A DNA stretch of 64,000 bases from NCBI GenBank assembly GCA_021772015.1, contig JAETNS010000006.1:82098-146097 (forward strand), read 5' to 3'. The translations under genes and the position numbers were made by a program. Shown here piece by piece: positions 1 to 64,000 of this stretch. The stretch comes from Prevotellaceae bacterium. Lineage in GTDB: Bacteria; Bacteroidota; Bacteroidia; Bacteroidales; Muribaculaceae. The notes under the pieces are model-generated. The model had not been told where the DNA came from, did no database searches, and saw nothing but the letters and a program-made list of their open reading frames with translations. Numbering within the stretch: the stretch's first letter is position 1; each line of letters starts with the position of its first letter.

Positions 1-2829
1 ATAGACAACTGTCATTACGCGATCCCGGAGGAAACAGCCAAGGTAGAGATCGCTCTGATCTCATCTGACGGCGCGACTCGCAACTATGAGGCGGATCTGG
101 TGCGTGGCACCGACAGCTCCGACTTCCATATGTATATCCCTTCCTCCTCCCCGTTGGAAGACGGCCGGTATGTCATGACTCTCCGTATGCCGGGAGGACC
201 CGGCATCGGTGGACGGCTGATGGTCAATTTTGCAGATAACCACTTGACCAAAACAGAAATATCTCTTCCTGACTATCTGCTTGAAGGGGAAGGTACACAA
301 GAAGAGCCTTACCTCATCCCGGATGATGACAGTTTCAACATGTTCACCATCAACCTCGATGAAGACGAAGCTCACGGAGCCGGACTTTACTTCCTCCAGA
401 CAGCGAATGTCAGGCCGTCTGACCAAAGCATATACGCTCCCGGCCGTGGATACTGGGGCGCGCATTTCGCCGGAGATTACGACGGCGGAGGCCATACGAT
501 AGACGGCCTGTATTACAAGGGATCCGGACGCGACGATTCCGACTCCTGCTTCGGACTGTTCCGCGAACTGCGCGGCCACGCCTCTGTCCACAATGTGAAT
601 GTCAGGGGTGTCTCTGTCAGCGGCATCTACAAAGAGGGAGGAGTGATCGCCGGCCGTTCCACCGGAAATCATGTAATAAGCGATATCTCCCTCTCGGGAT
701 ATATGGGAGACGAAGGGGCCGGATCGTATATGGGCGGTCTGATCGGCCATGTCGTGTCAGGCTCGGTGGCGGCTTCGGGGATAGATTTCAACCTGGATGT
801 CGCCGGTACATATTATATCGGCGGAATGTTCGGAGCCATCGACCAAAACGCACACGTCGATGTGTCGGGTGTGAGGACCTCCACCACCCATTTCAGCGTC
901 AGCGGAGATGAATATACCGGAGGAATAATCGGCCTATGCGACGGAGGCTTCACCATTGAGGATATACGTCTCGACCATAAAGTGTCGTCTGAAGATGACG
1001 ATATACGGATCATCACCGCCAGCCGGGAGGCGGTCGGTGGCATCGTCGGTATCATCTCCTCAAAAGCGACATCCGAACTTGCCATACGTGACGTGAGGAT
1101 CACATGTCCCGTCGGAGGGAATGCCAATAGTGTCGGGGGCATCGTGGGTTATGCCGCCCATTCCTCGAAACTTCGGCTTTCCGGCTGTCGCGTTTACTCG
1201 ATAGTGTCCGGGAAAAAATATGTTGGCGGAATATTCGGCTATGCAGATTTCAGCGGATCGGTAAGTGTCGAAGGCACTGACGACGACACCCGGGTAACCG
1301 TAGATGACATGGCCGCCAACATCTCGGGGAATGAATATGTCGGCGGTTTCGCCGGCCATTGGCTGGGGAAATATGAGCCATCCGCCCGCGTTCATGTCAA
1401 TCTGCCGGTCAATGCTTCCAAGCTAAATTGCGGCGGCGCGTTCGGTCATGTGAGCCGCACCGATTTCCGTCTTGCTGATTTCAAGATCGGGGAAAGCTCC
1501 GACTCTGACAAGGAAGACCCGGTGATGCGAGTCAATGGAAAGCAGAACACCGGCGGTTTCGCAGGATACATGGAATATGGCAGCCTCAAAGGGCCCGACA
1601 GCTTCAATTACGCTGAAAACGGTCATGGCATACAGGTCCCTGACGTGAACCGTTTCCATCCGGGCTACAGCTCGGTAGTGCAAGGCACGGAAAGTGTCGG
1701 AGGACTCGTCGGGTCAGCTGTAGGGTGTCCCTTCACCGGTGTGTCATGCAATGCCACTATCCTCGGAGAAAAGAACACAGGGGGAATCGCAGGATATTTC
1801 GAGGAGAAAGAGGATTACAGCCATCTGGAGGACTGCGCTTTCTTCGGGACAGTCAAAGCAGGCAAAAGCGACAACACCGGCGGTATCGTAGGTTTCTTCA
1901 TGTCGCAATGTGGGGGCAGACTCCAGGACTGTGTGAACTATGCGGAGATTCTTGGCAAGAACTGCACGGGCGGTATCGTCGGACTGGCCAAAAAAGACCG
2001 TCCCAACCAGGACAACGGCCATTCAAGGACACTTAACTTCAGCTGGTGTGTGAATGTCGGTAAGATCACCGGCGGGAAGAACATCGGGGGCATTGTCGGT
2101 TTCGCCAACAGCCTTAAAGCTGACGAGGGCTACAAGGACAATGATGAGCAGGATATCAGCATCTACGACTGCATGAACCGGGGAGATGTCACCGCCACCG
2201 GCGATGACGGAGGCGGCGGTGCCGGAGGTATCGTTGGTTTCACCGAGCAGAGGATCGGGATAGGCCGTTGCGCCAACCACCACCATGTCCATTCAACCGC
2301 CCAGCTCCAAGGCGTGGGCGGGATCGGCGGACGCGTGGGCCGCGACGCGTCAGGCTTCGGAATGTTCAACTTCTGGCTAAACATGCGTATCGACGAATGC
2401 GTAAACCGTGGAGAGGTATCATCAGACAATTCCAACACACGTGTAGGAGGGATTGTCGGCTATCAGGAGGAGGGAGATCACAGCTACATCTTTAACAACC
2501 TCAACGCCGGGCCCGTGACATCCGACCAACACCACGACAACGGAGGTATTGTCGGATATGTAGACCACAACGGCTACTGCCAGTACAATGTCAATTCCGG
2601 AAAAGTCAGTCATGGCAACGCGATCGTGGGGGACCATAAAGGAGCTTTCACATACGGCATCAATTATTTCCTGGACGGCAGCGGCAAAAAATGGCCCGAG
2701 AATTCCCATTGTCTGAAATCAAGCGACTTCAAGAAGCAGTCAAGCTTTCAGCAACTCGACTTCGACCGTTATTGGACGATGGGATCCAACGGTCCAGAAC
2801 CGAAAAACTGCCAGTGGCGCAATCTTTGA
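1..2829 (+). CDS. Large GLUG-motif repeat surface/exported protein, 5' truncated by the window edge
   Basis: Frame 1 is open from base 1 (IDNCHYAIPEE...) into the 909-aa ORF. It has many (V/T)GG(I/L)(V/A)G repeats typical of GLUG-motif proteins and a 'GEGTQEEPYLI...FAGDYDGGGHTIDGL' segment. Confidence 0.8.
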   Translation: MDNCHYAIPEETAKVEIALISSDGATRNYEADLVRGTDSSDFHMYIPSSSPLEDGRYVMTLRMPGGPGIGGRLMVNFADNHLTKTEISLPDYLLEGEGTQEEPYLIPDDDSFNMFTINLDEDEAHGAGLYFLQTANVRPSDQSIYAPGRGYWGAHFAGDYDGGGHTIDGLYYKGSGRDDSDSCFGLFRELRGHASVHNVNVRGVSVSGIYKEGGVIAGRSTGNHVISDISLSGYMGDEGAGSYMGGLIGHVVSGSVAASGIDFNLDVAGTYYIGGMFGAIDQNAHVDVSGVRTSTTHFSVSGDEYTGGIIGLCDGGFTIEDIRLDHKVSSEDDDIRIITASREAVGGIVGIISSKATSELAIRDVRITCPVGGNANSVGGIVGYAAHSSKLRLSGCRVYSIVSGKKYVGGIFGYADFSGSVSVEGTDDDTRVTVDDMAANISGNEYVGGFAGHWLGKYEPSARVHVNLPVNASKLNCGGAFGHVSRTDFRLADFKIGESSDSDKEDPVMRVNGKQNTGGFAGYMEYGSLKGPDSFNYAENGHGIQVPDVNRFHPGYSSVVQGTESVGGLVGSAVGCPFTGVSCNATILGEKNTGGIAGYFEEKEDYSHLEDCAFFGTVKAGKSDNTGGIVGFFMSQCGGRLQDCVNYAEILGKNCTGGIVGLAKKDRPNQDNGHSRTLNFSWCVNVGKITGGKNIGGIVGFANSLKADEGYKDNDEQDISIYDCMNRGDVTATGDDGGGGAGGIVGFTEQRIGIGRCANHHHVHSTAQLQGVGGIGGRVGRDASGFGMFNFWLNMRIDECVNRGEVSSDNSNTRVGGIVGYQEEGDHSYIFNNLNAGPVTSDQHHDNGGIVGYVDHNGYCQYNVNSGKVSHGNAIVGDHKGAFTYGINYFLDGSGKKWPENSHCLKSSDFKKQSSFQQLDFDRYWTMGSNGPEPKNCQWRNL

Positions 2830-2909
2830 AAGTGTCGCAAACCACCCCTTGAGTCACCAATAAACAGGAGACAGCACAACAAAAAAACACCGCCGGCTGT
2901 TATACTTCA

Positions 2910-2947
2910 AAAGTCTGTTCGATTCCCATTGGATTTGAGCAGACTTT
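2910..2947. repeat. Imperfect inverted repeat upstream of the 2969 gene
   Basis: AAAGTCTGTTCGA (2910-2922) pairs with TTGAGCAGACTTT (2935-2947), with two G-T pairs. Confidence 0.6.
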
Positions 2948-2968
2948 ATCTTCTACAACTGATTCACT

Positions 2969-3898
2969 ATGAAGAAAGACCTGATATTTTTTGCTTCCGA
3001 CGGTAAAGGGCTGACATCAACTTCGGCCAACCATATCGCCAACATGGCGAAAGAGATGATACGCACCCTTGAGACAGAACTCCAGGGGATGGTGTTCTAT
3101 TCAACTGAAGTTGCCCTTATCGGTAATGACAACATCAATACCCTCTCTATCGGGAGCGACGACTCAACCGTCAAGGCGACCGCCGACAAACTTTTCAGGA
3201 TCGCCCGGGCCAAATCCCTGATAGCATGGCTACGGGAAGCCATCAAAGCCAAGGAACGTCTTATAAAAGAGACAGAAGCCTTGACAATCCAAGATTTCGC
3301 CAAATCAGCAGGTATAGAGATCCCCGAAGCCCCGAAATATTCCGAACCGCTTACGGAAGATGAATATTACGCGTCCCTTTCGCTCCAGGAACGTAACCGT
3401 TACTATGAACTTGAGACCTTGGCGGCGGTACTGGGCAAAGAGATCCACCCGGGCGGAAGTTTCGCCGATGCCCGCGACAACCTGGCCAGACGTATGGCCA
3501 ATCCACATGATGTCAAAGGTGACGGACGCGACACACTGATCTACTCCTACCGCCCGACGGTAAGCGCGGATGTTGTGGAATCGGTCTACTTTGATCTTCA
3601 GAAGTTATACCGGGAAGCGCAAGCCAAACTTAACGCGATCAAATACGAATGTGAGAAAGCGGTACGTGAAGCCGGTATCAGAGCACAGACCGAATTCACC
3701 AAGGCCACAGAAGCGTGGAACGCCCGGATGGAGGATATCCGCAACCGCCGCGCCGAGTATATCCGCAAAAAGACAAAGGAATACGGCGACATGAAGATAA
3801 CGATCCCTTACTCCCTGGATGGCATATACACCGAAGTTTCCCGATTGGGAAAGGAAGGGGAAGATAATCAACAATCCAAAGAGGATCAACCATCATAG
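2969..3898 (+). CDS. Uncharacterised alpha-helical/coiled-coil protein (309 aa)
   Basis: Long ORF with an A-rich upstream context, rich in E/K/A/R helical segments, with no catalytic motif recognised. Confidence 0.85.
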   Translation: MKKDLIFFASDGKGLTSTSANHIANMAKEMIRTLETELQGMVFYSTEVALIGNDNINTLSIGSDDSTVKATADKLFRIARAKSLIAWLREAIKAKERLIKETEALTIQDFAKSAGIEIPEAPKYSEPLTEDEYYASLSLQERNRYYELETLAAVLGKEIHPGGSFADARDNLARRMANPHDVKGDGRDTLIYSYRPTVSADVVESVYFDLQKLYREAQAKLNAIKYECEKAVREAGIRAQTEFTKATEAWNARMEDIRNRRAEYIRKKTKEYGDMKITIPYSLDGIYTEVSRLGKEGEDNQQSKEDQPS

Positions 3899-4191
3899 GT
3901 ATCGGCAGGAGGCAGCTGCCCGATCAGGGAGCGCAGCCTCCGAAAGGATTGTCCGACAGCCTGATACATAAACACTTCGGGCTTCAAAACCCGAAATATC
4001 AGAATTTTCCGGAAACAATAAACAACAACTGTCCGGGGGAGCTTCGGGGCACCGGAAAACATGGTGCCATCCCTTTTGTTCCTGTGAGGGCTTGATTGCC
4101 GGAGGAAGTTTTTGTTTTTGTGGCTACCCCGGGTTTTCGCTCTTGTTTTCGGTTTAGTCTTCGTCGGCTGTGAAGGCATCCTGTCGATACC
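3898..4191 (+). ncRNA. Candidate structured non-coding RNA domain immediately 3' of the 2969 gene
   Basis: 13-bp closing stem GGTATCGGCAGGA (3898-3910) / TCCTGTCGATACC (4179-4191). Internal hairpins at 3939-3948 (GAAA loop), 3961-4002, 4007-4038, 4048-4068 and 4071-4090. A GU-rich tract lies at 4108-4167. Confidence 0.65.
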
Positions 4192-4193
4192 GG

Positions 4194-4238
4194 CAGGGTT
4201 GACAGTCAGGGTAAATTCCCAGCTGTCAACCCTGTTTT
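4194..4238 (+). terminator. Intrinsic terminator ending the 2969 gene/RNA unit
   Basis: Perfect 12-bp IR CAGGGTTGACAG / CTGTCAACCCTG followed by TTTT. Confidence 0.75.
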
Positions 4239-4310
4239 CATCTTTTGCCCCTTCACTCCATGTTTTTGTTTAAATTTCGATAAATATTTGCAGGAATAAA
4301 AAAAACTGTC

Positions 4311-4318
4311 TAACTTTG
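4311..4318 (+). promoter_or_regulatory. Bacteroidetes -7 promoter element for tRNA-Gln
   Basis: TAACTTTG matches TAnnTTTG, and a TTTG lies at 4287-4290. Confidence 0.6.
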
Positions 4319-4360
4319 CAACGCTTTAGGGTCTTCAAGACGACCTTGGGCGATAAGGAT

Positions 4361-4431
4361 TGTCTTATGGTGTAATGGTAGCACTGCAGTTTTTGGTTCT
4401 GCCTGTCTTGGTTCGAATCCAGGTAAGACAA
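4361..4431 (+). tRNA. tRNA-Gln (TTG)
   Basis: Acceptor stem TGTCTTA/TAAGACA, D-arm TGGTGTAATGGTAGCAC, anticodon loop TTTTGGT, T-arm CTTGGTTCGAATCCAGG. CCA is not encoded. Confidence 0.95.
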
Positions 4432-4432
4432 C

Positions 4433-4478
4433 ACAGATAAGCGGGTCAAGCAAACATTAGCTTGACCCGCTTATCTGT
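4433..4478. terminator. Terminator between tRNA-Gln and the convergent lyase gene
   Basis: Perfect 19-bp IR ACAGATAAGCGGGTCAAGC / GCTTGACCCGCTTATCTGT. Confidence 0.8.
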
Positions 4479-4543
4479 TCAGGCGGAGATATCCGGGATC
4501 CATCCACCTATTGGCAATATGTGACCAAAGGCAACATATAGGC

Positions 4544-6937
4544 TTATTGAAGTTTACGGTATTTCCGCAAAAGAGCCTCAAGATAGTAATAGTCTGCATA
4601 CGCCAGAGGGACATCTATCTCTGAATTTGCCGGATGATGCCCTGTGGAATGCCCCAGTATGAACCCATTTGTTTCATGCGGCAGGCGGTAATTTCGAGTC
4701 AAGGCGGCAAGTATTGAATCGGCCACCTGACTGTAATGACCTGATTTTTCAGGCGACACATAGTCGGCAAGCTCATACAGGCCGGAGGCAATGACGGCAG
4801 CCGCGGATGCGTCACGCGGTACATCAGGGTTGTCTGATATCTCTGTGCCGGGGGCTTTCATGTCCCAGTATGGTACAAGGTCATCAGGAAGACCCGGTAA
4901 CGACAGGAACCAGTCGACCACCTCCTCCGCGCGGTCAAGATAACGCTTTTGGCGCGTGAAGCGATAGCACATCGTGAATCCATAAAGTGCCCAAGCTTGT
5001 CCCCTGCTCCAGAATGAATCGTCGGAATAACCCTGGGCCGTGACTTTCATGCGCGGTTCTCCTGTCACAGGGGAATAATCCACGACATGGAAACAGGAAT
5101 GGTCATCGCGAAAATGGTTTCTAAGAGTCACGTCGGCATGGCTGATTGCTATGTCACGAAAAGTCGAGTCACAGGTCACGTTGGTGGCATTGAAGAGCAT
5201 CTCAAGATTCATCATATTGTCTATGATCACGGGATATTTCCATTCTTCCGGGTTATGGTCCCATGAACGGATCGCTCCCACTACAGGATTGAAACGCGTG
5301 GCCAGAGTCGCTGAAGCCTGCAACATCACATCGAGGTAATAATCATTGCCGGTAAGCTCCCATCCTTTCCCGAAACTGTCTCCGATCATGAAACCAAGGT
5401 CATGGGTGCCTCCATGATTTTTCGCCATCTCTATGTCGCGTGAAAAGGTGTCTGCCCGGTCGCGCCACCACGGATCATTGGTGAAATCATACATCATCCA
5501 CAATTCCCCGGGGAAAAATCCCGAAGTCCAATCGTGGGGATGAACCAATACGAGCGAGCCATCCGGGTTTGTTGTCCTCGGATTCACTTTCCCCTCGGAG
5601 TGATTTGCCGGGCGCATCCGTTCATCCATGACAGATTCCACCATATTGCGTAGAGAGGTTGCCGCGTTGACAAACACATCATCAACCATGTCGGGGACAT
5701 AATATGTCAATGTGAACCTCTCGGCAGGATCAAAACGGCGATAACGACGATAAAGCGCGACATAATCACAACGTGCCGGATCGACAGACGATGCCACACG
5801 CCAAAGATCGCGGGCTAAAGCCTGCTGTTTCTCCTCCCATGACGAAATCTGTTTTCCGGGCCACTCTTTCACATCCTTTCCAAGGAAAGATACGAGAAAA
5901 TCAAGCCCACGGTAAAACGACCGGCCTTCCTGATCTGTCTCACTGTCAATTCTTATGCCAAGTTTGTCTGCCATCAGAAAGAGATCTATATAATGTGACA
6001 GATTGTATTGCGAGTAGCCGAAAGACAATGTGCGCCACATCTCATGAGGTTGAGTTCCATCGGGGGCGATCTGGGTGAATATTCGGCGGGAAGGGAATGA
6101 CTCTATTATTCCACGGGCGAGATCCAACCGACCGGTATAGATCGCCAAAGCCACCACCTCCACGTCATAGGCCGTGGAATGGTTGTTGGCCTGCCGCGAT
6201 TCCTCCTGTCCCTGAGGTGAGTCAAGCATCCAGTCAAGCATCGCGCCCATCCATTCCTTCAACCTGCGGTCATCCTCCGCCGACCATGCTCCCGAACCGT
6301 CAAGCAGAGCGACACCGTCAAGCAATCCTACCAGGGAATAACCGTCAAGCACTCCGAATGGCCGTCCCTTCCATCCGTTCACACCCGGCACCATCTGGGC
6401 ATATTCAAAATTAGGGTTCATCTTTGTGTCCGGGTCAAGAAACCAACACCTCAGCTGCTCGGCGGCCTTGGCGGCATAACGCCCGTCATGGCTGAAAAAC
6501 CATGCTAAGGACAAATCCATAACGCGGTCCGACATCAGCCCGAAGTTTTCCCTGTCCCATAATGAGATTTCAGGATTTGTAAGACCGTCACGGTTAACAT
6601 ATGGCAGTCCGTCAGGGGATGCGGGATCGGGATGAAAATATCTCGCAAGGCTGACATAGTCGTGATTGTCGCCACTTGGGGATTGTCTTTTTTTCATCAT
6701 GACCGACAATGGCTGAAGCATCAGAAGCGAATCCGCGTCGGCAATCAACGAAACGTATGCCTCGGCATACATCGGACGATCAAGGTTTTCCCTGACTGAG
6801 TCAAGATGACCACGGCTCAGCACTGCCTGGGCTACACAATGTTGTGTCATCATAAAAGCGGCAATCAGGATACAAAACATTTCACATCGTATGCCACAGT
6901 TGATCAACTTGCGGCCACATATACTATTCTTATGCAT
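4544..6937 (-). CDS. Alginate_lyase-family (PL38-like) polysaccharide lyase fused to a GH88 unsaturated glucuronyl hydrolase
   Basis: N-half has 'HDYVSLARYFHPDP..DGLPYVNRDG' and 'NNHSTAY'. C-half has 'WTSGFFPG', 'THDLGFM', 'IIDNMMNLE' and 'WSRGQAW', typical of GH88. A signal-like N-terminus is present. Confidence 0.8.
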   Translation of the reverse strand: MHKNSICGRKLINCGIRCEMFCILIAAFMMTQHCVAQAVLSRGHLDSVRENLDRPMYAEAYVSLIADADSLLMLQPLSVMMKKRQSPSGDNHDYVSLARYFHPDPASPDGLPYVNRDGLTNPEISLWDRENFGLMSDRVMDLSLAWFFSHDGRYAAKAAEQLRCWFLDPDTKMNPNFEYAQMVPGVNGWKGRPFGVLDGYSLVGLLDGVALLDGSGAWSAEDDRRLKEWMGAMLDWMLDSPQGQEESRQANNHSTAYDVEVVALAIYTGRLDLARGIIESFPSRRIFTQIAPDGTQPHEMWRTLSFGYSQYNLSHYIDLFLMADKLGIRIDSETDQEGRSFYRGLDFLVSFLGKDVKEWPGKQISSWEEKQQALARDLWRVASSVDPARCDYVALYRRYRRFDPAERFTLTYYVPDMVDDVFVNAATSLRNMVESVMDERMRPANHSEGKVNPRTTNPDGSLVLVHPHDWTSGFFPGELWMMYDFTNDPWWRDRADTFSRDIEMAKNHGGTHDLGFMIGDSFGKGWELTGNDYYLDVMLQASATLATRFNPVVGAIRSWDHNPEEWKYPVIIDNMMNLEMLFNATNVTCDSTFRDIAISHADVTLRNHFRDDHSCFHVVDYSPVTGEPRMKVTAQGYSDDSFWSRGQAWALYGFTMCYRFTRQKRYLDRAEEVVDWFLSLPGLPDDLVPYWDMKAPGTEISDNPDVPRDASAAAVIASGLYELADYVSPEKSGHYSQVADSILAALTRNYRLPHETNGFILGHSTGHHPANSEIDVPLAYADYYYLEALLRKYRKLQ

Positions 6938-6981
6938 GACTGTAATTATCTTTCTGTTCTATTTGTTTTGAGACAACAGTG

Positions 6982-9621
6982 TCAGTTTCCAATCTTCCTG
7001 ACCTTTATCGCAGACAGCGACGTAACGCAACCTTTCACGGGCAAGAATGAGATTTTCAATCCGCAACTACCCTCTACCTTGGCGAGGTGACGCAATCTGA
7101 CCATACTCATCAAGCCCGACCGTAAGGCCGGGGCAAACCCCTCCTCCACCTTTACTCCATTGATCATCATATCCATCCCCACAGCAGGCTCTCCACCGCT
7201 GTTTCCATCAACATGCCCGAGAAGATAGGCTGACGAGGAGGAGGGCGCAGCATTATCGGCAAACAGCATTTCCACCTCATAGTCGCCATCAACGACATCA
7301 AAACGGTATTCGTCAATACCCGTCAGACGACTCTGCAACAAGGGAGTGTCGGTTGTCAATCCGATAATTTCCTGTGTCGTACCTGGGTCTCCCCCGCCAT
7401 GGCCATAAAGGGAACCCTCGGAATACTGCTTGTCAGGCAACCATACAAGTCCGTCATATCCCGACGAAAAATAACATTTTGAACCGACATTCACGGCCAG
7501 TTCCTCCGTAGACAGGTCAATTCGCCCCTTTCTGACCGGGATCACAGACAACGAGACCGTAAATGTATCCAGCGGTCTGACGGTATCTTCCGGGGCGAAA
7601 ATTTCAAGGGTGTTGTCACCGTCACGCAGCACGACATCAAACATCGCGAAGTAATTAGACACCTGACTCAACCGGAGGTCTCCCCCATTTACCCGCATCG
7701 CAATCTCCGGCAAATTGGTGTAAGCCTTGATCTGACGCGTCACACATCCGAGAGAATCTGACAGTTCGGTCCGAGCCGGCCAGTCACGGGCGGCGATATG
7801 AGCGACCGTATCACAATCGGGATTACTCCATGCCGCTTTGAAATAATAATATACATCCTTTTTCCGACGGTCATTCGTGACCAGACCTTTGTTGTTTATC
7901 CCCGGCATCGACTCCTTGCGGTTAGCGGAAGAAAAGTCTATGAAATTCCAATGCGAAGCTCCTGCTACGTAATCGGTCAGTTCAATGACCGGAATATAAT
8001 GTTCGAGGAATTTCTGCTGATATTCGACGCTGAAATCAAAAGGCTCGGGATCAAGGGAGTGAAGGCGCAGATCCGACCCCGCGCCATACTCGCTGACAAT
8101 TATAGGTGCGGAAGGATGAGCAGCATGCTGTCTGGCGAGGAACTCCTCGAAACCCTCAAGCTCTCCGCCATACCACCCATGATACAGATTCCATCCTTTG
8201 ACACGCGTTATATCCCCCAGGCCGCATTGATCATATATGTCGTTGCCATGGAATGCCATCGCAGACATCCGGGTGGTATCTTCCGATTTCAGAATTTCCT
8301 CCAGTCTGCGCGCCAGACGCAATGTCCGGTCAATTGTCTCCGATCTTTCATTCTGCGGAAGTTTCAACAAAATCTCATTCATATACCCCCACATCGCTAT
8401 GGAGGGATGATTACGATGCCATCTTATCATATCCTTCAGCATCGTCGCCGCGTTTTCGGCATAGATGTCTGACAGAGGCACATAATCAATCACGGGAATC
8501 TCCTCCCATGCGATCAGTCCCAGACGGTCGCACATCTCCAATACCGCATCATCCTGAGGGTAATGACTGATCCTTATGAAATTCGCCCCCAGCTCCTTTA
8601 TCAACCGCATGTCTTGTCTGTGTTGCGTGTCAGACATGGCTATCCCCATCGGATAGCGGTCTTGATGACGACACATTCCACGCAATTTATATGGCTTCCC
8701 ATTAAGAAGAAACCGTCCACGGTCATCAAACCCGAAGGTTCTAAATCCCACGTACTCCTTACCACAGTCTTTAATCCCTTTCCCCTCGGCAATAATTACC
8801 TCAACGCCTTATGACACAGGAGTTTCGGGAGTCCATTCCTCCATACCCGCCAAGCCACCGATCTCCATACTGAATCGATCATTACCCGACGGCGCCATAC
8901 CCAAAAACTCTTCTTCAGCGGCGACGGTCTTCCCATCAGGGCCGTAAAGTATGACTCGTAACGAACCGCTGAATGGTTTTGAAGATTCATTCACGACACG
9001 TCCCGACACATTCAGCCGCCATTTCCCGTCATGATCTTTGAATGTCTCGACCCGGAAGCCTGATGCCGGACCCTCATTAAGATCAAGATGGACCGGGTCC
9101 AGGGCGATCAGCCATACATCCCGGTAAAGGCCACCCATGAATGTGAAATCTCCCGATAGCGGGGGGATTCCCATTGACGAGTTGTCAACTTCTATCTCAA
9201 TATCGGCAGTTTTCCCCGGCACTACAAGATCGGTGATATCAACCACCTGAGGCGAATAGCCCCCGACATGCCGTCCCACTTCCTTACCATCAAGTGACAC
9301 CACCGATGAATTGGCGGCACCGTCAATTTTCATCAGGATCTTCTTGCCTGCAAAACGAGCAGGAATCTCCATTTTCTTTGAATACTTTCCCACACCGCGA
9401 CGATAGTCAGCCGTATCATACGCATCGATATTCCAACAATGAGGAAGATGCACATCTATCTCACAGGAATCCTCTGCGAACGAAAAACGCCAGCCGTCGT
9501 TTATGGTTGTCAGCTCCCGCATAGCCGAGCCGACACAAAAGATATGGGAGACACAGGCCAGCAGCAAGAGGCAATATCGGTGGATATCGGAATGCAGGAA
9601 ATGAAATTTTTCTCGATTCAT
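6982..9621 (-). pseudogene. GH2 beta-galactosidase-like protein with a C-terminal malectin-like domain, interrupted by one in-frame TAA at 8809-8811
   Basis: The 270-aa ORF (GH2 N-terminal domains) and the 589-aa ORF (TIM barrel 'RISHYPQ', 'WGYMNE', 'VSEYGA') are in the same frame and read TPETPVS*GVEVIIAEG...VGFRTFGF across the stop. Confidence 0.8.
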
Positions 9622-9853
9622 GGTAAAAGAAAGGTCTGTATGACTACAAAATTACTTTCTTCCCCGATTCCTCACAATAAGAGGTAAACCGTTTCGGTAA
9701 ACACCGAAACGAACATCACATTGATTATAAGCCAATTACAATTTTAAATAAATGAATATCGGTAAATCACTCACAGATACGGTTCCATCGACTGAAATTG
9801 CATCTCAACCATATTTGGAGTATCTTTGTAACCACTTAACAAAATGAAATCGA

Positions 9854-10222
9854 ATGGCGCGACACAATGAACTTGGGAAGTGGGGAGAGGAGCAGGTCGT
9901 GGAGAAGCTTCTTCTCGAGGGTTACACGATTGTAGAAAGGAACTGGAGGATGAACCATCTTGAAATCGACATCATTGCCACTCGCGGCGATGATATCGCG
10001 TTTGTGGAGGTGAAGACACGCGGTGACGGGGAGATGAATCCTCTCGATGCGATGACTCCAAGAAAGGTCGGCCTGCTGTGCCGGGCTGCCGAGACCTACC
10101 TTCGGATCAACAAGATAATGCTGAATCCCCGGTTTGATGTCGCCTCCGTCATTGGTGACGGCCATTCATGTGAAATCGAGTATCTTCCCAACGCCTTTCT
10201 TCCTCCATTGCGGACTTACTGA
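9854..10222 (+). CDS. yraN: YraN/UPF0102 family putative endonuclease
   Basis: 'LGKWGEE', 'ERNWR', 'EIDII', 'FVEVKTR', 'RFDV' motifs. Confidence 0.9.
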   Translation: MARHNELGKWGEEQVVEKLLLEGYTIVERNWRMNHLEIDIIATRGDDIAFVEVKTRGDGEMNPLDAMTPRKVGLLCRAAETYLRINKIMLNPRFDVASVIGDGHSCEIEYLPNAFLPPLRTY

Positions 10223-10309
10223 ATGGCTGGGTCATGAAATGAAAACGGGAGGACACCATAATTTAGCATCCTCCCGGTATTCACGTTAATTTTCTATTCC
10301 CAACCGGAA

Positions 10310-13300
10310 TTATTTCGCTTCATCGATCTGACGGAGAAGCACTCTCACTGCCTCATGGAGCTGGGCATCCTCCCCGGCAACGATCTGCTCTGGGGTATTG
10401 GCAACCTTAACATCCGGTTCAAGCAGGGTGTTTTCGAGGTAATTTCCTTCAGCCGTGCGATAGCCGATGACGGGAATTCCGAATACGAGCGACGGATCCT
10501 GGAGCGTCACCCAGTTTACCGATGTCATTGTCCCGGGAACCGGCATGCCGACCACCTTGCCTATCTTCCGGTGCTGGTATACCCAAGGAGTGCCGTGGGC
10601 GTTGCTGTAGCAAGGCTCGGCAACGAGCATCACGGAAGGCTTGTTCCATCGACGCGACGGCATGTCGCAGACATCCTTCCCACGGATCACCTGGGTCAGG
10701 TATTTCTGGCCCGTGAAAAGTTGCTCGATATCCTCATGCATACGGCCACCACCGTTCCAGCGTATGTCGATGACAACCCCCTCGCGGTTGTTGTATTTTC
10801 CAAGCAGGTCGGCATACATCGGACGGAACGACTCGTCGTTCATCGACTCGATATGGACATATCCCAACCGGCCGTCAGACCAGCGGTCGACATCGGCTGC
10901 GCGCTGTTTGATCCAGCGGCGATACATCAGGTCACTGATCTTTCCTGTCGGGCAGGGGATCACGACCTCCGAGACTTTCTCGCCGGAGGGTGTTGTGAAC
11001 GCCACAAGGGTTTTCTTTCCGGCGATATTGTTAAACAACTCCCCAAGATCGGTACCTGCATCAATCGCATGGCCATTGACAGCGGTCACGACCGCACCCT
11101 TCCCGATTTTCGAGGAAGCCTTGTCGAACGGGCCGTTGGCCAGAACCTCGTCGACTTTCAGTCCGTCGCCACGGTAATTCATGTCATAAAGCAGTCCCAG
11201 CGAGGCGGTACGATCAGAGGAGGAAGCATTGCCGGATCCGTAATAACGGCCGCCGGTATGGGAAACATTCAGCTCTCCAAGAAGCTCGCTCAGCATTTCG
11301 GCGAAATCATAGTTGTTGTTGATATGCGGCAGGAACTTACGGTATGCGGCTGTCATTGCGGGCCAGTCTATGCCATGCATACCGGTGTCATAGAATCGTT
11401 CCCCCTCCTCGACAGCGACATAATCGAACATCGCCTCCCGTTCGGCGGCGAGATCCACGTCATGGGTGGCAGATACCTTTATAGGGGTCAGCTTGTCACC
11501 CTTGTCGAGTTTCTTCATATCACGGCCTATGACGAACAGCTGTTTGCCCGATTTGTCGGCCTGGAGCGAAGCACCCGCGCTGCCCATTTTGGCGGCCAGT
11601 TTAGGCTCGCGCTTGCGCAGGGGGAGTTTCCAGAGGTCATATCCATCCTCTACCTCACAAAGGAAATACAAAGTCTCACCATCTGCGGTCACGATCGCAT
11701 CGGCCAGTGAGGAGCTGAAAGGAGTCAGACGCATCACACGGTCTTCTATGCCGTCAAGTTCGACAACGATATTCTTCGTGTCATCCTTCTTGTCTGCGTC
11801 ATCATTCTTCCCTTTCTTACCCTTCTTGTCGGCTTTCGCGTCATCCCCTTCCGATTTCTTGGATGCCTTCTTTTCCTGCTCTTTCAAAAGAGCGTAATCC
11901 TCCTCCGAAAGCATGAAACGGTCACGGGCCTCACGGTTCAGGAAGACGATCATGATATCATCCTGCGATCCCCATGAAGCCTGGGCGCGCAATCCGTATT
12001 GCTCGGTAAAGTATATTATGGCATTACCGTCAAGCACGAAGCGAGGATTAGCCTCCATATAGCCGGTATTGGTAAGGTTTGTGACCTTACCTGTCTCCAC
12101 CTCCACAAGGCCGATATCTCCATAAGGATCGCGCATGTCGGGAATGATCTCCATTGTCAACCACCGCGAGTCGGGGCTCCACTCGAAAGCCATGCCGTCA
12201 TCCTTTCCCGGGTATGTCTCCCCGGCGGTTATCTGCCGGTCGGTGCCGGAGGTAAGATCACGGATCCACAGTTGGTTGCGGTTCTTTACATAAGCCAGTT
12301 TCTTCCCGTCGGGCGAAACCGTCGGATGGGAGTACTCGGTCGCTTCACCTTTTCCGGAATATTCAGGAAAGACCGCCTCTTCTGTGAACTCCACAGCGTT
12401 GGGGAAGTCGGGGTCATCCTTGCGGGCGATCTTTGCGCGGAAGATATTCTTGCGGCCCGAACGTTCGGAGGTGTAATACAGCGACCGGTTGTCACTTCCC
12501 CATGAGAGGTGGCGTTCTGCCTGTGGTGTACGCGTCACCTGGACAGTGGTGGGATATTCCACCGATGTCACGAACACATCTCCACGGTTGAGGAAAGCTA
12601 CCATCTCACTGTTGGGAGACACCACTCCTCCCGAGGGCTTGACAGACAGACGGGCGGGACGAGCGGTGTCATCGGTAGCCAAAGTTATCTCAACCTTCTG
12701 CGGCACGGCCGCCCCACGGGCCGCGCGCCCCGGCATCGTGTAGATCTCACCGTCATAGGTGAATGCGAGTGTCCCGTTGTTCGCCCGTGAAAGGAAGCGG
12801 ACAGGATGGGTCTTGAAATCGGTCAGTTTCCTGGCCTGCGAGGGATCGTTGAGTGGGAAAGAATAGACATTGAATGTCCCTCCGTCACGCTCCGACAGGA
12901 AATAGACCGTCTCGGTCACAGCGTCAAGGACCGGATTGCGGTCCTCTCCCGCCCGATCTGTCAGGTTTCGGTGCTTTCCGTCTGCCGGGGTATACAGCCA
13001 GATGTCACGGGTCACGGAAGAGGTATGGTGTTTGCGCCACTCATCCTCAAACCCCTTGACATCCTGATACAGCATCTTGTCGCCGTCGGGAGAGAAGGAG
13101 AGCATTTTGGCGGGAGTGGCCAGCACCTGACGGGATTTACCCGTCTCTATATCCACCGCATACAGCTGGGTCATGCGCCCCGACGGATACATCACCGACG
13201 AAGCCGGAGCCTGGATCGCAGCTGAATAATAAACCTCCTTGCCGTCAGGGGAGAAACCCTCCGGGGTCTCGGCCGCGGAATTGGAAGTCAGCCGTCTGGG

Positions 13301-13639
13301 AGTCCCCCCCTTGGCATCCATGACATATATGTCCGGATTACCGTTGCGGTCGGAAGAGAACGCGATCCTCTTTCCGTCGGGGCTCCATACCGGCGAAGCC
13401 TCGTAAGTCTCCCTGACGGTCAGCTGCCGAGCCTCCCCTCCGTTGACAGGCACGGTCCATATGTCCCCCTTGTAAGTGAACGCGATCAGGTCGCCATTCG
13501 GTGAGATCTGCACATCGCGCAACCACAGCGGAGCTCCGTCAGGAGCCACACCGAGGCCGTTACCGGGAGCCTGCGCCCATCCGGCACCTCCCCCCAACGC
13601 GGCCGCCACGGCCGCGGTCAGAAATATCTTGTTCAGCAT
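10310..13639 (-). CDS. Tricorn-like S41 family peptidase (PD40 propellers, PDZ, protease core)
   Basis: Signal peptide, repeated 'WSPDGK' PD40 motifs, 'IDIRWNGGG' and 'YSNAH' catalytic region. Confidence 0.9.
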   Translation of the reverse strand: MLNKIFLTAAVAAALGGGAGWAQAPGNGLGVAPDGAPLWLRDVQISPNGDLIAFTYKGDIWTVPVNGGEARQLTVRETYEASPVWSPDGKRIAFSSDRNGNPDIYVMDAKGGTPRRLTSNSAAETPEGFSPDGKEVYYSAAIQAPASSVMYPSGRMTQLYAVDIETGKSRQVLATPAKMLSFSPDGDKMLYQDVKGFEDEWRKHHTSSVTRDIWLYTPADGKHRNLTDRAGEDRNPVLDAVTETVYFLSERDGGTFNVYSFPLNDPSQARKLTDFKTHPVRFLSRANNGTLAFTYDGEIYTMPGRAARGAAVPQKVEITLATDDTARPARLSVKPSGGVVSPNSEMVAFLNRGDVFVTSVEYPTTVQVTRTPQAERHLSWGSDNRSLYYTSERSGRKNIFRAKIARKDDPDFPNAVEFTEEAVFPEYSGKGEATEYSHPTVSPDGKKLAYVKNRNQLWIRDLTSGTDRQITAGETYPGKDDGMAFEWSPDSRWLTMEIIPDMRDPYGDIGLVEVETGKVTNLTNTGYMEANPRFVLDGNAIIYFTEQYGLRAQASWGSQDDIMIVFLNREARDRFMLSEEDYALLKEQEKKASKKSEGDDAKADKKGKKGKNDDADKKDDTKNIVVELDGIEDRVMRLTPFSSSLADAIVTADGETLYFLCEVEDGYDLWKLPLRKREPKLAAKMGSAGASLQADKSGKQLFVIGRDMKKLDKGDKLTPIKVSATHDVDLAAEREAMFDYVAVEEGERFYDTGMHGIDWPAMTAAYRKFLPHINNNYDFAEMLSELLGELNVSHTGGRYYGSGNASSSDRTASLGLLYDMNYRGDGLKVDEVLANGPFDKASSKIGKGAVVTAVNGHAIDAGTDLGELFNNIAGKKTLVAFTTPSGEKVSEVVIPCPTGKISDLMYRRWIKQRAADVDRWSDGRLGYVHIESMNDESFRPMYADLLGKYNNREGVVIDIRWNGGGRMHEDIEQLFTGQKYLTQVIRGKDVCDMPSRRWNKPSVMLVAEPCYSNAHGTPWVYQHRKIGKVVGMPVPGTMTSVNWVTLQDPSLVFGIPVIGYRTAEGNYLENTLLEPDVKVANTPEQIVAGEDAQLHEAVRVLLRQIDEAK

Positions 13640-13710
13640 AAAGTGAAAAAATTAGCGTTTTGAACTCCCAAAGATAGCGAAATCCCCCGAATTTTCCTTA
13701 ATTTTGACAT

Positions 13711-14949
13711 ATGAAAAATATCGTTTCTGTTTTACAGAGGGACTTTAGCAGCGAATCAACGCGGGCGTGGATGATAGGTCTCGCCATCATAGCCACCGGC
13801 TGGATGACGGTTTTCGGCTGCACTTCGGCGTTGGTGGGGATGGAGCGGGGAGCGGACGGGAGATGGTTGCTGTGGAAACATAGGGATTCGGGGCATCCTG
13901 ACAATTATGTCCGTTGTTTCGCCGCGACAGACTCGACTATGGCGTATGTGGGACTGTTCAATGCCGCCGACACTGCTGCGTCGGAGGTCTGGACCGGATT
14001 CAATGAGGCAGGATTCGCCGTGATGAACACTGCGAGTTATAATATTCCCGCGCCAAGCAAGGACTGGCAGGACCGGGAAGGATTGCTGATGACTGACGCG
14101 CTCCGTAATTGCCGGTCGCTAAACGATTTCCACCGGATGCTGATTGATTTCCCCGGCAAACGCGGTGTTCAGGCCAATTTCGGAGCGTTCGACGCAGAGG
14201 GTCATGGAGCTTATTTTGAGGTATCTGACCGTCATGTGGATGTCTTTCCTATTGACTCCATATCGGCGATCTCTCTTGGTGTCAGGATGCCGGTTCATCA
14301 GGCGCCAACCGATATTTCAGGGATAATCACCCGGACAAATTATTCTTTTTCGGGAGGCAAAAGCAAACGGCTCGGTGTATCGCGCCACCATGCCGAACGT
14401 CATCTTCTCGACTCACTGATCACGGTTCGTCGTCCGTGGGCAGACCCCGGCAAAATCGCTGCAGAGGATTTGATAGAAGTGCTGTCGCGATCACTTTATC
14501 TTCCGGCCAAAGGGATTGACCTACTCGACGGGAGGACATCAAGATTCCCTGACACAGGGGATGCCATTACGCGCCGCAGTTCCTGCGCATCAGTCGTCAT
14601 CGAAGGACCGCTTCCCGGCGAAAACCCGGCAAAGACCGTCATAATGTGGACCGCGATCGGCTCCCCGGCACTCTCTGTCATGGAGGCCGTCACCCTCGAC
14701 TCTGTTCCCGCCGGACTCCTCCCCTCTCCTGCCCGCAATTTCCACTCCTCTATCTGCGACAGTGTCAATATCCTGCGTGACAAAGCATTCCTCCCCTCCA
14801 AAGCCCCCGCAAAGCGCGGCGGTAAACGCACCTATGATTTCAACCTCCCCTTCCTCCGCGACAACATCACGTCACGTCGTGTCCTCTCCCTCGGCAAATA
14901 CGCCGCGCCCCGCAATCGCCGCGCCAACGCCAAACCTATCAGTCATTAA
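13711..14949 (+). CDS. Exported Ntn-hydrolase (C45/C69-like) protein
   Basis: A hydrophobic leader is followed by 'GCTSALV...LLWKHRDSG' (putative N-terminal Cys nucleophile), plus 'GFNEAGFAVMNT' and 'ANFG'. Confidence 0.6.
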   Translation: MKNIVSVLQRDFSSESTRAWMIGLAIIATGWMTVFGCTSALVGMERGADGRWLLWKHRDSGHPDNYVRCFAATDSTMAYVGLFNAADTAASEVWTGFNEAGFAVMNTASYNIPAPSKDWQDREGLLMTDALRNCRSLNDFHRMLIDFPGKRGVQANFGAFDAEGHGAYFEVSDRHVDVFPIDSISAISLGVRMPVHQAPTDISGIITRTNYSFSGGKSKRLGVSRHHAERHLLDSLITVRRPWADPGKIAAEDLIEVLSRSLYLPAKGIDLLDGRTSRFPDTGDAITRRSSCASVVIEGPLPGENPAKTVIMWTAIGSPALSVMEAVTLDSVPAGLLPSPARNFHSSICDSVNILRDKAFLPSKAPAKRGGKRTYDFNLPFLRDNITSRRVLSLGKYAAPRNRRANAKPISH

Positions 14950-15031
14950 TATATTTTTCGTTCAGCGAAAATTCTTTCGCGGGAGGAAGGATTGGCGGGG
15001 AATTTTTCTTGTGATTATCGGAATTATGTCG

Positions 15032-15039
15032 TAATTTTG
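15032..15039 (+). promoter_or_regulatory. Bacteroidetes -7 promoter element
   Basis: TAATTTTG directly upstream of a hairpin-rich region. Confidence 0.5.
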
Positions 15040-15441
15040 CAGAGAAGCCGCCATCGGAAGCCCCGGCCGGGGAAGAGAGGCGGGTCTGTACATACATAAA
15101 TGCCGGAGGGCATTTATCACATTATCAACGAAATGCGTTTACATTAGTTTCTATTCCTGACCAATTGAAATCTGGCAGTTTCAACGTTCCCAGTCAGAAA
15201 TCAGACAACCGTAGATGCCGCATGGATGTGAACCTACATGTCCGGGACTTGGCGCGAGAGCGCCGAGCCCCCGGACATAGATTCATATTTTGCGTGAGGG
15301 CTTCCGGTTGTCCGTTTTACTGGGAAAGGCGATGCCAGAGCCTCAATTGGTGGGACGGACAGCGAGTAAGTTTCCCCACGCATTTCTTTTTCCGGCACTA
15401 ATCATGACATAAGGGGGATATGTCACCCACACATCGTAATC

Positions 15442-15720
15442 ATGGCATTAGAAGATTTTGACAACCGCCTTCTCATAGGATCATCCATCGTGATTATTCT
15501 GACGTTTCTATTTTTATTCCTTCCAATGGATGCCAATGATCTTGAGGTATTTACATTTTCAGATATCTGGAATGAGGTTGACAAAGCAGTACTATCGGTA
15601 TTCAGCTCCTGGAGTCATGCTGCCATGATGATACTTTGCTGCGTAACCGAAATATGCGCCTGTCTCCTGGGATTTGCATCCTCCTTACTCTTCTTGATTT
15701 TCGCATATGGGATGAATTGA
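15442..15720 (+). CDS. Small hypothetical membrane protein
   Basis: 92-aa ORF with two hydrophobic segments. Confidence 0.45.
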   Translation: MALEDFDNRLLIGSSIVIILTFLFLFLPMDANDLEVFTFSDIWNEVDKAVLSVFSSWSHAAMMILCCVTEICACLLGFASSLLFLIFAYGMN

Positions 15721-15721
15721 T

Positions 15722-15729
15722 TAACTTTG
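15722..15729 (+). promoter_or_regulatory. Bacteroidetes -7 promoter element for the sugE-nim operon
   Basis: TAACTTTG ~60 nt upstream of the sugE ATG. Confidence 0.55.
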
Positions 15730-15791
15730 CACAGCCTTAGAAGGAGACGCCGGGATATTGCTGCAGCCCTCAAACAGGTTCGGATTCAGTT

Positions 15792-16115
15792 ATGAATTGG
15801 ATAATTCTAATTGTCGCCGGCTTCTGCGAGGTCGGCTTCACCTACTGCCTCGGAAGGGCAAAGTCTGTTGACGGCATCTCCTGGTGGGGATGGATTGCCG
15901 GATTTCTCGTTTTCACGATCATCAGTATGGGATTGTTGGCAAAAGCCACACAAAGTTTGCCGATAGGCACCGCCTACGCCGTATGGACAGGGATAGGGGC
16001 GGTTGGCACCGTCTTGGTCGGCATATTTTTCTTTCACGAGCCGGCGACATTCTGGCGGTTGTTTTTCATCTTCACATTGATCTCATCAATCATCGGACTC
16101 AAAATCGTATCGTAA
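15792..16115 (+). CDS. sugE: SMR family efflux transporter (SugE/Gdx-like)
   Basis: 107 aa, four TM helices, 'AGFCEV' Glu in TM1, 'LPIGTAYAVWTGIGAVG'. Confidence 0.9.
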   Translation: MNWIILIVAGFCEVGFTYCLGRAKSVDGISWWGWIAGFLVFTIISMGLLAKATQSLPIGTAYAVWTGIGAVGTVLVGIFFFHEPATFWRLFFIFTLISSIIGLKIVS

Positions 16116-16117
16116 CC

Positions 16118-16615
16118 ATGGAATTTAGAAAAATGCGGCGTTTCCGCCAGGAACTGTCAAAAACGGAATGCGAGACCATATTGACAAACGCCACATCCGG
16201 CACACTCGCATTGCTCGGAGACAACGGTTATCCATATGCGGTTCCACTCAGCCATGTGTATGTTAATGGCAGACTGTATTTCCACAGTGCTGTCACAGGT
16301 CACAAAATCGATGCCATAATGAAGTGTGACAAGGCTTCATTCTGCGTCATCGCTGCCGATGATGTACAACCGTCGAAATTCACGACCTATTTCAAGAGCG
16401 TGATTGCGTTCGGACGCATCCGCATAGCGGATGTGGAAGAAGAAAGACTATATGCGGCGACATTGCTTGGAGAGAAATTCAACCCCGGCGACAGAGAGGG
16501 GTTGCAAAAAGAATTAGATCGATTCTTATCGCATATGCTTGTTCTCCGCATGGATATCGAATATATGTCGGGCAAGGAGGCAATCGAGCTTAAAAACAAA
16601 CGGCGTGATCTATAG
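16118..16615 (+). CDS. Pyridoxamine 5'-phosphate oxidase-like / Nim-family nitroimidazole reductase-like protein
   Basis: 'MRRFRQELS', 'GYPYAVPLS', 'LYFHSAVTGHKIDAI', 'FTTYFKSVIAFG'. The ATG lies 2 nt after the sugE stop. Confidence 0.8.
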   Translation: MEFRKMRRFRQELSKTECETILTNATSGTLALLGDNGYPYAVPLSHVYVNGRLYFHSAVTGHKIDAIMKCDKASFCVIAADDVQPSKFTTYFKSVIAFGRIRIADVEEERLYAATLLGEKFNPGDREGLQKELDRFLSHMLVLRMDIEYMSGKEAIELKNKRRDL

Positions 16616-16626
16616 ATTTACCGGCG

Positions 16627-16671
16627 TTACAAAAAGAAGAGACCGCATGTTGCGGTCTCTTCTTTTTGTAA
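16627..16671. terminator. Bidirectional terminator between the nim-like gene and fba
   Basis: Perfect IR TTACAAAAAGAAGAGACCGCA / TGCGGTCTCTTCTTTTTGTAA. Confidence 0.85.
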
Positions 16672-16714
16672 ACGCGGAGTCAGCAATGACTCGCGCGGAT
16701 ATGTCTTGCAGGGA

Positions 16715-17713
16715 TTATTCAGCCTTGCCGTCAGAACCGAGGACGTTGACGATCTTGTGCTTGTAGAGCTTCTCCATCTCGTCGCGGGCCGGGCCGAGGT
16801 ATTTACGGGGATCGAATTCACCGGGCTTGTCATTGAAGACCTTGCGGACAGCGGCGGTCATGGCCAGACGGGAATCGGAGTCGATGTTGATCTTGCAGAC
16901 AGCGCTCTTGGCAGCCTTGCGGAGTTCCTCTTCGGGAATACCGATAGCATCGGGGAGCTTGCCGCCGTTCTCGTTGATCATGTCGACATATTCCTGGGGC
17001 ACGGAGCTTGAGCCGTGGAGCACGATGGGGAAGCCGGGGAGTTTCTCCATGACAGCGTCGAGGACGTTGAATGCCAGGGGAGGAGGAACGAGCTTGCCGT
17101 CAGCGTTGCGGGTGCACTGCTCGGGGGTGAACTTGTATGCGCCGTGGCTGGTACCGATCGAGATAGCGAGGGAGTCGCAACCTGTGCGGGTGGCGAAGTC
17201 GATAACCTCTTCGGGGTCGGTGTAGGTGTGGTGGTCGGAGGAAACCTCATCCTCCACGCCGGCGAGAACGCCGAGCTCACCTTCAACGGTAACGTCATAC
17301 TGGTGGGCGTAGTCGACAACCTGCTTTGTCAGGGCGACATTCTCCTCATAGGGAAGATGGCTGCCGTCGATCATGACGGAGGAGAAGCCATTGTCGATAC
17401 AGCTCTTGCAAAGCTCGAAGCTGTCACCGTGATCGAGGTGAAGCACGATCTGGGGATGCTCCCAGCCAAGCTCCTTGGCGTAGGCTACCGCGCCCTGGGC
17501 CATATAGCGGAGCAGGGTTGCGTTGGCATAGTTGCGCGCGCCCTTCGAAACCTGAAGGATCACGGGAGATTTCTCCTCGGCAGCGGCCTTGATGATGGCC
17601 TGGAGCTGCTCCATGTTGTTGAAGTTGAAAGCGGGGATTGCATAACCGCCCTTGATGGCCTTGGCAAACATCTCACGGGTGTTGACCAAGCCTAATTCTT
17701 TGTAGCTTACCAT
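16715..17713 (-). CDS. fba: Class II fructose-1,6-bisphosphate aldolase
   Basis: 'LHLDHG', 'SSVMIDGS', 'VEGELG', 'IGTSHGAYK', 'VLHGSS', 'KINIDSD'. Confidence 0.97.
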   Translation of the reverse strand: MVSYKELGLVNTREMFAKAIKGGYAIPAFNFNNMEQLQAIIKAAAEEKSPVILQVSKGARNYANATLLRYMAQGAVAYAKELGWEHPQIVLHLDHGDSFELCKSCIDNGFSSVMIDGSHLPYEENVALTKQVVDYAHQYDVTVEGELGVLAGVEDEVSSDHHTYTDPEEVIDFATRTGCDSLAISIGTSHGAYKFTPEQCTRNADGKLVPPPLAFNVLDAVMEKLPGFPIVLHGSSSVPQEYVDMINENGGKLPDAIGIPEEELRKAAKSAVCKINIDSDSRLAMTAAVRKVFNDKPGEFDPRKYLGPARDEMEKLYKHKIVNVLGSDGKAE

Positions 17714-17837
17714 GTTGAATAAACCGGATTATTTGTGTTTGGGTTTCTGGGGGCAAATTTACGAAATTTTCTTCATACCCTCTCCAAATATTCAACAAAA
17801 AATGGGTAACTTTGCTGTCTGAAAAAAAGTTAGCGAT

Positions 17838-18929
17838 ATGCAAAAAGTGATACTCACGGGCGACCGCCCGACCGGCCGCCTCCATCTCGGCCATTTCGTT
17901 GGATCTCTGCGCCGCCGCGTGGAGTTGCAGGATTCCGGGTGCTTCGACAAGATCTTCATCATGATCGCCGACGCTCAGGCCCTGACCGACAACGCCGACA
18001 ACCCCGAGAAAGTGCGCCAGAACGTGATCGAGGTCGCCCTCGACTATCTGTCAGTCGGGCTCGACCCCTCGAAATCAGTGATTTTCGTCCAGACCCATGT
18101 CCCCGAGCTGACCGAACTGGCCTTCTATTACATGAATCTCGTCACCGTCTCGCGTGTACAACGCAACCCGACGGTCAAGACCGAGATAAAGATGCGCAAT
18201 TTCGAGCAGAGCATACCAGTAGGATTCTTCTGCTATCCTGTCAGCCAGGCATCCGACATCACCGCATTCAAGGCCACTACGGTTCCTGTGGGTGAAGACC
18301 AGGCTCCCATGATCGAGCTGACCCGCGAGATCGTCAACCGCTTCAACAACGTCTACGGCGAGACCCTCGTCGAGCCGGAAATACTGCTGCCCGACAACGC
18401 CGCCTGCCTGCGCCTGCCCGGCACCGACGGGAAGGCCAAGATGAGCAAATCGCTCGGCAACTGCATCTATCTCAGCGACTCCCCCAAAGAGGTTGCCAAG
18501 AAGGTGAAAAGCATGTACACCGACCCCGAGCACCTTACAGTTGATTCCCCCGGCCATCTCGAAGGGAACTGCCCGTTCATCTACCTTGACGCGTTCTGCA
18601 CAGACGAGCATTTCGCCAAGTATCTCCCCGAATACAAGAACCTCCAGGAGCTTAAGGACCACTATACCCGTGGCGGACTCGGAGACGGCACCGTCAAGAA
18701 GCTCCTGATCAATGTGCTTGAAGAGATCCTCGCCCCAATACGTGAACGCCGCAAGCAATGGGAGCAGAACATACCAGGAGTCTACGAGATACTGAAATCG
18801 GGTTCGGAGAAAGCCCGCATGGAAGCCGCCGACACCCTTGACAAGGTGCGCGCCGCCATGAAGATCAATTATTTTGACGACGCGGCTCTGATCGCCGAGC
18901 AGGCTGCCCGCTATCGCGCCGCAAAATAA
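17838..18929 (+). CDS. trpS: Tryptophan--tRNA ligase
   Basis: '[13 protein letters not shown]' (HIGH-like), 'VPVGEDQ', 'KMSKS'. Confidence 0.97.
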
Positions 18930-18961
18930 GCCCGCGCGACGGTCCCGACATCCACGAAATC

Positions 18962-19327
18962 ATGAGCCACTCCTACGACAGCGTACTCAAAGAGGCAGGA
19001 ATCCCCTGGGCAGAGGAGATGAACTGCGCCGTGACTGTCTGCGAAACAGACGGCATTATCCTGTACATGAACAGCAAAGCCCGTGAGACCTTCGCCGCCC
19101 ACGGCGATCTCATCGGCAAGAACCTGTTCGATTGCCATTCCCCGGAATCAGCGGCCAAAATCCGCCACATGCTCGCATCCGGGGAAAGCAACTCATACAC
19201 AATCTCCAAGCAAGGCATGCGCAAGATGATCTACCAGACCCCTTGGCGCAAGGATGGATCAATCGCCGGCATGGTCGAGATCTCGATGGTCATCCCGGAG
19301 GAAATGCCCCACTATGTAAGATCATAG
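18962..19327 (+). CDS. Stand-alone PAS domain protein
   Basis: 'AVTVCETDGIILYMN...LIGKNLFDCH' is a PAS-like signature. Confidence 0.75.
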   Translation: MSHSYDSVLKEAGIPWAEEMNCAVTVCETDGIILYMNSKARETFAAHGDLIGKNLFDCHSPESAAKIRHMLASGESNSYTISKQGMRKMIYQTPWRKDGSIAGMVEISMVIPEEMPHYVRS

Positions 19328-19384
19328 ATGGCTACCACCACAGATCACATTGATTCCTAAACGGAACAATTAGATTTTTTGTCT

Positions 19385-19445
19385 CGCAGATTACGCGGAT
19401 CACGCAGATCACCCATACGAATGGAATCTGCGTGATCCGCGTAAT
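19385..19445. repeat. Palindrome built from 9-nt tandem units
   Basis: Perfect 20-bp IR ATTACGCGGATCACGCAGAT (19390-19409) / ATCTGCGTGATCCGCGTAAT (19426-19445). The left arm is CGCAGATTA-CGCGGATCA-CGCAGATCA. Confidence 0.8.
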
Positions 19446-19667
19446 ATGTCATGACACCTTTTTACGGTTATAATCTAATTAGCGCAATTGTATAATTAAC
19501 AAAGTTTAACAAATGGGGGGGGTAATTAGGGGGATAATCTTTAAATTTGCACAACTAACAAAAGTCTTCCATACAAAAGGATGGAGACCTGACCGAATGA
19601 AGGCATTACCCCATTGAAATTCACCACAATGACTATCATATTATCTACAATCTAAACCATTCTATAC

Positions 19668-21773
19668 ATGAGAAAATCACTACTAAAAACTTTATTGGCG
19701 GCCGCAGGACTTTTCCTGTGGGCATTCCCGTCATCAGCCCGGGAGAAAGTCATCGGCGACGACGGCACAATCCAAGGTTATTTCCGAGTACAGAGCCAGT
19801 TGGGTGTCAACGACAACAACGGTTATGTCGAAGTAAGAGGCCCTTTGACCACAGCCCCTGACCAGCCTCTCGAAGCTGCCCGCACGGAAGCAGGAACCGT
19901 AATGCGCCTGCGCGCTTTCCCTGACACCGATCCGGAGACAGGCAAGCTCCGTTACAAGATCGGCAACCTTTCTTCTCAGGGCATCGAGGTGTTCGGCGCG
20001 CCAAAGGCTGACTATTGGACAGCGCTCATCGACGAGATAGCCGCAGGAATAAACACTGACGACATGGAGTACACCATGTACCGGATGCAGAGAAACATCC
20101 GCGAGGTGGGCTATATCTCCTCTGCCCGGGTGTTCATACAAAGTCTATTCCAGATTGTCGCCGGCCGTCTCGATAAAGACGCGCCGGCAGTCAAGGCCGA
20201 GGCTCAAAAGAACGGGATAACGACCTATGATCCCATGACGGATGCCTCGCTGGAGGATTTCGCCATCAGATTCAACAAGGAGGTGTCGGCTGAAATAGAC
20301 TTGCACGCTTACCTCGAACCTGTCAATGGCAACGGCGAGGACGGAAAATTCCGCCTGTACTTCCATTGGATCAACTGCTCCAAAGTAAGCGAGTTCTACC
20401 ACAAGAACGCCGCCAATGAGGCGGCGTTCAATCTCGGCTTCGAGTGCATGCGCCGTTACATGAAAGGCAATGCGACGATCGGGGCGACCGGGGAAGGCAT
20501 CGAGCCATACGAAGCCCAGTTGTTCGCCGACTGGGGCTACACCTCGTTCGCCGAGAAATATGCCGACAAAATGATTCCGAGCGGCATCTACGCCTTGTCA
20601 TACGAGGATATCTTCTCTGACCATGAGTTGCTTTACAACTGGCTTAAGATGTATGTTATACGATTCTGTGACCCGGAGACAGACGACATTATCATCAGCA
20701 GCCTCAACCTCCACGACCTGGCATTGGAGATGCAGAAACATGAGCTGACAAGCAATTTCGTCGAATACATGCCCTCGATGCAGGAGAACCAGAAGCTCTA
20801 TCTGACCAGCGGCCGTTACCTCAACGGCAACACTCTCAGCACCGTAGGGACAGCTTCTGACGGGGAGCAACGTTTCGGACTGCTTGACTCGTCTCTGGTT
20901 AATTCCGCAGCTGACGCGGCCGTATGGAATGTGATCCCGATGGATGTGACCGACAACTATTTTGCCATCGTTCCCGCAGGCAGCCGCGTCAACAGCCCCG
21001 GCCATGATGACACCCACTATCTGGCTATGTACGTGGATTTCCCCATGGAGGCACTTCATGGCGACATCCTGACCTTCCAGACATTCAATGACGGAGAGCA
21101 GATCCACAGCGTCACGCTTGACAATCTCGGTACAGTTGAGTATTTCAATGCCCCCATCCAGGCAATCACGTCAGTTCCCCGTGCCACCATAGTGATGGCG
21201 AAGAGTCCGAGTGACAATGAGACCGACAACATCGTCAGAATTCCATACCTCGCCCAATCAAATGACTATGATCCATCGGTAGAGCCCCCCAAGCCCGGAG
21301 GATTCCCCGTGGGAGATGACGAGGTCGGTGTGCAGCACGCCCCGCGCCGCGCCTCGGAAGGTGATGCCAAGACCGCCCAGTCATACGGTGTTTTCTTCGC
21401 CACACCTGTCAGTGAGAAATCACTGAACGGACTCTGGGACATAAACGCCGACCTCACCAACAATTCGGTCTTCGACCTAAAGACCCACGATACCTGGAGC
21501 CCGGTCAGCAACCAGCCGATGAAACAACCTTGGTTCTCGCCGGAGACAGAGACAATCCCGGCCAATCATGCCTTCATGATCACTGACAAAGCCACCAATG
21601 AGCTTGCCCTTGACGAACCTGCAGACGAGGATATAATTCCGTCAGGGATCGAGAATGTGATGGCAGAGCGGATGCAAGAGAATGTTCTATATGACCTCAA
21701 GGGCCGACGCGCCACCGAAGCCCTTCCCGGACATGTCTACATCCTCAACGGGAAGAAAATCATCGTCAAATAA
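19668..21773 (+). CDS. Secreted hypothetical protein with a T9SS-type C-terminal tail
   Basis: Signal peptide. The C-terminus 'SGIENV...VLYDLKGRR...GHVYILNGKKIIVK' resembles Bacteroidales C-terminal sorting tails. Confidence 0.8.
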   Translation: MRKSLLKTLLAAAGLFLWAFPSSAREKVIGDDGTIQGYFRVQSQLGVNDNNGYVEVRGPLTTAPDQPLEAARTEAGTVMRLRAFPDTDPETGKLRYKIGNLSSQGIEVFGAPKADYWTALIDEIAAGINTDDMEYTMYRMQRNIREVGYISSARVFIQSLFQIVAGRLDKDAPAVKAEAQKNGITTYDPMTDASLEDFAIRFNKEVSAEIDLHAYLEPVNGNGEDGKFRLYFHWINCSKVSEFYHKNAANEAAFNLGFECMRRYMKGNATIGATGEGIEPYEAQLFADWGYTSFAEKYADKMIPSGIYALSYEDIFSDHELLYNWLKMYVIRFCDPETDDIIISSLNLHDLALEMQKHELTSNFVEYMPSMQENQKLYLTSGRYLNGNTLSTVGTASDGEQRFGLLDSSLVNSAADAAVWNVIPMDVTDNYFAIVPAGSRVNSPGHDDTHYLAMYVDFPMEALHGDILTFQTFNDGEQIHSVTLDNLGTVEYFNAPIQAITSVPRATIVMAKSPSDNETDNIVRIPYLAQSNDYDPSVEPPKPGGFPVGDDEVGVQHAPRRASEGDAKTAQSYGVFFATPVSEKSLNGLWDINADLTNNSVFDLKTHDTWSPVSNQPMKQPWFSPETETIPANHAFMITDKATNELALDEPADEDIIPSGIENVMAERMQENVLYDLKGRRATEALPGHVYILNGKKIIVK

Positions 21774-21786
21774 GCCCCTCAGACTG

Positions 21787-22959
21787 ATGCGACATCTCCT
21801 GCTGACAGCTTTGGCAATGCTATGCCTTACAGGCCTACATCCGGCCAAGGCTGTCGAGCCGGAGATGCCACGCGACACAGTGATGGCCTCCATCCTGGTG
21901 GCCTCCCCCGGGCCGGCGATCTACCAGGCAACAGGCCACGCCGCCATAAGGCTGCAATGCCCGGCATATGGACTCGACAATGTCTTCTCCTATGAGACAA
22001 GCACAGGAGATCTTGCCGGACAACTTTACGGACAGGCAAAGGGGAGGTTCGCCTCTTTGACGATGGCCGAATATTCCAAAGGATTCACCGATGTCGGACG
22101 AGGTATCACAGGACTACCGCTCAACCTCACTGACCCTCAGATCAGGCGTTTATGGCAGATACTCGACGAGACAGTGGAGTCCGGGGAGGAAACCGACTTC
22201 AATATCCGACACAACAGCTGCAATTCGGCGGTCATGTCAAAGATCGCGGAAGCCATATTTCCCGACCGCATAGTCGTCGAATCGGAGGATTGCCTTATCG
22301 ACAACGGCGAGATAATCAGGAAATACCTGCAAGAACCATATCCCTGGGCCTGCCTGGTGTTAACAACAGGATTGGGAGCGGCATCCGACGAGACAGACTC
22401 ATGGATGACCCGAGCGACACCAATAACGATGGAGAACCATTTCCGCAAATCAAGGATCATGGCACCTGGCGGGAAGTCCAGACCGATGTTGGCCGCAGAA
22501 CCTATAGTCATCTATCCTGTCCGCGAAGAATTCCGGCAACGCCGGCTCACTCCCGATCTGCTCGCAAGCCTCATTCTTCTTGGAGTAATAATCCTTGACG
22601 GCATGGATCTTGCCGGACGACGGGGCAAGATCTTGCGGATCATAGATATCCTGCTGCTTTCCGCGATGACATTAGCCTCTCTGATACTGATCGCCGTGGC
22701 CATGATACCCGCCAGCATCGGGGACGCATGGAACTGGCTGTTCATCCCTCTGAATCCGCTTCCGGCCGCGGTATGGCTGATGTCACGCAAAAGCCACCAC
22801 AGCCTGTGCCGGAGCTTCTTCCTCGGTTACAGCATCGCCTGCCTGTTATTTGTGGCCGCGCCGCTGTTCACCTCCCAGGCCGCTCTGTGGAGCAGTCTTC
22901 TTTCACTGGCGATTGCCCTGCGTGTCCTTATCAGGTATCGCCACAAACCACAACAATAA
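21787..22959 (+). CDS. DUF4105 (Lnb N-terminal domain-like) membrane protein
   Basis: 'ASILVASPGPAIYQATGHAAIR' and 'NSCNS' (His and Cys), followed by four C-terminal TM helices. Confidence 0.7.
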   Translation: MRHLLLTALAMLCLTGLHPAKAVEPEMPRDTVMASILVASPGPAIYQATGHAAIRLQCPAYGLDNVFSYETSTGDLAGQLYGQAKGRFASLTMAEYSKGFTDVGRGITGLPLNLTDPQIRRLWQILDETVESGEETDFNIRHNSCNSAVMSKIAEAIFPDRIVVESEDCLIDNGEIIRKYLQEPYPWACLVLTTGLGAASDETDSWMTRATPITMENHFRKSRIMAPGGKSRPMLAAEPIVIYPVREEFRQRRLTPDLLASLILLGVIILDGMDLAGRRGKILRIIDILLLSAMTLASLILIAVAMIPASIGDAWNWLFIPLNPLPAAVWLMSRKSHHSLCRSFFLGYSIACLLFVAAPLFTSQAALWSSLLSLAIALRVLIRYRHKPQQ

Positions 22960-22979
22960 AAATCAACAACATAACGCAT

Positions 22980-24857
22980 ATGACCAATCTGATCAAAATC
23001 ATGACAGGGTTTCTGCTCCTGGCGTTGCCACTGTCAGCCCAAGCCTCGACTTTGTATTCCAAAGTCACCGTGTCGGCTCCGTCAGGAGAGGGGAAGGTGT
23101 ATGTCTCCAAGGAAAACACCACTCCCGCCGATTCAGACTACAAAGATGGATCAGCCGAGCTGACACAAAATTCGACCCACAATCAGAATGTCAAGCAAGC
23201 CTATCACACGTATTACCTTTATGCGAAGCCTAATGAAGAGAAACAGTTTTCTCATTGGGAAAAGGGAGGGATATCTGTATCAACATCAAATCCCTACGAG
23301 GCGAAGTTGCTTGTCAGTGGCACTTCCGCTTCTGAGCCGACATCATTTGAATATGTTGCCAAATTCATAGATGCCGCCCTTGTCAAGGCTGCCAGCACTC
23401 ATCCGATGGGGACAACGGTCACCATCACCCCCGTCAGCAACAAAACCGGAGACGAGATCACCGTCACAGCCTCAATAAACAGGATAGCCGACGGCTATCA
23501 GTGCCTCAACATGATGATCGAATTTGAAGGATGGCGCGACCAGAACGGAGTATTTGTCTCCACCGATCCGACATATACCTTCACTGCCACCGAATCCACC
23601 ACTCTAACGGCGGTCTTCAAGACCAAAGACTCAATCAAAACCGCAGGTTATTACCGGCTGCGCAACTTCGTCAACCGCGTCCTGAGTGTGGAGGGAGGCT
23701 TCAAATATACCGTGACCGGAAGCAACGACTATCTGACCGGATTGCTGCGGTATGCATATCCATATGGCAATATTGACTCGAATTTCCATAATACGAAATA
23801 TGAGAGCGACGACTATCCCGGTGTCGAAGTCGAAAGCCTTCCTTCGACCGTGATATACATCAAAGGAACCAACCTAAATCCCGAAGCATCTACGGGGGAG
23901 GATGTGCTTTCAGATGTAGTGGCCTACGGACAAGGCACAGACACCAAGAGCATGACCGGCAAAACCTTCTCCATACAACCGGCGGCGGGAAGCGCTCCGG
24001 GTTATCACATTCTCTATGGAGGTCTGACCGCCGGGATGAAAATGGGGCTATTCCAGGTTACCGGCGACATCAACGGCGACGGCATCAACAGCCAGAATTC
24101 GATAGTCCCGTATATCGGGAAAAGCACCAGTTCCGACACCTGGTCGTGGTGGGCGATCCAGCCGATCGACGAGGAGCATTTCGATGAATTCTGGTTCGGG
24201 GCGAAAGCCGACGAGGAGATGGCGTTTGACAACGGCTACTGGACATCGATGTATACAGCTTTCCCGTATGAATGCCGTGACGGCGTGGAGGCCTATTACG
24301 CCAAGGAGACAACCGAACAAAACGGCGTGCATTATGTGCAGCTGGTCAAAATTGAAGACGGCATCGTGCCACCCGCCACTCCCGTTATTCTCAAATGTCA
24401 GGGACTGTCATCTCGCGAGAACCGTCTTATGCCCCTCGACCCCGACGGAGAGTATCAGTCAATCGAAGGGAATCTTTTCAAAGGTGAATATCAGCTTTAC
24501 ACAGACAAGGACCTCAATGGACGGAAAGATTTTGATCCTGCAGCGATGCGCGTGTTCGGCGTGAACGCCAATGGCGAACTCGGCTTCTATAAAATGAGCG
24601 CCAACGATGACGGCTCACAGAGGGAACTGCTTCCCAACAAGATCTATCTCGACATGTCGCTTCTTAGCGAATCCGCTGCTTCAGCTCCGATCCGGGCATC
24701 TTTCGGTGACAAATCGGGTATAGAAACCGTCATAGATTCGAAAGATGACAATCAGCCATCCGACGGTAAAATGTACGACCTCAACGGTCGAAGCGTTTCC
24801 GATCCGACACCCGGCTCGATTTTCATCATGGACGGCAAGAAATACATCGCTCACTGA
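22980..24857 (+). CDS. Secreted hypothetical protein with InlB-B-like repeats and a T9SS-type C-terminal tail
   Basis: Signal peptide. Two 'F..W......VST...Y.F' B-repeat-like segments and the tail 'SGIETV...MYDLNGRSV...GSIFIMDGKKYIAH'. Confidence 0.8.
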   Translation: MTNLIKIMTGFLLLALPLSAQASTLYSKVTVSAPSGEGKVYVSKENTTPADSDYKDGSAELTQNSTHNQNVKQAYHTYYLYAKPNEEKQFSHWEKGGISVSTSNPYEAKLLVSGTSASEPTSFEYVAKFIDAALVKAASTHPMGTTVTITPVSNKTGDEITVTASINRIADGYQCLNMMIEFEGWRDQNGVFVSTDPTYTFTATESTTLTAVFKTKDSIKTAGYYRLRNFVNRVLSVEGGFKYTVTGSNDYLTGLLRYAYPYGNIDSNFHNTKYESDDYPGVEVESLPSTVIYIKGTNLNPEASTGEDVLSDVVAYGQGTDTKSMTGKTFSIQPAAGSAPGYHILYGGLTAGMKMGLFQVTGDINGDGINSQNSIVPYIGKSTSSDTWSWWAIQPIDEEHFDEFWFGAKADEEMAFDNGYWTSMYTAFPYECRDGVEAYYAKETTEQNGVHYVQLVKIEDGIVPPATPVILKCQGLSSRENRLMPLDPDGEYQSIEGNLFKGEYQLYTDKDLNGRKDFDPAAMRVFGVNANGELGFYKMSANDDGSQRELLPNKIYLDMSLLSESAASAPIRASFGDKSGIETVIDSKDDNQPSDGKMYDLNGRSVSDPTPGSIFIMDGKKYIAH

Positions 24858-24934
24858 CCTGCGACATCCGGTGGCCGCAGAAACAGTCGCCTAATACGTA
24901 ATGAAACAGTAAGATAGATTGACAATAAACAACC

Positions 24935-24975
24935 TGGCGGGTACGAGGCTGACTCACGACACCTCATACCCGCCA
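24935..24975. terminator. Terminator hairpin between convergent genes
   Basis: TGGCGGGTACGAGG / CCTCATACCCGCCA (one mismatch). Confidence 0.65.
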
Positions 24976-25002
24976 TGATATTTTATCTCCAAAAGTCAGA
25001 CT

Positions 25003-26190
25003 TTATTCCGGGGACTTCCGGGTGAAGAAACGGTTGATGATAACCGAAAGGGCACCGTCGCCGGTGACGTTGCAGGCTGTGCCGAAGGAGTCCATGGCGA
25101 TGTAGAGAGCTATCATCAGGGCGTTGTCAGCTTCGGTGAAACCGAGGATGGAGGTCAACAATCCGAGAGAAGCCATGACCGCGCCGCCCGGGACTCCCGG
25201 AGCCGCGACAATCGTTATGCCGAGCATCGCGACGAATCCCATGAACATCCCGAAATCATACGGCATGCCTTTCAACAACATCAATGCCATCGCGCAGGCT
25301 ACAAGTTTCAGGCAGCTGCCCGACATATGGATGGTGGCGCAAAGAGGCACTGTGAATCCGGCAACGTCGCGGTCGACACCCATCCTGATTGTCCGCTCGA
25401 GGGTGACGGGAATGGTTGCGGCTGAAGACTGTGTGCCAAGAGCGGTGAAATATGCCGGCATCATGGTCCAGAGCAGCTTGAAAGGGTTGCGCGAGATGGG
25501 CTTGCGGGCGAATAGAGACGCGACAGCATATTGGGCTACAAGCAGGAATACATGCAATCCGAAGATGACAAGTATTATCTTCATGAACGCCGAGAGCACA
25601 ACCCCGACCTCTCCGGCGGCGGTCATCCCGAGAAATATCCCGAAGATGTAGAGTGGAAGCAACGGTATGATCGCCCGACGGATTATCATGTCTACTATCC
25701 TGCGGAACTCTCCGAGGCCGTCGCGTATTATATTGGTTGACAGCCGGGAAGCCCCCAGTCCGAGTATAAACGCGGTGACAAGAGCCGTCATCACACTCAT
25801 CAATGGCGGTATGCTGACGGAAAAATACGGGACAACCTCGACAGCGTTGGCTTCTGCGGCGACAAACTCGTCGGGCCGGATCATGCCCGGAAAAAACATC
25901 TGGCCGGTTGCGTAGGAAAGCATACCCGCGCACAAGGTCGCGAAATAAGCCAACGCGGCTGTCGCGACAAGCATCTTGCCCGCTCTCGAGCCGATATCGG
26001 CGATCGCCGGAGATACGAATCCTATGATGATAAGTGGTATGCAGAATCCGAGAAACTCGCTGAATATCTGATTGAAGGTAGCAAAAACACGCGTGGCCCA
26101 CATCGGGAGGAAATACCCGCAGCCGATGCCGAGCGCGATCGCCAATATGATGCGCGGCAGTAATCCGAATTTTATTTTTCCGTTTTTCAT
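25003..26190 (-). CDS. Dicarboxylate/amino acid:cation symporter (DAACS family)
   Basis: 'TQSSAATIP', 'PLCATIHMSG', 'APGVPGG', 'DSFGTACNVTGD'. Confidence 0.92.
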   Translation of the reverse strand: MKNGKIKFGLLPRIILAIALGIGCGYFLPMWATRVFATFNQIFSEFLGFCIPLIIIGFVSPAIADIGSRAGKMLVATAALAYFATLCAGMLSYATGQMFFPGMIRPDEFVAAEANAVEVVPYFSVSIPPLMSVMTALVTAFILGLGASRLSTNIIRDGLGEFRRIVDMIIRRAIIPLLPLYIFGIFLGMTAAGEVGVVLSAFMKIILVIFGLHVFLLVAQYAVASLFARKPISRNPFKLLWTMMPAYFTALGTQSSAATIPVTLERTIRMGVDRDVAGFTVPLCATIHMSGSCLKLVACAMALMLLKGMPYDFGMFMGFVAMLGITIVAAPGVPGGAVMASLGLLTSILGFTEADNALMIALYIAMDSFGTACNVTGDGALSVIINRFFTRKSPE

Positions 26191-26299
26191 GGTCAACAAA
26201 CACGACAGGAAGCCGATGTTGGCTTCCTGTCGCAAAGATACATTTTTTCTTGCAGAATATACGAACCGGCATAGAGGCCGTTAAAAAATTAACAAGTTT

Positions 26300-26343
26300 T
26301 TAAGAGGGTGTTTAATAACATCTGTCATTAAACACCCTCTTAA
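26300..26343 (-). terminator. Terminator after hpf
   Basis: Perfect IR TTAAGAGGGTGTTTAAT / ATTAAACACCCTCTTAA. Confidence 0.75.
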
Positions 26344-26350
26344 CCGCGTC

Positions 26351-26641
26351 TTATTTCTTTTCTTTCGCTTTTTCAGCCATCTTGCCTATGGCTTCAAGGC
26401 AGAGGTCAATCGCCTCCTCGAATGTGTCGGCCACTTTTGTAGCCACGAATTCACTCTTTGGCACCAGGACGCTGATGACAGCTTCCTTGTTCATGGCCGA
26501 TTCCGGCTTGACGACGGTAAGCTTGACATCGACGGTTGTCATGTCGGGATAATGACGCTGGAGGCGTTCGATTTTCTTGTTGACGAAAGCGACAAGCTTT
26601 TCAGAAGCGTCGAAGTTGATTGCTTGAATGTTGACATCCAT
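26351..26641 (-). CDS. hpf: Ribosome hibernation factor HPF/RaiA
   Basis: 'MDVNIQAINFDASEKL...DTFEEAIDLC' matches the RaiA fold and sits downstream of xerC. Confidence 0.88.
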   Translation of the reverse strand: MDVNIQAINFDASEKLVAFVNKKIERLQRHYPDMTTVDVKLTVVKPESAMNKEAVISVLVPKSEFVATKVADTFEEAIDLCLEAIGKMAEKAKEKK

Positions 26642-26657
26642 GGTTTTGTCCTCCTTT

Positions 26658-27656
26658 TCAGATTTTAGTGCCGTTGCCGGCGCGGGAGGAGAGGCAGCCC
26701 GGAGCCGAGGCTCCGGATGATCCCGCGCGGGGATGGGCGAGTTGGTAATTCTGTTTAAGTTCTCGGTAGGTTATATGGGTGTAAACCTGTGTGGTAGCGA
26801 GTGATTCATGTCCCAGAAGCTGCTGGACGGCCACGAGATCCGCGCCGTTGTTGAGCATGTCGGAAGCGAAAGAATGGCGCAACACGTGAGGGCTAAGCCT
26901 CCCGGCATGGACTCTACCTTGCATGGCTTTCTTCACGACCCGCTCGACCAGCATAGGATAGAGCGGCGATCCGTCAGCTCTGACGAAGAAAGTGGTTGTC
27001 GGGCCACCGACCGTAAGGTCACGTCTGCGGCGATAATTCTCGACGGCTTCGCGCAATTCGCTCCCGAAAGGGATTATTCTTTCCTTATTACGCTTGCCAA
27101 GCACTTTTAGTTCGCCCCGGAAAGTGTCAACATCCGCATCCTTCAGACCGATCAGCTCAGCGCGACGCATCCCTGTGGAATATAACATGAGGAAAATCAG
27201 GGAGTCGCGCTCATGGGAGAAACTGTCGACCGCCGGGTCGGGATTCTTGTCCTGCTCTATTATACTGTTGATCTCCGCCGGGCGTATATTGACCGGCAAC
27301 GGTCGGGGGATCTTCGCCATCTCCACATCGTGTGCCGGATTCCGGACAACGAGTCCCCGGCGCAGCAGGTAAGCATAGAACGAGCTCACCGCGGTCAGTT
27401 TACGACGCAACGACCGCGACGACATCCCGCTCTCGGCGAGGGTCATCATCCATTGGCGTATGTCGGATGTGGAGACTGTCAGAGGGTCGAAGCCGTCCTC
27501 TTCATTGACGCGGCCCGCGCCGGGCGGAAGCTTGGGTTGCGGCTTGACGGTAAGGAATTCACGAAGCTGGCGCAAATCGACTGAATACGACAAAACGGTA
27601 TGAGCCGAGAGTCCCAGCTCACACCGAATATATGTCAAAAATGATTGTATCAGCAT
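26658..27656 (-). CDS. xerC: Chromosomal tyrosine recombinase XerC-like
   Basis: 'LYSTGMRRAEL', 'VLGKRNKER', 'SPHVLRHSFA', 'LLGHESLATTQVYTH'. It lies in the rpsU-xerC-hpf arrangement typical of Bacteroidetes. Confidence 0.88.
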   Translation of the reverse strand: MLIQSFLTYIRCELGLSAHTVLSYSVDLRQLREFLTVKPQPKLPPGAGRVNEEDGFDPLTVSTSDIRQWMMTLAESGMSSRSLRRKLTAVSSFYAYLLRRGLVVRNPAHDVEMAKIPRPLPVNIRPAEINSIIEQDKNPDPAVDSFSHERDSLIFLMLYSTGMRRAELIGLKDADVDTFRGELKVLGKRNKERIIPFGSELREAVENYRRRRDLTVGGPTTTFFVRADGSPLYPMLVERVVKKAMQGRVHAGRLSPHVLRHSFASDMLNNGADLVAVQQLLGHESLATTQVYTHITYRELKQNYQLAHPRAGSSGASAPGCLSSRAGNGTKI

Positions 27657-27844
27657 CGGCAACTTCGCTTTACAGCATCCTCGTCGTTGGAGGAAGCTTC
27701 CAATCAAATCGCTCTGGCGACAGAGACGGTAGCGAAGTTATGACAAATTTTCGTGAAATCCAAATTTTCCTCAAGGAAAATCCGGCGGGATGTTACGAAA
27801 CATCAATCATTCCCCGAAAACAGCTGATGCCGAGGGGGTCGGAA

Positions 27845-28036
27845 TCACTCCTCAACAAGGCGCAGTTTCTGGACGTAAACCGCTTTCATCATCTTCTTGC
27901 GGTTGGTCACAGAGGGCTTTTCAAATGCCTGACGGCTGCGAAGTTCCTTCACGATGCCGGTCTTCTCATATTTGCGCTTGAATTTCTTGAGAGCTTTTTC
28001 GATGTTGTCGCCTTCTTTAACTTGTACGATAATCAT
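27845..28036 (-). CDS. rpsU: 30S ribosomal protein S21
   Basis: 'VKEGDNIEKALKKFKRK...FEKPS'. Confidence 0.95.
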   Translation of the reverse strand: MIIVQVKEGDNIEKALKKFKRKYEKTGIVKELRSRQAFEKPSVTNRKKMMKAVYVQKLRLVEE

Positions 28037-28263
28037 TTTTTGGGGTTCTTATTCTTATGTTTTGTTAATTCTTTTCCGGAGGCATACCGTCCGGGGATTG
28101 TCTGCCCCAACGGTTTGCGCCTTTGCGATTTGCGGGGCAAAATTACGGAGTTTTTTTTGATTGGCAAAATCTTTTGGCGCATTTCTTTCCATATTTTTTC
28201 GTAACTTTGCAGACGGCGGCTTGTGTTATCACAGGCAGCCACCTTTCCCCTACCCCCCTGACA

Positions 28264-31071
28264 ATGACCGATCACGAGAATAATACCGAAAACAACGACT
28301 TTCCCCGCATAGAAGAGAAAGAGGTAAACGACACCACCCCGCCGGCAGCCGGTTCCAACGAGTTCATGGCAGCCGGGACTGGCACCTCCGGCAACAACGA
28401 AGGCTCCGCAAGAATGGAACTGACCGAGGAGATCGCCGAAGAGGAGGAAGCCGGGGCATTGCCTCCGACCATAGGGACGGAAGCATCACGACTGAGACTG
28501 GGAGGCATGTACCGCAACTGGTTTCTCGACTATGCCTCTTATGTAATCCTCGAGCGCGCCGTCCCCCATATCGACGACGGCCTTAAGCCTGTACAACGCC
28601 GTATACTCCACTCGATGAAGACGATAGATGACGGCCGATACAACAAGGTCGCCAACATCGTCGGCAACACGATGCAATACCATCCCCACGGCGACGCGTC
28701 GATCAAGGACGCGCTTGTGCAGTTGGGGCAGAAAGAGTTGCTGATCGACACGCAGGGAAACTGGGGAAACATCCTGACCGGGGATGACGCGGCAGCCGGA
28801 CGTTACATCGAGGCGCGGCTGTCTCCTTTCGCCCTCGAAGCACTTTACAACGCTAAGATCACCGACTGGGTGCCCTCGTATGACGGGCGCAAACAGGAGC
28901 CGGTGACGTTGCCGGTCAAATTCCCCCTCCTTCTCTTCCAAGGGGTCGAAGGTATCGCCGTCGGACTGTCATCCAAGATCCTTCCCCACAACTTCAACGA
29001 GATCCTTGACTCGGCGATCGCCTACCTGCAAGGACGCGAGTTCACATTGCTGCCCGATTTCCCGACAGGGGGATTCATTGATGTGGCCCGTTACAACGAC
29101 GGGGAGCGGGGAGGTTCTGTACGTGTCAGGGCGAAGATCGAGAAGATAGACAACACCACTCTGGCCGTCACCGAGATCCCTTACGGGAAAACAACCCGGA
29201 CCGTCATAGAGTCGATACTGAAGGCATACGAGAAAGGGAAAATAAAGATCCGAAAGGTCGACGACAACACCTCTGACACAGCCCGCATACTGGTCCACCT
29301 CCAGCCCGGCACCTCCTCCGACAAGGCCATAGACGCGCTATACGCCTTCACCGACTGCGAGGTCGCCATCTCCCCCAACTGCTGCGTGATCGACAACCGG
29401 AAGCCTGTGTTCCTGACTGTCAGCGACCTGTTGCGCCACAGCGCGGAGCGAACCCGCGACCTGCTGCGGCGCGAGCTTGAGATCAAACTCGGCGAGGTCA
29501 GCGAACAGCTTCATTTCGCCTCGCTGGAACGTATTTTCATCGAGGAGCGGATATACAAGGACAAGGAGTTCGAGCAGGGAGAGACGATGGAAGCTGTTGT
29601 CGGCCATGTCCATAAGAGGCTACTGCCGTTCCTGCCCAAGCTTGTCCGCGAGGTGACCGACGACGATGTACTGCGGCTGATGGAGATCAAGATGAAACGC
29701 ATCCTGAAATTCTCCGCCCGCGAGGCTGACAGGGTGATCGCCCTCTACAACGAGCGCATCGCCGAGATCAAGGGGCATCTCGACCATCTGACCGACTACA
29801 CCGTCGACTGGTTCCTGTCGCTGAAAGAGAAATACGGCGCGGCCTTCCCGCGCCGCACCGTCGTCCGCGCCTTTGACAACATCGAGGCATCCCGCGTGGC
29901 GGAGGCCAACGAGAAACTCTATTTCAACCGCGACGAGGGCTTCATAGGTATGTCGCTCAAGAAAGATGAGATGCTGTTCAGCTGCTCGGTCCTCGACGAG
30001 GTCATAATCTTCTATAACGATGGCCGCTACAAGGTCGTGAGGGTCGCCGACAAGCTATTCATCGGCAAGAATGTCAGACATATCGGCTTGTTCGACAAAA
30101 AGGATGACCGGATGGTCTACAATGTGATATATCAGGATGGGCGCGGAGGCACATATTACATGAAGCGCTTCAAAGTCACCGGCGTGACCCGCGACAAGGA
30201 ATACAACCTCACCCGTGGCACCGCCGGAAGCCGCATCGCCTGGTTCTCGGCCAATCCCAACGGCGAGGCCGAAGTCGTGAAAGTCACCTTGAAGCCGAAG
30301 CCGAGGCTGACCCGCCTGCAATTCGACGTGGATTTCTCGGAACTCGCCATCAAGGGGAAACAGAGCCTGGGCAATATCGTCACCCGAAACGAAGTGCACC
30401 GCTTCTCCCTGAAAGAAAAAGGGACCTCGACCCTCGGCGGACGCGAGGTCTGGTTTGACCGCGATGTCCTGCGCCTCAACTATGACGGACGCGGCGAACT
30501 GCTCGGAGAGTTCTTCGGCGAGGACAAGGTGTTGGTTGTCACCCGGCAGGGTGAATATTACCTCACCTCGTTCGACGCGACCAACCATTACGACCATGTC
30601 GACATATTACGCATCGAGAAACATCGCCCCAACCATATATGGACGGCGGTATTGTTCGATGCCGACCAAGGATATCCATATCTCAAACGGTTCACATTCG
30701 AGCCGACAGCCAAAAGGCAACGGTTTATCGGCGAGAATCCGAAATCGCAGCTGATATTGCTGACCGACACTCCCGGAGCGTGTTTCAACATGACATTCGC
30801 CGGAGCCGACAGTCACCGCGAACCTGTAGATATAGACTCCGTGGAATTTATCGCCGTCAAATCGTTCAAAGCCAAAGGGAAACGTCTGACGACATTCAAG
30901 CTCGGCCAGATAACCGAGATCGAACCGCGCCCCGACGCAGAGCCGAATATCGAAGTACCGGAGAATGACGGTCCTGATGACGGCTCAACCCCTGACCCCG
31001 TCTCCACCGAGCCGGAGATGAGCGACGAGGAGCTGCGCGACTCGATAATCGGCCAGGAACGCCTGTTCTAA
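28264..31071 (+). CDS. parC: DNA topoisomerase IV / gyrase-family subunit A
   Basis: 'DGLKPVQRRIL', 'YHPHGD', 'AAAGRYIE' (catalytic Tyr). The Bacteroidetes ParC-type C-terminus supports parC over gyrA. Confidence 0.85.
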   Translation: MTDHENNTENNDFPRIEEKEVNDTTPPAAGSNEFMAAGTGTSGNNEGSARMELTEEIAEEEEAGALPPTIGTEASRLRLGGMYRNWFLDYASYVILERAVPHIDDGLKPVQRRILHSMKTIDDGRYNKVANIVGNTMQYHPHGDASIKDALVQLGQKELLIDTQGNWGNILTGDDAAAGRYIEARLSPFALEALYNAKITDWVPSYDGRKQEPVTLPVKFPLLLFQGVEGIAVGLSSKILPHNFNEILDSAIAYLQGREFTLLPDFPTGGFIDVARYNDGERGGSVRVRAKIEKIDNTTLAVTEIPYGKTTRTVIESILKAYEKGKIKIRKVDDNTSDTARILVHLQPGTSSDKAIDALYAFTDCEVAISPNCCVIDNRKPVFLTVSDLLRHSAERTRDLLRRELEIKLGEVSEQLHFASLERIFIEERIYKDKEFEQGETMEAVVGHVHKRLLPFLPKLVREVTDDDVLRLMEIKMKRILKFSAREADRVIALYNERIAEIKGHLDHLTDYTVDWFLSLKEKYGAAFPRRTVVRAFDNIEASRVAEANEKLYFNRDEGFIGMSLKKDEMLFSCSVLDEVIIFYNDGRYKVVRVADKLFIGKNVRHIGLFDKKDDRMVYNVIYQDGRGGTYYMKRFKVTGVTRDKEYNLTRGTAGSRIAWFSANPNGEAEVVKVTLKPKPRLTRLQFDVDFSELAIKGKQSLGNIVTRNEVHRFSLKEKGTSTLGGREVWFDRDVLRLNYDGRGELLGEFFGEDKVLVVTRQGEYYLTSFDATNHYDHVDILRIEKHRPNHIWTAVLFDADQGYPYLKRFTFEPTAKRQRFIGENPKSQLILLTDTPGACFNMTFAGADSHREPVDIDSVEFIAVKSFKAKGKRLTTFKLGQITEIEPRPDAEPNIEVPENDGPDDGSTPDPVSTEPEMSDEELRDSIIGQERLF

Positions 31072-31183
31072 GTGACAATATTTTATCATTTACCCCTCCA
31101 AATCCGCCACAACCGCTCAAATGTTAGCACTTAACATTTATGTGCTTGCCACCACCCGTCCAATGGATTGATAGAAAAATTCA

Positions 31184-32029
31184 ATGATGATCAGAAATGT
31201 GATGATATTACTGGCGGCGGTGCTGCCGTGGGCCATAAAGGCCGGCGGGGAGGAGCCGTTGCGGCCTGTAAGGTCGGCGTTCATGGTCGACGCGGGCAGT
31301 TCGCATATGCTCGACACCTATCTGTCTCCGCTGAAATACACCGGCTGGCACGCGGCGTTCAACTACGAACGCGTCCAGGCGATGAAATTCTCCCCCGAAA
31401 AATGGAGACAGCAGCTTGATCTCGGAGTCGAGATCAACAGCGGCGACAATCAGGCCCGCAACGCGACATTGCTTTACGGCAACATATCCGCGTGCTGGAC
31501 GATGAGCCGGATGTGGAGACTGCCTCACCGACTCCGCGCGACTATCGGGGGAAATGTTTCCGGCAACCTCGGGGGTATATACAACGCCCGCAACAGCAAC
31601 AACCCGGCTGCAATCAAAGCTGACATCTCAATCGGAGCGACAGCCTCCCTGGGGTGGGATGTCAGGTTGTGGAAGCTGCCGATCAACCTGCGGTGGCAGA
31701 CATCGTTGCCTTTGTCAGGAGTCTTCTTTTCCCCGGAATATGACGAGCTTTACTACGAGATATACCTTGGCAACCATCATGGGCTGGCCCATTTCGGCTG
31801 GCCCGGCAACATGTTCAGGTGGGACAATCTCGTGACCGCCGACCTCGGGCTGGGGAACACCTCCCTGCGGATTGGCTTCCGCTCACGCATCTATTCCACC
31901 GAAGTGAACCATATCACCACCCGTAACTTCTCGTATGCCTTTGTACTGGGGGTGGTGACCGACTGGCTGTCGGTCAGTCCGCGCCACCGGCTCACGTCAG
32001 GCAACAATAACGTCGAGTGGGCATACTGA
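31184..32029 (+). CDS. DUF3316-like outer-membrane beta-barrel protein
   Basis: 'DTYLSPLKYTG' and 'YYEIYLGN', alternating beta-strand pattern, upstream of an S41 lipoprotein. Confidence 0.7.
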   Translation: MMIRNVMILLAAVLPWAIKAGGEEPLRPVRSAFMVDAGSSHMLDTYLSPLKYTGWHAAFNYERVQAMKFSPEKWRQQLDLGVEINSGDNQARNATLLYGNISACWTMSRMWRLPHRLRATIGGNVSGNLGGIYNARNSNNPAAIKADISIGATASLGWDVRLWKLPINLRWQTSLPLSGVFFSPEYDELYYEIYLGNHHGLAHFGWPGNMFRWDNLVTADLGLGNTSLRIGFRSRIYSTEVNHITTRNFSYAFVLGVVTDWLSVSPRHRLTSGNNNVEWAY

Positions 32030-32054
32030 GATTACATACAAACATATTTTTGCC

Positions 32055-33083
32055 GTGAACCTAAAGACACCACAATATCTTATCGGCCTTGTCGCCGCCA
32101 TGCTTCTCCCCTTCATGACATCATGCCATGATGTGGAGCAATATCCCGATGACCCGGTGGGGAACTTCGAGCAACTGTGGACGATTCTCGACGAACACTA
32201 TTGCTTCTTCGCCTATAAAGACATCGACTGGAATGAGATACATAGCCGTTACCGTCAGCAAGTCAATCCGCAGATGAGCCGCGAGGAGCTGTTTGATGTA
32301 TGCGCGCGGATGCTCGACGAGCTGCGCGACGGCCACACCAACCTGTCGGCTCCGTTCAACACCTCCTACTACCGCAAATGGTGGAGCGACTATCCCCAGA
32401 ATTACCAGGCGCGTGTGATCGAGGAGTATTACTTCAACTTCAATTACCGCCAGACAGGAGGAATCACATATGGTATCCTTCCCCAGAATATCGGCTACAT
32501 GCACTACTCCAGTTTCGCATACGGAATAGGAGAGGGAAACCTCGACACGGTTCTGGCATATCTCGCGACAACCGACGGACTGGTGATAGATGTCCGCGAC
32601 AACGGCGGCGGATCGATGACCAACGTGGAGACTCTCGTAGCCCGGTTCACCCCCGTCAGGATCCTCGCAGGCACTATCTGCCACAAGAACGGGCCGGGTC
32701 ATGACGATTTCTCCGAGCCATACCCCTACTATTATAATCCGGCAGAAGATGGTCGTATAATGTGGGGCAAACCGGTGGCCGTACTGACCAACCGCTCCAC
32801 ATTCTCGGCGGCCAACAACTTCGTCTCCATAATGAAGACCCTCCCCAATGTGACAATAGTCGGGGCGACCACAGGGGGCGGCTCCGGAATGCCTTTCTCC
32901 GCCGAGCTGCCCAACGGCTGGGGGATACGCTTCTCCTCCTCCCCTATCCGTGATCCCCAAGGCAACCTGACCGAATTCGGGGTCACCCCCACCGACGGTT
33001 GCGCCGTCGACATGGATCCCCTGGCCGCCATCGACGGCCACGACACCATGCTCGACTTCGCCGTTTCCCGCCTTCTCCACTAA
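32055..33083 (+). CDS. S41 family peptidase lipoprotein
   Basis: Lipobox 'MTSC', 'IDVRDNGGG', 'TFSAAN', 'GATTGGGSG'. Confidence 0.88.
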   Translation: MNLKTPQYLIGLVAAMLLPFMTSCHDVEQYPDDPVGNFEQLWTILDEHYCFFAYKDIDWNEIHSRYRQQVNPQMSREELFDVCARMLDELRDGHTNLSAPFNTSYYRKWWSDYPQNYQARVIEEYYFNFNYRQTGGITYGILPQNIGYMHYSSFAYGIGEGNLDTVLAYLATTDGLVIDVRDNGGGSMTNVETLVARFTPVRILAGTICHKNGPGHDDFSEPYPYYYNPAEDGRIMWGKPVAVLTNRSTFSAANNFVSIMKTLPNVTIVGATTGGGSGMPFSAELPNGWGIRFSSSPIRDPQGNLTEFGVTPTDGCAVDMDPLAAIDGHDTMLDFAVSRLLH

Positions 33084-33112
33084 ACTCTGTGTCTCCAATA
33101 TTTTGGAATCAT

Positions 33113-34033
33113 ATGCCTAAAACTAACAAAAAATCAATATCAAAATATCTCGACAAAGTTATCGAAGCCGACTGTCTTGACGTGCTTCCCTTATTGCCTG
33201 ACAAGTCTATAGACATGATCCTTTGTGACTTGCCGTATGGCACAACCCAGAACAAATGGGATTCGGTGATCGATCTCGAAAAACTTTGGGAGCAATACAA
33301 GCGGATCATCAAAGACAATGGAGCTATCGTGCTCACATCACAGGGACTGTTCACAGCCAAACTTATATTGAGCAACGAGGAATGGTTCAAATACAAGATC
33401 GTCTGGATCAAGTCCAAATCAACCAATTTCCTTAACGCCAAGAAACAACCCCTTAGAAAGCATGAGGACATCTGCGTGTTCTACCAGGCTCAGCCGACCT
33501 ATCATCCCCAGATGTCGGAGGGGGAAAGCTACGACAAAGGAATACGCAAGGACCAGAACACCGGCAGTTACGGGGAGTTCAAACCCCGCCATGTCAAAAG
33601 CGACGGCATGAGATATCCCAACGACATCATATGTTATGATGATGACGACTGCCGGGAAGATTTCATTTACTGCAAGACCGCTGAATCGGAGGGAGAAGTA
33701 TTCCATCCCACCCAGAAACCGATCGAACTCGGCAGGTATCTGATAAGGACATTCTCGGATCCCGGCGAGGTGATACTCGACAATGCCTGTGGCAGCGGAA
33801 GCTTTCTTGTGGCCGCCGCTATGGAAGGGAGGCGTTACATCGGTATTGAAAAGAACCAAGGAGCGATGTTACATAAGGTCAAGACAACAGATTATGTAAA
33901 AGTCTGCAAGAAACGTCTGGCAGCTCTGCGTAAAGCTGTAAGAAAGAAAAACAAAGACAATCAAGCTATGGCTGCAGCCATCCCCGGCCAGGAATTTGGC
34001 GGATTATTCACCGAACCGGCTTTGAACAAATGA
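33113..34033 (+). CDS. Site-specific DNA methyltransferase (N4/N6, beta-class order)
   Basis: Catalytic 'DLPYG' near the N-terminus, 'HPTQKP', and SAM-binding 'LDNACGSGS' near the C-terminus. Confidence 0.9.
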   Translation: MPKTNKKSISKYLDKVIEADCLDVLPLLPDKSIDMILCDLPYGTTQNKWDSVIDLEKLWEQYKRIIKDNGAIVLTSQGLFTAKLILSNEEWFKYKIVWIKSKSTNFLNAKKQPLRKHEDICVFYQAQPTYHPQMSEGESYDKGIRKDQNTGSYGEFKPRHVKSDGMRYPNDIICYDDDDCREDFIYCKTAESEGEVFHPTQKPIELGRYLIRTFSDPGEVILDNACGSGSFLVAAAMEGRRYIGIEKNQGAMLHKVKTTDYVKVCKKRLAALRKAVRKKNKDNQAMAAAIPGQEFGGLFTEPALNK

Positions 34034-36939
34034 CTGCTTATACCATCAGACGCAACGAAAGAGACTGGGCCGGACAGCTTGTCAGCTGGTTAAGAGAAGC
34101 GATATGCGGGGGCCAGACAGTCTTTGAGGATGTCACGAATGACTCAAGCCTGTCTGTGAAAAACGGCAATACGAAATTTCCCGACATACTGCTTTTCACA
34201 GACAAAGTATCGGGAATAGTGTTCAACGGATGGGAGCTGAAATTCCCTGACACATCGGTAGATAATGTTGACATGCTTGTCAACGCCCTTGAAAAAGCCC
34301 GGCGACTGCAATCATTGTCATTCGTGACATGGAATGGATCCGAGGCCATGATATGGAGGATCGACAAGGATAATTATTCATTGGATACTTTGTCGCGGAT
34401 AAAGCATTATCCGCCGCTGCCGACAGTCAGCACACGGGATGACCTGGCTGATCCGGCGAAATATGCACGGAATGAACCTCTGCTGAAAAAACGGGCACTT
34501 GAAATACTTCATGATCTTGACCAGCTGTGTCGCGACGGCTATTTGCGTCCGGCCATCAACGTGTCAGAGAACATCATCGAGGCCATAAGGACTGCCTACA
34601 GGATCATTGTCCCACAGTTGACGGTGGTCTTGAAAGACAGATGCGGCATAGACGCGGACTTCCGCTCGGCGTTCAACCAATGGAAGATCTATGAGAATTC
34701 GACATTGAAGATACTCGGCTCTTCTTCCCACAGGGCTGAGTCCGTGGATCCTTACGAAGTGCTTGCGCAATTCACATTTTACAATCTTATCGGCAAGACA
34801 TTGTTCTACCTCACTCTTGCCGAAAACCTATGCGGAGAGCTGCCGCCGTTAGAGATAAAGAGCGACAATCCATGCCGGGAGCTGGCATCTTATTTCGACA
34901 AAGCCGGCAGTATCGACTATCAAGCGGTATTCAAGCCATATTTCACCGATGACATAGAGTTTTCAACCGTCGCCAACGACGCGCTGCAAGAACTGGTGAC
35001 ATCACTGACAGATTTCGATTTCAAGCTTCTGCCGGGGGATGTCGTCGGCAACATACTGTCAAATTCAGTCCCGGACGAAGACAAGCAGAAATTCGGCCAA
35101 TACTTCACCTCCGAACTATTGGCAGACCTTGTGGCATTCCCTGCGGTCTCAACCCGTCAATCCACCTTGTTCGACCCGACATCAGGGACAGGATCATTTC
35201 TGAATTCCTTCTATAAAATTCTGAGTTACTTCGGCAACAGGAGTCATATTGACAAACTAAGCCGGATATGGGGAAATGACATTTCACATTTTCCCGCAAT
35301 ACTGTCAGTGATAAACCTGTATAAAGAGGATGTCAGACAGGTAAACAATTTCCCACGAGTGACAAGAGATGATTTCTTCAATCTCAACGTCGGCGACACG
35401 CTGGTCTTCCCTGACCCACATGACCACACAAAAGCGATCGACGCGCAAATTCCTGAATTTGACGGTATCGCCAGCAACTTTCCATTCATCCAGCAAGAAG
35501 ATATTCCAAACGAGAAGCTGTCAGCCCTTTTCAGACAACACTTCCGGGAGCGACAGGCGGCTTTTCTGAAAGACAGGAAATTCAAAATAAACGAGCGGTC
35601 GGATTATTTCACATACTGCCTTTACAATTCGGCCAGATTCATAAAAGAAGGAGGCATTATAAGCGTGATCACCTCAAATGCCTGGTTGGGGAAAGATTAC
35701 GGACAACAATTCAAGAAATTCCTTCTTGACAATTTCCATGTCAAATACATTGTCAGGAGCAAAGCCGAACATTGGTTCAAGGACTCTCAGGTATCAACCA
35801 TATACCTGGTCCTGAAAAAAAAGCCATCCGATGATCCGACGCGGTTTGTAACATTGAACTTCAAGTTGTCGGAATATTTCAAAGAGAAAGACACTGACGG
35901 CAGGCTCGCATTGATCGAAGATCTGTATTCAGAGATAGACAACTGCGATAATCCTGCAAACGGCTCATGGAGGAAAGATCCTGTTTTTGACGGACTGTAT
36001 GTCTCTAAGGAGAAGACCGTCAGCGTGGCGGTAGTTTCCAAAAAGAGATTGACAGGCAGTCTGGCGGAGTCACTTAACTGGTCGCAGTTTTTCATATCAC
36101 CCGACATGTTCGGACCTCTCGAGAGCATGCTTGTCCGGTATGAAGGAAAGGTGGCTGATATCATCAGAGGAGAACGCACCGGCTGGAATCCGATGTTTGT
36201 CATTCCATGCAGTGATACTGAAAAATCAAGGATAAACCGAGAGTGGCTTTTCCCATACATAAAGAGCCCGTCTGAACTTCATAGCATCGAATTCCCCGAA
36301 AGATACAAATTCAATGCCTTCATATGTGACAAACCGCTTGACTTGCTCGATCCGGGAACGAGGGATTGGATAGAACGATTCAGAACACAGAAAAACAAGA
36401 ATGGCTCCAAGACAATCGCTGTGGCATGCGGGTCACACAAGCCATTCTGGTATTCGCTATCTCCCAAATCGGCCGACATAGTGACCTCCGTCAATCCATA
36501 CGAGAGGCTGTTCTTCTCTTATTCCAACACCCCTTTCATGTTTGACCAACGATTGATCGGGATGCAAGTAAAGGAGGGATATGATGTCGAACTGATCGCC
36601 GCGCTTCTTAATTCGGCCATATCCATGCTCATCCTGGAGACGAGAGGGACTCCAAGAAATCTCGGAGCTTTGGATTTGAATGCGAATTATTTGCCAAAAC
36701 TCCGTTGGCCGAATCCGGATTTGCTTGACGAAAAAGCCCGTAAAGATATCATACAGGCGTTCCAACCATTGAAAAAGAGGAAAATAAAATCCATTTTGGA
36801 AGAGATCAGGCAACCTGACCGCATAAGTTTTGACAAGGCGGTCATGAATGCTTTCAACCTTGATGGATCCCTGCTACACACCATATATGGATTGCTATCT
36901 AATTTTGTCTCCGAACGTGTTTCGATGAAAAACAGATAG
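34030..36939 (+). CDS. Type IIG-like fused restriction endonuclease-methyltransferase
   Basis: N-terminal 'FPDILL...GWELK' PD-(D/E)XK, then 'GQYFT', 'FDPTSGTGSF' and 'ASNFPF' (NPP(Y/F) variant). The start overlaps the upstream MTase stop (ATGA). Confidence 0.8.
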   Translation: MTAYTIRRNERDWAGQLVSWLREAICGGQTVFEDVTNDSSLSVKNGNTKFPDILLFTDKVSGIVFNGWELKFPDTSVDNVDMLVNALEKARRLQSLSFVTWNGSEAMIWRIDKDNYSLDTLSRIKHYPPLPTVSTRDDLADPAKYARNEPLLKKRALEILHDLDQLCRDGYLRPAINVSENIIEAIRTAYRIIVPQLTVVLKDRCGIDADFRSAFNQWKIYENSTLKILGSSSHRAESVDPYEVLAQFTFYNLIGKTLFYLTLAENLCGELPPLEIKSDNPCRELASYFDKAGSIDYQAVFKPYFTDDIEFSTVANDALQELVTSLTDFDFKLLPGDVVGNILSNSVPDEDKQKFGQYFTSELLADLVAFPAVSTRQSTLFDPTSGTGSFLNSFYKILSYFGNRSHIDKLSRIWGNDISHFPAILSVINLYKEDVRQVNNFPRVTRDDFFNLNVGDTLVFPDPHDHTKAIDAQIPEFDGIASNFPFIQQEDIPNEKLSALFRQHFRERQAAFLKDRKFKINERSDYFTYCLYNSARFIKEGGIISVITSNAWLGKDYGQQFKKFLLDNFHVKYIVRSKAEHWFKDSQVSTIYLVLKKKPSDDPTRFVTLNFKLSEYFKEKDTDGRLALIEDLYSEIDNCDNPANGSWRKDPVFDGLYVSKEKTVSVAVVSKKRLTGSLAESLNWSQFFISPDMFGPLESMLVRYEGKVADIIRGERTGWNPMFVIPCSDTEKSRINREWLFPYIKSPSELHSIEFPERYKFNAFICDKPLDLLDPGTRDWIERFRTQKNKNGSKTIAVACGSHKPFWYSLSPKSADIVTSVNPYERLFFSYSNTPFMFDQRLIGMQVKEGYDVELIAALLNSAISMLILETRGTPRNLGALDLNANYLPKLRWPNPDLLDEKARKDIIQAFQPLKKRKIKSILEEIRQPDRISFDKAVMNAFNLDGSLLHTIYGLLSNFVSERVSMKNR

Positions 36940-36979
36940 ACTATCCCTCACATAACGACTAACCACTAAGAGGACAACC

Positions 36980-38161
36980 ATGAGATATCTGTCATTTGTA
37001 TGGAAGATGATTGTGATTCCGGCGATTGTCGCCGGGATGGCCGGATGCAACGGGCATGGAGGAGAGAGCCATGCTGACGGAGAGAATGTGTTTGAGGAGG
37101 CTGTGTTCATCAAGGGGATGCCTGACGGAGAGGACCGGCTGGAGATCGTGGTCAGGAATCCCTGGGACTCCACCGGGATCCTCGCCGACTACATGCTGGT
37201 CAATGGAGGCGTTGCAAAGGATGATGAACGCGAGGGGGAATTGGCTGATAAAGAGAATAGGGAGAATAGTAACAAGATACGGTTGGAGCTGCCGCTGAAA
37301 CGGTTGATCGTGTATTCATCGGTACATGCGGCGTTGCTGGCCGAACTTGGTTATGCCGACGCGATTGCAGGGGTGGCGGATGCCGCATACATCAAGACTC
37401 CTGAAATCGTCGACAGGCTGAAAGACGGAAGAATAACAGACATCGGATCCTCGATGGAGCCTTCTCTGGAAAAAATCATCTCCCTGGATCCTGACGCGAT
37501 CCTGATCTCCCCCTACCAGAACGCCGGTCACGGGGTGGTTGACAAAGCCGGGATACCTGTGATCGAATGCGCCGACTATATGGAGACCACTCCCCTGGGA
37601 CGCGCCGAATGGTCGAAGTTCTACGCGATGCTGGTAGAGGGGATCGCTCCGTCAAACGGCCGCATCTTCGAGCAGTCGCGGGAGCGTTATAATCTTTTGG
37701 CAAAAAAGGCGCAGACTTACTCTGACAAGCCCAAAGTCGTGACGGAGTGGCAGAGCAACGGCAACTGGCTTATGCCGGGAGGGCGCAGCTATGCCGGTCA
37801 GCTCCTTGTGGACGCGGGGGCGACATATCCTTTTGCGGACAACAAGTCGCCCGGCTCTATCCCCATGAATTACGAGAAAGCTTTCATGGCCGCTCAAGAC
37901 GCTGATTTCTGGCTGTTGAAGAGCTTCGGCGAGGAATTGACGCTGGAGGATGTCGCCAGGAACCATCCTCTGAACAGACGGATATGGGCATACAGCAACG
38001 GGGGGATCTATTATGCCAACACGGCGACAACCGATCTGTTTGAGGAGACCCCGTTTCATCCCGACCTACTGTTGGCAGACTATGTGACCATTTTCCATCA
38101 GACAGGCGATTCCTTGCGTTACTATACGCCGGTCAGGCCGCAAGCTGCTGAAAACAAATAG
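36980..38161 (+). CDS. ABC transporter substrate-binding lipoprotein (iron-siderophore/cobalamin type)
   Basis: Lipobox 'MAGC', 'EKIISLDPDAILISP', 'YMETTPLGRAEW', 'HPDLLLAD'. Confidence 0.85.
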   Translation: MRYLSFVWKMIVIPAIVAGMAGCNGHGGESHADGENVFEEAVFIKGMPDGEDRLEIVVRNPWDSTGILADYMLVNGGVAKDDEREGELADKENRENSNKIRLELPLKRLIVYSSVHAALLAELGYADAIAGVADAAYIKTPEIVDRLKDGRITDIGSSMEPSLEKIISLDPDAILISPYQNAGHGVVDKAGIPVIECADYMETTPLGRAEWSKFYAMLVEGIAPSNGRIFEQSRERYNLLAKKAQTYSDKPKVVTEWQSNGNWLMPGGRSYAGQLLVDAGATYPFADNKSPGSIPMNYEKAFMAAQDADFWLLKSFGEELTLEDVARNHPLNRRIWAYSNGGIYYANTATTDLFEETPFHPDLLLADYVTIFHQTGDSLRYYTPVRPQAAENK

Positions 38162-38285
38162 CATACCCGATAAGAGCCGGCATGAAGGATTGACAAAGTA
38201 ACAATCTATCATACGTATTGCCATTGCAAGGGGTTAACTTTGCATTGTGATCAACGTCACATGCAACTGTCAACCCCTTGTCTCT

Positions 38286-39011
38286 ATGAAACCCACACGT
38301 CCGATTTTCCCAAAATGGCAACTTCCGCGAAAAATACGCCGCCGACTGCTAAGGCTTCTGAAAAGATGCCGCAAGGCAGCCGTCAGGATGCTCCTGACCT
38401 ATCTCTCCACCAAAAGCATGATAAACACTTTATTAGGGCTACGCCCCGCAATCCATAATTTCAATACTATGACAACCATGACAACCCCTCAGACAACAAC
38501 ATCCCCCGCAATCACCACCGGTCCGGCCAACGCTGACAAACATCTGGCCATCATCCGTTCGCTTGACTCCATCCCGGAGAGGAGCTATAAAAGTTCACGG
38601 CCCATAAATGAGATCATCCTGCACTGCTCCGCGACCAAGGAGGGGAAAGACTTCAACGCCGCCGACATAAGGCGATGGCATCTGCAAAGAGGTTTCAACG
38701 ACATCGGCTACCATTTCGTTGTCCGGCTCGACGGGACTGTCGAGAAGGGCCGCGACATCGACCGCGTCGGGGCGCATTGCCTCAACCACAACCGCCGTTC
38801 GATAGGCATTTGTTACATCGGCGGCCTCGATTCAACAGGGCAGCCGGCCGACACCCGCACCGCCGCCCAACGCCTTGCCCTTCCGGCCCTCATACGCCGT
38901 CTGCGACGACACCATCCATCGGCTACCATACATGGCCACCGGGAGTTCGCGGCCAAAGCATGTCCGTGTTTCAACGCATCGGAATACGCCACCCTCCCAC
39001 CATCCGATTGA
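38286..39011 (+). CDS. N-acetylmuramoyl-L-alanine amidase (T7-lysozyme/Amidase_2 type); start uncertain (38286 or 38469)
   Basis: 'IILHCSAT', 'DIGYHF', 'GAHC', 'SIGICYIGG', 'GHREFAAKACPCF' Zn-amidase motifs. Confidence 0.85.
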   Translation: MKPTRPIFPKWQLPRKIRRRLLRLLKRCRKAAVRMLLTYLSTKSMINTLLGLRPAIHNFNTMTTMTTPQTTTSPAITTGPANADKHLAIIRSLDSIPERSYKSSRPINEIILHCSATKEGKDFNAADIRRWHLQRGFNDIGYHFVVRLDGTVEKGRDIDRVGAHCLNHNRRSIGICYIGGLDSTGQPADTRTAAQRLALPALIRRLRRHHPSATIHGHREFAAKACPCFNASEYATLPPSD

Positions 39012-39059
39012 CAATACCTTCTGAAACTCGAACATGTACTGATCAAAGAGCTTCTTTTT

Positions 39060-39962
39060 TCAGAGCCACGCGTTAGCCCGCTCTTTCACTGCAAGGGATT
39101 CGCTCAGCAGCCTGACAAACTCACAAGTCGATTTCTTGTGGTAGGAACCCACCAGGGTATGCACGCATCCGGTCATCTCATTTTCGGGAATGCGTAACGG
39201 GACAGCTGTGACCCCTTGTTGATTATGGACCGATGCCTCCGCAAGGACAGTCACAAGATTGCTATGGCGGATAAGCTCCAGCAGTATGTTCGGATCATTC
39301 AGTTCAATGCGTATGTCAAGATCACATGGATACCTCTCACGTATTTTCTCCAAGTAGTTGCGGGCCTGAAGTCCGATAGACGGAAGAGCCAGCTGATATC
39401 TTGAAAGCTCATCGAGGCCGACATTTTCCTTTTTAGCTACAGGATGGGAATTGTTGACTATGGCTGCGAGATAATTCTGGAAAAGTGTGTGGGATTCTAT
39501 ATCAGCCATCGGAGCCGTCGGCTTGAAGGCATGCACAAAATCCACCTCGCGGCGGCGCAACATCTCCATAAGCTCCGCCATTGGCTTATAACAGATATTG
39601 AGCTTCACTCCGGGGAAACGTTTCATGAAGGTGAAGATCGTCTCTGTCAAAATCGGACTGAACGAATATGTAACGCCGATATTGAGATTTCCGGTCAAGA
39701 CATTACGCAGGTCGAGCATACGTTGGCAACACTCGTCAGCGTCGGCCACGGTCTTTCGGGCATAGGGCAGAAGAGCTTCTCCGTATTCGGTCAGCGTGAC
39801 ACTATGGCTGTCGCGGATGAACAGCCGGGAGCCGACTTCCTGTTCGAGGGCCTTTATCTGCTGTGAGATGGTGCTTTGTGTGAGACACATCATTCTTGAG
39901 GCTTCAGAGAAGTTCAATACTTCGGCCAACGTAATGAATGTGCGCAGGTGTCGTAATTCCAT
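39060..39962 (-). CDS. LysR family transcriptional regulator
   Basis: 'LNFSEAS..CLTQSTISQQIKALE' HTH plus a substrate-binding domain. Confidence 0.93.
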   Translation of the reverse strand: MELRHLRTFITLAEVLNFSEASRMMCLTQSTISQQIKALEQEVGSRLFIRDSHSVTLTEYGEALLPYARKTVADADECCQRMLDLRNVLTGNLNIGVTYSFSPILTETIFTFMKRFPGVKLNICYKPMAELMEMLRRREVDFVHAFKPTAPMADIESHTLFQNYLAAIVNNSHPVAKKENVGLDELSRYQLALPSIGLQARNYLEKIRERYPCDLDIRIELNDPNILLELIRHSNLVTVLAEASVHNQQGVTAVPLRIPENEMTGCVHTLVGSYHKKSTCEFVRLLSESLAVKERANAWL

Positions 39963-40043
39963 TGGGTTGGGTTTTTCAGTGCAAATTTACTGTTTTGGCG
40001 GCAGGTATCCGCCTATGATCTTAAAACAATCCTGAACGGATCT

Positions 40044-40526
40044 TTACCTCGTGGCCCTATAAGCGATCCGTTTGAGAAGAAAGACGGGAAGGGTGCCACC
40101 AACCACCATGCCGATTATAATGGACAGGCATACAAAGCCATTGTTTGAGAAAAGATAGAAATAATGCAGGAAGTCTGTCTCACTGTCATGGAACAGACAC
40201 ATCGCGAGTCCTCCGAAAGTCTTATAAGCGTATATGCCGGGGATCATCGGCAACAAAGAAGGGAAAAGAAAGGTCTCGGCCGGGATCTTCGCGACGGGGG
40301 AAAGGATAACCGCCAGACAGCCGACAATCAATGAGGCGACAGCCGTCGCGGGGATAATATTCAGTGCGCCCACCTCCGGGGTCATAAGCAAGAACCGGGC
40401 CGAATGCCCGGCGGCCGCGATCAACGCGCAATAAATATATGCCGTTTTCGGAGGATTGCTGATCGCGGAAAATCCGATTGCCGCTATCGCTGCAAAGAAA
40501 GCGTCATATAAAAATTTTTCTATCAT
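40044..40526 (-). CDS. Threonine/serine exporter, ThrE_2-type small subunit
   Basis: Hydrophobic 160 aa, 'PSLLPMIPG', adjacent to a ThrE gene. Confidence 0.8.
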   Translation of the reverse strand: MIEKFLYDAFFAAIAAIGFSAISNPPKTAYIYCALIAAAGHSARFLLMTPEVGALNIIPATAVASLIVGCLAVILSPVAKIPAETFLFPSLLPMIPGIYAYKTFGGLAMCLFHDSETDFLHYFYLFSNNGFVCLSIIIGMVVGGTLPVFLLKRIAYRATR

Positions 40527-40542
40527 GGCTCGAATAATTTAT

Positions 40543-41304
40543 TCAGAACATACCTACCCGCATCACCCACATTCCCGCGCAAAGTCCGGCCGAAAGACAA
40601 CATGTAAGGACAACCGTGTCGGTCAACCTGCAGAAAAAGCATATGTAATGCTTGTCGAGCATATCACTGAAAGAATTAAGAAACGGTATCCCGGGGACAA
40701 GATACAACACACTGGTGCCGATCGCGATCTCCGGGGTTGTGCCAAGGGAGAACAGGCTGTCACCACACGCCAGGACCGATGAGACAAAGGCGCATATCAT
40801 GAACACAAGCCTTACATCGATCTTATGGGCCAACATCACCTGTTTTAGATAATACCCACACATTGTGGCGAGGAATACGACCAATGAGGCCACAGCATCC
40901 CCGGAAAACAGCCTGCAGAAAGCTCCGTTTGCACAAGATACGGCAAACAGCACCCACACAGCGTTTGCGGGGGAGGCAAGGGCGATCTGAAGGAAAGATC
41001 GCCGGGCATCCTCTATGCGAAGTCCTCTGTCGGCGACCTCCCAGCTCAGGCGGCTTAACTTGGTTATCTTGTCGAAACTGATGCTTGTCTGTCCGGTGTC
41101 GGTAAGAAAATTCTTAGTTTCCTTGTCAGGGGCGATAACCGAAACTGTAACATGCCTGGGAAGAATGGTGATCGTGGAGGACAGTCCCCATCCGGCGGCC
41201 ATTCTGCCGACATTTTTTTCAACACGCGCGCAAGTGGCCCCGCTACGAAGCAGCAATGCCGCATATTCCGACAGGAAGCGTCCGGCTTCATCAAACCGCT
41301 CCAT
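40543..41304 (-). CDS. Threonine/serine exporter ThrE family
   Basis: 'LLRSGATCARV', 'SFDKITKLSRLS', 'VLYLVPGIPFLNS'. Confidence 0.82.
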   Translation of the reverse strand: MERFDEAGRFLSEYAALLLRSGATCARVEKNVGRMAAGWGLSSTITILPRHVTVSVIAPDKETKNFLTDTGQTSISFDKITKLSRLSWEVADRGLRIEDARRSFLQIALASPANAVWVLFAVSCANGAFCRLFSGDAVASLVVFLATMCGYYLKQVMLAHKIDVRLVFMICAFVSSVLACGDSLFSLGTTPEIAIGTSVLYLVPGIPFLNSFSDMLDKHYICFFCRLTDTVVLTCCLSAGLCAGMWVMRVGMF

Positions 41305-41306
41305 CT

Positions 41307-41519
41307 TCAATACTCCCCATCCTCAAGGTCCTCCTTATAAGGATCGGGATCGCCCGGGATCCAGAATTCCTCTCTCTCGTTTCCCAATTCGATAAGATGC
41401 GGACGGTGTCTCTTGCCGGAGAGCCGGGAAACGGCAACGGCAAATCGCGCTATGATTATGGCAGACACAAGTGCTGCCATGCAGATCCATACAGTCATTG
41501 GAGTTATCATGATCATCAT
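41307..41519 (-). CDS. Small hypothetical protein with one TM segment
   Basis: 70-aa ORF with a hydrophobic N-half and an acidic tail, ending 2 nt before the ThrE ATG. Confidence 0.4.
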   Translation of the reverse strand: MMIMITPMTVWICMAALVSAIIIARFAVAVSRLSGKRHRPHLIELGNEREEFWIPGDPDPYKEDLEDGEY

Positions 41520-41673
41520 TTTTTATGCAAAGTAAACAACTCAGCAAAACAAAAAATCGATCTGACAATGAATTTATACGATAACTGCTATAGAAAACTC
41601 CGTTTGACTGTGTGGGAATTTCCCCATTGCACTCCCGTAATCGCGGATATCCTACCCCTGGTATGGTCTGACT

Positions 41674-41733
41674 TAAGTAACTGTTCAAAATTATTTCATG
41701 CTAACCGATCTCATTATTTTGACCAGTTACTTA
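41674..41733. repeat. Imperfect palindrome, copy 1
   Basis: TAAGTAACTGTTCAAAAT (41674-41691) / ATTTTGACCAGTTACTTA (41716-41733), one mismatch. The right arm includes the TfoX stop codon. Confidence 0.8.
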
Positions 41734-42048
41734 TGGTTTCTTTTTGGATTTTGGGAACGGCAGATTATTCCAAAGAGTCTCTATGACCTTCAGAATCTTG
41801 GGCGTGTCAACAAAATCAAGGACATACGCCTCTTTAGCACCCGGATAAGGAGACCCGACTTCGGCATCTGCCATCAGATCGGCTATACAGGGCAGCTTTT
41901 TGACATACGCGTTATTGTCGCAAGCGGTGATGACACATTTCTCGTTAACGTAAATGATATAATCGCCCATCATCTTTCTGCTGCGAACATCGCCAAGGGG
42001 CCGGAGCGTCTCGCACACAAATTCGACAAATTCAGCTGTGCAAGCCAT
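41731..42048 (-). CDS. TfoX/Sxy N-terminal domain family protein
   Basis: 'VRSRKMMGDYIIYVNEK', 'PYPGAK'. Confidence 0.8.
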   Translation of the reverse strand: MACTAEFVEFVCETLRPLGDVRSRKMMGDYIIYVNEKCVITACDNNAYVKKLPCIADLMADAEVGSPYPGAKEAYVLDFVDTPKILKVIETLWNNLPFPKSKKKP

Positions 42049-42051
42049 GAT

Positions 42052-42660
42052 TCATCCTGGAAACAAGTTGCAGAATCCCTGTTTGTTGAACTGATAGTAC
42101 ATCTCTATGCGCTCGGGCGTGTCGTTTTCAAGCAGCAGAAGCAATTCTTTTGCGAATTCAAGCGTGGCGGAACCGTTGGCGGTCACGATGTTATTATCGC
42201 AGACAGCCTGGGCATGGACATATCCACCGGTATTGGTGTAATTACCATCGCCCCAGAGTTTCAGCTGGTCCAAACCGTTGCCGGTATGCTTTACGGCATT
42301 TAGGAATCCATGCTTTGCCATGAACGAGGCTGCATTACAGATCGCTCCGACTATTTTACCGTTCTCAATGGCTTGACTGACAAGCGGCACCACTTGGTCC
42401 GCTACGGGCGTACTCCATCCGAAGCCGCCAATCAGCACCAACGCGGCATAATCGTCGGGGATTGTATCGAAAGAATAATCCGGCACGGTAAGGAAACCTC
42501 CAATGGATTTTACCGGCTCCAATGTCGGGGCCACAATCTTATTCACATACTTCGGATTATCTTTTATTGCAAGCTCGTCAGACGCGATTGCCTGCGAAAG
42601 ATATACCGCCTCATGAGCGGCATAATCGGGCAAAAGTATATATAGGATTTCGTTGCTCAT
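42052..42660 (-). CDS. DJ-1/PfpI family (class I glutamine amidotransferase-like) protein
   Basis: 'LVLIGG', 'VGAICNA', 'NIVTANG'. Confidence 0.85.
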   Translation of the reverse strand: MSNEILYILLPDYAAHEAVYLSQAIASDELAIKDNPKYVNKIVAPTLEPVKSIGGFLTVPDYSFDTIPDDYAALVLIGGFGWSTPVADQVVPLVSQAIENGKIVGAICNAASFMAKHGFLNAVKHTGNGLDQLKLWGDGNYTNTGGYVHAQAVCDNNIVTANGSATLEFAKELLLLLENDTPERIEMYYQFNKQGFCNLFPG

Positions 42661-42874
42661 GGTCTTTGACTTTTTCCAGCGTTTGATATGTGAACCGTAG
42701 GGCTTAGCCAAGAAGCTGACTACAAAATTACGAAAATTTCCGGCTCAAGCCAAAAAGAGAATTTATTTCTATTTTCGCTTGAAGAATTTGATTCATTTTT
42801 ATTGTATATTCGATAGCAAACGCAAGGGTCACAACTCTGATCTTTCCGTATTACAAATAGTCCAATGTCATACC

Positions 42875-43393
42875 TTAAAGATCCTTTTTCAAACTCAATC
42901 GATAGGCTTTGCTTGGGATTCCGTCAAACTCATAATCCTCGACAAACTCAAATCCGCATTTTTCCGCGACCCGTCGGGATGCGACATTTCTGGCATCGTT
43001 TGTAATAAGGATGGATTTAAGCAGCAACCTATTACGGCAATAGTCAATAAATCCATTCAACGCCTCGGTTGTCAAACCTTTGCTCCAATGAGGATAACCG
43101 ATCCAATACCCGACTTCCCGCTCCCGTGGTTGTATGGCATAGTGTTCGGCACCTTCAGGAACAAGCCCGATGCAACCTATCGGTTCGTCAGTGGCGCGGA
43201 GCACGATAGCAAACGATTGTGGATTAGGGATAAAAATCGTTTCAATAACCTCGCGGCTCATCTCCACGGATGTATGACGGGGCCAAAGGGCGAGTTCACT
43301 TACCCTTTCATCAGAAGCGTATTTATAAAGAGCCGCGTCATCCTCAATTCTCCAACGACGTAAAATAAGCCGATTGGTTTCAATGAAATACAT
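42875..43393 (-). CDS. GNAT acetyltransferase (RimJ/RimL type)
   Basis: 'ETNRLILRRW', 'EVGYWIG..HWSKGLTTEA', 'NVASRRVAEKCGF'. Confidence 0.88.
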   Translation of the reverse strand: MYFIETNRLILRRWRIEDDAALYKYASDERVSELALWPRHTSVEMSREVIETIFIPNPQSFAIVLRATDEPIGCIGLVPEGAEHYAIQPREREVGYWIGYPHWSKGLTTEALNGFIDYCRNRLLLKSILITNDARNVASRRVAEKCGFEFVEDYEFDGIPSKAYRLSLKKDL

Positions 43394-43441
43394 CTCCAAT
43401 AATTATAACTGTATTATGTTGCTAAAGCTCAAGTTCTTTCA

Positions 43442-43477
43442 TAAGTAACTGTTCAAAATAATTTTGACCGGTTACTT
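43442..43477. repeat. Imperfect palindrome, copy 2
   Basis: TAAGTAACTGTTCAAAAT (43442-43459, identical to the copy 1 left arm) / ATTTTGACCGGTTACTT (43461-43477). Confidence 0.8.
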
Positions 43478-43520
43478 GATCGTATTCGCTCTATAGACCA
43501 AACAGTCTACAACTGTATGA

Positions 43521-44144
43521 CTAATTCTCCATATGACCAAATATTTCCTGTTGAAGCAAATCAAGGAAGCGGGCGGCATGGACACCATCCATCTGGGTGT
43601 GGTGGAACTGGAATGATACCGTGAGGGTTGTCTTTAACCAGCCTTTGCGGTATCGGCCCCAAATCATGAACGGGTTGTTGAATATTCCGCTATACATCCC
43701 GACAGCACCGTCAATGTCGAACTGTGCCAATGCCGATGTGCCGATTACCATGCTGTCTGTCAAGTCGTGATTCTCGCAGGTTTCGGCAACTTGCCGCGTG
43801 AGCCGGAGATAGTCAGCGTTGAATTTTAACAAATCATCAGAAAAGGGGATATCGCAAGAGCTTACTTCGCCTTGGCTATTGGCAACAATGGTATTTACAG
43901 CAATGGTATTATACTGAATCAGTTTGTTGCCGACCGGAAGTGTGAAGAATTCTTTGACCTTATTTGCCGCTTTACCGATGCACCAGCACATCAGCATATT
44001 GAATTTCATCCTTTTTCTCTTGCTGACTTTTATGAGCCGTGACACGTCGAGAGTCTTGAAAAACGTCACCATCGGCATGGGGGCTTTCATCCACATCTCG
44101 AATGCGTAAGCGCGGGTAGTTCCTTGAGGATTTACTTCTATCAT
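43521..44144 (-). CDS. CatA-like O-acetyltransferase (chloramphenicol acetyltransferase fold)
   Basis: 'TRAYAFEMW', 'PFMIWGRY', 'QFHHTQMDG' (resembles the CAT HHxxxDG active site). Confidence 0.75.
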   Translation of the reverse strand: MIEVNPQGTTRAYAFEMWMKAPMPMVTFFKTLDVSRLIKVSKRKRMKFNMLMCWCIGKAANKVKEFFTLPVGNKLIQYNTIAVNTIVANSQGEVSSCDIPFSDDLLKFNADYLRLTRQVAETCENHDLTDSMVIGTSALAQFDIDGAVGMYSGIFNNPFMIWGRYRKGWLKTTLTVSFQFHHTQMDGVHAARFLDLLQQEIFGHMEN

Positions 44145-44202
44145 AGTTTTTTTGTGGCAAAGTTACTGCCGACAATCCATGCCGGATAGAAGAAAACGGA
44201 CA

Positions 44203-44991
44203 TTATGCCGGAGTTGTGAACAGGTCGGAATATGGAATAGAGATTTGCGATGGTGTTACTCCACTGAACTGTCGAAAATCACGGATGAAATGCGATTGAT
44301 CGGAGTATCCGCAACAATAAGCTATATCAGCATAATTCTGACAATGATTCTGCAACAGCCACATTGATTTCTGAAAGCGGACAATCCGGGCATATTCCTT
44401 CGGCATCATACCGACAAGACTGTTGAATACTCGCCCGAACTGCTTTGGGGAAAGACAGGCTATGTCAGCCAACTCATTGACTTGCAGCACGGGATTCTTC
44501 ATGATAGAATTGACGGTTGCGCCTATTCTTTTCAAATTCAGTGTGTCATATTGGTATTTCAACTTTGAAAAAAGCCAACTCTCGAGTATCTTAATGCTCT
44601 GATGTGTATTCTCGCTATTGAAAATCCGAGTGGAAAGACCATTAAGATTTTTATTACCAATGTCGAATCCCGATATTTCAGAGTTGTAAAATGCAGATGG
44701 CGGAGTGTCGATAAACACTCCTATTGTATGAGGATAAAACACGGCTACAATCATCTCCGTATCACCAGCCGACGCTATATGAGCCGGGAAATTCACCTGA
44801 CCGCTAATGGTGAACTTATCCTGAGACACGGATAATTCCGGAATAAGCAGCGGTGAACGCCTATGAAATATTATCTGAGGGCAACCGATTGGAAAAGTAT
44901 GGATACTGAACTTCTCACGACTTTTCAGCACCCAATAATAACGTACGAATGGGCTCAATTCAGCACATGGCATGACAACTCTCAGATTCAT
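44203..44991 (-). CDS. AraC family transcriptional regulator
   Basis: C-terminal 'LSPKQFGRVF...GYSDQSHFIRDFRQFSGVTP'. Confidence 0.9.
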   Translation of the reverse strand: MNLRVVMPCAELSPFVRYYWVLKSREKFSIHTFPIGCPQIIFHRRSPLLIPELSVSQDKFTISGQVNFPAHIASAGDTEMIVAVFYPHTIGVFIDTPPSAFYNSEISGFDIGNKNLNGLSTRIFNSENTHQSIKILESWLFSKLKYQYDTLNLKRIGATVNSIMKNPVLQVNELADIACLSPKQFGRVFNSLVGMMPKEYARIVRFQKSMWLLQNHCQNYADIAYCCGYSDQSHFIRDFRQFSGVTPSQISIPYSDLFTTPA

Positions 44992-45005
44992 ACTCCGTCA
45001 ATATT

Positions 45006-45755
45006 TTATGGTTCAGATTCAGGCAGTTCAACTGTCTCAGTCCAACTTGGATCTCTTCGATAAAATGTCACATTAAAAGCATTGCCATCCCAGACGGTTT
45101 TGGTGACAGCTGCCGCCATATCTATGGTATGGGGCAATTCTTCCAGCCACCTTGACACAACGACTTCTTCCGTAACACAGTTGACTAAATCGACTCTTAT
45201 TGCATCGCCTATGCCGTGACCGATACAGCGGTACACCATAGCCTGATATTTTCTGTCGCGGCGGAGTTTCGAGTACTTTTCGAGCAGGATTTCCTTTTCG
45301 CATCCGCACTCCCGCATCCGCGCCAAAATGTCATTACGACGCTCCGCAAGGCTATTTTTACCGCCTTGCACACGGTCAATCTCCACAAGAATGTCCATAA
45401 TAATATTGGCAACATAGTTCTCAAACTCATTGCTGAGTTCCTCGCTGAACGCTTTGCTGAACCGTTTAAGCTCATACAGTTTGCGAGATGTCTCAATGTC
45501 AAGATTATACCACGACACGCCCAATTCAGGAGAGGTATGATAGCCCGGTTCGTATGTCTCATTTTGTGGCTCGACGTTCGCGCAGACAGTCAGTTTTCCG
45601 CATCCGTCGAGGTCGATGGGCTGTAATTCTGTCAGAATAAACTGTGCGATGCCAAATGTGACAGCATACAGATTCACATAACAATAATTGGATTTCTCCT
45701 TCTCTCTTTTTTCAAGAGTGTAATCGCCCTCGAAGCACAATGTTTGCAGTTTCAT
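45006..45755 (-). CDS. Hypothetical protein
   Basis: 249-aa ORF co-oriented with its neighbours, with no motif recognised. Confidence 0.7.
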   Translation of the reverse strand: MKLQTLCFEGDYTLEKREKEKSNYCYVNLYAVTFGIAQFILTELQPIDLDGCGKLTVCANVEPQNETYEPGYHTSPELGVSWYNLDIETSRKLYELKRFSKAFSEELSNEFENYVANIIMDILVEIDRVQGGKNSLAERRNDILARMRECGCEKEILLEKYSKLRRDRKYQAMVYRCIGHGIGDAIRVDLVNCVTEEVVVSRWLEELPHTIDMAAAVTKTVWDGNAFNVTFYRRDPSWTETVELPESEP

Positions 45756-45827
45756 CTCTTGAAATCTATTTGTATTGCTTTATGAATTTGCATCAGGGCA
45801 TTGGATTTATCATTCGTTGGTAAGTTG

Positions 45828-46886
45828 TCATTCGTTTTTTGCATTATAAAGAACTCCTTTAATAAAATCGGTTTTTGCATCCGTATAACCGTCTCTGTTA
45901 TTTTTGAATTGAGGCAATAGGCTAAGTTTCAACGTCTCATATTCGCGTGCCGCTTCGGAATGGCTATTGAGATAGTCGCGGAAGATAATTTCGTCATTAT
46001 CACCGATTGCATGGATATGAACATGGAATACCTTTTCGGCATAACCTGCCGGAGTATAGCCTTTGTTGAAACTCATACGATTTCCGGTTGAAGACATACA
46101 GATATATCCAGCTGTTTCCAATTCAGTTTTTACGCGTCGCCAATCGGCTTCGGGGGAGATTTCAACAAGGATATCAATTATAGGCTTCGCCTGGATATTG
46201 TTAATGGCAGTGCTACCTATGTGGTTGATTATCGGAGAGTAAGCAGACAATATATCGGAAAGTACTTGTATTTCGTCTTCAGCCCATTCTCTCCATTGAG
46301 GCTGATGTAGAGTCAGTATTATCGGGAACAGTTGCCACAATTCGGTTAATGTCATAGAATCGGGAGTCTTCTTGACCGTATGACTCAATATTTCCATTTC
46401 AATGCAATTCCACGTCTCGCCAAGACATTCGTAACTCTCGGTTTCTTGCCTGACGACTCGACGGAATCCAACCGATTCATAGCACCTGATAGCTGCCGGA
46501 TTGTTTTCAAATACGCCCAATGAGACTTTTATAGCACCAAGTTTTCTGAAAGCATAATCAACCGCCATGCTGACAAGGTATTTCCCCAATCCTTTGCCAC
46601 GTCTTGAATCATCAACAATTACGAAACCTATACGCTGCTCCAATAAGTCATCGTTCGGGACACGCAACGTTATATATCCTATCACTTCTTCGTCGTCAAC
46701 CATAGTCAGTGCAACGGAGTTATGTCCGTCAATGTATTGCTGATGATAAGAGTTCATATTTTCTGGCGTGACAGGAAACCGCTCATATCTGTCAGCGCAC
46801 CACTGGCGCATAAGGTATTCGCTTTTAAGCCAAGTAGCGATTACGTTGGCATCCGTGGGCTGATATGTCCTGAGAGTAAGGTTCAT
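45828..46886 (-). CDS. GNAT acetyltransferase fused to a GrpB/UPF0157 nucleotidyltransferase-like domain
   Basis: N-half 'RGKGLGK', 'NPAAIRCYESVGF'. C-half 'HIGSTAI', 'KPIIDIL', 'FRDYLNSH', 'YTDAKTDFI'. Confidence 0.82.
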   Translation of the reverse strand: MNLTLRTYQPTDANVIATWLKSEYLMRQWCADRYERFPVTPENMNSYHQQYIDGHNSVALTMVDDEEVIGYITLRVPNDDLLEQRIGFVIVDDSRRGKGLGKYLVSMAVDYAFRKLGAIKVSLGVFENNPAAIRCYESVGFRRVVRQETESYECLGETWNCIEMEILSHTVKKTPDSMTLTELWQLFPIILTLHQPQWREWAEDEIQVLSDILSAYSPIINHIGSTAINNIQAKPIIDILVEISPEADWRRVKTELETAGYICMSSTGNRMSFNKGYTPAGYAEKVFHVHIHAIGDNDEIIFRDYLNSHSEAAREYETLKLSLLPQFKNNRDGYTDAKTDFIKGVLYNAKNE

Positions 46887-47083
46887 GGCTCGTAATTGCG
46901 TTTGATTTCATCTATTGACTTGCCGCCGATACCGAAATTTTCATCCGGCAATTCCTTGATGGTGACAGTGAAGAACTGTGCCGGGATATGTGTTATCTCG
47001 GAGGCTGTCGATGTTAGTCGCTCGATAAGTTCTTTCTTTTGTTCGGAGGTCAATGCTCCGCTTTCAACTGAAATATACGGCAT
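46883..47083 (-). CDS. 4-oxalocrotonate tautomerase family protein (DmpI-like)
   Basis: Pro-1 start 'MPYISV', 'QKKELI', 'FGIGG'. Confidence 0.85.
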   Translation of the reverse strand: MPYISVESGALTSEQKKELIERLTSTASEITHIPAQFFTVTIKELPDENFGIGGKSIDEIKRNYEP

Positions 47084-47087
47084 AAAC

Positions 47088-47657
47088 TCATGAATTTAAT
47101 TTAAGCAGAATCGAAGCCATATTCTGGCCGAGGTTGCGCATATTGGCCATTCCCTCATCATCTTTCAGTACATCACCGATTTCTCGCCCATAAACCATAT
47201 TCCAATAGGTAGAACCAACGACTATCATCTCTTTATTGAGATAGAAATGATTCATGGTGTCAACAGCAGTCATTCCACCTGCACGACGCACAGCGGCAAC
47301 CGCCACGCCAACTTTATGTTTCAGAATTCCGGGATTAGTTGCAGCGACAACCCCACCTCTATCCAACATCGCTTTCATCCGGGATGAAACATCGGCTGAA
47401 TAAACCGGGGAGCCAAGAATTATTCCGTCGGCCTCAACCATTTTGCTGAATATCTCGGCAAAACCATCTTTGCGGAACACGCAGTTGCCTTTGCCTTTAC
47501 AGGCAAAGCAAGCACGGCACGGCTCTATATTGACATCTGCCAACTGAATAAGCTCGGTTTCAATACCTTGCTTATTCAGTTCCTCAAATATCGCGCGGAT
47601 TATGATTGTTGTATTGGCATCTTTACGTGCGCTTCCGTTAATGCCGATTACTTTCAT
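47088..47657 (-). CDS. Flavodoxin-like NADPH-dependent FMN reductase / iron-sulfur flavoprotein
   Basis: 'INGSAR..NT', 'CRACFAC....C', 'GSPVY'. Confidence 0.88.
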   Translation of the reverse strand: MKVIGINGSARKDANTTIIIRAIFEELNKQGIETELIQLADVNIEPCRACFACKGKGNCVFRKDGFAEIFSKMVEADGIILGSPVYSADVSSRMKAMLDRGGVVAATNPGILKHKVGVAVAAVRRAGGMTAVDTMNHFYLNKEMIVVGSTYWNMVYGREIGDVLKDDEGMANMRNLGQNMASILLKLNS

Positions 47658-48519
47658 TATTGACTTTCCTCTCATAATCGTCGATTTTTCCATCAGCCAT
47701 TTTGATTCGTATTTTACCTGGCCAACCCATATCTAAGTAAGAAACTATATACCAACCATCTTCTGCCGGTTCTATGCGGCAGATTGTTGACTCCCCATCA
47801 GAGCCCGGCTTGGAATCTTGGGCATCTGTTCTCAGCGCATAATAGGCATAGCATGGAGCGTCGTCGCAGTCATATTCATAGGCGTCTTGAAGTTTTTTGA
47901 GAGCATTTGCCGTGAAAAACTTTTCGGGATGATTGATTACATCATCAGAATCTATTGCGAAGACAAAGTTGTCATAAATCGAGATAATCTTGACGATGTT
48001 TGGGTCGGTATGGTCTTCGGCAGTTTCTTCCGTCACGACATTATCCACTTTCTGATAGGTTACTTTGCGAAGCTGAATATATTCCCCGGGGATATCACTG
48101 TTAAGCCTGACTTTCGAATCGAGTTTCACATCTATTGTGGATATACGAGGTAGAATTAGACGCAAAGCATTCTCTACATCCATGTTTTCGCAAGCCATTT
48201 CTGTCATCACGCCATCGCCGAAGGTAATGGAATCCCCCTTTATAGTGCAGATCCCGGAGATGGTGTTGCAATTGGTCTGAATGAAATACGTGCTGTCATT
48301 AAAACTGATGTACTGGTGGACACCTGGCATAGTAATTTCAGGACATACATAATCTGAATCATTGAAGGCAATGGTTTCTATAATCCATTGGCCGCGAGAA
48401 TCGACATTCATCAATGTTTCCTTGGTTTCAGTGCCGGTGTCGGTTTTAGTGCCGGTGGAACATCCTATGGCTATTAGTCCCAATGCAGCAGTGACTGCAA
48501 CGAGCGATTTGAGTTTCAT
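47638..48519 (-). CDS. META domain lipoprotein with an additional C-terminal domain
   Basis: Lipobox 'AIGC', 'TNCNTISG', 'MTEMAC' (META). It overlaps the flavodoxin start by 20 nt. Confidence 0.72.
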   Translation of the reverse strand: MKLKSLVAVTAALGLIAIGCSTGTKTDTGTETKETLMNVDSRGQWIIETIAFNDSDYVCPEITMPGVHQYISFNDSTYFIQTNCNTISGICTIKGDSITFGDGVMTEMACENMDVENALRLILPRISTIDVKLDSKVRLNSDIPGEYIQLRKVTYQKVDNVVTEETAEDHTDPNIVKIISIYDNFVFAIDSDDVINHPEKFFTANALKKLQDAYEYDCDDAPCYAYYALRTDAQDSKPGSDGESTICRIEPAEDGWYIVSYLDMGWPGKIRIKMADGKIDDYERKVNNESNRH

Positions 48520-48560
48520 GTTATCTTTATGTGTAATTGATTTATTATTTAGTGCGCCTC

Positions 48561-48851
48561 TTATTGCAAAGTCGATTTTAACGAATCATCGGCAACCATC
48601 GTCGGAGAAAACTCCACAACCTGATAATCGGCAATACCGTTGATGTGGAACGGATCTTCATCTATGATGGCATTAACCGTATCGCGATTGTCAGCTTTCA
48701 TCATTATCACGCCACCGACACGCGGTGTTTGCGGACCTGATGCAATGAAAATTCCGGCTGCATAGTGCTTGGCAAGATATTCACGATGCGCGGCGAGGAA
48801 TCGATCAACCTCGCTCAACGGCTTTTTGTATGTGAGAATTGCGATAAACAT
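48561..48851 (-). CDS. YciI family protein
   Basis: 'AHREYL', 'FIASGP..PRVGG', 'EDPF'. Confidence 0.85.
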   Translation of the reverse strand: MFIAILTYKKPLSEVDRFLAAHREYLAKHYAAGIFIASGPQTPRVGGVIMMKADNRDTVNAIIDEDPFHINGIADYQVVEFSPTMVADDSLKSTLQ

Positions 48852-48857
48852 GGTAAC

Positions 48858-49133
48858 TCAGTTTTTCCAACGTTTGAGGCGCGGAAAGAACTGGCGCATC
48901 ATTTCTTTGGCCTGTTCTTTTGTCAAATTTTGGCCTGACTGCTTGTTTATCTCATCGGTGAACTGAGCGCAGTGGTCAATCATCTGCTCCATCGTCATAT
49001 CCTGCGTGAATTTGCCATCCTTGTAGCAGTAGATACAGTAATCCTCATTGCTACTGCCGTCAGCATTCGTACCGAGGATTTCATTTGTTAGCGGCATACC
49101 GCAACTCTGACAAAATTTCATTTCCATTGTCAT
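48858..49133 (-). CDS. Putative zinc-ribbon domain protein
   Basis: 'FCQSCGMPL...GTNADGS.NEDYCIYCYKDGKF', 'PRLKRWK'. Confidence 0.85.
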   Translation of the reverse strand: MTMEMKFCQSCGMPLTNEILGTNADGSSNEDYCIYCYKDGKFTQDMTMEQMIDHCAQFTDEINKQSGQNLTKEQAKEMMRQFFPRLKRWKN

Positions 49134-49178
49134 TTTTCATTTTTTGCCCCACAATCCGATGGAGCGGTTTATAAATGC

Positions 49179-49347
49179 AGAAGCGCGGACTTCTATGTCA
49201 ATCTAACTTGACGGCCCTGAGAAAGCCTATGATGCAGATATAACGATAGCAGCCCACGCCGTATGCGTGAGAACCACTATGCTATCTCTTGCATCAAATT
49301 TGAAAGGCTCTCAGGTTTTCAAGTTACAAGATGAGCATAACGCTTCT
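49179..49347 (-). promoter_or_regulatory. 169-nt rod-like leader with a 4-codon uORF (MLIL*, 49324-49338)
   Basis: Six nested Watson-Crick helices lie between a TACCTTTG promoter (49391-49398, minus strand) and the zinc-ribbon gene. Confidence 0.6.
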
Positions 49348-49664
49348 TATTTTCCCGAATGTTGCGGGCGGACTTGCGTCAACCCGACCACAAAGGTACA
49401 ACAATTTTATGGGATTTTAACGATTGGACGTGGTGACCCGGTGAAAATTCAGCCGAGGTCACCACATTTTTAGCTCTCGGATATAGTTAAACTCTGTTAA
49501 AGCTTAAGCTTTTAGGGTGACTTTATGGAGTTGAAAGTGGGTCAGCGGATTTGATACACGCGCAGTTTTCATAGTTCTGCCGATAGCCGCGTAGGCATAT
49601 AAAGACAGAAAACGCTGAATTTCAATGGAATTCAGCGTTTTAACTTGATTTACCTTTTAGGTTC

Positions 49665-49677
49665 GTGGTGCCACCAG
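49665..49677. repeat. att core direct repeat, copy 1 (GTGGTGCCACCAG)
   Basis: Identical to 61908-61920. The reverse complement CTGGTGGCACCAC resembles the 3' end of Bacteroidetes tRNA-Phe (from recall). Confidence 0.8.
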
Positions 49678-49794
49678 CACCATTTTTATTAAATCCAAAT
49701 GTATTGGTATAAATTGAATTGATAGATAAAACGCTACATATCAACGTAATTAAATCAAAATGAATTTATTGAAATAAGTTAATCTTCAAAAATT

Positions 49795-49838
49795 ATAGTG
49801 ACTTTTGTAGTGACTTCCAGAAATAGTCACTATCTTTG
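49795..49838 (+). promoter_or_regulatory. Integrase arm-type repeats overlapping the int promoter
   Basis: ATAGTGACTTTTGTAGTGACTT (49795-49816), an inverted AGTCACTA, and a TATCTTTG -7 element at 49831-49838. Confidence 0.6.
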
Positions 49839-49874
49839 CATTACCGAATCTAATCCCTCGGTTCAAGTTCTATT

Positions 49875-51311
49875 ATGGCAAAGACTCTCTCCAGATTCTA
49901 CATCCGAAAACAGGATGAGAAAAAGGAAATGGCAACCCTGTTTTTCAGGGTTCAGAATAAGAAACATAAAGTGGATGCGCTGTTCTCGTCGCAGGTTCAG
50001 GTTGATGTGCGCGATTGGCGTGAGGCTGTATCGTCCGAAGAAAATTGGATGCGGCACCGAGAAAAAAATTTCAAACTCCATGATATGCTCTCGAAAATTG
50101 AAATGGCGGTCAAGAGCGAAGTGGAAGGTATGCACTTTGAGCGCGAGAATGTAGAGGAGGCTATTTTGGCAATTGCTAATCCAAAGAAATCGGAAGCGGC
50201 GAGAAAAGCCCGTAAAGCCGAGGAAGATGCTCGGTTGAAGGAGGAACAAAGGCAACGAGAAGAAGCCGAAGAGAAACGCAGGAAAGAAGAATCGGCAAAA
50301 GCGAACATCTGGAATTATCTTGATAGTTTTGTTGAAGACATCAAGGTCGGAAAGCGTCTTAACGGCAATGACCCTTATACTCCCGGTAGTTGCAAGGCGT
50401 GGAGCAGTTTCCGAAAACTCTACAACGGATTTGATCCTCGCCATAAATTGACATGGAATGATGTTGACCGTGCGTTGGTGACAAAATTTCTTGAACACCT
50501 CGGTCGGCTCGACTATATGGGCAGCTCAGTCAACAAATATCTCGTGTCATTCCGGGCGTTGGTGGGATATGCCTACACTGACGGCATCCATAATAACGAC
50601 CGTGCCTTGATGTGTTTCTCCAAACGCAAGGTTGATGAAAGCGACAAAGCGGCAGAAATCTATCTGACCGAGGCTGAATTACAGGCGTTGGCTGACATGG
50701 AATTGACCGGGCTTAAAGACCAAGTGCGTGATATTTTTCTTGTGGGATGCTATACCTGTCAGCGTGTCAGTGACTATAACAACATCACTCCCGACAGTTT
50801 CACCACGACAGCCAAAGGCACACCGATTATCCGGCTTATCCAACAAAAGACCCGCAACGAGGTGAAGATACCGATAATGAATCCCAACCTTCATGCCATC
50901 TGCGAGAAATACGGCTATAATATCCCATCGGTTATTGATGTACTGATAAACCGCTATATCAAGGAGATACTGAGAGACCTATCCGAATCCGTGCCATCGC
51001 TTGCGGTGAAAGTCCCCACCAAACTGACAATGAAACAAAAAAAGAATGAGGAACTTGGAAAACTGACCATCGAGCGAAATGCAAAAGGTGAGGTAGTAAT
51101 GCCCCGGTATGCCTGTGTTACCACACATACAGCCCGGCGCAGCGGAATCACTAACATGTATCTCTCCCACAAATACACCATTGTCCAGATGATGCACGTC
51201 AGCGGTCATAAGACGCAAAAGACCTTTATGGACTATATCAAGCTATCCTCAGATGAAATTGCCGACGAGATAGACGCTATCGCCAATCCGACAAAAGCCG
51301 ATGTATTCTGA
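49875..51311 (+). CDS. Tyrosine integrase of element A
   Basis: 'GCYTCQRVSD', 'THTARR', 'VSGHKT..TFMDY' give the catalytic R-H-R-H-Y set. Confidence 0.93.
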   Translation: MAKTLSRFYIRKQDEKKEMATLFFRVQNKKHKVDALFSSQVQVDVRDWREAVSSEENWMRHREKNFKLHDMLSKIEMAVKSEVEGMHFERENVEEAILAIANPKKSEAARKARKAEEDARLKEEQRQREEAEEKRRKEESAKANIWNYLDSFVEDIKVGKRLNGNDPYTPGSCKAWSSFRKLYNGFDPRHKLTWNDVDRALVTKFLEHLGRLDYMGSSVNKYLVSFRALVGYAYTDGIHNNDRALMCFSKRKVDESDKAAEIYLTEAELQALADMELTGLKDQVRDIFLVGCYTCQRVSDYNNITPDSFTTTAKGTPIIRLIQQKTRNEVKIPIMNPNLHAICEKYGYNIPSVIDVLINRYIKEILRDLSESVPSLAVKVPTKLTMKQKKNEELGKLTIERNAKGEVVMPRYACVTTHTARRSGITNMYLSHKYTIVQMMHVSGHKTQKTFMDYIKLSSDEIADEIDAIANPTKADVF

Positions 51312-51314
51312 AAT

Positions 51315-51390
51315 ATTTTGTCGTGTCGCAAAAATTGACTAAATTTGCGACGCGATTGTCGCAAATTATACAATAAAACACGACAAAAAT
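51315..51390 (+). promoter_or_regulatory. Operator-like nested inverted repeats around the AbiE promoter
   Basis: TTTTGTCGTGT / ACACGACAAAA outer IR and AATTTGCGAC / GTCGCAAATT inner IR, with TAAATTTG at 51340-51347. Confidence 0.6.
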
Positions 51391-51402
51391 AAGGTTTGAT
51401 AT

Positions 51403-52020
51403 ATGACTGAAAGTATTGAGAACAAAATATATAATTCGCTTAAACGGCGAAAGAACGGTACAATATTTTTTGCGTCTGACTTCTCGCATCTCGGAACAGG
51501 ACCGACTGTCAATAAAGCCTTGGAGCGACTTGCCAACTCCGAGAAAATTTTACGGCTGTCAAAAGGCATCTATTGCAAACCTAAGATTGAGACCGAATTG
51601 GGCTTAGGGCTTCTGCATCCCCCTCTGGAGGAAATTGCGGAGGCGATTGCTAAAAGGGATAAGTCTCGCATAATGCCTACCGGCTGTTATGCTCTCAATC
51701 GGCTTGGTTTGTCCACCCAAGTTCCGATGAATGTGGTATATTATACGGATGGGACACCGAGAAGAATAAGGATTTACAATGGAAGGGGAATACTTTTTCA
51801 ACGGGTTGCACCCAAACGCCTCGCATTCAAAAACAAACTATCAGCATTGCTCACATTCGCATTGCAGGAACTTGGCAAAGGTAATGTAGCCGGATGGCAG
51901 GTCAAACGCATACGGGAGATTCTCTCCCAAGTGCCACAAGAAACTATTATTGATGATTACACCCTTATGCCGGATTGGATAAGGACTTTAATAAAAAACT
52001 GTTATGCAGAACTTTCTTAA
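51403..52020 (+). CDS. DUF6088 / AbiEi-like antitoxin transcriptional regulator
   Basis: N-terminal wHTH 'KALERL...RLSKGIY', 'LGLSTQVP...YYTDG'. It overlaps the downstream AbiEii gene. Confidence 0.8.
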   Translation: MTESIENKIYNSLKRRKNGTIFFASDFSHLGTGPTVNKALERLANSEKILRLSKGIYCKPKIETELGLGLLHPPLEEIAEAIAKRDKSRIMPTGCYALNRLGLSTQVPMNVVYYTDGTPRRIRIYNGRGILFQRVAPKRLAFKNKLSALLTFALQELGKGNVAGWQVKRIREILSQVPQETIIDDYTLMPDWIRTLIKNCYAELS

Positions 52021-53008
52021 TCGCCCCGAATCACAGCGCAAAACCATTTATGAACAGATAGCCTTGCGGGTAGGCATCTCTGACCCTCGTGCCATAGAAA
52101 AAGACATGTGGGTATCTTCCTTGTTGCAGGTGGTGTTCAGTCTGCCATACGCGGATAAATTTGTGTTCAAAGGCGGCTCATCGCTGAGCAAAATCTGGAA
52201 ACTGATTCATAGGTTTTCAGAGGACATTGACCTTGCCATAGACCGTTCGATGTTCGGGCTGGAAGGAGATTTGACAAAGAAGCAACTGAAAAAGCTACGA
52301 AAAGAATCATCCTTATTCGTAAAGGATAAACTCTCGGCTGACATCAGTGAGCTATTAGCCAAATACGGTATTGATGAATATTGCGATGTCATCCCGGAGC
52401 CTAACGGAGAAGGTGATAGCACATATCCCGAACCCCGAAAGATTCATATTGCATACAATTCTGTCTTTGATGCTGGTGACGGCTATCTTCGTCCGGAGGT
52501 ATTGCTTGAGGTTGGCGCGCGTTCTCTTTTTGAGCCGACATCAAAAGCGATGGTACAGTCAATGATTTCAGAAAACAGCGATATAAAGACAAACATCACC
52601 GACGCCCCGATTATATGTGCCGTTCCGCAAAAGACTTTCTTGGAAAAAGCATTTCTTCTGCATGAACTTTTCACGACCGAAATGGGAATGAAAGCCAACC
52701 GCAAATCGAGGCATCTTTACGACTTGGAACATCTTATGAGCCATGATGATATTCTATCGGCTACACATGATGATGAATTATGGGAAACCATACGGCATCA
52801 TCGGGAAGTCTTCACCTCGATAAAAGGTGTTGATTATATCCCTGATGTCCGTAAGCGATTGGTACTCGTTCCACCGAAAGAATTTGAAATTGAATGGCGC
52901 AGAGATTATGAGGCTATGCAAAAAACAATGATTTATGGCGATGAAATGCCCTACGACCAACTGATTTCAAGAATCATCCAGTTGCAAGAGTTTTTCCGAA
53001 AAGCGTAA
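52004..53008 (+). CDS. AbiEii-family nucleotidyltransferase toxin (type IV TA)
   Basis: 'IEKD.WV', 'FKGGSSLSK', 'RFSEDID', 'EK', 'SRHLYD'. Confidence 0.88.
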   Translation: MQNFLNRPESQRKTIYEQIALRVGISDPRAIEKDMWVSSLLQVVFSLPYADKFVFKGGSSLSKIWKLIHRFSEDIDLAIDRSMFGLEGDLTKKQLKKLRKESSLFVKDKLSADISELLAKYGIDEYCDVIPEPNGEGDSTYPEPRKIHIAYNSVFDAGDGYLRPEVLLEVGARSLFEPTSKAMVQSMISENSDIKTNITDAPIICAVPQKTFLEKAFLLHELFTTEMGMKANRKSRHLYDLEHLMSHDDILSATHDDELWETIRHHREVFTSIKGVDYIPDVRKRLVLVPPKEFEIEWRRDYEAMQKTMIYGDEMPYDQLISRIIQLQEFFRKA

Positions 53009-53038
53009 TCTTGAGTTTTTCTTTTCGTTGCCCTATAT

Positions 53039-53088
53039 AGTTCGGTTTAGTTTGTCGGGCATATATATTGCCCGAACTGAACCAAACT
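53039..53088. repeat. Nested palindrome with a CATATATA centre, copy 1
   Basis: Inner TCGGGCA / TGCCCGA and outer AGTTCGGTTTAGTT / AACTGAACCAAACT. Confidence 0.65.
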
Positions 53089-53158
53089 TACTCAGTAAAA
53101 TTGTTTAGGCAGACTATTTGGGGTTGGGCAAAAGAAAAAAATGGTTACACAATTAGAA

Positions 53159-53602
53159 TCAATAAATTCTTTTTATCCAACGCTTTTTATCTGACAGTCC
53201 CCATTGCACATGCCAAGTACGTCCAGTCGCCTTATCTAATAATATGAACTGATACATATTTTGAGTTGGATATAACTCAAAGGAATTTATCCCAGATGAC
53301 CATGAAAGGTCATCTCTATTTAATATAGTGGAGAATTCCTTGTTGTCATCTAATGACCATTGGACTTGTTCAATACGCCCTGTTTGTGTATCAAGTTTGA
53401 GAAAATTATAGATATTCTCTGTGGTATACATTTTATATCTATTAGCCGTAACTTGCATCATTTGCAACGTAACCAAGTCTTCAACCAATTCAGATGTGCG
53501 AAATGAGATAGAATCTGCTCTAATAGACGCAATGGAATCGGTTTGAGCAAAAGCATTTGAAAAGATAGATATTATAAAGAGTATAAAAAATATACGTTTC
53601 AT
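53159..53602 (-). CDS. Exported hypothetical protein
   Basis: Signal peptide with an internally repeated 'F.L..TQN.Y.F..LD..TGR..QVQW' motif. Confidence 0.75.
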   Translation of the reverse strand: MKRIFFILFIISIFSNAFAQTDSIASIRADSISFRTSELVEDLVTLQMMQVTANRYKMYTTENIYNFLKLDTQTGRIEQVQWSLDDNKEFSTILNRDDLSWSSGINSFELYPTQNMYQFILLDKATGRTWHVQWGLSDKKRWIKRIY

Positions 53603-53648
53603 GGCAGTTAAATTATGGTTAACAATCGAAGTACTATTTATCAGGCTG

Positions 53649-54314
53649 TTATTGTCCTAATAAATTCATGTTTTCTATTCGGATCATAAACTCATCTTCT
53701 GGAACAGCCATCAACTGGTCTATGAAGTTACATAGTCCCTCGTATTCTTCGATTTCCATATGGAATGTGCATTCTGTCATATCCTTATTGAATACGAATA
53801 CATCATCGCCAAAAGCCGGATATCCACCGCCAGTCTTGCATTTATAGCGTTGTGTCACAAACCATCCTACAAATTCGTTATCTTTTGTTTTGTCTTTGTG
53901 AACTTGTGCGTATAAATTCTTAATAGCAGATTTCAACTGCATTTGGATATTCTCAATCTTATTCTTCGCAATGTCTCTTTCCGAGATGGCCTCTTTTCTC
54001 TGCTGACGACTGTAAGCTGAACCATATGGCATATCCCATAAAGCAATTGAAGATAGAGCATTGTTATAATCCCTTTTAGCCGCTTCCAATTCTTGGGCAG
54101 GCTTAGCAAATTCCATCATCAGCGATTTAATTTCCGGGTCTATATATGGCGAGAAGAAGGCCGAGTCAATTTGTGTTTTCACCGGCTCATAACTTTCAAA
54201 ATCATATAAAACGCCCTTTAACTCCTGGGAAACAGCCTTTTGTATTTTTTCTTCTCGGCTTTCACAAGAGATTAGGAGGAATGCCATTCCAATTATTAAG
54301 AAAAGTTTGTTCAT
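53649..54314 (-). CDS. Hypothetical lipoprotein
   Basis: Lipobox 'LLISC'. Confidence 0.75.
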   Translation of the reverse strand: MNKLFLIIGMAFLLISCESREEKIQKAVSQELKGVLYDFESYEPVKTQIDSAFFSPYIDPEIKSLMMEFAKPAQELEAAKRDYNNALSSIALWDMPYGSAYSRQQRKEAISERDIAKNKIENIQMQLKSAIKNLYAQVHKDKTKDNEFVGWFVTQRYKCKTGGGYPAFGDDVFVFNKDMTECTFHMEIEEYEGLCNFIDQLMAVPEDEFMIRIENMNLLGQ

Positions 54315-54518
54315 AATGAAATGGTTTTCTATGCCGCAAAATTACAAAAAATTTATTTTCAATACAATACCAAATGTCGCAATCGCTAAAAACAATTTTC
54401 AATATAATTATTTACAAATTTATAATTGATATATTTGCCAATTGTAAATTTTATTTTTAACTTTGTCGTGGCTAATTTCTAAAGGTGGCGGCAACATTTT
54501 AAAATACGGCATTTAAAT

Positions 54519-55007
54519 ATGAACAAAGAACTTAAGAAATTTTTAGAAACAGAGTTTAAAACCAAAGCCAAAGTAATAGACTCTAAGGTTGTTGAGGTCA
54601 CAGCTCCAGACGGAGAAGTGTTCCAAGTGTTATGCCAAGTTGGGAAATATATAAGTCAAGAAACGCGTAACTATGAGCTCCATATCATAGAAGCAATTTT
54701 TGACAAAAATTATTCCAATGACAAAGAACTCATGATAAACAATATTTGGAGAGATGCGATATTAAACGGCATATCTTTTATGGGCATGAGTTCAGGCGAT
54801 AGGCAATGTGAACGTACTCGAATCGGCAACCGAATACGCCAAATAAGGGATGAACGAGGTATTGAAGCTCGTGATCTTGCAAAACTGGCTGATATAGATG
54901 CTGCTAATTTAAGTAGAATTGAGAATGGCAAATATTCGGTGGGTATAGACATCTTGTCAAAAATTGCAGCGTCTTTGGGTAAAAAGATTGATTTAGTTGA
55001 TATTTGA
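54519..55007 (+). CDS. XRE-family HTH regulator with an N-terminal extension
   Basis: C-terminal 'IRQIRDERG...DLAKLADIDAANLSRIENGK'. Confidence 0.85.
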   Translation: MNKELKKFLETEFKTKAKVIDSKVVEVTAPDGEVFQVLCQVGKYISQETRNYELHIIEAIFDKNYSNDKELMINNIWRDAILNGISFMGMSSGDRQCERTRIGNRIRQIRDERGIEARDLAKLADIDAANLSRIENGKYSVGIDILSKIAASLGKKIDLVDI

Positions 55008-55008
55008 T

Positions 55009-56046
55009 ATGAGAGCAAAGCAAGATTACTCCTATTCGATAGATAAGGATTCTAATCTAATTAATGTAATAGATGCGGTAAAAGGAAATAATTACTATTG
55101 TCCTTGTTGTGGAGAGATTATGATTCCACGGCAAGGAAATAAAAGACGATGGCACTTTGCTCACAAAGGGAATCTCGGTGATTGTTCATACGAAACCTAT
55201 CTACATAAAGTTGCAAAAAAACGCATATGCGAATGTTTTAATGAATCGCCACAATTCATTATATCGTTTCACCCTAAATCTACATGTTCAGTAATGGAAT
55301 GTCCTTTAGGAGCGAGCCAACCTTGTACTTGGAACATCACAAAGGAATTTGATTTAAAGAAATATTATAATCATTGTGAGGCAGAAGTAGCTATTGATAA
55401 ATATCGGGCTGATTTAGTTATTTCTAACCAGTTGAATAATATATCTCCCATTCTTATAGAAATATATGTCACGCATAAATCGACCGAAGAAAAATTAAAT
55501 TCAAACTATCGTATCATTGAAATTCACATAGAATCTGAAGAGGATATAAATCAGATTGTATCCACTGCGTCTATTAAAGAAAGTGACAGAGATGTCAACT
55601 ATTGGGGAGAAACGCAAAATGGGAAAATTCAGTTTTACAATTTTAAAGCTGATTCATATGACGTGCCTGATGATAAACATCAAGCATATAAATTCCGGTT
55701 TTGGATAAATTCAAAAGGATATTTTCAATTTGACAAGATAGAGGATTATGATGAATCCGTAAAATGCCTAAGCCCAAATCCTATTGAAATTGAAAATTCC
55801 AGATTCCGGATAGAATCAAAATCTCCAATTGGTTGGGATTTTGCTTTTTGTAAATTGGCGGAGTCAGGATTGGGCATTAAGTACTGTACAATGTGCAAGT
55901 TTTACAAAATGAACGATTACTATATGAGGTCAATGTGCATACTGTATAAATCAAAAGGCACAAAACAATATCCAAATTTGTCTGTTGCAATGAGTTGCCC
56001 TCACTTTAGGCAAATAGATTATGCTAACGATGACAGACTATTTTAA
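55009..56046 (+). CDS. CoiA-like zinc-finger / PD-(D/E)XK nuclease-like protein
   Basis: 'YYCPCCGE....RQG..RRWHFAH', 'YRADL...LIEIYVTH', and a C-terminal Cys cluster. Confidence 0.68.
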   Translation: MRAKQDYSYSIDKDSNLINVIDAVKGNNYYCPCCGEIMIPRQGNKRRWHFAHKGNLGDCSYETYLHKVAKKRICECFNESPQFIISFHPKSTCSVMECPLGASQPCTWNITKEFDLKKYYNHCEAEVAIDKYRADLVISNQLNNISPILIEIYVTHKSTEEKLNSNYRIIEIHIESEEDINQIVSTASIKESDRDVNYWGETQNGKIQFYNFKADSYDVPDDKHQAYKFRFWINSKGYFQFDKIEDYDESVKCLSPNPIEIENSRFRIESKSPIGWDFAFCKLAESGLGIKYCTMCKFYKMNDYYMRSMCILYKSKGTKQYPNLSVAMSCPHFRQIDYANDDRLF

Positions 56047-56155
56047 ATAAATTATAATCAGGAGCATAAAATTACAATTAGATAACTAATGTCCCCGATA
56101 ATTGTATAATTCATTATCAGGGACATCAATTATTGAAATAATAGCTAAAGAAATG

Positions 56156-56914
56156 CTATCTTTCGGTCGGGTTGAAATAGAGATAGGTTTTGTCCAGACC
56201 CAGCTCTTTCTCCCAATAGCGTATGTTGTCTTTGATGCTGTCGCGCTCCTGCCACGTTCCCATTATAAAATCTCGCTCGATGTTCATAAGGAGCTGGCGT
56301 GATTTTTCAGTCTTGTAGGCTGTCCTTTGATTTCGGTAGAGCCATTCTACATCCCGCAGTTTGGAGTTCTCGTTGAGCTGGAAGAAGAACCCATAGCCGA
56401 AACCTCCGGCGGCGATAAGAAGAACCGCGAACATGTAATAGACCCACTTGGGGATTGCCCTCCACCACTGGCCGTCAACGATTGACTGCGCCTTGTAGCG
56501 TACAGTGTTAACTATGTCGTAGAGTTTACGGCGTTCCTCGGCAAACTCACGTTTGATGCCATCCTTCAACGCGGTCTCAACCCTGTCGCCGAGGTTATCC
56601 TCCAACACCTTTGCAACGCTTCCGCTGACACCGTTGGCGATGCAGTCGGGCAATATCTCGACAACCTTTTCAAGTGTCTCATCGGGTGTGTAGGTCTTGA
56701 ACTTGTCGTCAAGCATTTTCCGGATGCCGTCAGTTGTGGCTATATTGGACGGTAGCTCAACCTCGATTTTAGACGGTTCGCTTGCCGTGTGAGCCGGGAT
56801 TGCCGCCAGCCGGGTGTTGATGCTGCCGAGAAGTTCATTGTGCCTCTTAATCTCTTTGAGAAGGTTGTCAATCTTCTCATCCTGTTTCTTGACGATTGAA
56901 TACATATCTGCCAT
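56156..56914 (-). CDS. Hypothetical protein downstream of the relaxase (one TM segment)
   Basis: 252-aa ORF starting 2 nt after the relaxase stop. Confidence 0.7.
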   Translation of the reverse strand: MADMYSIVKKQDEKIDNLLKEIKRHNELLGSINTRLAAIPAHTASEPSKIEVELPSNIATTDGIRKMLDDKFKTYTPDETLEKVVEILPDCIANGVSGSVAKVLEDNLGDRVETALKDGIKREFAEERRKLYDIVNTVRYKAQSIVDGQWWRAIPKWVYYMFAVLLIAAGGFGYGFFFQLNENSKLRDVEWLYRNQRTAYKTEKSRQLLMNIERDFIMGTWQERDSIKDNIRYWEKELGLDKTYLYFNPTER

Positions 56915-56916
56915 AG

Positions 56917-57861
56917 TTATACTGATCTTCCTTTTTTTCTTCTTGGTTTTCTCTTCATCGCGCGTATGAAGGCTTCCTCTTCCGGGTCAACCGTCGGGCT
57001 TAGATGGAACATCCCGCCCAAAGCCTGACATCCGGCTTCAAGCACATCGGTGATGATGTTGCCCTGCGGCTCATCCCTGACTGTCGCCATGACTGACACA
57101 GGCTGAGATGTCGGCTGCGCCTGACTGATTCCCGCATTTTGGGTGAAGAATCTGTCAAGGCGGCGAAAAGAAAATGCACGGTCGATGTATGAGCCGTTGA
57201 ACTTGAATTCACCGTCGGAGAATTTCACGCCCTGCGGTTTGCCCGTGTCGCGGTCGTTGTAAAACTCGACGCTGATTCCGGCATTGGCAAGCCGTCGGCT
57301 GAACTCACCCCACGATTTGCACTGGTACATCGCCGCCTGAATCCTCGGTTTCATTTCAGCGATGGCATCCTCGTACTGTTTCTTCTTGGGCGAGAAAGTA
57401 AGACCGTATTTCTTCTTGATTGCCTTTGTAGCCTTGTGGCTCTTGTCGAAATTGTTTCTCTCGTCTATCGCCTTGCCGTGAAGATTTACGCGGTTATAGA
57501 CGATATGGAAATGCGGATTGTCGGTTTCGAGGTGGCGCACGATTATATATTGCGTGTCACGGATGCCCATGCGTTCCATGTATTCCTTTGCCAATTGAGC
57601 CATGAACCCATCGGTAAGCCGTGGTAAATCCACCTTGTCAAAACTGACGGATATATGCCCGGCCGGGGTGCTGATTTTCTTGTTGAGGCTCGCCCCGATT
57701 TCAAAACTTTCCACAATTTTGCGGTAGTCGTTGCCGAGAATTCCGTCGGAATCTATCACCCGCCAAGTGTCAGGCGTGTACTTTTCCTTGTCGTGAAATT
57801 CTCGCGTGACGTAGCCCACGACATTAGAAAAAGACCCTTTTGTTAGAATTTTCGCTATCAT
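56917..57861 (-). CDS. Relaxase/mobilisation nuclease
   Basis: 'VVGY' Tyr, 'AGHISVSF', 'IVRHLETDNPHFHIVYNRV' (HUH-type triad). Confidence 0.92.
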   Translation of the reverse strand: MIAKILTKGSFSNVVGYVTREFHDKEKYTPDTWRVIDSDGILGNDYRKIVESFEIGASLNKKISTPAGHISVSFDKVDLPRLTDGFMAQLAKEYMERMGIRDTQYIIVRHLETDNPHFHIVYNRVNLHGKAIDERNNFDKSHKATKAIKKKYGLTFSPKKKQYEDAIAEMKPRIQAAMYQCKSWGEFSRRLANAGISVEFYNDRDTGKPQGVKFSDGEFKFNGSYIDRAFSFRRLDRFFTQNAGISQAQPTSQPVSVMATVRDEPQGNIITDVLEAGCQALGGMFHLSPTVDPEEEAFIRAMKRKPRRKKGRSV

Positions 57862-58244
57862 AAAAGTGTCGAATTTTGGATTTTCAACTTGCCGAGGATG
57901 GCTAAAATCCCGTCAAGACAAGCCTCCGCTTTTCGCTTTGTCGAGGGCCATGCGTTAGCCTGACAAGCCTTGACTTGGTCGTTGAGATTCTTTCCTTGAT
58001 ACATCAGTTCGCGTATTGCCGCGCGTTCAAAGTCGGTCAGACGCTCGACGATTGTCAGCCTGAAAACGCCCACCCGCAGCAGTTCCGCGACGGTCATTCC
58101 GGCCTGTGCAGCCTTAGTCTTTACGATGCTTAGCTCGCCATCGGTGAATGTGGCGGAGATTTTCTTCGCCCTCTTTTCACTTATGTTTTTCTTGGGTCGC
58201 CCACGGAGTTTGACACCGGGAGCGTCGTGATTGTATTTTCTCAT
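57858..58244 (-). CDS. MobC-like relaxosome accessory protein
   Basis: 'RGRPKK', RHH-like 'KAAQAGMTVAELLR', 'GKNLNDQ'. The stop overlaps the relaxase start. Confidence 0.75.
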   Translation of the reverse strand: MRKYNHDAPGVKLRGRPKKNISEKRAKKISATFTDGELSIVKTKAAQAGMTVAELLRVGVFRLTIVERLTDFERAAIRELMYQGKNLNDQVKACQANAWPSTKRKAEACLDGILAILGKLKIQNSTLL

Positions 58245-58463
58245 TTGTGTGTTGTTGGGGATGGTGACCGCAGGGAACAGGGAGCGTTCCGCAGGGATGC
58301 GAGGGGTTTCGGTGGCACATTTTTGTGCATCCCGAAACATACCCTTGCATCCCCAACTAACCCACTGACGTGAATTAGTTGTGCGCTGACGATAACCGCT
58401 CCCTGCGGTCGGGTTAATATTATAGGATTTCAGTACACCCGGTGTACCGGTACACCGTTGGAT

Positions 58464-58955
58464 TTATAGTTTGCGCCAAATTTCGATGTCGTCGGCGTAA
58501 ATGGCGAAATGGTGGCGGAATATTGATTCAGCGAATCCGGCAACGGTGCTTCTGTGGTCACCGAGGATACGGGCGACACGCTCCAGTTTCCGCCACATCT
58601 CGACCGAGATTGTTATCTGGTGTCGGTCACATATTGTAACCGGCGAGAGGAATGTTGTCCTGTATTCCTCGTAATCGAGTCTGCGCTGCTGTTTCCCTAT
58701 GCGCTGTTGTTTGGGTTGGGTGGCTGACACTATTTCCTCTGCGAACAGCGTGTTGGAAGTGGTGCCGTTATCGGCGTTTTTGAGATTGTCGCTGTCGGTG
58801 CTGTTATCAGCATTATCGCTGTTGACAGCAGTATTTTGGTTGTCTATATTATCGGTAGTCATAGTTTTACTTGTTTTTGATGTTGATACTTGGGTTGATG
58901 CCGTATCGGTCAACTCGGTTGACTTTGATGCGGGTGTTTTTGATTTTGTTGCCAT
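58464..58955 (-). CDS. DUF3408 domain protein
   Basis: 'YEEYRTTFL', 'KLERVAR', 'FAESIFRHHFAIY' C-terminal domain, common in Bacteroidales elements. Confidence 0.72.
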   Translation of the reverse strand: MATKSKTPASKSTELTDTASTQVSTSKTSKTMTTDNIDNQNTAVNSDNADNSTDSDNLKNADNGTTSNTLFAEEIVSATQPKQQRIGKQQRRLDYEEYRTTFLSPVTICDRHQITISVEMWRKLERVARILGDHRSTVAGFAESIFRHHFAIYADDIEIWRKL

Positions 58956-59007
58956 ATCTTGAATTTTAGTGTTGACTGAAAATTTGATTTTATGTCTTGT
59001 GGAGTTT

Positions 59008-59057
59008 TTAGTTCGGGTTCAACTCACATATATACACCCGGTCTGAACTGAACCTAA
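59008..59057. repeat. Palindrome with a CATATATA centre, copy 2
   Basis: TTAGTTCGGGTTCA ... TGAACTGAACCTAA directly after the AAA ATPase stop. Confidence 0.6.
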
Positions 59058-60092
59058 TCAGTAGTAAAAATCGGGGTCGTATTTATAGGCTCCGTTGGAT
59101 CTCACTATCATCCGCTTGTTCATCAGGAAGGATTTGAGCTTCGTCACCTTTCCGTCGCCGTATGGGAATCCGCAGGCGGCATAAGCCTGTTTGAGCCTGT
59201 CCTCACAGTTCTGACAGCCCTTTATATCACCGTCGGCAAACGCTATCTCAAGAGCCTGACGGTGCTGTTCCGGCGTAAGTTCCGAGTAGGAGAATGTCTG
59301 AACCTTCTGCTGCCGGGCGAAGGTGTAATCGGCGGCTATCTCCGGCAAACCGTGTTCATTGACACTGAACGCGAATGGCGGGAAGTCCATAGAGCGGATA
59401 CAGGATGCCAACACCTCGGTAACATCGCTGTCAGTCGTGCTTTTGCTGACCTGTAACACCGTTTCAGCCTTGTTGTTAAGCTCCGTGCCGACATGACCGC
59501 GAACATTGTCATCGCTCTTGTTGAGGTGCAGAACCGTGTGGATGTGGATTTGGTATTTGTCAGTCCATTCCATCAGTTTGTTTATGAGCCTTGATGATTC
59601 TATGGCGTTGTTGATGTCAAACATCAGGTCGCGTATGCCGTCTATGATTACCAATCCGACATTAGGGGTCGTGGCAATGGCGTTGTCGATAAGTTCAAGC
59701 CTCACATCGGGTGTCAATGCCCGAAACTGGGCAAAGAACAGGTTGTCGGGGTGACTGTCAAGCGACAGTCCGGCAAGCTGTAAGGCGCGTTTCATCACCC
59801 GCTGGCAATGATGGGGGCTTTGCTCGGTGTCGAAATAGAGGATGTTGCGCTTGTCGTCGGGAAATTCGGTTATGTAGCGCAGCACCTCCCCGTTGGTGAG
59901 TGCGGCGGCAAGTATTGCGCTCACATTGAATGTCTTTTTGCTCTTTGCCTTTCCGGTCGATGCCGAGAAGTTGCCGAGTGTGCCGATTACCGAGCCGTTG
60001 CAGAAAAGAACCTCCGGGGCTTTCGCAATCTCATCGGTGATTTTGAGCTGGTGTGTCTTCCACAGCCTGTTAAGTTCGGTCGCCTCCATCAT
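59058..60092 (-). CDS. AAA_25 / RepA-like SF4 helicase-type P-loop ATPase
   Basis: 'TGKAKSKKT' Walker A, 'YFDTEQ', 'VIIDGIRD', 'VLHLNK', 'RGHVG'. Confidence 0.85.
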   Translation of the reverse strand: MMEATELNRLWKTHQLKITDEIAKAPEVLFCNGSVIGTLGNFSASTGKAKSKKTFNVSAILAAALTNGEVLRYITEFPDDKRNILYFDTEQSPHHCQRVMKRALQLAGLSLDSHPDNLFFAQFRALTPDVRLELIDNAIATTPNVGLVIIDGIRDLMFDINNAIESSRLINKLMEWTDKYQIHIHTVLHLNKSDDNVRGHVGTELNNKAETVLQVSKSTTDSDVTEVLASCIRSMDFPPFAFSVNEHGLPEIAADYTFARQQKVQTFSYSELTPEQHRQALEIAFADGDIKGCQNCEDRLKQAYAACGFPYGDGKVTKLKSFLMNKRMIVRSNGAYKYDPDFYY

Positions 60093-60403
60093 TTTCCACG
60101 TTCAATTATCAGACGCTCGATGTCGGCCTGACGGTAGTGTACCTTGCGCCCGATTTTAACCGGGACAAGATACTTCTTGCGCTGCCAGTTCCAGAGGGTG
60201 GTGTCGCATACCCCGAATTTCTCCATAACCTCCTTCTTGGTGAGCAACGCCTCCTGAGCCGCGCTTACCATAAGCGGGAGCAACTCCGCCTTTGAAGCGG
60301 CGATTGTCTGCTGTACGAGAAATAAGAGATCTTCGGGCGTTACGCTTAGCGTGATGCCGGAAACTCCGCTGTTGATTAACTCTAAAAGATTTTGCATAGG
60401 CAA
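60089..60403 (-). CDS. Excisionase-like HTH DNA-binding protein
   Basis: 'LLTKKEVMEKFGVCDTTLWNW', 'KIGRKVHYR'. Confidence 0.82.
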   Translation of the reverse strand: MPMQNLLELINSGVSGITLSVTPEDLLFLVQQTIAASKAELLPLMVSAAQEALLTKKEVMEKFGVCDTTLWNWQRKKYLVPVKIGRKVHYRQADIERLIIERGK

Positions 60404-60686
60404 TTACAATGCCGCCGGATTGTTAACTGGCTAAGCGATTTTGGCGGCGTTAGAAACCGTTTAGCCACCGCTCCATCTGGAAACGGCGATGCAAAGATAA
60501 TGGGCAACTGCCCGCTTTGCAATAGCTAAAACGCTTCATATCAGCAAAATAAATTCGTTTAATTTCGTTGGCGTAATTAAACGAATTAAACGAACTGAAT
60601 CGCAATAAATCAACATGGCTGAAAACGACAAAAGCCACCCGACCGCAACGGTCAGATGGCTTTGTTACGATATAATTCCGCGCAGA

Positions 60687-61655
60687 TTATGCCGCGAAAT
60701 GCAGTCTTATGTTTTCAAGATTTTTCCTGTCCTGCCCCAAGTCAATCATGCGTTTGCCTCCCAACATCGGGGTTACGAGTTGCTGATGGGCTTTCTGAAC
60801 ACCCCGCAGTCCGACAAACTTATGTTCGGGATAATGTTCCGACAGGGCGTTGTGGAATGTAGTGATGTCGCAACTGCCGATGTGGGATTCTTCCTGCAAG
60901 TAGATATAGAGCATGGCGATGTCGCTGCCGCTTGACCGGAATTTGATGAACTCCGATATTTTTCCCTTCATCCGGTCGGTGTCGTTAGGTATGAGCGTGT
61001 CGAGTGATGCCCGGATTTTCTTCCTGCCACGTTTGAGCGGTTCTTTTCTCTCGTCGCCGATTTCTCCATTGTTCGCTTCGGAATTGGTGGGTTCTTCCTC
61101 CATCTCATCAATAGCGGAATCGGTGACGGGTATCATACTACCCATAGATTTTTGAACCTTGCGGAAATGTTCCCAGTCCTCTTTGGTGCGGTGTTCGTTC
61201 TTGATGCTGCCTTTGATTGCGGCATATATGACCACGCGGGCTTTCAGTCTGTCTATGAAGCTGCTGTTCTTGTCCTGTATGGTTTCCTCGTTGTAGGCTA
61301 CCATCATTTCCCAACTGTTGCCGAAATACAGCCATGCCAGCATCACCGGAACAATGGATTCGGGTCGCTGCGACTGAAATTCATCCACCATCTTGGATGC
61401 AATGTCGGCATCGGTCAGGAATTTTTCAATGGGGCTTAGATCCTCGTTGTCCTTGTCAGACAATTTATTCATTACTACTTTCGCATATCCCGGAGCCACG
61501 AACTGGGCGTACTGAAATATGCGTATCAGTCCTGTACGGTCGCGTTTGCTCACTTCCTCGACAAAGGCGCAGTATTCCTCGCGGTGGGTGTCAAGCCACA
61601 GCCTGACCATTTCCTTGAATTTCTCGTGTTTGATTGTTTTGGGGAGTATCTTCAT
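60687..61655 (-). CDS. Hypothetical protein (DUF6043-like, assignment from recall)
   Basis: 322-aa ORF at the element end, co-oriented with the replication/mobilisation module. Confidence 0.65.
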   Translation of the reverse strand: MKILPKTIKHEKFKEMVRLWLDTHREEYCAFVEEVSKRDRTGLIRIFQYAQFVAPGYAKVVMNKLSDKDNEDLSPIEKFLTDADIASKMVDEFQSQRPESIVPVMLAWLYFGNSWEMMVAYNEETIQDKNSSFIDRLKARVVIYAAIKGSIKNEHRTKEDWEHFRKVQKSMGSMIPVTDSAIDEMEEEPTNSEANNGEIGDERKEPLKRGRKKIRASLDTLIPNDTDRMKGKISEFIKFRSSGSDIAMLYIYLQEESHIGSCDITTFHNALSEHYPEHKFVGLRGVQKAHQQLVTPMLGGKRMIDLGQDRKNLENIRLHFAA

Positions 61656-61819
61656 AATGTGTGGGTGTATGTGCGGGCATACATAGACCCGCGACAATCA
61701 AAACTCCCTACGCCCCGATTTGGTTCACAGCAAGACTTTATTAAAAGATGTTAAAGAATTTAATTTTGATTTATTGAGTTGGATACAGCGTCATTCAGTA
61801 CAGTTCAAAAGCACATGGC

Positions 61820-61856
61820 ATAGTGACTTTTATAGTGACTTGTTTTAACAGTGACT
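61820..61856. repeat. Arm-type repeats at the right end of element A
   Basis: ATAGTGACTTTTATAGTGACTT (one mismatch versus 49795-49816) plus a third CAGTGACT. Confidence 0.7.
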
Positions 61857-61907
61857 AAATGAAAAATCGCTAACAATCTACAAGTTAGATTATTAGCGAT
61901 TTTAGAG

Positions 61908-61920
61908 GTGGTGCCACCAG
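61908..61920. repeat. att core direct repeat, copy 2 (GTGGTGCCACCAG)
   Basis: Identical to 49665-49677 and preceded by the hairpin AAAATCGCTAA...TTAGCGATTTT. Confidence 0.8.
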
Positions 61921-62164
61921 AACGCGAGTTTGTGAATATTGATGAATGAAGATGAAAGTTGATTGAGCGCAAGACGCTGAAATATAATACAATATGAATT
62001 TTAGTCAATTTTGCGGTTTTCGTATTCGTTCATAAAACGTGGTGACCTGCGTGGTGACCCGACTTGACAAATGGCGGTTTGAGTTGTTATATTTGCAGAA
62101 CCGAAGTGACTGACTGTGAACGATTGCAAACGTCACCATTCAAATTTTTACAAACATAGAAAAT

Positions 62165-63628
62165 ATGGCAACAACTCCCTCCGCAAGAAAATTGACCCCG
62201 TTTTATGTCCGCACAAAGGACTTGAAGAAAAATACCGCGACCCTGTTCATCCGCATACATACTCGCAAGATTGACGTGCTTGTTTCGACAATGCTCCAAA
62301 TTGAGGTATCGGAATGGCTCAAGGCTACGGCATCCCCGGCGGCATGGCTCCGTCACCAGAAGAAGAATTACCAGTTCCATGCGAAGCTCACGCAGATTGA
62401 AGGCATTGTCAAGGCTCATCTTGACAAGACCAATTTTGACCGTGAGGCTCTCGACATGGATGTACGCTATATTTCCGAGCCTGAAAAGGTGGAGGCTGAA
62501 CGCCGTGCAAAAGAGGAAGCCGCAGAAGCCGAGCGCAAGGAACAGGCGAAGAAAGAGGCGGCCAGAGAAAAAGCCCGCAGACGTGCCGAGGAAAAGAAAC
62601 GCATCGAAGATGAGAAGAACCGTCTTATCTGGCCGTTCCTGATTCAGTTTGTCGAGGACATCAAGAGTGGCGCACGCAAAATCGGCAGCGATGACTATGC
62701 GCCGGGAACCGTCAAGGCGTGGAAAAGTTTTATCGGTGTCTATGAAGGCTTCGACCCGATGCACCAGTTCGGCTGGGCTGACATCAACCGTGTTTTCGTA
62801 ACCCGGTACATCAACCACTTGCAGAAACACGGCTATATGGCAAAAGTGGTCAACAAGCATCTGACAAATCTGAAAGCGTTGATAAATGCCGCTTTCACCG
62901 ACGGAGTTCACGACAACCAACGTGCCGCCTCTCTGATTGTCAAGAAGAAGATTGAGGACAGGGAAAAGGCGGTTGAAATCTATCTGACCGAATCGGAATT
63001 GCAAGCACTCTATGAAATGCCGCTGACCGGAAAGAACGACCATATCCGTGATGTTTTTCTCATCGGTTGCTATACCTGTCAGCGTGTGAGTGATTATAAC
63101 AATCTCAATGCCGACTGTTTCGAGACCACCCGCCGAGGCACACGCATCATCCGCATAGTCCAGCAAAAGACAAAGACCGAGGTGACCATCCCGATTCTCA
63201 ATGACAATCTGATAGCAATATGCGAGAAGTATGGCTACAACATTCCGAAAGCCAACGAGCAGGTGTTGAACCGCTACATCAAGAATATTCTCAAAGATTT
63301 ATCGGAAACCATGCCGACGCTCAAAGATAAAGTGCCGACCAAGCTCACGATGAAGCAGAAGGAGGCATTGAGGAAAGAGGGCAAGGAGGCGGAAACCGAC
63401 CTTAACGGCAACGTGATTGTTCCCCGCTACGCCTGTGTGACAAGCCACACCGCCCGACGCACCGGAATCACCAATATGTACCTCAGCCATCGATACACGA
63501 TGCTCCAGATGATGCACGTCAGCGGACACAAGACCCAAAAGACATTCATGGAATACATCAAGCTATCTTCCGAGGAGATTGCCGACGAAATCGCCGCAAT
63601 GTCAAAGAAAGAGAATGAAATGTGGTGA
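62165..63628 (+). CDS. Tyrosine integrase of element B (paralogue of the 49875 integrase)
   Basis: 'GCYTCQRVSDYNN', 'SHTARR', 'VSGHKTQKTFMEY'. Confidence 0.93.
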   Translation: MATTPSARKLTPFYVRTKDLKKNTATLFIRIHTRKIDVLVSTMLQIEVSEWLKATASPAAWLRHQKKNYQFHAKLTQIEGIVKAHLDKTNFDREALDMDVRYISEPEKVEAERRAKEEAAEAERKEQAKKEAAREKARRRAEEKKRIEDEKNRLIWPFLIQFVEDIKSGARKIGSDDYAPGTVKAWKSFIGVYEGFDPMHQFGWADINRVFVTRYINHLQKHGYMAKVVNKHLTNLKALINAAFTDGVHDNQRAASLIVKKKIEDREKAVEIYLTESELQALYEMPLTGKNDHIRDVFLIGCYTCQRVSDYNNLNADCFETTRRGTRIIRIVQQKTKTEVTIPILNDNLIAICEKYGYNIPKANEQVLNRYIKNILKDLSETMPTLKDKVPTKLTMKQKEALRKEGKEAETDLNGNVIVPRYACVTSHTARRTGITNMYLSHRYTMLQMMHVSGHKTQKTFMEYIKLSSEEIADEIAAMSKKENEMW

Positions 63629-63689
63629 GGACGGCAATAAACCACTCAGCAATAGTGACTAATCCAAAATAAATTCGTAATTTTGTATT

Positions 63690-64000
63690 ATGTTAACGGC
63701 ATCTCAAATACAGGAACTGGTTAAATGTGGTGAAGGCTATAATGTAGACTTCAAACGCAGTGTGCCATCTAAGGTCAAAGAAATATCCGAAGAGGTAGCT
63801 GCCTTTGCCAACGCAGCAGGTGGTTATGTTCTTATTGGAGTAGATGATGACGACCGAATAATCGGTGCCGAAATTGATAACAATAAGCGTTCGGCCATTC
63901 AGGATACGATTGGAGAGATTTCTCCAGCGTTGAAATGTGAATTTTATCCTGTCAATGTCGAAGGCAAAAAAGTATGGGTTGTAGATGTACCAAGTGGTAA
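63690..64000 (+). CDS. AlbA_2/Schlafen-like domain protein, 3' truncated (not in the supplied ORF track)
   Basis: Manual translation: MLTASQIQELVKCGEGYNVDFKRS...VAAFANAAGGYVLIGVDDD. The frame is open to the window edge. Confidence 0.8.
   Translation, partial: MLTASQIQELVKCGEGYNVDFKRSVPSKVKEISEEVAAFANAAGGYVLIGVDDDDRIIGAEIDNNKRSAIQDTIGEISPALKCEFYPVNVEGKKVWVVDVPSG

What the first reader, a model, noticed from the sequence alone, without database searches (positions are those of the whole stretch)
2969..4238. Uncharacterised coiled-coil protein with a ~300-nt self-enclosed structured RNA fused to its 3' end: candidate protein-ncRNA system
Seen: starting at the last base of the stop codon, GGTATCGGCAGGA (3898-3910) pairs over 13 bp with TCCTGTCGATACC (4179-4191), closing a 294-nt domain. 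Inside it are a GAAA-tetraloop hairpin (3939-3948), a two-helix hairpin (3961-4002), and hairpins at 4007-4038, 4048-4068 and 4071-4090. A perfect 12-bp terminator follows immediately (4194-4238). No convincing plus-strand ORF fills the region, and it matches no tRNA, tmRNA, RNase P, SRP or riboswitch signature I recognise. The 309-aa protein is helical with no recognisable catalytic motif. Inference: this is a self-contained two-component module in which the protein binds or oligomerises on the RNA, for example for defence, stress response or a selfish RNP. It sits beside a tRNA gene, a typical landing site.
Basis: partly seen in the sequence, partly recalled or inferred. Interest (0 to 1): 0.85.

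Follow-up and report, generated by a model that had tools for sequence, protein, structure and literature searches.

The report
New protein with its own RNA
An unnamed 309-residue protein of gut Bacteroidales and their phages is always followed on the same strand by a conserved, folded ~290-base RNA carrying a strict six-base repeat; the pair probably forms an undescribed RNA-protein particle linked to RNA repair.

Summary
The core of the finding is real. The stretch after ORF 2969-3898 is a conserved structured RNA, not chance folding. A covariance model of its core finds it on the same strand just after the stop codon. It hit every bacterial homologue locus tested with at least 44% protein identity, 73 of 80 phage contigs, and 22 of 23 further loci, most labelled Prevotella or Bacteroidaceae. 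Its helices covary strongly (about 90% paired against 59% in shuffles).

It has a hairpin P1, two long-range helices (P2, P3), a classic kink-turn hairpin, and a single-stranded (GNUNUN) tract repeated 2 + 5-6 times. That tract is the most conserved part.

The protein matches no Pfam, NCBIfam, PADLOC or PHROG family and has no PDB fold match. It has about 1,100 clusters at 50% identity. Neighbouring genes vary.

In relatives the pair lies next to WYL regulator genes and shares a promoter operator with rtcB. In phages it lies inside tRNA/tmRNA clusters. This window's copy has neither the operator nor rtcB.

Best reading: an RNA-protein particle tied to RNA damage or repair. Binding and function are inferred, not shown.

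The scan noted this pair before in another genome (e1-4184541).

The parts
2969..3898 (+). ORF of 309 aa, an uncharacterised, mostly helical protein family. It has a 74-residue helix (200-273) and conserved motifs GLTSTSANHIANMAKE, SLIAWLREAIKAKE, ERNRYYELE, GK.IHP and G.GRDTLIY.
   Evidence: ORF. No Pfam, PHROG, NCBIfam or PADLOC hit. 1737 homologues. 1106 clusters at 50% identity. AF2 pLDDT 89.7. No PDB fold match. One phage hit in BFVD at E 2.9e-11.
3898..3907 (+). P0, 5' strand of the outer closing helix. It pairs with 4182-4191. Seen in the window and its closest relative L003. Not tested systematically elsewhere.
Evidence: Sequence. No systematic test was made in the other loci.
3908..3941 (+). 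P1, a composite hairpin just after the stop codon. It has an outer helix GGAGGC/GCCUCC, an inner helix, and a loop with conserved CCCG..U..GG.
   Evidence: Alignment A6 and RNAalifold: all 5 inner pairs show compensatory changes. Outer-helix covariation seen by eye.
3942..3945 (+). Linker GAAA(G), equivalent to UAAYG or GAAUG in relatives, between P1 and P2.
   Evidence: Alignments.
3946..3961 (+). P2, 5' strand of the long-range closing helix. It pairs with 4166-4181.
   Evidence: RNAduplex on 72 loci gives a 10-19 bp helix at the same position with unrelated sequences in each lineage.
3961..4002 (+). Variable-region hairpin, lineage-specific. Other loci carry different hairpins here.
4033..4042 (+). 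P3, 5' strand (CCGGGGGAGC), preceded by conserved UGU. It pairs with 4122-4132.
   Evidence: CM R1 and pair counts: all 9 pairs have double-sided changes in 72 sequences.
4046..4073 (+). Optional insertion hairpin between P3 and the kink-turn hairpin.
   Evidence: Present with different sequences in L003, L016, L022 and L045. Absent in most loci.
4079..4107 (+). Kink-turn hairpin. C-stem UUCC/GGAA (4079-4082 / 4104-4107), 3-nt bulge UGU, tandem G.A / A.G (4086-4087 with 4102-4103), NC-stem and loop GGGCUUGAUUGCCG (4088-4101). The sequence is box C/D-like (UGAUGA...CUGA in relatives).
   Evidence: G.A in 56/58 and A.G in 55/58 sequences. C-stem and NC-stem covary. Loops vary (UUGAYU, UGAC, GGAA, CGAC).
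4108..4120 (+). Block A: GUUUUU GUUUUU G, two (GNUNUN) units inside the loop closed by P3.
   Evidence: In alignment A5 the G and alternate U columns are 94-100% conserved.
4122..4132 (+). P3, 3' strand (GGCUACCCCGG).
4133..4165 (+). Block B: GUUUUC GCUCUU GUUUUC GGUUUA GUCUUC GUC. This is 5-6 (GNUNUN) units, single-stranded, between P3 and P2. It is the most widely conserved feature of the RNA.
   Evidence: A5 column frequencies: over the first five units G is 0.82-1.00 and U is 0.71-1.00 at odd positions, and even positions are variable. The pattern holds in the phage and the 32-38% identity bacterial homologues that R1 could align.
4166..4181 (+). P2, 3' strand.
4182..4191 (+). P0, 3' strand.
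4192..4247 (+). Rho-independent terminator: a 12-bp perfect stem within 4194-4238, then UUUUCAUCUUUUG.
   Evidence: Equivalent + strand terminators follow the RNA in most bacterial loci.
4361..4432 (+). tRNA-Gln(UUG), same strand, 114 nt after the terminator. This is context: in phages a tRNA starts about 20 nt after the RNA.

Best explanation
The locus is a self-contained two-part module. One transcript encodes a ~300-aa helical protein of an undescribed family. Directly after the stop codon it carries a ~290-nt structured RNA that ends at an intrinsic terminator.

The RNA has:
- a hairpin (P1);
- two long-range helices (P2, P3) that bring its ends together;
- a kink-turn hairpin;
- a single-stranded tract of (GNUNUN) hexamers, 2 + 5-6 units.

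I propose (inferred) that several copies of the protein bind this tract in six-nucleotide register. A conserved beta/aromatic 'head' would contact each unit and the long helices would pack side by side. The result would be an RNA-protein particle in which the RNA acts as scaffold or cofactor. This is comparable in role to Ro60 with Y RNA, or SPFH with its tRNA-like RNA.

I further propose (inferred from gene association in relatives) that the particle works in the response to RNA, and probably tRNA, damage. In many Bacteroidales it is controlled by a WYL regulator through the same operator that precedes rtcB. Phages carry it inside their tRNA/tmRNA clusters.

The copy in this window has lost that control. 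It has no operator, the genome has no rtcB, and its one WYL gene lies on another contig.
For: Shown:
1. RNA-protein linkage. nhmmer and CM R1 find the RNA on the + strand, about 80-280 nt after the stop. They hit all bacterial loci with >=44% protein identity, 73/80 IMG/VR phage loci, GenBank phage PQ006092.1, and 22/23 further loci, most of them labelled Prevotella or Bacteroidaceae. About 0.95 Mb of held flanking DNA gave only four other matches, all with E above 0.5.
2. Structure. 89.8% of cells are paired against 59.1% in shuffles and 29-50% in slid controls. Covariation score is 0.672 against 0.162, with 0/500 shuffles as high. P2 is a 10-19 bp helix with unrelated sequences in each lineage.
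3. Strand. G-U pairs 32 against A-C 10, and + strand terminators.
4. Kink-turn signature in 55-56 of 58 sequences.
5. Hexamer tract. In A5 the columns at odd positions have G 0.82-1.00 and U 0.71-1.00 over five units, and the even positions vary. The block A to block B distance mod 3 is 34/21/9, so no reading frame is shared.
6. Module autonomy. Neighbouring genes are not conserved. The gene is single copy in all but one genome, in 35/401 family genomes and 10/35 genera.
7. Repair link. The operator TGCGCA-N7-TTGCGCA followed by a TAnnTTTG promoter lies upstream of the pair in about 14 of 40 loci and upstream of rtcB genes in three genomes. WYL+WCX genes lie adjacent or divergent in six loci. 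RtcB lies 1.4 kb downstream in viral contigs L110/L111. RtcB is present in 21/35 genomes with the pair against 116/366 without.
8. Phage context. The pair sits inside tRNA/tmRNA arrays on the same strand. A tRNA lies just upstream in PQ006092.1.
9. Protein. The AF2 model is confident (pLDDT 89.7) and elongated, and most invariant residues fall in or next to the small beta elements and adjacent helices.
Against: - No experiment and no RNA-seq.
- Protein-RNA binding is inferred only from co-inheritance and periodicity.
- The protein is not notably basic, and no known RNA-binding fold was detected.
- Loss of the kink-turn hairpin in 14/72 RNAs, including L034 whose protein is 58% identical and full length, shows that at least that part does not co-vary with the protein.
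- In this window's genome the repair link is missing. There is no RtcB, no operator, and the WYL gene is unlinked.
- RtcB was never adjacent in the 35 family genomes that hold the pair.
- The co-occurrence statistics are not phylogenetically corrected.
Confidence: 0.55

Rival explanations
1. Purely cis-acting 3' UTR. The structured RNA only stabilises or autoregulates its own mRNA. For example, the protein or a nuclease binds it to set the mRNA's half-life or translation, and it has no function as a separate RNA or cofactor.
For: The RNA lies on the same transcript, directly after the stop codon, and ends at a terminator. No separate promoter was identified. P0/P1 begin at or near the stop codon in some loci.
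Against: About 290 nt with a kink-turn, two long-range helices and a strictly periodic 45-nt tract, conserved from Muribaculaceae to Prevotella and large phages at 32% protein identity, is far more than known 3' stabilisers need. The distance from stop codon to P1 varies from 0 to about 130 nt, so there is no fixed coupling to termination.
Confidence: 0.17
2. The RNA is a functional non-coding RNA whose main partners are other factors, such as RtcB, tRNA-processing enzymes or a kink-turn-binding protein. The adjacent protein works in the same pathway but does not bind the RNA.
For: Kink-turns usually recruit L7Ae-type proteins or mediate tertiary folding (established knowledge). The kink-turn can be lost without any change in the protein (L034). 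The pair shares a regulon with RtcB. It lies in phage tRNA clusters, where RNase P or Z would process it.
Against: Strict one-to-one adjacency and shared orientation across more than 100 loci with otherwise variable neighbours is what obligate partners typically show. No other conserved neighbour exists.
Confidence: 0.15
3. A toxin-antitoxin or abortive-infection style defence or selfish module, in which the RNA neutralises a toxic protein (type III-like).
For: Patchy distribution (35/401 genomes), presence in phages, a repeat-containing RNA next to a protein gene, and a conserved TSTS/His/Arg residue set that could in principle form a metal-independent RNase site (inference only).
Against: No PADLOC hit. 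The gene order and the lack of an internal terminator are opposite to ToxIN-type systems. The repeats are 6 nt, not about 36 nt. The fold is helical, unlike ToxN/AbiQ. Routine carriage inside the tRNA clusters of large lytic-type phages and WYL/RtcB co-regulation point to repair rather than suicide.
Confidence: 0.07
4. The conserved tract is really a small basic protein gene on the minus strand (...KTKPKTRAKTRG...; ORF 3886-4179) or a hydrophobic peptide on the plus strand.
For: The hexamer tract reads as (K/R)(S/T/P/A) repeats on the minus strand, and a 97-aa ORF exists in the window.
Against: In every frame, one of the two would-be wobble positions in each hexamer stays highly conserved (71-100%) down to 32% identity of the neighbouring protein. 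The spacing between the two blocks is not a multiple of 3 (34/21/9). Frames break outside the tract, even between L005 and L006. Start codons are missing in several loci. Helices covary with G-U tolerated on the + strand. Terminators face the + strand.
Confidence: 0.02

Closest known systems
Ro60 (Rsr, TROVE) with Y RNAs in the rsr-yrlBA-rtcBA operon of Salmonella Typhimurium, and Rsr/Y RNA/PNPase in Deinococcus (Hughes et al. 2020, PMC7790460)
   Same: A protein gene lies next to its presumed cognate structured non-coding RNA. The pair is co-regulated with the RNA ligase RtcB by a ligand-sensing regulator. Counterparts exist in phages near tRNA genes. The RNA is proposed to act as scaffold or tether.
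   Different: The protein has no TROVE/vWA domain (no Pfam hit) and no structural match. The RNA matches no Y RNA model in Rfam and lies 3' of the ORF on the same transcript. The regulator is WYL, not RtcR/sigma-54. In this window's genome RtcB is absent.
SPFH/Band-7 protein + tRNA-like RNA + RtcB systems predicted by Burroughs & Aravind 2016 (Nucleic Acids Res 44:8525). Cited from my own knowledge and from the reference list of PMC7790460. The paper itself was not held.
   Same: The concept of a scaffold protein with a long helical region plus a cognate non-coding RNA attached to RtcB repair systems. In one phage lineage a Band_7 gene lies 1.5-2.5 kb downstream of the pair.
   Different: The protein is not SPFH (no Band_7 hit). 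The RNA is not tRNA-like (ARAGORN and Rfam negative). I could not check whether that paper lists this family.
Kink-turn (k-turn) RNA motif, including the box C/D type (RUGAUGA...CUGA)
   Same: C-stem, 3-nt bulge, tandem sheared G.A/A.G, then a non-canonical stem. Many copies read UGAUGA...C(U/G)GA.
   Different: It sits in a bacterial and phage RNA with no methylation-guide features. No bound protein is known. It is dispensable in 14/72 family members.
Periodic protein-assembly sites on RNA: the TMV origin of assembly (G every third base), TRAP (GAG/UAG every 5-6 nt) and the paramyxovirus 'rule of six'
   Same: A single-stranded tract whose conserved bases recur with a fixed period, as expected if identical subunits bind side by side.
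   Different: Here the period is 6 with conserved positions 1, 3 and 5 (G, U, U). The binding protein is only inferred. There is no homology to those proteins.

Membership tests
Any Rfam 15 RNA family | Covariance-model match at or near the gathering score | tested here: not met
   cmscan at E <= 1 over window 1-12000 gave only tRNA-Gln and a chance miRNA hit on the hairpin after the tRNA.
Kink-turn motif | Canonical stem, 3-nt bulge, tandem G.A / A.G, then a non-canonical stem | tested here: met
   Window 4079-4107. Across 58 sequences G.A is 56/58 and A.G is 55/58, the bulge is 3 nt, and both stems covary. The kinked 3D geometry itself cannot be tested here.
Ro60/TROVE - Y RNA system | Protein with a TROVE (and vWA) domain | tested here: not met
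   No Pfam or NCBIfam hit. No Ro60 among the PDB fold or sequence matches.
Ro60/TROVE - Y RNA system | RNA with a Y RNA stem and bulge, or a tRNA-like module | tested here: not met
   No Rfam Y RNA or YrlA match and no ARAGORN hit in 3898-4247.
Ro60/TROVE - Y RNA system | Operon or regulon shared with RtcB | tested here: inconclusive
   Not met in the window: the genome has no RtcB. Met in relatives: shared operator and RtcB adjacent in L110/L111.
SPFH/Band-7 - tRNA-like RNA - RtcB system | SPFH/Band_7 domain in the protein | tested here: not met
   No PF01145 hit for the window protein, whereas the phage neighbour L068:8573-9367 does hit Band_7.
Type III toxin-antitoxin (ToxIN, CptIN, TenpIN) | Tandem ~34-45-nt RNA repeats upstream of a ToxN/AbiQ-fold endoribonuclease, with a terminator between them | tested here: not met
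   The RNA is downstream, the repeats are 6 nt, and no terminator lies between. No PADLOC hit. The fold is helical.
WYL-regulated RtcB regulon of Bacteroidales (as inferred in this scan, e1-4184541) | Operator TGCGCA-N7-TTGCGCA just upstream of a TAnnTTTG promoter | tested here: not met
   Absent upstream of the window gene (2800-2968). The genome has no such site outside coding sequence. Present in about 14 of 40 related loci.
Intrinsic (rho-independent) terminator | GC-rich hairpin followed by a U-run on the transcribed strand | tested here: met
   4192-4247: 12-bp stem followed by UUUUCAUCUUUUG.

The most novel reading that the evidence does not exclude
The protein polymerises in six-nucleotide register on the (GNUNUN)n tract, a mode of RNA recognition with no described counterpart in bacteria. 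It would form a new class of cellular and phage ribonucleoprotein particle. Held together by P2/P3 and a kink-turn, this particle would act with RtcB on damaged tRNAs, or shield or escort tRNAs during phage infection. P2/P0 bring the RNA's ends together, so RtcB-dependent sealing or circularisation of the RNA is also not excluded.
Probability: 0.3. Interest if true: 0.88.

Novelty: new variant of a known kind. Interest (0 to 1): 0.78.

Why it matters
If the reading holds, gut Bacteroidales and their large phages share a third type of 'scaffold protein plus cognate RNA' module attached to RNA repair, alongside Ro60/Y RNA and SPFH/tRNA-like RNA. It would be built from a protein fold and an RNA family that are in no database.

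The family is large: about 1,100 clusters at 50% identity and more than 119 phage contigs.

The RNA offers clean handles for experiment: a kink-turn, two long-range helices, and a strictly periodic single-stranded tract. The tract gives a concrete hypothesis to test, namely periodic assembly of the protein on the RNA.

The module also makes two open questions directly testable. What do WYL-controlled RtcB regulons do in Bacteroidales? Why do phages place non-tRNA genes inside their tRNA clusters?

Tried and rejected
- Rfam scan: nothing.
- Pfam, PHROGs, NCBIfam, PADLOC, PDB sequence profile and PDB Foldseek for the protein: nothing significant. The best fold hit was ClyA at TM 0.19.
- Minus-strand basic peptide and plus-strand hydrophobic peptide readings: rejected. 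Would-be wobble positions stay conserved, the two blocks share no frame, and frames break between close relatives.
- Sister note's idea that A/C-rich loops pair with the GU tract: the A/C-rich segment upstream of P3 (4014-4031) is specific to the window and not conserved, while the GU tract is.
- RNAalifold on plain MAFFT alignments recovered only the kink-turn hairpin. A naive all-against-all column scan gave many false G-U helices. A hand-set structure and covariance model R1 were needed.
- Empty-site or insertion test: the upstream 993-aa gene has no relatives in genome contigs, and the best relatives of the downstream lyase-GH88 gene share no synteny. Mobility of the module could therefore not be shown.
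- Search for the WYL operator in the window's genome: only chance hits inside coding sequence.
- Burroughs & Aravind 2016 could not be read. Three literature searches found no description of this pair.
As a result there was no genome-wide test for RNA copies without the protein.
Full report
**What is in the window.** ORF 2969-3898 (+) encodes a 309-aa protein. A strong hairpin with a U-run follows at 4192-4247, and tRNA-Gln lies at 4361-4432. The region folds better than shuffles (z = -4.7), but so does its complement (z = -5.5), so folding energy alone proves nothing. Rfam at E <= 1 finds only the tRNA. The protein matches nothing in Pfam, PHROGs, NCBIfam or PADLOC.

**The protein family.**
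- The word-index search lists 1737 homologues, all unnamed.
- An exhaustive profile search finds 1106 clusters at 50% identity, 607 of them at E <= 1e-30. Nearly all of the 150 best listed are 280-320 aa long.
- In genomes of the window's family the gene is present in 35 of 401 genomes and 10 of 35 genera, as a single copy in all but one.
- Record titles place it mainly in Muribaculaceae (Duncaniella, Muribaculum, Paramuribaculum, Sangeribacter). Relatives at 32-46% identity occur in Prevotella and rumen Bacteroidaceae.
- It is also common in large phage genomes: 119 IMG/VR contigs, most of them 50-170 kb, and GenBank phage PQ006092.1 (98.6 kb, rodent faeces, 48% identity).
- An AlphaFold2 model built on 31 sequences is confident (pLDDT 89.7). 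It is elongated, with helices 17-39, 71-103, 139-177 and a 74-residue helix 200-273, plus two small beta hairpins.
- Foldseek finds no PDB match (best TM 0.19-0.27). In BFVD it finds one uncharacterised phage protein (E 2.9e-11).
- Invariant residues: G14, T16, T18, S19, N21, N25, W87, R89, E90, R142, H160, R169, G186, D188, Q211, R215, N222, K225. Most fall in or next to the beta elements and adjacent helices.

**The RNA is real and is tied to the protein.**
- Downstream DNA is conserved across homologues even though flanking genes are not.
- An nhmmer profile of the core hits the + strand 120-280 nt after the stop in every bacterial locus with at least 44% protein identity.
- I built covariance model R1 (154 positions; helices P3, P4, P5). 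It finds the element after the gene in all those loci, in 73 of 80 phage loci, in PQ006092.1 (55 bits), and in 22 of 23 additional loci, most of them labelled Prevotella or Bacteroidaceae.
- About 0.95 Mb of held flanking sequence gave only four other matches, all with E above 0.5.
- On 72 sequences, 89.8% of cells form pairs, against 59.1% in shuffles and 29-50% when partners are slid. The covariation score is 0.672 against 0.162, with 0 of 500 shuffles as high. 14 of 16 pairs show double-sided changes (43-sequence version).
- G-U pairs outnumber A-C 32 to 10, and the terminators face the + strand. The RNA is therefore read from the same strand as the gene.

**Architecture (window coordinates).**
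- P0: 3898-3907 / 4182-4191. Seen in the window and its closest relative. Not tested systematically elsewhere.
- P1: composite hairpin 3908-3941. Its five inner pairs all show compensatory changes.
- Linker GAAA(G), which is UAAYG in most relatives.
- P2: 3946-3961 / 4166-4181. This is a 10-19 bp helix at the same position in every lineage, with unrelated sequences, for example GCGGCCGGACGGGUGCC in L005 and AUACACACAGUGGAUGCUA in phage L090.
- A variable region with lineage-specific hairpins (3961-4002 in the window).
- P3: 4033-4042 / 4122-4132.
- An optional hairpin, 4046-4073.
- A kink-turn hairpin, 4079-4107.
- Block A: GUUUUUGUUUUUG, 4108-4120.
- Block B: 4133-4165.
- The terminator, 4192-4247.

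The kink-turn call rests on a covarying C-stem, a 3-nt bulge, G.A in 56/58 and A.G in 55/58 sequences, a non-Watson-Crick 3b.3n pair, and a covarying hairpin with interchangeable loops (UUGAYU, UGAC, GGAA, CGAC). Fourteen of 72 RNAs lack this hairpin altogether. One of them is L034, whose protein is 58% identical and full length.

**The hexamer tract.** This is the most unusual feature. In the 72-sequence alignment, block B has G at 1.00, 1.00, 0.88, 0.82, 0.96 and 0.73 at successive positions six bases apart. Over the first five units U is at 0.71-1.00 at hexamer positions 3 and 5, while positions 2, 4 and 6 carry little information. Block A shows the same pattern twice. By eye, the bacterial homologues at only 32-38% protein identity (L048-L051) keep a T-rich hexamer periodicity, for example CTTTGC repeated three times in L049. 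The tract survives as well in the phage RNAs that have lost the kink-turn and block A.

**The tract is not coding.** On the minus strand it reads as (K/R)(S/T/P/A) repeats, and the window has a 97-aa minus-strand ORF. Four things argue against a gene:
- In every frame one of the two would-be wobble positions in each hexamer stays highly conserved.
- The distance between blocks A and B is 0, 1 or 2 mod 3 in 9, 34 and 21 sequences.
- Frames break just outside the tract, even between the near-identical L005 and L006.
- The surrounding helices covary as RNA.

A strictly periodic single-stranded tract is what identical protein subunits binding side by side would select. The TMV assembly origin, TRAP sites and the rule of six are analogies drawn from established knowledge. 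The obvious candidate is the co-inherited protein. This step is inference.

3961-4002 and 4048-4068 are acceptable as variable or optional hairpins. The others conflict with covarying helices:
- 3939-3948 is the 3' strand of P1, the linker and the start of P2.
- 4007-4038 uses the 5' strand of P3.
- 4071-4090 uses the kink-turn strand.

**Context and function.**
- Neighbouring genes differ from locus to locus, so the pair is a free-standing cassette.
I tested that lead.
- The window's genome (99.99% complete) has no RtcB. It has one WYL+WCX gene, on another contig, between a DUF1573 gene and pdxA.
- The window's upstream region lacks the operator. It carries an 8-bp inverted repeat (2910-2917 / 2940-2947) instead.
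- In about 14 of 40 related loci, the gene is preceded by TGCGCA-N7-TTGCGCA placed directly before a TAnnTTTG promoter.
- The same operator precedes rtcB genes in three genomes, where rtcB is followed by a WYL+WCX gene.
- In six loci, including the most divergent homologues (L050, L051), a WYL gene lies next to the pair. It is divergent from the pair in at least four, with the operator(s) in between, and convergent after the RNA in L053/L054.
- In viral contigs L110 and L111, an RtcB 62% identical to a Muribaculaceae RtcB lies 1.4 kb downstream.
- RtcB occurs in 21 of 35 genomes with the pair against 116 of 366 without. This comparison is not corrected for relatedness, and the two were never adjacent in those 35 genomes.
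- In phages the pair sits inside tRNA/tmRNA arrays on the same strand. In several phages a tRNA ends under 50 nt before the gene, and in several a tRNA starts about 20 nt after the RNA (upstream tRNA in PQ006092.1). One phage lineage also has Band_7 and PRTase genes 1-2.5 kb downstream.
- The window's tRNA-Gln, 114 nt past the terminator, may therefore echo this arrangement rather than mark an integration site. I could not find a syntenic empty site to test insertion.

**Interpretation.** What is shown: a conserved, covarying, + strand structured RNA that is obligately linked to an undescribed protein family across Bacteroidales and their phages. What is inferred:
- The two form a particle, with the protein binding the hexamer tract.
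- The particle belongs functionally to the WYL/RtcB RNA-damage response and to phage tRNA biology. Its role would be like that of Ro60/Y RNA (PMC7790460) or the SPFH/tRNA-like RNA systems predicted by Burroughs and Aravind (2016; not readable here).

It fails the membership tests for those families: no TROVE, no SPFH, no Y RNA or tRNA-like module. It is best described as a new variant of the 'scaffold protein plus cognate RNA' theme, built from new parts. The rivals cannot be excluded without experiments: a purely cis-acting 3' UTR, an RNA that works with other partners, or a type III-like toxin-antitoxin.

**Limits.**
I could not test genome-wide whether the RNA ever occurs without the protein.
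- Three literature searches found no description of this pair.

Noticed in passing
L065:3174-3240 and 3998-4070 (G307 rtcB locus): Both divergent rtcB genes have, just after the operator and promoter, a shared leader sequence (..GGCAAGCCACCGCGUAYCG..). This may be a further conserved RNA element at the head of rtcB transcripts.
   Followed up: no
L068:7729-9370 (phage PQ006092.1) and >=13 IMG/VR loci: In one phage lineage a PRTase-like gene and an SPFH/Band_7 gene lie 1-2.5 kb downstream of the protein-RNA pair, all on the same strand. This recalls the SPFH-RtcB repair systems.
   Followed up: partly
L069:2178-2558, L073, L075, L090, L096, L139: These ~90-165 kb gut phage contigs encode their own tmRNA, with tag peptides such as GNTSYRAAA, next to tRNA-Arg genes and just upstream of the pair.
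   Followed up: no
L073:4152-4221, L075:4158-4227, L084:4158-4228: ARAGORN reports a tRNA-like gene with an abnormal 2-nt 'anticodon' directly after the RNA in several phages. It could be a degenerate tRNA or a tRNA-like processing signal.
   Followed up: no
window 2910-2947: An 8-bp inverted repeat (AAAGTCTG ... CAGACTTT, 22-nt loop) lies 22 nt before the start codon. It sits roughly where relatives carry the WYL operator and promoter.
   Followed up: no
window 1-2829: The upstream gene (>942 aa; 993 aa in metagenome contigs) is built from many G-rich 'GGIVG'-type repeats. It has no Pfam or NCBIfam match, and the one 309-aa piece searched (1900-2826) found no relatives in genome contigs.
   Followed up: partly
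window 4433-4478: A 19-bp perfect hairpin lies directly after tRNA-Gln, facing the converging lyase-GH88 gene. It is probably a bidirectional terminator. It produced a spurious miRNA hit in Rfam.
   Followed up: no
L009:2976-3908 and L011:2977-3909: In two related loci a tyrosine-recombinase-like ORF (310 aa; judged by reading the sequence, not searched) ends about 90 nt before the pair. This is the only hint of a mobile-element context seen.
   Followed up: no
L061 (G000 contig 15): The window's genome keeps a WYL+WCX regulator (300 aa, 31% identical to the rtcB-linked one) although it has no rtcB and no recognisable operator. Its target is unknown.
   Followed up: partly
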